In this document: positions 1 to 20,539 of the stretch, piece by piece
Layout: each line of letters opens with the position of its first letter
How positions within the stretch are numbered: position 1 is the stretch's first letter
Assembly (NCBI GenBank): GCA_015522685.1
Contig: WALU01000028.1
Coordinates: 1-20,539, forward strand
Source of the DNA: Thermoproteota archaeon
GTDB lineage: Archaea > Korarchaeota > Korarchaeia > Korarchaeales > Korarchaeaceae
Length of the DNA stretch: 20,539 nucleotides
Direction: 5' to 3'
Made by a program: the position numbers and the translations under genes
The notes under the pieces: generated by a model
Told to the model about the DNA's origin: nothing
The model's database searches: none
Seen by the model: the letters and a program-made list of their open reading frames with translations, nothing else

Positions 1-31
1 ATTTATTAATGTATCGTAATACCCTACCTAC

Positions 32-275
32 ATGATCAAGAATTAATGATCTTAGATGATATTTATTAGACCTTAAAGAAGATAAAACTTCCAAGGAAGA
101 GCTTAGGTGACGCAATAAGGAGATTCCCTGGGAAAAGGCCTCGCATCTCTGACCTTGCTAGTAAAAGAACAATCACTAAAAAGGAATAGAATGAATTATT
201 AGATCATTCTCCTCGCAGGTGAATTTAGGTGAGACTAGAAGAACCTTACTCCTAGAGCTAGTGGACGAATATTAA
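32..275 (+). pseudogene. Degraded VapB/DUF217-type antitoxin remnant
   Basis: Manual translation: ATG32 MIK, frameshift, then LMILDDIY*TLKKIKLPRKSLGDAIRRFPGKRPRISDLASKRTITKKE*NELLDH (stops at 67-69 and 187-189). Resembles the archaeal DUF217 pattern 'TITISDDVYExLKKxKxxGESFSDVIRRL'. A possible tail in another frame ends at TAA 273-275. Confidence 0.6.
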
Positions 276-341
276 GATACCTCTGCTGCATTACCTTAGA
301 CCCCTCACGCATGAAACTTTATATCATGCTTAGTTACTGAA

Positions 342-636
342 ATGTATGAACTTTGGCTTGTTAGCAGAATTTTCAACTTAAATTAGCTATCAGATGGCCA
401 ATGTGACCTCTGGGGCGCTCTCTTAGAAGGCTGCTAGTATAATCAACTTGAGGGCTCACACCTTTGAGATAGAGCTTGACATCCTGACAGAGATTCTCCT
501 CAACAGGGTTCCTCTCAAGTTCGTTAAGGTGAAGAAGGTTGCCAAGGAGGTTAGCAGTATAATAGAGAATGTTCCCAGATATGACGAGACATATAAAAGA
601 AAGCCGCCCTATACTCCAACAGGCAATTTATCATAA
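342..636 (+). pseudogene. C-terminal fragment of a family 2 glycosyltransferase (DPM1-like), degraded
   Basis: Joined frames read YELWLVSRIFNL/ISYQMANVTSGALS*KAASIINLRAHTFEIELDILTEILLNRVPLKFVKV. This resembles the GT2 'DxxSGFRAxxRxAL...FEIExE' region. The 448..636 ORF is its tail; there is no N-terminal DxD region. Confidence 0.45.
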
Positions 637-728
637 AGTAAGATATAATAGCATTCATAATGAATTTAAATTTTGATTGTAGTTTATATTTCTTTCAAAG
701 TGAAAGATGTGAATTTTTATCTCTAAAA

Positions 729-1019
729 TTATTTACCTAATAGCTCCCTAATTTCTTTTCTCCCTTCTTCCATCTCTCTGGCTTGCTGCGGATCGAGTCT
801 CGTTAGTAGTTCTAGGAATTCACCTACATGCGTCTTTTCCTCCTTAGCTATATCAAAGAACACCTTCCTAACGGATTCGGATATGCTAGCCTCAGCAAAC
901 TGTGTATAGAGATTTATTGCATCTAATTCAGCTATTATCGCGTACCTAAGCGCCTGTACCATCTCTTCTTCGCTCATATTCCTTCCTTTAGATAGGGCAA
1001 GAGGATTCTCTGATAGCAC
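729..1019 (-). CDS. Short ferritin-like protein (encapsulin-associated Flp/EncFtn-like, rubrerythrin superfamily)
   Basis: 96 aa with AIIAELDAINLY and DIAKEEKTHVGEFLELL (ExxH) di-iron motifs. GTG start preceded by SD-like AGGTGG. Confidence 0.85.
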   Translation of the reverse strand: MLSENPLALSKGRNMSEEEMVQALRYAIIAELDAINLYTQFAEASISESVRKVFFDIAKEEKTHVGEFLELLTRLDPQQAREMEEGRKEIRELLGK

Positions 1020-1097
1020 ACAACCACCTGTGTTAAGAAATTCAGATTAAAATTAAAGTTATGGTATAATAAAGCAAGATTAAAGACAAGAGAAGAA

Positions 1098-1619
1098 TCA
1101 GAATTCTATTCCTTCTCTAGCTGAGATTCCTCTCAGGAATGGATGCTTTACCTCTCTGAACTCCGTGATATAATCTGCCAAGTCGTAGAAGGAGCTAGGG
1201 GCATATCTACCGGTGAGCACGACCTCTGTAGATGGATTCCTGTCCTTCACGGCCTTTATGACCTCCTCCTCTGATAGGAGGTTAAATGAGATGGCTACGT
1301 TAACCTCGTCAAGTACCACTAATCTATATCTCCCCGAGGACATCCCTTCCTTAGCAGCGCTTAATCCCATCCTAGCCATCTCAAAATCCCCAGATGTTGG
1401 TTTCTTTGGATTAACAAACTTTTCAGAGCCGAATCTCATGATTTCTATTTCCGGTATCTTCCTGACGGCCATTACCTCACCTGTGGGGGTACCCTTCAGA
1501 AACTGCACTATGAGGACTCTTCCCCCGTGCCCTGCCATCCTTAGGGCAAGGCCAAATGCTGCAGAGGTTTTTCCTTTTCCATTTCCCGTGTAAAGGTGAA
1601 CTAATCCTTTCATTTTCAT
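1098..1619 (-). CDS. cobO: ATP:cob(I)alamin adenosyltransferase, CobA/CobO/BtuR type
   Basis: HLYTGNGKGKTSAAFG short P-loop, QFLKG, LVVLDE, VLTGR and KHPF..G motifs. Probable ATG at 1619 overlaps the nrdJ stop (TAATG). Confidence 0.93.
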   Translation of the reverse strand: MKMKGLVHLYTGNGKGKTSAAFGLALRMAGHGGRVLIVQFLKGTPTGEVMAVRKIPEIEIMRFGSEKFVNPKKPTSGDFEMARMGLSAAKEGMSSGRYRLVVLDEVNVAISFNLLSEEEVIKAVKDRNPSTEVVLTGRYAPSSFYDLADYITEFREVKHPFLRGISAREGIEF

Positions 1620-4600
1620 TAGGACACCACACATGCAGACCAGCCGCAGTCAAGGCATGTAACGCAATTCTCTTTGTACACTAGTCTGGTGCTTCCACAT
1701 TCAGGGCATCTCTCTATGTGGTTCGTTACTTGAGTAGTGGTTGGAGGCTTGAAAACTGGCTGAGCAGGAGCTTTCTTCTCCTCCGACGGCGATGCCTTTT
1801 TCATTTGAGGCCTTTTTATACCCAGCATGTCCATGATCTTCAGAGTTTGATTCTCGGTCTTAACAATGTATTCGCCCTTTCTCTGTGAAGGTGTTATGAG
1901 AACCTGAGCTGCCTTTGATCCATCTCTGTAAACGGTTATGCCCTTCATGCCCAACTTATATGAGAATAGATATGCCTTCTCCACATCTCCGACTGAAACC
2001 CAGTTGGGCATGTTTATTGTTTTACTTACGGCAGCGCAGATCCATTTCGTTATCTCAGCCTGAGCCCTGACGTGATCCCACCAAGGTATATCATAAGCTA
2101 CCAAGAAGGCTTCTTGTAACCTCTTAAATACATCCTCCTTGCCTTTAGGTGCCTTCAATCCCTGCAGGGAACCTCCATTGTCCGATATTTCCTTGAGTAG
2201 TTTCTCATTGTATAGACCGTTCTCCTTCAGCTGCCTCTCGAGCTCCCTATCGACGTAGAAGAATGACCCAACAGTCACTCTCTTCTCATACACCAAGGCG
2301 AATTGAGGTTCTATTCCTGAGGAGACATCAGCAATCATGGATATGGATCCAGTTGGTGCGATGGTCGTTACTTCAGCATTTCTTATTCCATATTTCATTA
2401 TCTCATCCTTCAGCTCATCCCAGTTTAGATGCCACCATTCTGGATGGTAGAATCCTTCTATTGGCATCTCTCCTTTCATATAGCCTGAATTGGAGTAAAT
2501 AGAAGAGACTCCTCTCTCTTTAGCCCTCTCCACACTTTCTTTCATCGCATGATATGTCAAGTACTCTGCGGCCTTCCTCATAAAGTCGAAGCCTTCCTCG
2601 CTATTATAGGGAATACCTAAAGCGAAGAGGACATCAGCTAATCCCATCATTCCCAAACCCACTTTCCTGCTAGCCTTCGTATGCTTCTCTATCTCAAGTA
2701 TTGGGAATTTGTTCACATCTATTACATTGTCAAGGAAGCGGAGAGCCAGTCTCGCATCCTTGGCGAGAGCATCCCAGTCAAAGGCTGCTACTCCATTCTC
2801 CCTCTTTATATAGGCATAAAGGTTAATACTTCCTAGATTGCAGGATTCATAAGGATACAAAGGCTCCTCTCCGCAGTTGTGATTGCTTATTCCATTTCCT
2901 ATGTAGTTGTGGTACTTGGGAACTGCGAAATCATAGAAATCGATCACTCCAGCATCTTCGACGGCTTGTACTGTAGCCCATACTTGATCTCTCTTCGTCT
3001 TCTTTAGAGGGAGCTTCTCCAGCTTTTCTATGCTCTCAAAACCTATTAGGTCCTTGAATATCTTCCTGCTATATCCCTTAACTATCAGTTCATAGTGGCC
3101 AGAGGCTTCGTACACTCTCTCCTCTCCACTAACAGTCGTATAGCGAAACTCCGCCCCATACGGCCTGTCATAGATCACTGAGTAAATTCCAAGAGTGGTT
3201 AGGAGAATCTGCACATCCTTCAGGAGATCGATGCTTGAGCTGGTGAGCCTGATCGCCTTATCATTGTCCACGTATCCATCTGCTGTGAAGAGTCCTCTCA
3301 GAAATGCTACCAATGAGCGAGGACTTAGCCTCCAAGCCAAGTCGGGCAGCCTCCTTTCCCTATTCCTCTCCATTAAGGAGCCCATAAATTCCATCACATT
3401 CCTGTAAACGGTTGTACTCCTGTTGTACTGGATTTTGTGCTCGCTCTCACTGAGAACATATGTATGAGATAGTGGATTCCCTCCAAGCTTCTCAACTCCC
3501 CTTCTCATCCTTTCCTCCGCTGCTTTATCCTCGTTACTGAAGAACCAAGCCACATAGTGCTTATTAAACATCCCATTACCTATTAGCCATCCTAGAGCGA
3601 AAGCAACGTCCTCATCCAAGTCCAAGCTTCCCTCGTAGGCCTCGCTCAAGAACCAAGGGTGAAGCCTAGCTATGTAGATCTTGTCGCCTTCTCTCAGATC
3701 CTTAGCTTCCTTCCATCCATTGGGGGTGAGGAGCTTGTGCTCGTAGGTTACTTTTAGCTCATACCCTTCCTTAGTGATGATCCTAAGACCTGGTTTCCTT
3801 CCGATGTGCCACACCCAAGCCTTAATCCTCTTAGGTACAGATAACCTGAGTTCGTCCCCATGTATAGTTCTGTAGATCACCTCGTCTCCTTCTACGATCA
3901 CTAAATCAGTTTCATAGGCTTGAGGCTCACCTCCTTCGCCAAGAGAGTCCTCATCCACAGTCACAGCCTTCACTGGTCCAGAGAGTTTAGCTCTGTGGTA
4001 TATCTCCTCAGCGTGCATCCAACCATTTGGGGTCATTATCATAGTGTCCCCAGAGATGCATGGATTGGTTGACTTTATTTCGCCTAAATAATCTTTTAGT
4101 ATATTTCTTCTATTAATATTATCCGCAAAGAGCACCCCAGGATCGCCAGTACGCCATGCCAGTTCGGCTATCTTCCTGAAGAATTCCTTAGGGTTCAAAG
4201 TATCCCAAACTTCACCATTCCTGGGATTCACTAGAGGGTAGGGCTCTTCACTATCAAAGTGAGACCAGAAATCTCCAGTTACCATGACCGACAGATTGAA
4301 ATTCTCGAATTGTCCTGGCTTTAATTTAGCTTCCACGAATTTCCATATATCGGGGTGCCATACCTCAAGTATTCCCATATTCGCTCCTCTACGCTTACCT
4401 CCTTGCTTGACCACATCGGTTATCACATCTATGATCCGCATGAAGCTGACTGGGCCAGATGCTTGCCCACCTGTGGAGCTAACCATATCTCCCTGAGGCC
4501 TAAGCTTGGAGTAGTTTATTCCAACGCCTCCTCCCGACTTGAATATTATTGCTGCATCGGTTGCAGCTTTCATTATTGATTCCAAGCTATCTTCTATATC

Positions 4601-5455
4601 TAAGACGAAGCATGCTGAGAGTTGCCCGAGCTTGGCTCCAGCATTGAACAGAGTTGGGGAGTTAGGAATGAACCTTAAATCGACCATCAGCCTGTAATAG
4701 TTGAGGAAATCCTTATAATGATGATCAAACTCTCCACTAAGCAGCATATTCCAAAATTGGGACCAGCTGATCTTCATCTTTCCCTGCTCATTCAGCTCAT
4801 CGTAGAGAGTCTTCATTCTCTCCAGATGATAATGATTCCAAGTAAAGAGAGGAACTAGGTGATCTTCTGGGTGGCCATTCTTCAGACTTATCCTTCCCTC
4901 CCATTCCTTGAGTGAGAAATCCTCTCTAGGATGAACCTGCTGATTACCATTCTTGTCGAATATCTTAGGATCATAGAGGATATCAGGTATAACCACCAAT
5001 GCAGCTACCCTTATGAACATCCCCTTGGGATCCTCTTTTAGCTTTCCTTCTTGGTCTTTCTGTAAGTATCTAGCTGCTAGCAGCCTTATTGCATTCAATG
5101 AGAGTCTCTTATCTACGTCATCTACATAATCTTTACCTAGAAGGGCTATTTTCTCCTTCCTTATCTTCTCCCTCTCCTTCCTGTAGAGTATGTAAACCTT
5201 CGCAACGCCAAACAGATCATATTTCATCAAGGCTAGCTCCACAATATCCTGAATCTCCTCTACATGAGGGGGTTTCTCATCAGTAAATGTTTTATTTATC
5301 ACTCTAAGGACATATTTAACTATCTTATCCAAAGTAGCCTCATCATATTGTCCTACTTCAAGCATAGCCTTTTCTATTGCCCTTCTAATGCGTGAGGCAT
5401 CAAATGAGACAATCCTCCCATCCCTCTTGACTACCTTGCTAATAGACATTCCCAT
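1619..5455 (-). CDS. nrdJ: Adenosylcobalamin-dependent (class II) ribonucleotide reductase with N-terminal ATP cone, intein and C-terminal Cys4 zinc ribbon
   Basis: ATP cone VVKRDGR..FD; PNSPTLFNAG; QLSACFV; GGGVG; QGGKRRGANM; TNP/CGE; ESCNLGSINL; TIAPTGSIS; KTINMP; KGITVYRDGS; C-terminal CPECG...CxxCxxCGWSAC. No R2 gene in the window and an adjacent adenosyltransferase. Start is ATG 5455 or 5449 (TTG 5458 in the ORF track). Confidence 0.95.
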   Translation of the reverse strand: MGMSISKVVKRDGRIVSFDASRIRRAIEKAMLEVGQYDEATLDKIVKYVLRVINKTFTDEKPPHVEEIQDIVELALMKYDLFGVAKVYILYRKEREKIRKEKIALLGKDYVDDVDKRLSLNAIRLLAARYLQKDQEGKLKEDPKGMFIRVAALVVIPDILYDPKIFDKNGNQQVHPREDFSLKEWEGRISLKNGHPEDHLVPLFTWNHYHLERMKTLYDELNEQGKMKISWSQFWNMLLSGEFDHHYKDFLNYYRLMVDLRFIPNSPTLFNAGAKLGQLSACFVLDIEDSLESIMKAATDAAIIFKSGGGVGINYSKLRPQGDMVSSTGGQASGPVSFMRIIDVITDVVKQGGKRRGANMGILEVWHPDIWKFVEAKLKPGQFENFNLSVMVTGDFWSHFDSEEPYPLVNPRNGEVWDTLNPKEFFRKIAELAWRTGDPGVLFADNINRRNILKDYLGEIKSTNPCISGDTMIMTPNGWMHAEEIYHRAKLSGPVKAVTVDEDSLGEGGEPQAYETDLVIVEGDEVIYRTIHGDELRLSVPKRIKAWVWHIGRKPGLRIITKEGYELKVTYEHKLLTPNGWKEAKDLREGDKIYIARLHPWFLSEAYEGSLDLDEDVAFALGWLIGNGMFNKHYVAWFFSNEDKAAEERMRRGVEKLGGNPLSHTYVLSESEHKIQYNRSTTVYRNVMEFMGSLMERNRERRLPDLAWRLSPRSLVAFLRGLFTADGYVDNDKAIRLTSSSIDLLKDVQILLTTLGIYSVIYDRPYGAEFRYTTVSGEERVYEASGHYELIVKGYSRKIFKDLIGFESIEKLEKLPLKKTKRDQVWATVQAVEDAGVIDFYDFAVPKYHNYIGNGISNHNCGEEPLYPYESCNLGSINLYAYIKRENGVAAFDWDALAKDARLALRFLDNVIDVNKFPILEIEKHTKASRKVGLGMMGLADVLFALGIPYNSEEGFDFMRKAAEYLTYHAMKESVERAKERGVSSIYSNSGYMKGEMPIEGFYHPEWWHLNWDELKDEIMKYGIRNAEVTTIAPTGSISMIADVSSGIEPQFALVYEKRVTVGSFFYVDRELERQLKENGLYNEKLLKEISDNGGSLQGLKAPKGKEDVFKRLQEAFLVAYDIPWWDHVRAQAEITKWICAAVSKTINMPNWVSVGDVEKAYLFSYKLGMKGITVYRDGSKAAQVLITPSQRKGEYIVKTENQTLKIMDMLGIKRPQMKKASPSEEKKAPAQPVFKPPTTTQVTNHIERCPECGSTRLVYKENCVTCLDCGWSACVVS
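2876..4060 (-). mobile_element. Intein (395 aa) with DOD/LAGLIDADG homing endonuclease domain, inserted in nrdJ between TNP and CGE
   Basis: Starts CISGDT (block A). Block B is VTYEHKL (TxxH). LAGLIDADG-like motifs ALGWLIGNG and FLRGLFTADG. Block F is YDFAVP and it ends SNHN followed by Cys+1. Length 1185 nt, in frame. Confidence 0.95.
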
Positions 5456-5672
5456 CAATTTAATTAGGAAGAGAGACTCTATAAGTTAGTTAGGGTTTAT
5501 TTCCAGTCTATTATGATTCATCTTTATATATTTTATATGTAATTATGTCAGTAATTGCAAAATAATTTAAGAAAAGGTACAACAAAAAATGGATTAACTA
5601 AGCGTTACATTAGTATTTTAGACGGGGCGCTTAATAAAATAAACGTTCCACGGATGCCTCGATCTCCTTTAG

Positions 5673-6221
5673 TTAGTTCTCATTAATCATAGTTTCCAGC
5701 CTCTTTGGTAGAGTTACACCCTTCTGGCCTTGGTATACGCCTGAATATGGCTTCTCAACCTTTCCTTCCACTCTAAAGAAGACTACATGAAGGAATCTAA
5801 TTCCTCTATAAAGTCTTACTGGAGCTGGCCTTGTCCACATAACCTCTATGGTGAGCTGGCCCTCGAAGCCGCTATCTACTAGGGTAGGTGGAGCTATGAA
5901 TCCCCATCTAGCTATAGAACTCCTCAGTCCGCATAGAGCAGCTACATCTTTGGGTATTTTGACATATTCTTCTGTAACTAGCAGGACACTAGTATTTCCA
6001 GGTATGGTTACGCCCCCATCTGGTATCTCCCTTATAGAAAAGTGCTTAGCTGGATCATCTCTTATTGGGTCTATTACCTCGCCTTGAACCACAGGAAATG
6101 CTATTTCAGGTCCTATCCTCATATCAACCCCATTTTCTCTTATCGAATCATTATACAAGGGTTCTATCCTAAGATCTCCAGAGATTATTAGGGAGCGAAT
6201 AGCGCTGTCTGATAATATCAT
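5673..6221 (-). CDS. dcd: dCTP deaminase
   Basis: MILSD..I start, ENGVDMRIG, LRSSIARWG, VDSGFEGQLTIE and C-terminal YSGVYQGQKGVT; trimeric dUTPase-fold family. Confidence 0.92.
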   Translation of the reverse strand: MILSDSAIRSLIISGDLRIEPLYNDSIRENGVDMRIGPEIAFPVVQGEVIDPIRDDPAKHFSIREIPDGGVTIPGNTSVLLVTEEYVKIPKDVAALCGLRSSIARWGFIAPPTLVDSGFEGQLTIEVMWTRPAPVRLYRGIRFLHVVFFRVEGKVEKPYSGVYQGQKGVTLPKRLETMINEN

Positions 6222-6279
6222 AAGGTGACTTCCATCAACTTACTAAAATATTATTTCTAACTTTGTAAAAAGCAGGGAC

Positions 6280-7317
6280 TTAGATCAATTTTTTGACCTT
6301 CATCAGCTCAGCTAGGAGGATAGCCTGACCAGCAGCTCCTCTGATTGTATTATGACCCACTGCAACGAAGAGAAGAGATCTTGAATCTAAACCTCTCCTT
6401 AACCTGCCCACAGTAACGCTCATGCCTCCTCCAGCATTCCTGTCATACCTAGGTTGAGGTCTGTCTTTCTCTTCTCTTAAGTATATAGGCCTTCTAGGCG
6501 CGGTTGGCAGATTCAGCCTCTGTGGTTCTGAGCTGAATTCTCTAAGAAGTTTCATAGCATCATTCACATCTACTTCCTCCTCAAATTCTGCATGTATAGC
6601 CACTAGGTGGGCATCTAAAACAGGAACTCTTACACATGTAGCTTGGACATCAAAGTCTGACATTTTTATTTCATTCCCCTCGATTATGCCTAATAGTTTC
6701 CTTGTCTCGTTTCGAACCTTCTTCTCCTCTCCTTCTATGTATGGTACCACATTATCCACAATATCATAGGAGGGGACGCCTGGATATCCAGCGCCTGAGA
6801 GAGCTTGATAGCTAGCAATGTTCAGCCTCCTTAGAGTATAAGCATCATGAAGAGGCTTGAGGGGTAGTACCAGCACGGTGGTTGTGCAGTTAGGATCTGC
6901 GGCCATTGGACCTATACTAAGATCCTTTTGCTTATTTATTAGAGCTAGATGATCTGGATTAACTTCAGGAATCACCAGTGGAACCAAGGGATCCATCCTA
7001 AGTGCGCTAGTATTACTCACTAGGGGTATTCCTTGATGCATTAGCTCCCTCTCAAAGCTCCTAGCTTCCCTTGATGGGAGGGCTGAAAAAACCAAGTCAA
7101 CGTTCCTCAGATTCTTTAAGGAGTTTTCCACAACCCTTAGCTCCCTAGCCTCCTTGGGAACCTCACCTTCTAGTATCCATTTAACTGCTTCTCCATACCT
7201 CTTGCCCACACTCGCCTTCCCAGTTATCACAGCTAGCTCAAACCATGGGTGACTGGACAATATCTGGACGAATCGCTGCCCAACCGCTCCAGTTCCACCT
7301 AACAGGGCCACCTCCAT
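6280..7317 (-). CDS. asd: Aspartate-semialdehyde dehydrogenase (archaeal type)
   Basis: GGTGAVGQ nucleotide-binding motif, VPLVIPEVN, catalytic PNCTT, QALSGAGYPG, CVRVPV and HNTIRGAAG. Confidence 0.95.
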   Translation of the reverse strand: MEVALLGGTGAVGQRFVQILSSHPWFELAVITGKASVGKRYGEAVKWILEGEVPKEARELRVVENSLKNLRNVDLVFSALPSREARSFERELMHQGIPLVSNTSALRMDPLVPLVIPEVNPDHLALINKQKDLSIGPMAADPNCTTTVLVLPLKPLHDAYTLRRLNIASYQALSGAGYPGVPSYDIVDNVVPYIEGEEKKVRNETRKLLGIIEGNEIKMSDFDVQATCVRVPVLDAHLVAIHAEFEEEVDVNDAMKLLREFSSEPQRLNLPTAPRRPIYLREEKDRPQPRYDRNAGGGMSVTVGRLRRGLDSRSLLFVAVGHNTIRGAAGQAILLAELMKVKKLI

Positions 7318-7321
7318 TTGC

Positions 7322-8488
7322 TCACCCTAAAGCAATCTTAAGCTCCTCAGCTGCTTTCTCTCTTTGCGGCCAATCAACGAAGATAGCTATTTTATTATGG
7401 ACTGTTTGAAGACCCAATATATTTATGCCTATGGTTGCCAGAGGTTCAGCTATCTTGTGAATTACGCCTGGAGTTTCCTCTATTGCAGCTCCCCATATTC
7501 TTATCATAGCTAAATTCTCCTTAATAGTTACTGCCTTAGCCAATCCCTTCTTGACCATAGAGTGAAGCATCCTTGTGGTCTCGTTAGCATCACCATCTAG
7601 GTACATTATCGTAGCTCTGCCCAAGGTACTTATAGAGAGCACTCCATCTAGTTGGTTTGTATTCACTTTATGGCCATTAGTGAGGATAGTAATCATGCTT
7701 AAGGGTCTCCTATGAACCTCGATATGTAGATCTGGAATATGTCCATGCACAATTGTCCCCCCTCGGGTGAAAGTACCTTCCTCTGCTGATACTATTCTCA
7801 TCTTGATCGTAGGTGTTAAGTAATGAAGAGCCTTATGATGTAGAATCTTAGCTCCTCCTAAGGACATCATAAGGGCTTCCTGGGCATCAAGATCCTCAAG
7901 CTGAATTACATTCTTCACGATCTTAGGATCAGCGCTCATCATGTTTGAATCCTTAACAAGCACCACCTCATCCATATTGAGGCACCTCGCCAAGGTAACA
8001 GCGGTCGTATCGCTTCCACCCCTGCCCAAGGTAGTTAGCCTACCATCAGGGGTTTTTCCTACATAGCCGCAGATTACAGGTACTACTTTCTTCATGAGAG
8101 GTTCTATATTAGATATAACTGCCCCGCAGGTCCTTGGAAGGTCAGGATCAGCATCGCCAAACCTATCATTTGTGAATATGGGCCAGTTTGGGGAGCTAGG
8201 GTCTATAGCTATAGAGGGAACTCCTTCTGAATTTAGGGCTGCGGCCATTAGCCTAGCTGAGAGTACTTCTCCTATCCCAGCTATGGAGTCTAGAAGAGAA
8301 TCCTTCGCCTCAACTAGCTTGGCCATTTCAATGAGCCTGTCTGTATAACTTTTCATGGCTGAGACAACGAGTAGCATTTCATTGCCACTACTGAATTCCT
8401 TCTTAGCTATTTTTGCCATTTTCTTGAAGTCTATTGGATCATTTAAGATTGAACCTCCAAGCTTGACCGCTATCCTCTTTCCCACCAA
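7322..8488 (-). CDS. lysC: Aspartate kinase with C-terminal ACT region
   Basis: VKLGGS, VVSAM, GEVLSAR, TTLGRGGSDTTA, ADPKIV, GAKILH motifs; ACT motif PGVIHKIAEPLATIGINI. Ends 4 nt before the asd start. Confidence 0.92.
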   Translation of the reverse strand: MVGKRIAVKLGGSILNDPIDFKKMAKIAKKEFSSGNEMLLVVSAMKSYTDRLIEMAKLVEAKDSLLDSIAGIGEVLSARLMAAALNSEGVPSIAIDPSSPNWPIFTNDRFGDADPDLPRTCGAVISNIEPLMKKVVPVICGYVGKTPDGRLTTLGRGGSDTTAVTLARCLNMDEVVLVKDSNMMSADPKIVKNVIQLEDLDAQEALMMSLGGAKILHHKALHYLTPTIKMRIVSAEEGTFTRGGTIVHGHIPDLHIEVHRRPLSMITILTNGHKVNTNQLDGVLSISTLGRATIMYLDGDANETTRMLHSMVKKGLAKAVTIKENLAMIRIWGAAIEETPGVIHKIAEPLATIGINILGLQTVHNKIAIFVDWPQREKAAEELKIALG

Positions 8489-8871
8489 GCCACCCCCTTT
8501 AGGGCTTCAGCTACAGTCTTTCCAGCTAATGTAAGTCTTATTGGATTGCCATCACCGAATTCCACAAGTTTTAGTCTCCTTAGATCTCTCAATGCAAACC
8601 AGAAGGAAGATAAGGGTATATTAAACTCTTCCTTAGCTACTTTCGCCATGGAACTGGCTGAAATCTTTCCATTGAAGCGGAGGGTTAATGAAAGAACAGC
8701 CTTCTGCCTGTGCGTTAACTTAAACAACCCAAATAAAACTAGAGATTCCTTTAAGGAGGTATCAACTATAGATATTGGCGGGACATCGCCTTTAACTCCC
8801 ATTGGCAAGACATCGCCTGAAATTGGTTGGACATCACCACAACCTCCCGTTAGCTGGGTTAATACTGCCAT
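8470..8871 (-). CDS. Winged-helix DNA-binding protein, putative regulator of lysC-asd (start uncertain)
   Basis: C-terminal ~85 aa reads as wHTH: LTHRQKAVL...SASSMAKVAKEEFNIPLSSFWFALRDLRRLKLVEF...IRLTLAGK. Its 3' end overlaps the lysC start. Possible starts are ATG 8871, ATG 8803 or a later TTG. Confidence 0.65.
   Translation of the reverse strand: MAVLTQLTGGCGDVQPISGDVLPMGVKGDVPPISIVDTSLKESLVLFGLFKLTHRQKAVLSLTLRFNGKISASSMAKVAKEEFNIPLSSFWFALRDLRRLKLVEFGDGNPIRLTLAGKTVAEALKGVAWWERG
8766..8834 (-). CDS. Putative 22-aa upstream ORF / leader peptide MSNQFQAMSCQWELKAMSRQYL
   Basis: SD GGAGGT followed by in-frame GTG GTG ATG; stop TAG at 8766-8768. It lies in a different frame from the wHTH ORF. 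Confidence 0.35.
   Translation of the reverse strand: MSNQFQAMSCQWELKAMSRQYL
8774..8838 (-). repeat. Three direct 17-nt repeats, consensus GGYGATGTCYHRCCAAT (minus strand)
   Basis: Plus-strand copies at 8774-8790 attggcgggacatcgcc, 8801-8817 attggcaagacatcgcc and 8822-8838 attggttggacatcacc. Confidence 0.9.
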
Positions 8872-8873
8872 AA

Positions 8874-8886
8874 TTAAAAAGTTAAC
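8874..8886 (-). promoter_or_regulatory. Candidate TATA box (CTTTTTAAT) for the wHTH-lysC-asd unit
   Basis: T/A box about 25 nt upstream of the GGGAGGT leader, flanked by two similar GGCAGT(AT)TAAC motifs. Confidence 0.4.
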
Positions 8887-8971
8887 TGCCCAACCAACAG
8901 TCAAAGTCTCACTAATTAAGTTGAACTACGAACCACCTTTGATATATCTGATCTCTTTCGCTTATTTCATT

Positions 8972-8998
8972 AGAAAAAATTGGGGGAGATTGCCTCCC
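8972..8998 (-). terminator. Possible hairpin plus T-tract terminator
   Basis: Minus strand GGGAG-GCAAT-CTCCC followed by CCAATTTTTTCT. Confidence 0.3.
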
Positions 8999-9570
8999 AT
9001 GAATGGAATATTTCATTCAGTGGATCTCTCATATTCGGAAGATATATAGATCTGATAGGTAGCTTAGGAAGCTAGTATCCTTGGATAGTTAGTATTTAGC
9101 TTTAGCCCAAGTAATTAATTATTACTTTATCTCCTCACAAATCATAAATTTCGATGGTGTGATGTAGCTGAGTATTAAAACTATCAAGTCGACCTCAGAT
9201 ACAGTGAGAGCATTTTTGCACCTATCTCGCGATTCGATGTTGATTGGAGGTTTGATCTATCACCTGATGATCTTAGGGAGAGATAGTTGAGTTTCTTCGC
9301 CTCCATAGTGGCAATAACTACCAGGTTCATATCGATTTGACCAGCTTTAGAGGGCATATATAGTAAATCACTAAGAAGACGGATTTGCTCTATCGCTCAG
9401 AACTCAGGAATAAGGATATATAAGAGGGAGGTGAGAACCCCCCCTCACTCCTACTTAGCTCCAAAATCTCACGCTCGAAAATGCTAAAGATTTCCTTGCA
9501 TAAAGATGTGGGTGATTATATATCTCATTAAGAAGTCTCTTTGAAGAAAGGTAGGATAGTAGGGTGAAAA

Positions 9571-10380
9571 ATGAAAATGAGTGAAGAAAAAATATTCTTT
9601 GAAGTTTCAAGTAAAGGACTAACAATAATAAATGATGATTTTCTTGCAATCACTCTCATACCAGAAAATTCGATTGATCTAATAGTTACTTCACCACCAT
9701 ATAATGTAGATATCCACTATAACTCTTTCAAAGATAATATTTCATATGGAAAATATCTTGGATTCACAAGAGAATGGCTTACTAAGGCTTTAAAATTGAT
9801 AAAACCAGATGGCAGAATGTGTCTGAATATTCCTCTTGATAAAAGTAAAGGAAGGACGGAAGCAGGCTTTCAGAGTGTTTATGTCGATATAGTAAAAATT
9901 GCAAAAGAAGTTGGTTGGAAATACTTCTCAACAATTATATGGCATGAAGGAAATATCTCTAGAAGAACAGCGTGGGGCTCTTGGCTTAGTGCCAAAGCAC
10001 CCTATATAATAGCGCCAGTTGAGATGATCGTCGTTTTTTATAAAAAAAGATGGTCAAAATTAGAGAATGGTATATCGGGCATTACTAAAGGAGAATTTAT
10101 GGAGTGGACTAATGGTGTCTGGGTTTTCTCCGGAGAAAGTAGGAAAAAAGTCGGACATCCAGCACCCTTTCCAGTAGAGCTTCCGAAAAGATGTATCAAA
10201 CTTTTTAGCTTTGTTGGAGATACCGTTCTTGATCCTTTTTTAGGGAGTGGTACAACACTCGTAGCTTGTGCGCTGTTAGATAGGAGAGGTATTGGAGTTG
10301 AAATAGATAGAAAATATTGTGATATTGCTAAAAGGAGAATTATAAAAGAAGGTAACATATTTCAATCGAAATTGTTATAG
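9571..10380 (+). CDS. Beta-class N4-cytosine/N6-adenine DNA methyltransferase (probably m4C)
   Basis: Motif IV TSPPY lies N-terminal and motif I DPFLGSGTT C-terminal (beta order); HPAPFP and NISRRTAWGSWLSA signatures; SD GGGTGA upstream. Confidence 0.92.
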   Translation: MKMSEEKIFFEVSSKGLTIINDDFLAITLIPENSIDLIVTSPPYNVDIHYNSFKDNISYGKYLGFTREWLTKALKLIKPDGRMCLNIPLDKSKGRTEAGFQSVYVDIVKIAKEVGWKYFSTIIWHEGNISRRTAWGSWLSAKAPYIIAPVEMIVVFYKKRWSKLENGISGITKGEFMEWTNGVWVFSGESRKKVGHPAPFPVELPKRCIKLFSFVGDTVLDPFLGSGTTLVACALLDRRGIGVEIDRKYCDIAKRRIIKEGNIFQSKLL

Positions 10381-10397
10381 AGGTAATAGCATGAGAC

Positions 10398-10772
10398 ATG
10401 GATTCAAGTGCAGAGAGGACTTTTGAAATCTCTAAAGAAATGGTTATGATCTAATAGTTAAATAGGTACAGTGGAATCTATTTAAACTACTCAGAATTTT
10501 GATCTTCTTGTAGAGAAAATTTAAAATTTAGGAAGTACATTAGATAAATTTATGTCAGTCAGAGAAAGTAGGAGTCAGGCATGGAAAACTTGTAAAGGTT
10601 CTTTGTACGAATATGCGTATTTTTTTTAAATGCATTCAATAATTGATAATAGAAAACAGAACAAATAACATGATCTTAGTAATAATGGGAGATGAAGCGT
10701 TAATTTAGTACAAGGATCAAATTGCTATTCGTAATTGGAGTAATATTTTTCCTAGATGCTGATATGGTTCTT
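10398..10772 (+). pseudogene. Degraded, truncated type II restriction endonuclease (BsaWI-like)
   Basis: Directly after the MTase, with several stops and frameshifts. Fragments SRSQAWKTCKGSLYEYA and QIAIRNWSNIFP/DADMVL resemble the QSW..xKG...E and PDxD segments of BsaWI-like enzymes. Confidence 0.55.
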
Positions 10773-10916
10773 GCTCCTTCTTTTCTAATAACTTCTCAGA
10801 TAAATAAGCCAGAACAATGCCTATTATCTCAGAATCCCTTTCCTTTGATTGTTCCTTTAAGCTCTTTCTTGATCATTTCCCAAGCTTCATCTGGAATGCT
10901 AGCCAGTATTTCCCAT
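10771..10916 (-). pseudogene. Frameshifted small CopG/ribbon-helix-helix protein
   Basis: Joined frames from ATG 10916: MG/ILASIPDEAWEMIKKELKGTI/KERDSEIIGIVLAYLSEKLLEKKE. Strand-helix-helix pattern with a 'DSEII..IVLAYLSEK' tail. Confidence 0.5.
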
Positions 10917-11180
10917 TATTACCGACAGTAAGTTAACAAAAATCGATATTGGTAACTTTCAATTTTCTTCAGGCAGTGACACTGATGAGCTTATTACTAG
11001 ACCAAGGTTTTAGATCCTATGAAGGTTTTATTCTAAAGAAGGGATCCCTATTGATCAATTTTTGGAATAGAAGGATCTTGATTCAACTGGATGGAGAGAA
11101 AATTCTAAGTATCTGTAGTGCGCGATAGATATATATAGCTTACTTAAGATAATAAGTTTAGTAATCGAATAGGTGAGGCG

Positions 11181-11837
11181 ATGAGAGAAATTGAAGATAT
11201 CTTATACAGGATAGGAAAAGTCGTAGTATCATCCAGAGAGGCTTTTGATACACATATTGCTGAGAAGTATTCTTCAGCATTCCCATTAGCGATTTACATT
11301 TCTGTAAGCTTCGCACTTGGATCTCTCGCCGCTAAGGGTGTAGTGAAATTGATCGGCACAATACCTCTTTACAACTTAGGATGGATATTAGAGCTAATAG
11401 CAGATCTCTCAGGAGTCATTGGAGTTGCAGCATCCCTCGTAAACCTCCTTGTCTATGCCTCTCTCGTTCATATATCTGCGAGGATCGAGGGATATAGGGA
11501 GGGAAGATGGGATGATCTGATTGGATTGATAGCATACTCGAGCCTGCCCTTAGTGTTCCCCATAGCGCTAGCTGCCGTGTCATATTTAGCATCTTGGTTT
11601 TCCCTTCTCATAGCGTCCTTAATCTTAATAATACCTTTCAGCCTTTGGTCTCTTTACCTGATAATCATAGCTACTTCGGTAAATTACGAAATTTCTTTAG
11701 GCCATGCATTAGTAGCATCCATAGTCATACCGCTGATAGTCTACCTGATAGCTGGAATCCTCACAGCCAAGCTGGGAGCCATAGGCCTGATAATAACAAT
11801 TCTAGGACTTGTTGCCCTGTACATATGGAAGAGGTGA
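11181..11837 (+). CDS. Yip1-domain integral membrane protein
   Basis: S.REAF motif followed by five or more hydrophobic helices; LVHISAR..G..G..., IAYSSLP and WSLYLIIIA...Y.IS.GHAL match Yip1 patterns. SD AGGTGAGG. Confidence 0.7.
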   Translation: MREIEDILYRIGKVVVSSREAFDTHIAEKYSSAFPLAIYISVSFALGSLAAKGVVKLIGTIPLYNLGWILELIADLSGVIGVAASLVNLLVYASLVHISARIEGYREGRWDDLIGLIAYSSLPLVFPIALAAVSYLASWFSLLIASLILIIPFSLWSLYLIIIATSVNYEISLGHALVASIVIPLIVYLIAGILTAKLGAIGLIITILGLVALYIWKR

Positions 11838-11842
11838 TATTC

Positions 11843-12517
11843 ATGGAGATGGAGGAAAAAATCGGTGCAATTCTGCTGATACTTCTTGTCTTCTCTCTAG
11901 CGGTATCCCTGATACCAGTGACTGTGAAGCATGAAGCCAAATGGAATCAATGGTTACCTGGACTCTTCACGCAAAAAGGAGTGTTCAGCAGGGAAATCTC
12001 ATCTAAAAGCATTACCTTAATAGTGGATTTTGGACAAATAGATGTTACTAGTGATCCGGGAATCAAGAAGCCTTATGTAAATGTAGAAGGTACAATGCCT
12101 ACTATGGAAAATGGCCATGTAGTGAGAATGGCTGCTGGGCATATGACCCTTCACCTTCCCAATAGTTGGGAGGGAGAACTTAAGGTGAAGGTGGGCATGG
12201 GAGCGCTAGCTCTCAGGGATCCATTTCTCTCCAACTTATCAGTGAATATAGGAATGGGAGAGGTAAAGGGAACCGCTTACTCTTCTGGTAACATGAATAT
12301 TAGGGTAGATAGTGGAAGTGTGAAGCTTACTCTAAATGTACCAAAAGATATACGAGTTCATACGAGGATAAATAGTATTGAGGGATCGCTATACTATAAT
12401 GGGAAGATTGTAGAAGGATCTATGGCAGAGAGAACGTTTGGTGAAGGCAAAAGAATCATAGAAGTTAATATTTACTCCTATTCCGCTGAGGTGGATATTA
12501 GAACTTGGAGGGGCTGA
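11843..12517 (+). CDS. Membrane-anchored DUF4097/Toastrack-like beta-repeat protein
   Basis: True start probably ATG 11843 after SD GAGGTGA, not 11594. N-terminal TM segment, then repeats VDFGQIDV, VGMGALAL, IGMGEVK, VDSGSVKL and SIEGSL. Confidence 0.6.
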   Translation: MEMEEKIGAILLILLVFSLAVSLIPVTVKHEAKWNQWLPGLFTQKGVFSREISSKSITLIVDFGQIDVTSDPGIKKPYVNVEGTMPTMENGHVVRMAAGHMTLHLPNSWEGELKVKVGMGALALRDPFLSNLSVNIGMGEVKGTAYSSGNMNIRVDSGSVKLTLNVPKDIRVHTRINSIEGSLYYNGKIVEGSMAERTFGEGKRIIEVNIYSYSAEVDIRTWRG

Positions 12518-12518
12518 A

Positions 12519-13148
12519 TTGTACGTCAGATCACGAATATACAGAGCAAAGAAGATATTAGATGCCCTTACTAGCGACAGCAAGCTAAGGATACTTAAGA
12601 GATTGCTAGAAGCACCTGCATCAGCCACAGACCTGTCAGAAGAGTTTGGGCTTACTCTGCCCGCAATAACCTCTCATCTTCATGACCTTGAAGAAGCAGG
12701 CCTGATAAGGATTATAGAGAAGAGAAGAGGGAGAGGAAGGCCAGCGAAGCTCTACACGATAACAAGGAGGGAACTCGCCTTAGAAATAGATCTGCAGGCA
12801 TTCCTCGAACTTCCAGATGAAAATGATCTAAAGAGACTCATGGATGAGTATGTTTACAAGAAGACCAGTGGTGGATTGAAGAAAGTCACAATAAGGGATA
12901 TAATGGAGACCCTAAGTGTTAATAGAGCAGTGGCTTCAGTTTTATTCGAGAGGTTTACATCAGATCCTTATCCACTCATAGAGGCAGTCGCTAGTAAGGT
13001 GATGGAAAAACTTGATAGAGAGAAGAGTACTGTAGAGCTTTCAAAAGAGCTTGATATCGAGAGATGGTGGATCTCCAAGGCTGTGGAGCTACTCAGCGAG
13101 AGGGGCCTATTAGAGGTCAAGGCGGGGAGAGTTAAAAGAGTTTCCTAA
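12519..13148 (+). CDS. ArsR-family wHTH transcriptional regulator with additional C-terminal HTH-like segments
   Basis: ALTSDSKLRILKRL...SATDLSEEFGLTLPAITSHLHDLEEAGLI...GRPAKLY. TTG start 1 nt after the upstream stop. Confidence 0.8.
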   Translation: MYVRSRIYRAKKILDALTSDSKLRILKRLLEAPASATDLSEEFGLTLPAITSHLHDLEEAGLIRIIEKRRGRGRPAKLYTITRRELALEIDLQAFLELPDENDLKRLMDEYVYKKTSGGLKKVTIRDIMETLSVNRAVASVLFERFTSDPYPLIEAVASKVMEKLDREKSTVELSKELDIERWWISKAVELLSERGLLEVKAGRVKRVS

Positions 13149-13259
13149 TCCCTCCCACTTTAAGTTAAGCTTCTTCTTGCTAACTGTTCTTACCTTGCTT
13201 TTGTATGGGGATATGATTAAGCTAAAAAATAAGATAGATTGACTTAATTGGGATAAGAG

Positions 13260-14165
13260 ATGGGGGAATATCTCAATAGAATAGAGTTAAGAGACAGAAA
13301 TGGTGATCTAAGGAGGTTGGAGATAAAGTATGTCGAGAGGCCATGGGAGTTCAGACAATTGGTAGATATTCAGGCATCTGCTTGGAAGATGGGAAAAGAC
13401 AGAACTGATGCAACACCCTCTCACGTCCTTAGAGCAGCATCAGATAACTCAGGCATCGTCATTGGCGCTTTTGATCTGGATACGGGTCATATAGTTGGAT
13501 TTGCTTGGGGCTTTCTGGCAAGAGATTCAAAAGGATTGTACCATTACTCTCATCAAAGCGCCATAATTGAGGAACTAAAATACTCTGGATTGGGTTTCAG
13601 GATAAAGCAGACGCAGAGGGAGGTTGCCCTTAGCCAGGGATTAGATAGAGCGAAGTGGACATTTGATCCGCTTCAGGGGTTAAATACTCGCTTTAATTTA
13701 GGTAAGCTGGGAGTCGTAAGCTGGAATTACATCATCAACTATTATGGAGAGATGAACGATGCTATAAATAGAGGATTGAGGTCCGATAGACTCAAGGCAT
13801 GGTGGTTCTTAAATAGTGAGAGAGTGCGAAGAAAAGCCAGAAGGGAACTTAAGTCCCCCAGTCTGCGGGAAGCTTTGGAGGCAGGAGCCGTGAATGTGCT
13901 AGAGTTCGATTCTGATATTCCATCTGGTTTTAGAAAGGTAGATAACGACCTTGTTCTTGTGGAGATCCCTTATAGTGTAAATGAGGCTAGATCTAAGGGA
14001 ATTGCAGACCGATGGAGAGAGTACACTGCGGAAGCAATGATCCATTATATGTCCCTTGGTTACATAGACTTTGAAGCTGTGTATGAGAGGGAATCTAAGA
14101 GAATCTTTCATCTACTATGGAGGAGGCCTTTAGAGGAAATACTGGAAGGAGAATTACCCAAGTAA
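13260..14165 (+). CDS. GNAT-family N-acyltransferase (COG3375-like)
   Basis: YHYSHQSAI, GLGFRIKQTQRE, WTFDPLQGLN..FNLGKLG, YYGEMND.INRGLRSDRL and LVEIP motifs. Confidence 0.8.
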   Translation: MGEYLNRIELRDRNGDLRRLEIKYVERPWEFRQLVDIQASAWKMGKDRTDATPSHVLRAASDNSGIVIGAFDLDTGHIVGFAWGFLARDSKGLYHYSHQSAIIEELKYSGLGFRIKQTQREVALSQGLDRAKWTFDPLQGLNTRFNLGKLGVVSWNYIINYYGEMNDAINRGLRSDRLKAWWFLNSERVRRKARRELKSPSLREALEAGAVNVLEFDSDIPSGFRKVDNDLVLVEIPYSVNEARSKGIADRWREYTAEAMIHYMSLGYIDFEAVYERESKRIFHLLWRRPLEEILEGELPK

Positions 14166-14473
14166 AGGCTGTGAAATTATCTTGATGGAAAATAATACTA
14201 GCTAAGTGGTTAGCCAAAGAGTTTCTAAGAGAAAAGAGAAGATTATTTTAAAGGTTCTGTATCTATGAGGGTAAATTCTGTTACTACAGGGGCTGCTAAA
14301 GAAATATCTAGACTTTACACTACGAGAAGGGCTGGATAGTATAAGTATAGTCTTGTCGAAGATGGAGATTCCAGAGGATATTTGAAGGTTAAAGGGAGAA
14401 TTGAAGCCTCGAAGGAGTAGAAAGACATTAGCAAGGTCAGGATAATACCTTAGATAGAAAGTCGCTATGGACG

Positions 14474-15388
14474 CTAAGAGATCCTTGGATTAATGTATAT
14501 CTCCAAGGCTTGGCCTACAAGCAGTAAGGAGAGAACGCTAAGCGAGATCATGATGCCTGGAGGTATTACCCAATTCCAGAGACCCAGCACCATAGCTTGT
14601 CTTGAGAAGGCGTAGTGCAGCATCATCCCCCAGCTTTTCTGTGTGACGTCTCCAAGACCTAAGAAGCTGAGAGAGGCTTCCATTATTATGTTGCTTGCAG
14701 TCCTGAGTAAAGTTTCTGCCAGTAATATAGGTGATGTATAAGGAAGCAGGTATTTTATCATGATATAGAGGTCGGATGCGCCCAGAGCGCGAATGCTCTC
14801 TACAAAAGGCCTTTTCTTCAGTGAGAGAATTATGCTTCTCACAACTCTTGCAACAGTTGGCCAGCTAGTCAGCGTTATGGCGGTTATTATTAAGAGGAAC
14901 ATATGGTCCCCAAGCCATGTTCCTTTAAGGACTACAGCTAAGAATATAACAAGTAGGAGACTGGGAATTACCATGAAGAGATCTACTATTCTCATCAGGG
15001 CTTCATCCATCATGCCTCCCATGTAGCCGCTGATCGTACCGACAACCATGCCTATGAGCACAGATGATATTGCTGATATCAACCCAACTGCTAGAGATAT
15101 CCTAGCTCCGTAAATGAGCTCGCTTAGAATATCTTGGCCGACATCGTTAGTTCCAAGAGGGTGTCTCCAGCTTGAGGGCTCCAAAGGCTCACCCGTTCTT
15201 GTATAAGGATTGTAGGGAGCTATATAAGGAGCGAACAGGGCCATTGATATGATTGCTGTAAGCAGGATTATACCAATAAAAGCCACTCGATTTCTCCTCA
15301 CTAGAGAAAAAAACTCCTTTATTTCCCTGATTTTTCCCTTTAATCCCTTTCTTTTCAGCTCTCTTATAATTTCCTCTTTTTCTGTCAC
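14474..15388 (-). CDS. dppC: Peptide/nickel ABC transporter permease, DppC/OppC type
   Basis: HPLGTNDVGQDILSELIYGARISL, EAA-like loop FVESIRALGAS, and EASLSFLGLG..SWG. GTG start with SD AGGTGA. Confidence 0.9.
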   Translation of the reverse strand: MTEKEEIIRELKRKGLKGKIREIKEFFSLVRRNRVAFIGIILLTAIISMALFAPYIAPYNPYTRTGEPLEPSSWRHPLGTNDVGQDILSELIYGARISLAVGLISAISSVLIGMVVGTISGYMGGMMDEALMRIVDLFMVIPSLLLVIFLAVVLKGTWLGDHMFLLIITAITLTSWPTVARVVRSIILSLKKRPFVESIRALGASDLYIMIKYLLPYTSPILLAETLLRTASNIIMEASLSFLGLGDVTQKSWGMMLHYAFSRQAMVLGLWNWVIPPGIMISLSVLSLLLVGQALEIYINPRIS

Positions 15389-15399
15389 TATATAGTCAC

Positions 15400-16380
15400 C
15401 TAAGTCGCTCTTATCCTAGGATCCAGTAATCCATACAGCAGATCTGCCACTAGATTAGCCATCAGGACTGTTGCGGTCATTATTAGGAAAGCTCCTTGTA
15501 TAAGGAAGTAATCACTGTTCATTATGGCTTTGAAGATTAGTCTTCCCATCCCCGGGTAACTAAATACTGTCTCGGTAAGTACAGCCCCGTTTATCATGAA
15601 ACCGAATCTGAGAGCTGTGATCGTAACCATTGGAAGCATAGCTACTCTTGCCGCTCTATGCATCACCTTTCCCTCTGCAAGGCCCTTAAGCTCCTCCATC
15701 CAGACGAAGTCCTGACCTAATACCTCAATCATTGAGTTCCTCATGTAAAGTATGTACATACCCACTTCTCTAATGACGAGAACAGTTATTGGTAGAAACG
15801 CGTGCCAGAGAATATCCGCTAGGTAGTTAAGGAATGAGGGAAATTCCTTCGCTGGAGTAACAGAGCCGGCTAGAGGGAATATACCTAGGTAACAGCCAAA
15901 AATCATGAGGAAGATAAGAGCTAGCCAGAAATAGGGAGTACTCCTGAGGAAGAGAGCTAATGATGTCATGGTCATATCGTACTTGGTGCCGTGCCTCCAA
16001 GCAGTCTTTGTCCCGAGATGTATACTGAGGATAGTGGATATTGTTATTGCGGGTAAAAGAAGGAGCAAGGTCCAAGGTAATCTTTCCATTATCACATCAA
16101 TTACGGGTTTTTGATAGTAAAGGGAATAGCCTAGCTCCCCCCTGAAGGTATTGATAAGGAAGATGAAGTATTGCTCATATAACGGCTTGTTTAGCCCATA
16201 GACAGTTTTTATTCTTTCTATCTGCTCAGCTGTTATCCTAGGATCTTCAAAAACAAGGGTACTAAATGGATCGCCAGAAAGTCTTATTATAATGAAAATG
16301 AGAGTTATGGCTGCAATAAATGTTAGGAATACAGCTAAAAATCTTTTTATGAGAAAGGAGAGATAACTGCTCATTTCCAT
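15400..16380 (-). CDS. dppB: Peptide/nickel ABC transporter permease, DppB/OppB type
   Basis: YGLNKPLYEQY, LGYS, RLPWTL, RNSMIEVLGQDFV...KGL, ETVFSYPGMG and DLLYGLLDPRIR. Start probably ATG 16380 or 16374 after GAGGT. Confidence 0.9.
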   Translation of the reverse strand: MEMSSYLSFLIKRFLAVFLTFIAAITLIFIIIRLSGDPFSTLVFEDPRITAEQIERIKTVYGLNKPLYEQYFIFLINTFRGELGYSLYYQKPVIDVIMERLPWTLLLLLPAITISTILSIHLGTKTAWRHGTKYDMTMTSLALFLRSTPYFWLALIFLMIFGCYLGIFPLAGSVTPAKEFPSFLNYLADILWHAFLPITVLVIREVGMYILYMRNSMIEVLGQDFVWMEELKGLAEGKVMHRAARVAMLPMVTITALRFGFMINGAVLTETVFSYPGMGRLIFKAIMNSDYFLIQGAFLIMTATVLMANLVADLLYGLLDPRIRAT

Positions 16381-16423
16381 GACCTCAGCTAATTTTCTAA
16401 CCAAAAGGAGGAGATATGAAGAA

Positions 16424-18205
16424 TTATAATCTTCTCAAGATGATCCAGAGCATTATTACTATAATGACCGCCACAACTGCAAGAAGCAGGATCAATGCCG
16501 GACCATATTTGATACACTCTTTTCCTATCTTTTCAGTTTTTTCCGTTTCAGCCGCTTCCGCTTTTGAGCTTGAAGTAAGAACTCCGACAGAAGAGGCTCT
16601 AGCTTTAGGCTTCAGGTTTAAGATAGTCCATCTATTGATTATCCAGTCGAACTTCACCGGCACCCATCCTTCGAATCTATCCGTCCTGTAGGGATTTATT
16701 ATCACAGGATAATAAAGTGTTATTAGCGGGAGAATCATGGCCAATCTCTCTTGTATTTTGCAAACTATTTCCTTTCTTTTAGTTATATTTAGAGTAGCAG
16801 CTTGCTCCTCAAGCAGACCATCTAATTCGGTATAGGAGAGTCCATAATAGTTAGCTGAGGCATTGGTTTCGAACCTTATCCTCATGAAATCAGGGTCAGC
16901 CCATGTGCTTGATCCAAGTATGAAGCTATCAAACTTGTGAGCCTTTATACCGGGCCATATTACCCCTCTCCAGTCTCCAACCCTGACTTTAACCATCACT
17001 CCTATTTTCTTTAGGTAATTCTTTATCATACCAGCAGCTCTTACCCTCGCAGGATCAGAGCTTGGGACATATATCTCAAATGCTACCTTTCTACCACTTG
17101 GCGTCTCCCTTATACCATCTCCATTTCTATCTATCCACCCAAGATTATCTAAGATCTTCTTAGCCTTCTCAGGATTATATGAATACATCCTTGCTGCTCT
17201 CTCACAATACCATTCTTTCCATACAGGAGGGATAACTCCATAGCTCCCAACTTCTCCTGCTCCCAATCTCGCTATCTTAACTATCTCGCTCAGGTTTATA
17301 GCATAAGCCATAGCTTCTCTAAATTTAGATTCATTGAACGGAAATCTATCTAGATTGAAGCCCCAGTGATAGAAATATGGTCTTAAGTACCTGTGAACCT
17401 TCACGCCTGAAGATTCCAAGTCTTTTTCGACTGCGGGGTTTATTGCTAAATGTATAGCCACATCTATCTCGCCCTTCTTTATCATAAGCACTTGAACATC
17501 TCCATCGCTCACGAACCGTGTGACTATGTTTTTAACAGCAGGTGTGCCTCTCCAATAATCCTTATTTGCAATTAACTTGATATATTCGTTAGTTTTGTAT
17601 TCAGCAATTTTATAGGGGCCTGTTCCGACAACTTCAGAGAGTTTAGGTTCGTATTTAGAGGCAATAAACCCCTTCTTGTTGACTATCGGTTCCCATAAAT
17701 GTTTGGGTATTATTGGATCGGTAAACATTGTATTGACTACCGCCACAAAGGGCTTGGTGAGATACAGCCTTAATGTGTAGTTATCTAGGATTTCTACATG
17801 ATCCAAGTACTCCATATCGTAGTGACCCCTTCTAGCAGTTGCATCCTTCTTGAAGTAGTCAAAGGTGAACTTTACGTCCTCAGCTGTTAATGGAAGTCCA
17901 TCCTGCCATTTTATTCCCTTCCTCAACTTAATAGTCCATACTCTACCATCAGGAGAAGTTTGCCATGATTCTGCCAGCCAAGGAATAAACTTAGATTCTG
18001 GACTTATAACCGCTAAAGGTTCATATATGAGATTAAGGATCGTTATGGTCCACGTAGAAGTGCCAGACCATATATTAAGTGTTTGAGGTGGGCTAGGTAA
18101 GGCAATTCTCAATGTAGAATTATCAGCATTGACTGGAGAGAGGCTAGGCAGCAATATGACTGAAAACAAGAGAGATATAAATAGAAGGCTCCTTATCCTA
18201 GCCAT
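16424..18205 (-). CDS. dppA: Family 5 solute-binding protein (DppA/OppA type) with signal peptide and C-terminal membrane anchor
   Basis: IYEPL, PWLAESW, LRKGIKWQDG.PLTAEDVKFTF, VGTGPYK and DRNGDG motifs; Ser/Ala/Glu-rich linker, TM helix and RR tail. Confidence 0.92.
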   Translation of the reverse strand: MARIRSLLFISLLFSVILLPSLSPVNADNSTLRIALPSPPQTLNIWSGTSTWTITILNLIYEPLAVISPESKFIPWLAESWQTSPDGRVWTIKLRKGIKWQDGLPLTAEDVKFTFDYFKKDATARRGHYDMEYLDHVEILDNYTLRLYLTKPFVAVVNTMFTDPIIPKHLWEPIVNKKGFIASKYEPKLSEVVGTGPYKIAEYKTNEYIKLIANKDYWRGTPAVKNIVTRFVSDGDVQVLMIKKGEIDVAIHLAINPAVEKDLESSGVKVHRYLRPYFYHWGFNLDRFPFNESKFREAMAYAINLSEIVKIARLGAGEVGSYGVIPPVWKEWYCERAARMYSYNPEKAKKILDNLGWIDRNGDGIRETPSGRKVAFEIYVPSSDPARVRAAGMIKNYLKKIGVMVKVRVGDWRGVIWPGIKAHKFDSFILGSSTWADPDFMRIRFETNASANYYGLSYTELDGLLEEQAATLNITKRKEIVCKIQERLAMILPLITLYYPVIINPYRTDRFEGWVPVKFDWIINRWTILNLKPKARASSVGVLTSSSKAEAAETEKTEKIGKECIKYGPALILLLAVVAVIIVIMLWIILRRL

Positions 18206-18233
18206 ATCAGGTCTCTCATTAGATAACTGATTT

Positions 18234-18252
18234 GTTAAAAAGCATTTTTAAC
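18234..18252. promoter_or_regulatory. Palindromic bidirectional promoter or operator GTTAAAAA-GCA-TTTTTAAC
   Basis: Perfect 8-bp inverted repeat in the 67-bp gap between divergent dppA and dppD. Each strand reads an A-rich BRE-like run followed by a TTTTTAA box. Confidence 0.6.
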
Positions 18253-18272
18253 CAGCATATAAACCTGCTTCT

Positions 18273-19271
18273 TTGGTGAATGCCATAGGCACTTCTCAGC
18301 AATGCAATCCAAGGCACATAGTAGAGGCTAAAGATCTTAAAGTGATTTATAAAACAGGTTTAGGTAGTATAGAAGCTGTTTCCGGAGTATCTCTTTACAT
18401 AGATTCTGGAGAGTTCCTTGGGCTTGTTGGAGAGTCTGGAAGTGGAAAGAGTACATTAGCTTACTCCTTCCTCAGGAAAGTTCCTTATCCAGGCAAAATA
18501 GTGGGGGGTAAAATATTCCTCCGATGTAGGGATATAATGTCCTTTTCCGAGGAAAGAATGCGTAGGATCAGATGGAAAGAAATAAGCATAATCCCTCAAG
18601 CTGCAATGAACGCTCTCAATCCAGTATACAGAGTAGGAGATCAAATAGCCGAAGTTATAATGGAGCATGAAGGTATTGGTAAGAGAGAAGCCTTATCGAG
18701 AGCTGAGGATTTGTTAGATCTAGTTGGAATTGAAAGGCAGAGATCAAGGAGCTATCCTCATGAATTATCAGGTGGCCAGAGGCAGCGGGTAATGATATCA
18801 ATGGCTTTAGCGCTAAACCCTTCTCTTATAATAGCGGATGAGCCTACTACTGCTCTAGATGCGATTGCCCAAGTTCATATACTAAACTTGTTCAAGGAGC
18901 TGAGGAGTAAGAGAGGTCTGTCCTTACTTTTCATAAGCCACGACATATCGACGGTGCTCGAGCTTACTGATAGGATAGCAGTTATGTATGCAGGTAGAAT
19001 ATTGGAGGTAGGACCTGCCAATAAAATATTTAGTGATCCATTACATCCGTATACAAAAGCGCTAATTAGAGCCATCCCTCAAATAGGAGGGGAGAGAGGA
19101 AAGCTCTGTTATATTCCGGGCTCTCCTCCCAATCCTATAGATATACCATCTGGTTGCGTATTTCATCCAAGGTGTACTGAAGCATTTGAACCTTGTGATA
19201 AGGAGGAGCCTGAGCTCATAGAGGTGGAAAAAGACAGATTTGTAGCCTGTCACCTATTTTCTAGAAAATAA
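18273..19271 (+). CDS. dppD: Peptide ABC transporter ATP-binding protein, DppD/OppD type
   Basis: Walker [30 protein letters not shown]-loop ISHD, and HPYT plus GC.FHPRC...C...ACH C-terminal domain. Start TTG 18273 or GTG 18276. Confidence 0.92.
19131..19255 (+). repeat. 125-bp perfect direct repeat, copy 1 (3' end of dppD)
   Basis: Base-for-base identical to 20130-20254. Confidence 0.95.
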
Positions 19272-19283
19272 ATAGGTGATTAG

Positions 19284-20264
19284 ATGCTTATAGAGGTTAG
19301 AGATTTAAGGAAGTATTTTCCTGTTGGAGGAAGCTGGTCTGATATACTAAAAAGGAAGCATAAACTGCTAAGAGCTGTAAATGGTCTTAACTTCAACATA
19401 GAGAGGAATGAGGTCTTCTGCCTAACAGGTGAATCTGGATGTGGCAAAAGCACGACAGGCAGGCTGCTGGTTAGGTTACTGAAGCCCACATCTGGTCAAG
19501 TAATCTTCGAAGAAAAGAACATCTATGATATAGCTCCAAGGGAATTTAGGAAGTATAGGAAGGAAATGCAGATAATTTTTCAAGATCCCTATGAATCGCT
19601 AAATCCCAGAATGAGTATATATGAGCTTTTAGAGGAGCCACTTCGTATACATAATATTGGAGATGATGAGGAGAGGCTCGATCTTATATATCGATCCCTG
19701 AGGGATGTAGGACTGGAACCACCTAGGGACTTCATGGTTCGCTATCCCTACCAACTATCAGGTGGCCAGAGGCAGCGGGTAATGATAGCGAGGGCTATGA
19801 TCTTAAATCCGAAATTTTTAGTTGCAGATGAGCCAGTCAGTATGCTTGATGCATCCGTGAGGGCTGGTATACTTAAGCTAATGATGGAGCTTAAGGAAAA
19901 GCGCAACCTTACTTACTTTTTCATAACTCACGATCTATCCGTCGCTTATCACATATGCGATAGGATAGCTGTGATGTATTTAGGCAAGATAGTAGAGTTA
20001 GGGCCTACATATAGAGTGATCCTTGATCCATTACATCCGTATACAAAAGCGCTAGTAGAGGCTGTGTCTAGGGGCGAGATAATGTATAGAAGAAGACCAA
20101 AGGACATTTCGATAAAGGGAGAAGTATCTAATCCTATAGATATACCATCTGGTTGCGTATTTCATCCAAGGTGTACTGAAGCATTTGAACCTTGTGATAA
20201 GGAGGAGCCTGAGCTCATAGAGGTGGAAAAAGACAGATTTGTAGCCTGTCACCTGTATAAATAA
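19284..20264 (+). CDS. dppF: Peptide ABC transporter ATP-binding protein, DppF/OppF type
   Basis: [45 protein letters not shown] and Cys-rich tail. SD AGGTGA. Confidence 0.92.
   Translation: MLIEVRDLRKYFPVGGSWSDILKRKHKLLRAVNGLNFNIERNEVFCLTGESGCGKSTTGRLLVRLLKPTSGQVIFEEKNIYDIAPREFRKYRKEMQIIFQDPYESLNPRMSIYELLEEPLRIHNIGDDEERLDLIYRSLRDVGLEPPRDFMVRYPYQLSGGQRQRVMIARAMILNPKFLVADEPVSMLDASVRAGILKLMMELKEKRNLTYFFITHDLSVAYHICDRIAVMYLGKIVELGPTYRVILDPLHPYTKALVEAVSRGEIMYRRRPKDISIKGEVSNPIDIPSGCVFHPRCTEAFEPCDKEEPELIEVEKDRFVACHLYK
20130..20254 (+). repeat. 125-bp perfect direct repeat, copy 2 (3' end of dppF)
   Basis: Base-for-base identical to 19131-19255. Confidence 0.95.
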
Positions 20265-20306
20265 TTTTAGTGGAAGAAAGTGAGGAGAGCCTGGGAATCA
20301 CGATAG

Positions 20307-20539
20307 TTATCCTGAGAGGAACTTTTCTAATTCCCTCTTGAAACTCTTCTCGAGTTTGTCGTATTCCCCTATCAATGAGCTGATTGCGTCCTTAAGAACA
20401 GCTCTTGGATCTGATCCTTCCTTAACTCTTAGGAAAATTAAGCCTTCTTCCTTCAGAGGGTGAGGTACATCGTAGCCAGTGAATTCGACGTCATCCCTCG
20501 AATTAAGTTCTTCAACAATAGGGGTAAGTAATGTATAGG
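20307..20539 (-). CDS. rpoL: DNA-directed RNA polymerase subunit L (Rpo11), 5' end outside window
   Basis: Not in the ORF track. Manual translation YTLLTPIVEELNSRDDVEFTGYDVPHPLKEEGLIFLRVKEGSDPRAVLKDAI...; the VEFxGYxxPHPL motif is the Rpo11/RPB11 signature. Stop at 20307-20309. Confidence 0.9.
   Translation of the reverse strand, partial: YTLLTPIVEELNSRDDVEFTGYDVPHPLKEEGLIFLRVKEGSDPRAVLKDAISSLIGEYDKLEKSFKRELEKFLSG

Follow-up and report, generated by a model that had tools for sequence, protein, structure and literature searches.

Three repeats in the leader of an archaeal regulator-lysC-asd operon are units of a conserved short reading frame with one Phe, one Trp and one Tyr codon

The locus and its leader reading frame

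The window, by which we mean the whole stretch of 20,539 nucleotides that was analysed, carries on its minus strand a winged-helix regulator gene followed by genes for an aspartate kinase and an aspartate-semialdehyde dehydrogenase, Table 1. The initial annotation had placed a repeat array in the 5' leader of this unit and proposed it as a candidate new archaeal cis-regulatory element, and both proposals are supported by our analysis: the array is conserved, has no Rfam family and appears to be undescribed. The 17-mer GGYGATGTCYHRCCAAT indeed occurs exactly three times in the window, as first reported, always on the minus strand (8838-8822, 8817-8801 and 8790-8774) and with start-to-start spacings of 21 and 27 nt, against 0.05 matches expected from shuffled sequence and 0/100 shuffles that reach three copies. 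The genome scan that had been proposed, carried out as a regulon search with up to three mismatches, returned this locus only, plus two single weak sites, and a two-copy version of the pattern picks out one locus per genome in 16/20 genus members and 0/22 of the other genomes of the phylum set.

Each repeat has the same build, consisting of (GUG)AUG, two further codons, C-CAA and then an aromatic codon, which is UUU, UGG and UAU in order. The three 17-mers are the building units of a short leader ORF with a single codon each for Phe, Trp and Tyr, and they are conserved, but not as hairpins. Read from the ATG at 8834 to 8766, the ORF has 22 codons (MSNQFQAMSCQWELKAMSRQYL) and overlaps the start of the regulator gene in the +1 frame; the Trp codon TGG of the W-type unit overlaps the regulator-frame ATG (8802-8800), and the leader stop comes one codon past the Tyr codon of unit 3. 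The start at 8834 is supported by its Shine-Dalgarno distance of 8 nt, which falls in the usual range of this genome: where long ORFs have a GGAGG, it lies 7-10 nt before the first ATG in 47/89 cases (usage was measured on the long ORFs of the genome itself, as the assembly yielded no 3' end of the 16S rRNA). For the window and for its relatives alike, that this ORF is translated is a prediction from sequence. An antisense ORF (8546-9049) also overlaps the array; in 22/22 relatives two or more antisense frames are open across it, so that openness is non-discriminating here.

Table 1 Features of the regulator-lysC-asd locus (positions in the window)
Feature	Positions	Strand	Details
Candidate promoter, GTTAAC then TTTTTAATTA, which we take to be a TATA-like box	8871..8886	(-)	Putative function from the archaeal TATA consensus and the RNA 5' end of a relative
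Predicted transcription start, about 8847	8845..8850	(-)	TATA-to-5'-end distance of relative L109 transferred to TTTAATTA of the window (8878-8871)
Shine-Dalgarno GGGAGGT of the leader ORF	8842..8848	(-)	GGAGG 8 nt before ATG 8834; conserved in the genus
Leader ORF (uORF), +1 frame relative to the regulator	8766..8840	(-)	GTG 8840, GTG 8837, ATG 8834; stop TAG 8768-8766; peptide (VV)MSNQFQAMSCQWELKAMSRQYL
Repeat unit 1, F-type, GGTGATGTCCAACCAAT	8822..8838	(-)	Gln CAA 8825-8823, Phe codon TTT 8822-8820
Repeat unit 2, W-type, GGCGATGTCTTGCCAAT	8801..8817	(-)	Gln CAA 8804-8802, Trp codon TGG 8801-8799
Repeat unit 3, Y-type, GGCGATGTCCCGCCAAT	8774..8790	(-)	Gln CAA 8777-8775, Tyr codon TAT 8774-8772
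ACCTCCT, complementary to the Shine-Dalgarno	8754..8760	(-)	Within regulator codons 14-16; pairing not supported by comparison
Divergent Tar-family winged-helix regulator gene	8470..8802	(-)	110 aa from putative start ATG 8802; translation and profile-profile match
Aspartate kinase (lysC-like)	7322..8488	(-)	Pfam AA_kinase 7.2e-38 and ACT domain; 19-nt overlap with the 3' end of the regulator gene
Aspartate-semialdehyde dehydrogenase (asd)	6280..7317	(-)	Pfam Semialdhyde_dh 4.4e-31, Semialdhyde_dhC 1.3e-38

A sequence resembling GTTAACTTTTTAAAT is conserved about 45 nt before repeat 1 throughout the genus. In the relative L109, the 5' end of the RNA maps 31 nt beyond the first T of TTTAAATA, and RNA 5' ends accumulate 11 nt ahead of the leader AUG (runs X21-X24). 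Read depth over the L109 leader was 13-30, 14-30, 14-22 and 5-50 in the four runs, compared with 3-12, 3-9, 0 and 1-6 over the gene body, figures in which a possible 5'-end bias could inflate the leader. Leader RNA thus exceeds the gene body 2.5- to >10-fold, with the same possible library bias, and 3' ends were found at 1823-1841 in run X24. RNA from the opposite strand reached a depth of at most 3.2, and no insertions or deletions indicative of transcriptional slippage or editing were present in 10% or more of the L109 reads.

The regulator has no match among the Pfam families. When the genus alignment was compared with 21 Tar-family domains by hhalign, it matched at a probability of 97.4% and an E-value of 1.6e-11 over 61 columns, and the domain of a sister genus finds the regulator gene of the window at 1.7e-6. 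The score against NCBIfam TK0271_fam (NF053753) is 13.5 bits (E 0.062), short of the cut-off of 130; 0/21 genus genomes match this family at E 1e-8, and the genome of the window has no match at E 1. The recognition helix differs as well (STLKLN versus SSFWFA). Sequence searches of the PDB gave no match for the Tar profile and one weak match for the genus profile (2qvo_A, E 0.027). The DNA site of Tar is a box upstream of the TATA box (PMC6737238), a palindrome placed immediately before the BRE/TATA elements of its target promoters. This box, TGGACA-N8-TGTCCA with up to two mismatches, was found in 0/22 upstream regions of the genus, as opposed to 10/12 in sister genera, and at the same stringency it is not enriched in the genome of the window (23 sites, compared with 45-57 in shuffles).

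Conservation of the cassette and the pathway behind it

The cassette is conserved in front of Tar-family genes across phyla. It is present in 22/22 distinct sequences of the same genus and at 24/30 loci outside it, in other Korarchaeia genera, in Thermococcales-type genomes and in three more archaeal families (12/12 loci of three sister genera, 8/8 loci of the family whose matches exceed the TK0271_fam cut-off, and 4 loci of three further families), although the relatives are kin and such locus counts overstate independence. The strain-specific slippage duplication that had initially been allowed for was not seen, given that the units are conserved in all of the distinct genus sequences. The cassette is absent from the remaining 6/30 Tar-family loci outside the genus, one of which, L129, holds the sole unit with a His codon after CAA (CAA-CAC); its neighbouring genes gave no clue to this codon.

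At the position following CAA, all 93 units (62 distinct) carry TTT, TTC, TGG, TAT or TAC, with TTT/TTC and TAT/TAC interchanging, and Leu, Ser and Cys codons never occur there. If the T is not pre-selected, an in-phase CCAA is followed by a Phe, Trp or Tyr codon in 92/97 cases, as compared with 0/18 for out-of-phase CCAA. The preceding C13 and CAA (never CAG) are invariant in 62/62 distinct units, even though these are silent sites in the leader frame, and all four bases occur at the third position of leader codon 2 (C51, T3, G4 and A4 of 62).

The frame relations are equally constant. The AUG of unit 1 is kept in 22/22 distinct genus sequences, and a change from ATG to GTG between two sister loci still leaves a start codon; both within the genus and at the outside loci, the SD-led AUG or GUG is always in the +1 frame. 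Unit spacing is always a multiple of three (21, 24, 27 or 30 nt in the genus; 15, 18, 30, 33, 36 or 78 nt elsewhere), unlike the sequence just upstream of unit 1, where indels of 1-2 nt are found, and at most loci the Tyr codon is separated from the leader stop by 0-2 codons. The initial annotation had considered that homologues might conserve only a GDVxP peptide of the regulator frame; this was not what we saw, as the +1 frame holds a start codon and conserved Gln-aromatic codons. The regulator frame, for its part, has Gly after the W-type AUG in 13/14 distinct units, encoded by three synonymous codons, and Ser after the Y-type AUA in 25/27, using all four UCN codons, which argues that this frame is read from the AUN codons onward. 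The window has its own regulator-frame ATG at 8802, as do many relatives, whereas 11/50 loci, from 7 groups, lack any ATG, GTG or TTG in the stretch from the upstream stop to the domain. In databases, relatives have their annotated starts at MGVEGD.. or at later ATGs, and our results suggest that the start assigned to many Tar-family genes is doubtful. They also add a conserved unannotated small ORF.

The genes behind cassette-led regulators encode transketolase, DAHP synthase with chorismate mutase or, in the window, the lysC-asd pair, and their common role is the supply of shikimate-pathway precursors, which here would be aspartate semialdehyde for DHQS-II. DHQS-II was found in 21/21 genus genomes and 0/15 genomes of sister genera, whereas DAHP synthase was found in 0/21 and 5/15, respectively; no transketolase was found in the genome of the window. 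A second aspartate-kinase paralogue adjoins homoserine dehydrogenase (hom), and an orthologous lysC was not found at E 1e-20 in 4/5 sister-genus genomes searched. The presence of DHQS-II, the failure to find DAHP synthase and transketolase, and the second aspartate kinase beside hom suggest that the role of lysC-asd in this Korarchaeum-like genus is in the synthesis of aromatic amino acids, which is more likely than the control of entry to Lys, Thr and Met that had been assumed.

Interpretation of the leader and its alternatives

We consider the leader to be, with moderate confidence, a ribosome-read sensor of the supply of Phe-, Trp- and Tyr-tRNA, providing control of the leader-peptide type. 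The ribosome would start at the SD-led AUG at 8834 and end at the UAG at 8768-8766, and waiting at any of UUU, UGG or UAU would alter how much is made of the regulator and of the downstream operon, which would supply aspartate semialdehyde, the precursor from which aromatic amino acids are made by way of DHQS-II in archaea. We infer here that the leader ORF is translated, that pausing does the sensing and that an output step follows, and three candidates can be named for this step. The regulator frame might be entered by termination-reinitiation from the leader ribosome, as an AUGA stop/start overlap in part of the genus would allow (the 2-repeat clade and most 3-repeat relatives, as CGATGA, and also L131; the window reads CTATAGTTG, with no AUG there). 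Alternatively, a stalled ribosome might protect the RNA from premature termination or decay, or a -1 shift might take place at the waiting codon. Several observations count against a sensor. There is one codon per amino acid, whereas bacterial attenuators use codon runs, and a ribosome paused at the codon for Trp or Tyr would sit on or beside the regulator start; simple occlusion would therefore give less regulator in starvation, the wrong sign for an activator. The outside loci that lack the cassette and the missing Tar box of the genus weigh in the same direction.

A more specific proposal, which we regard as rather unlikely, is that each cassette is a starvation-triggered -1 recoding site, where the ribosome would slip back on C-CAA into the regulator frame (CCA-AUN). 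The SD-like GGUGAU lying 8 nt upstream would aid the slip, at a distance longer than the 4-6 nt optimum of the genome, and expression of the regulator and operon would depend on a shortage of any one of the aromatic amino acids. Recoding would explain the invariant C13 and CAA, which are silent in the leader frame, as well as the constant +1 position of the AUG relative to the regulator frame, the loci with no regulator-frame start codon, and the onset of regulator-frame selection directly behind AUN. By our reasoning, tRNA-Gln would re-pair at only 2/3 positions after such a slip. According to a 2016 review (PMC5009743), no natural case is known of a starvation-specific trans-frame protein produced at hungry codons.

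One could also suppose that the units are translation-start cassettes only, that the Phe/Trp/Tyr pattern is a by-product of conserving AUN and avoiding stops, and that nothing is sensed. The units do offer the SD-like GGUGAU together with AUU, AUG or AUA in the regulator frame, CCA/AUN is in phase with this frame in all 93 units, and the Gly and Ser codons kept after AUN would fit a start; moreover, given U as the first base, 5/13 sense codons are aromatic, so that chance is not negligible. However, GGUGA sits 10 nt before AUN, a spacing shared by only 1/105 GGTGA-led starts in the genome, for which the peak is at 4-6 nt. In F-type units, the base after UU is U or C only (21/21 distinct units), while the regulator-frame codon at the same place is not conserved (Y, R, C, W, S or P), AUC is never found at AUN, and the SD-led AUG or GUG is always the one in the +1 frame. 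On balance we judge this explanation to be unlikely.

Still less probable is that the repeats serve as coding sequence for a repeated peptide at the N-terminus of the regulator (GDVxPIS, read in the regulator frame) and that the +1 ORF is incidental. At every locus the regulator frame runs through the array without a stop, in the window up to TTG 8904, and some database entries are annotated with N-termini of this kind. In the 2-repeat clade, however, a TGA closes the frame just before unit 1 and no start follows, and the startless loci from 7 groups pose the same difficulty. The residue ahead of Pro-Pro is free to vary (P, L, Q, S, T, R, V), the upstream ATG of the window (8871) lies inside the TATA box, and the position of the L109 RNA 5' end, so shortly before the +1-frame AUG, argues against such an N-terminus as well.

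The initial annotation had also offered the repeats as DNA operators for the winged-helix protein, and in a general form they would bind this or another factor and block RNA polymerase just past its start, a proposal we now find very unlikely. It has in its favour the local regulator beside direct repeats, a weak dyad (GGYG-N6-CGCC) in each repeat, the restriction of the motif to this locus in the genome, and the loss of the Tar box in the genus, which means that the regulator must bind something else. But sister genera and Thermococcales-type genomes carry the motif in addition to a distinct Tar box that precedes the TATA box, and the motif persists despite the different recognition helix. 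The spacings of 15 to 78 nt preserve the reading frame rather than helical phase, and in 50/56 copies the dyad matches at 3 of 4 positions in DNA.

Least probable of all is a structured, protein- or metabolite-binding RNA with three AUG-loop hairpins closed by an SD/anti-SD helix. Its stems show zero compensatory changes and measure 3-4 bp in organisms of inferred hot habitat. The hairpins that had been drawn can fold (-3.2, -5.8 and -6.9 kcal/mol at 37 C), they appear with the closing helix in the minimum-energy structure, and within the genus 96.8% of cells pair. The compensatory stem change did not hold up: the U-A versus C-G difference is present, but the usual pair in 56 related copies is U.G, the variants of the window are two separate one-sided changes, and no pair has changed on both sides. 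The covariation analysis that had been suggested gave a hairpin score reached by 280/500 shuffles. Across lineages, all four pairs are standard in only 42/62 distinct units, and the 3' arm stays constant when the 5' arm changes; in other genera the stem is disrupted with no compensating change. As for the multi-branch fold thought to hide the Shine-Dalgarno, GGGAGGT (8848-8842) does pair with ACCTCCT (8760-8754) in the minimum-energy fold, but comparison lends this helix no support (its measures are reached by 166/500 shuffles), and the leader as a whole folds no better than shuffled sequence (z = -0.33; 72/200 shuffles as good). Neither a terminator/antiterminator pair nor any covarying helix was found in the leader. 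That the element is not a known RNA family was borne out, the only Rfam matches being two lncRNA families at chance level (E 3.5 and 5). A box C/D sRNA, with GUGAUG as C box and CUGA downstream, was considered and dropped, as the window copies read GCGAUG and have no CUGA.

Comparison with known systems

Returning to the sensor that we favour, the closest parallels are the bacterial trpL, pheL, hisL and thrL attenuators, in which a leader peptide exerts control through the speed of the ribosome at runs of the sensed codon. The window resembles them in its SD-led short leader ORF with codons for the amino acids of the pathway, and the relative L109 in the accumulation of a short leader RNA. It differs in having one codon per amino acid, and three amino acids in three copies of a cassette, in having no terminator or antiterminator hairpins, in the out-of-frame overlap of the leader ORF with the start of a transcription-factor gene, and in its archaeal host. 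As far as our literature searches reach, we found no description of ribosome-read leader control of amino-acid operons in archaea, and no prior description of this leader cassette.

Programmed frameshifts (prfB +1, dnaX -1 and antizyme +1) share with the cassette a start-bearing short ORF before a long ORF in another frame, the latter being startless at some of our loci, as well as extreme nucleotide conservation at the junction and an SD-like element upstream. Unlike these, C-CAA-UNN is no classical slippery heptamer X XXY YYZ in any of the distinct units (62/62), the window and many relatives have an AUG in the long frame, and no trans-frame product is known. In TnaC, it is a long nascent peptide that detects free tryptophan, whereas the units described here are 5-7 codons long. 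TnaC/Rho control of tna and FttA-dependent termination in archaea (PMC13681488) are alike to the window in that a halted ribosome near the leader end could shield the RNA from a termination factor.

With the Tar/TK0271 system, finally, the window shares a remotely homologous regulator that stands first in a probably shikimate-feeding operon, behind the same leader cassette; it departs from that system in a score far below the family cut-off, another recognition helix, no Tar box, and lysC-asd in place of transketolase behind the regulator. The text of the published Tar description makes no mention of a leader ORF. One Phe, one Trp and one Tyr codon before tar would constitute a directly testable answer in a genetically tractable Thermococcus.

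Conserved units inside a leader reading frame

The GGYGATGTCYHRCCAAT pattern matches the 20.5-kb window three times, always on the minus strand and with spacings of 21 and 27 nt, against an expectation from shuffles of 0.05 matches (three were reached in 0 of 100 shuffles), which bears out the three 17-mer copies of the initial annotation. They precede a small regulator ORF that heads an operon with lysC and asd (see table), and a motif scan of the window's own genome and of genus members finds one element per genome. The regulator ORF was found in 18 of 20 other genus genomes, the two without a match being about 70% complete. With metagenome and MAG contigs included, the genus set comprises 40 loci with 22 distinct upstream sequences, collected via the regulator, not at random, from kin that are mostly MAGs. 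Since all 22 carry two to four unit copies (56 in total), the element is conserved and not the strain-specific slippage duplication considered at the outset. A conserved TATA-like box and SD precede the units, in which positions G1, G4, A5, G7, C9 and C13-T17 are invariant over the 56 copies and position 8 is T, C or G.

Features of the window around the leader
Feature	Coordinates	Strand	Remarks
N6/N4 DNA methylase	9571-10380	+	Pfam N6_N4_Mtase, 1.9e-46; divergent, ~700 nt upstream of leader promoter
GTTAAC-TTTTTAATTA	8886-8871	-	Resembles archaeal BRE/TATA; GGGAGGT ~25 nt downstream
GGGAGGT	8848-8842	-	
Unit 1	8838-8822	-	Contains leader AUG (8834)
Unit 2	8817-8801	-	
Unit 3	8790-8774	-	
Leader stop TAG	8768-8766	-	
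ACCTCCT	8760-8754	-	
Small ORF (regulator)	8470-8802	-	First of three minus-strand genes; no Pfam family
Aspartate kinase	7322-8488	-	Second gene; 19-nt overlap with end of small ORF
Aspartate-semialdehyde dehydrogenase	6280-7317	-	Third gene
dCTP deaminase-like gene	5673-6221	-	
1279-aa ORF	1619-5458	-	Ribonucleotide reductase-like, with intein-like insert bounded by ...NPCISGDT... and ...SNHNCGEE... (judged from translation only)

The AUG in unit 1 lies 8 nt downstream of GGAGG, a motif found 7-10 nt ahead of the first ATG in 47 of 89 motif-bearing long ORFs of the same genome, and opens a 22-codon ORF spanning all three units (MSNQFQAMSCQWELKAMSRQYL). Relative to this leader ORF the regulator frame is -1; it reads the units as GDVxPIS, and its first well-supported start is the ATG at 8802-8800, within unit 2. 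The leader ORF is kept in all genus relatives (e.g. MSRQFQVMSRQYR, MARQFQVKPRQWGVVMPRQYR), with unit spacing a multiple of three throughout and 1-2 nt indels directly ahead of unit 1. In the 2-repeat clade, a TGA closes the regulator frame just upstream of unit 1, and the regulator AUG shares bases with the leader stop (CGATGA). Among 50 loci of all groups, 11 (7 groups) have a regulator frame that offers no ATG, GTG or TTG from its upstream stop to the domain.

Across 93 units (62 distinct), C-CAA-T is invariant and the next codon is always TTT, TTC, TGG, TAT or TAC. A control selecting for CCAA alone covered 130 nt ahead of each of 50 loci, with two short-flank loci omitted; in it, 97 of 115 occurrences were in phase with the regulator frame, and an aromatic codon followed in 92 of these 97 versus 0 of the 18 out of phase. 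The units run Phe, Trp, Tyr at all but two loci, both of genus g5. Ahead of CAA the leader frame looks to be under selection, because all four bases occur at the third position of leader codon 2 and Phe-type units use only TTT or TTC while the overlapping regulator-frame codon specifies six amino acids. After the AUG of Trp-type and the AUA of Tyr-type units it is the regulator frame that looks selected, because Gly (13 of 14 distinct units, three codons) and Ser (25 of 27, four codons) are kept with synonymous codons while the leader-frame codon opposite is Q, L, P, R, H, C or stop. Two silent leader-frame sites are invariant, C13 and the A giving CAA instead of CAG, and the usual codon preceding CAA is CGC, which makes up 2% of Arg codons in the window's own genome.

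Tests of a folded leader

The initial annotation had drawn three hairpins, and the copies can indeed fold in this way (-3.2, -5.8 and -6.9 kcal/mol); GGGAGGT and ACCTCCT, proposed to form an SD-hiding closing helix, are paired in the minimum-energy fold. The GGYG/CGCC stem pairs in 96.8% of cells over the 56 genus copies. The supposedly compensatory stem change does not survive comparison: the usual third pair is U.G, and U-A and C-G in the window each depart from it independently, on one side. No two-sided pair change occurs in the 56 copies, and the covariation score of 0.112 is matched by 280 of 500 shuffles. The closing helix, too, lacks comparative support, being paired in 79.9% of cells versus 59-70.5% in slid controls and equalled by 166 of 500 shuffles. 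RNAalifold returns only invariant mini-stems from the genus leaders, and whole-leader folding energy has z = -0.33 against shuffles. Over all lineages, 42 of 62 distinct units keep standard pairing at all four stem positions, and in genera g3 and g5 the 5' arm is altered yet the 3' arm remains CGCC. A scan of Rfam matched no family, in line with the earlier impression that this is not a known RNA family. Given the absent covariation, a helix at shuffle level, the folding energy, the broken 5' arms and the empty Rfam scan, the hairpin model is unsupported.

Association with Tar and transcription in a relative

The regulator matches the NCBIfam TK0271 (Tar) family only weakly (E 0.062); compared profile to profile with 21 Tar-family domains, it reaches 97.4% probability (E 1.6e-11), and by this homology it is a Tar relative. 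Homologues in three sister genera match the family model at 1e-18 to 1e-27. All 12 sister-genus loci carry the leader cassette (MRQFQRLMSRQYHL, MPRQYRWTGARPAS, MSRQYR, MDRQYLFWA, MNRQYCFWR) and 10 of 12 a Tar box (TGGACA-N8-TGTCCA, at most 2 mismatches), which the regulator of the window's genus has lost. The TK0271 cut-off is exceeded in 8 of 401 genomes, all of one family (here Thermococcales-type), and the cassette occurs in 8 of 8 loci examined from it (e.g. MPRQFTQSKVMPRQWVMPCQYL, MSRQFMKSSNQVMSRQWVMPRQY) and in four loci of three further families; these counts leave out paralogous second matches without a locus. Judged from this distribution, the leader cassette travels with Tar. It is absent from six Tar-family loci (L024, L124, L125, L132, L133 and L129); L129 (genome G123) has an exact Tar box, the unit in its leader ORF is TGC-CAA-CAC (Gln-His, not Gln-aromatic), and its neighbouring genes give no Pfam clue.

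In the genus's 3-repeat clade (L003, L004, L009, L016), a perfect palindrome, GTACGAA-N-TTCGTAC, precedes the TATA box by ~20-40 nt and so occupies the place of the Tar box of sister genera. The palindrome may be a new operator of the diverged regulator, although the clade to which the window belongs does not conserve it. At two loci of family f70 (L130, L131) the regulator is preceded by a pair of separate small ORFs, both encoding Gln-Phe. CAG is the Gln codon in one, another abounds in Phe codons (MLYQFKSFCFF), and in L130 a stop separates the first from the regulator frame.

Reads from four RNA runs of organism A (X21-X24, from two studies) were mapped on the Thermococcales-type locus L109. 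RNA 5' ends lie at 1870/1871 (6+7 in X21, 9 in X22; adapter-joined in X21-X23), which is 31 nt beyond the initial T of TTTAAATA, with the leader AUG 11 nt further on. Depth in X21-X24 was 13-30, 14-30, 14-22 and 5-50 over the leader versus 3-12, 3-9, 0 and 1-6 over the gene body. Because the 5' ends precede the leader AUG and leader depth exceeds that of the gene body, the repeats at L109 form part of a transcribed 5' leader whose short RNAs accumulate, with a 5' library bias possible. In X24, RNA 3' ends fall within the leader ORF at 1823, 1827 and 1841; no insertion or deletion is seen in 10% or more of the reads of X21-X24. A regulator-frame GUG at the transcript's second base (1869-1867, minus strand), open to the Tar domain, may be a leaderless start; the family's other loci do not keep it (L106 has TGA there). 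In L106-L109, GGCGGGG (regulator codons Gly-Gly), ~15-25 nt after the leader stop, is complementary to CCCCGCC or CCCTGCC of the units. This may be a structure of that lineage, and the window does not have it; read depth at L109 falls there (bin 1765-1785).

Pathway context and a proposed mechanism

Downstream of the Tar-family gene lies transketolase in Thermococcales-type loci, family f89 and genera g2 and g5, and DAHP synthase with chorismate mutase in family f121. In sister genera the transketolase N-terminal subunit is often fused to the Tar-family homologue; such fusions (open frames 314-395 aa) are seen at L020/L076, L021/L078, L081 and L115, which represent two of the sister genera plus another family, and DAHP synthase lies just downstream of the Tar-transketolase gene in genomes G021, G024, G041 and G046. 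DHQS-II (PF01959) is found in 21 of 21 genomes of the window's genus versus 0 of 15 sister-genus genomes, and DAHP synthase in 0 of 21 versus 5 of 15, there adjoining tar-tkt. The window's own genome (92% complete) has chorismate synthase, and transketolase was not found in it. Since the archaeal route that includes DHQS-II starts from aspartate semialdehyde, lysC-asd would be a precursor-supply operon in this genus. A second aspartate-kinase paralogue (G000:C5:13146-14956, minus strand; 28% identity, E 1.1e-24) immediately follows the homoserine dehydrogenase gene and might supply Thr/Met synthesis, a placement that suggests separate kinases for the Thr/Met and aromatic branches.

A full-text literature search, supplements being outside its scope, found no paper describing such an element; the Tar paper (PMC6737238) does not mention a leader, attenuation or upstream ORF, and that study found no amino-acid effector. 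By term search, aromatic, Thermococc and leader peptide are absent from a 2021 archaeal recoding review.

The anatomy, its conservation, the relation of the frames and the gene context are established; beyond these, we propose translation of the leader ORF. For the regulator, independent initiation from an SD of its own looks weak, because the unit's GGUGA lies 10 nt ahead of AUN, a distance shared by 1 of the 105 GGTGA-led starts of the own genome. Candidate outputs would be translational coupling where the leader ends (with AUGA in some genus members), a -1 shift at the codon on which the ribosome waits, or protection of the RNA against factor-dependent termination, for which uncoupling of translation is considered necessary in archaea (PMC13681488). 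Simple occlusion would act in the wrong direction if ribosomes stall at the Trp and Tyr codons. The signal would be ribosome speed at the three aromatic codons, which would give OR logic, as reported for Tar-controlled operons.
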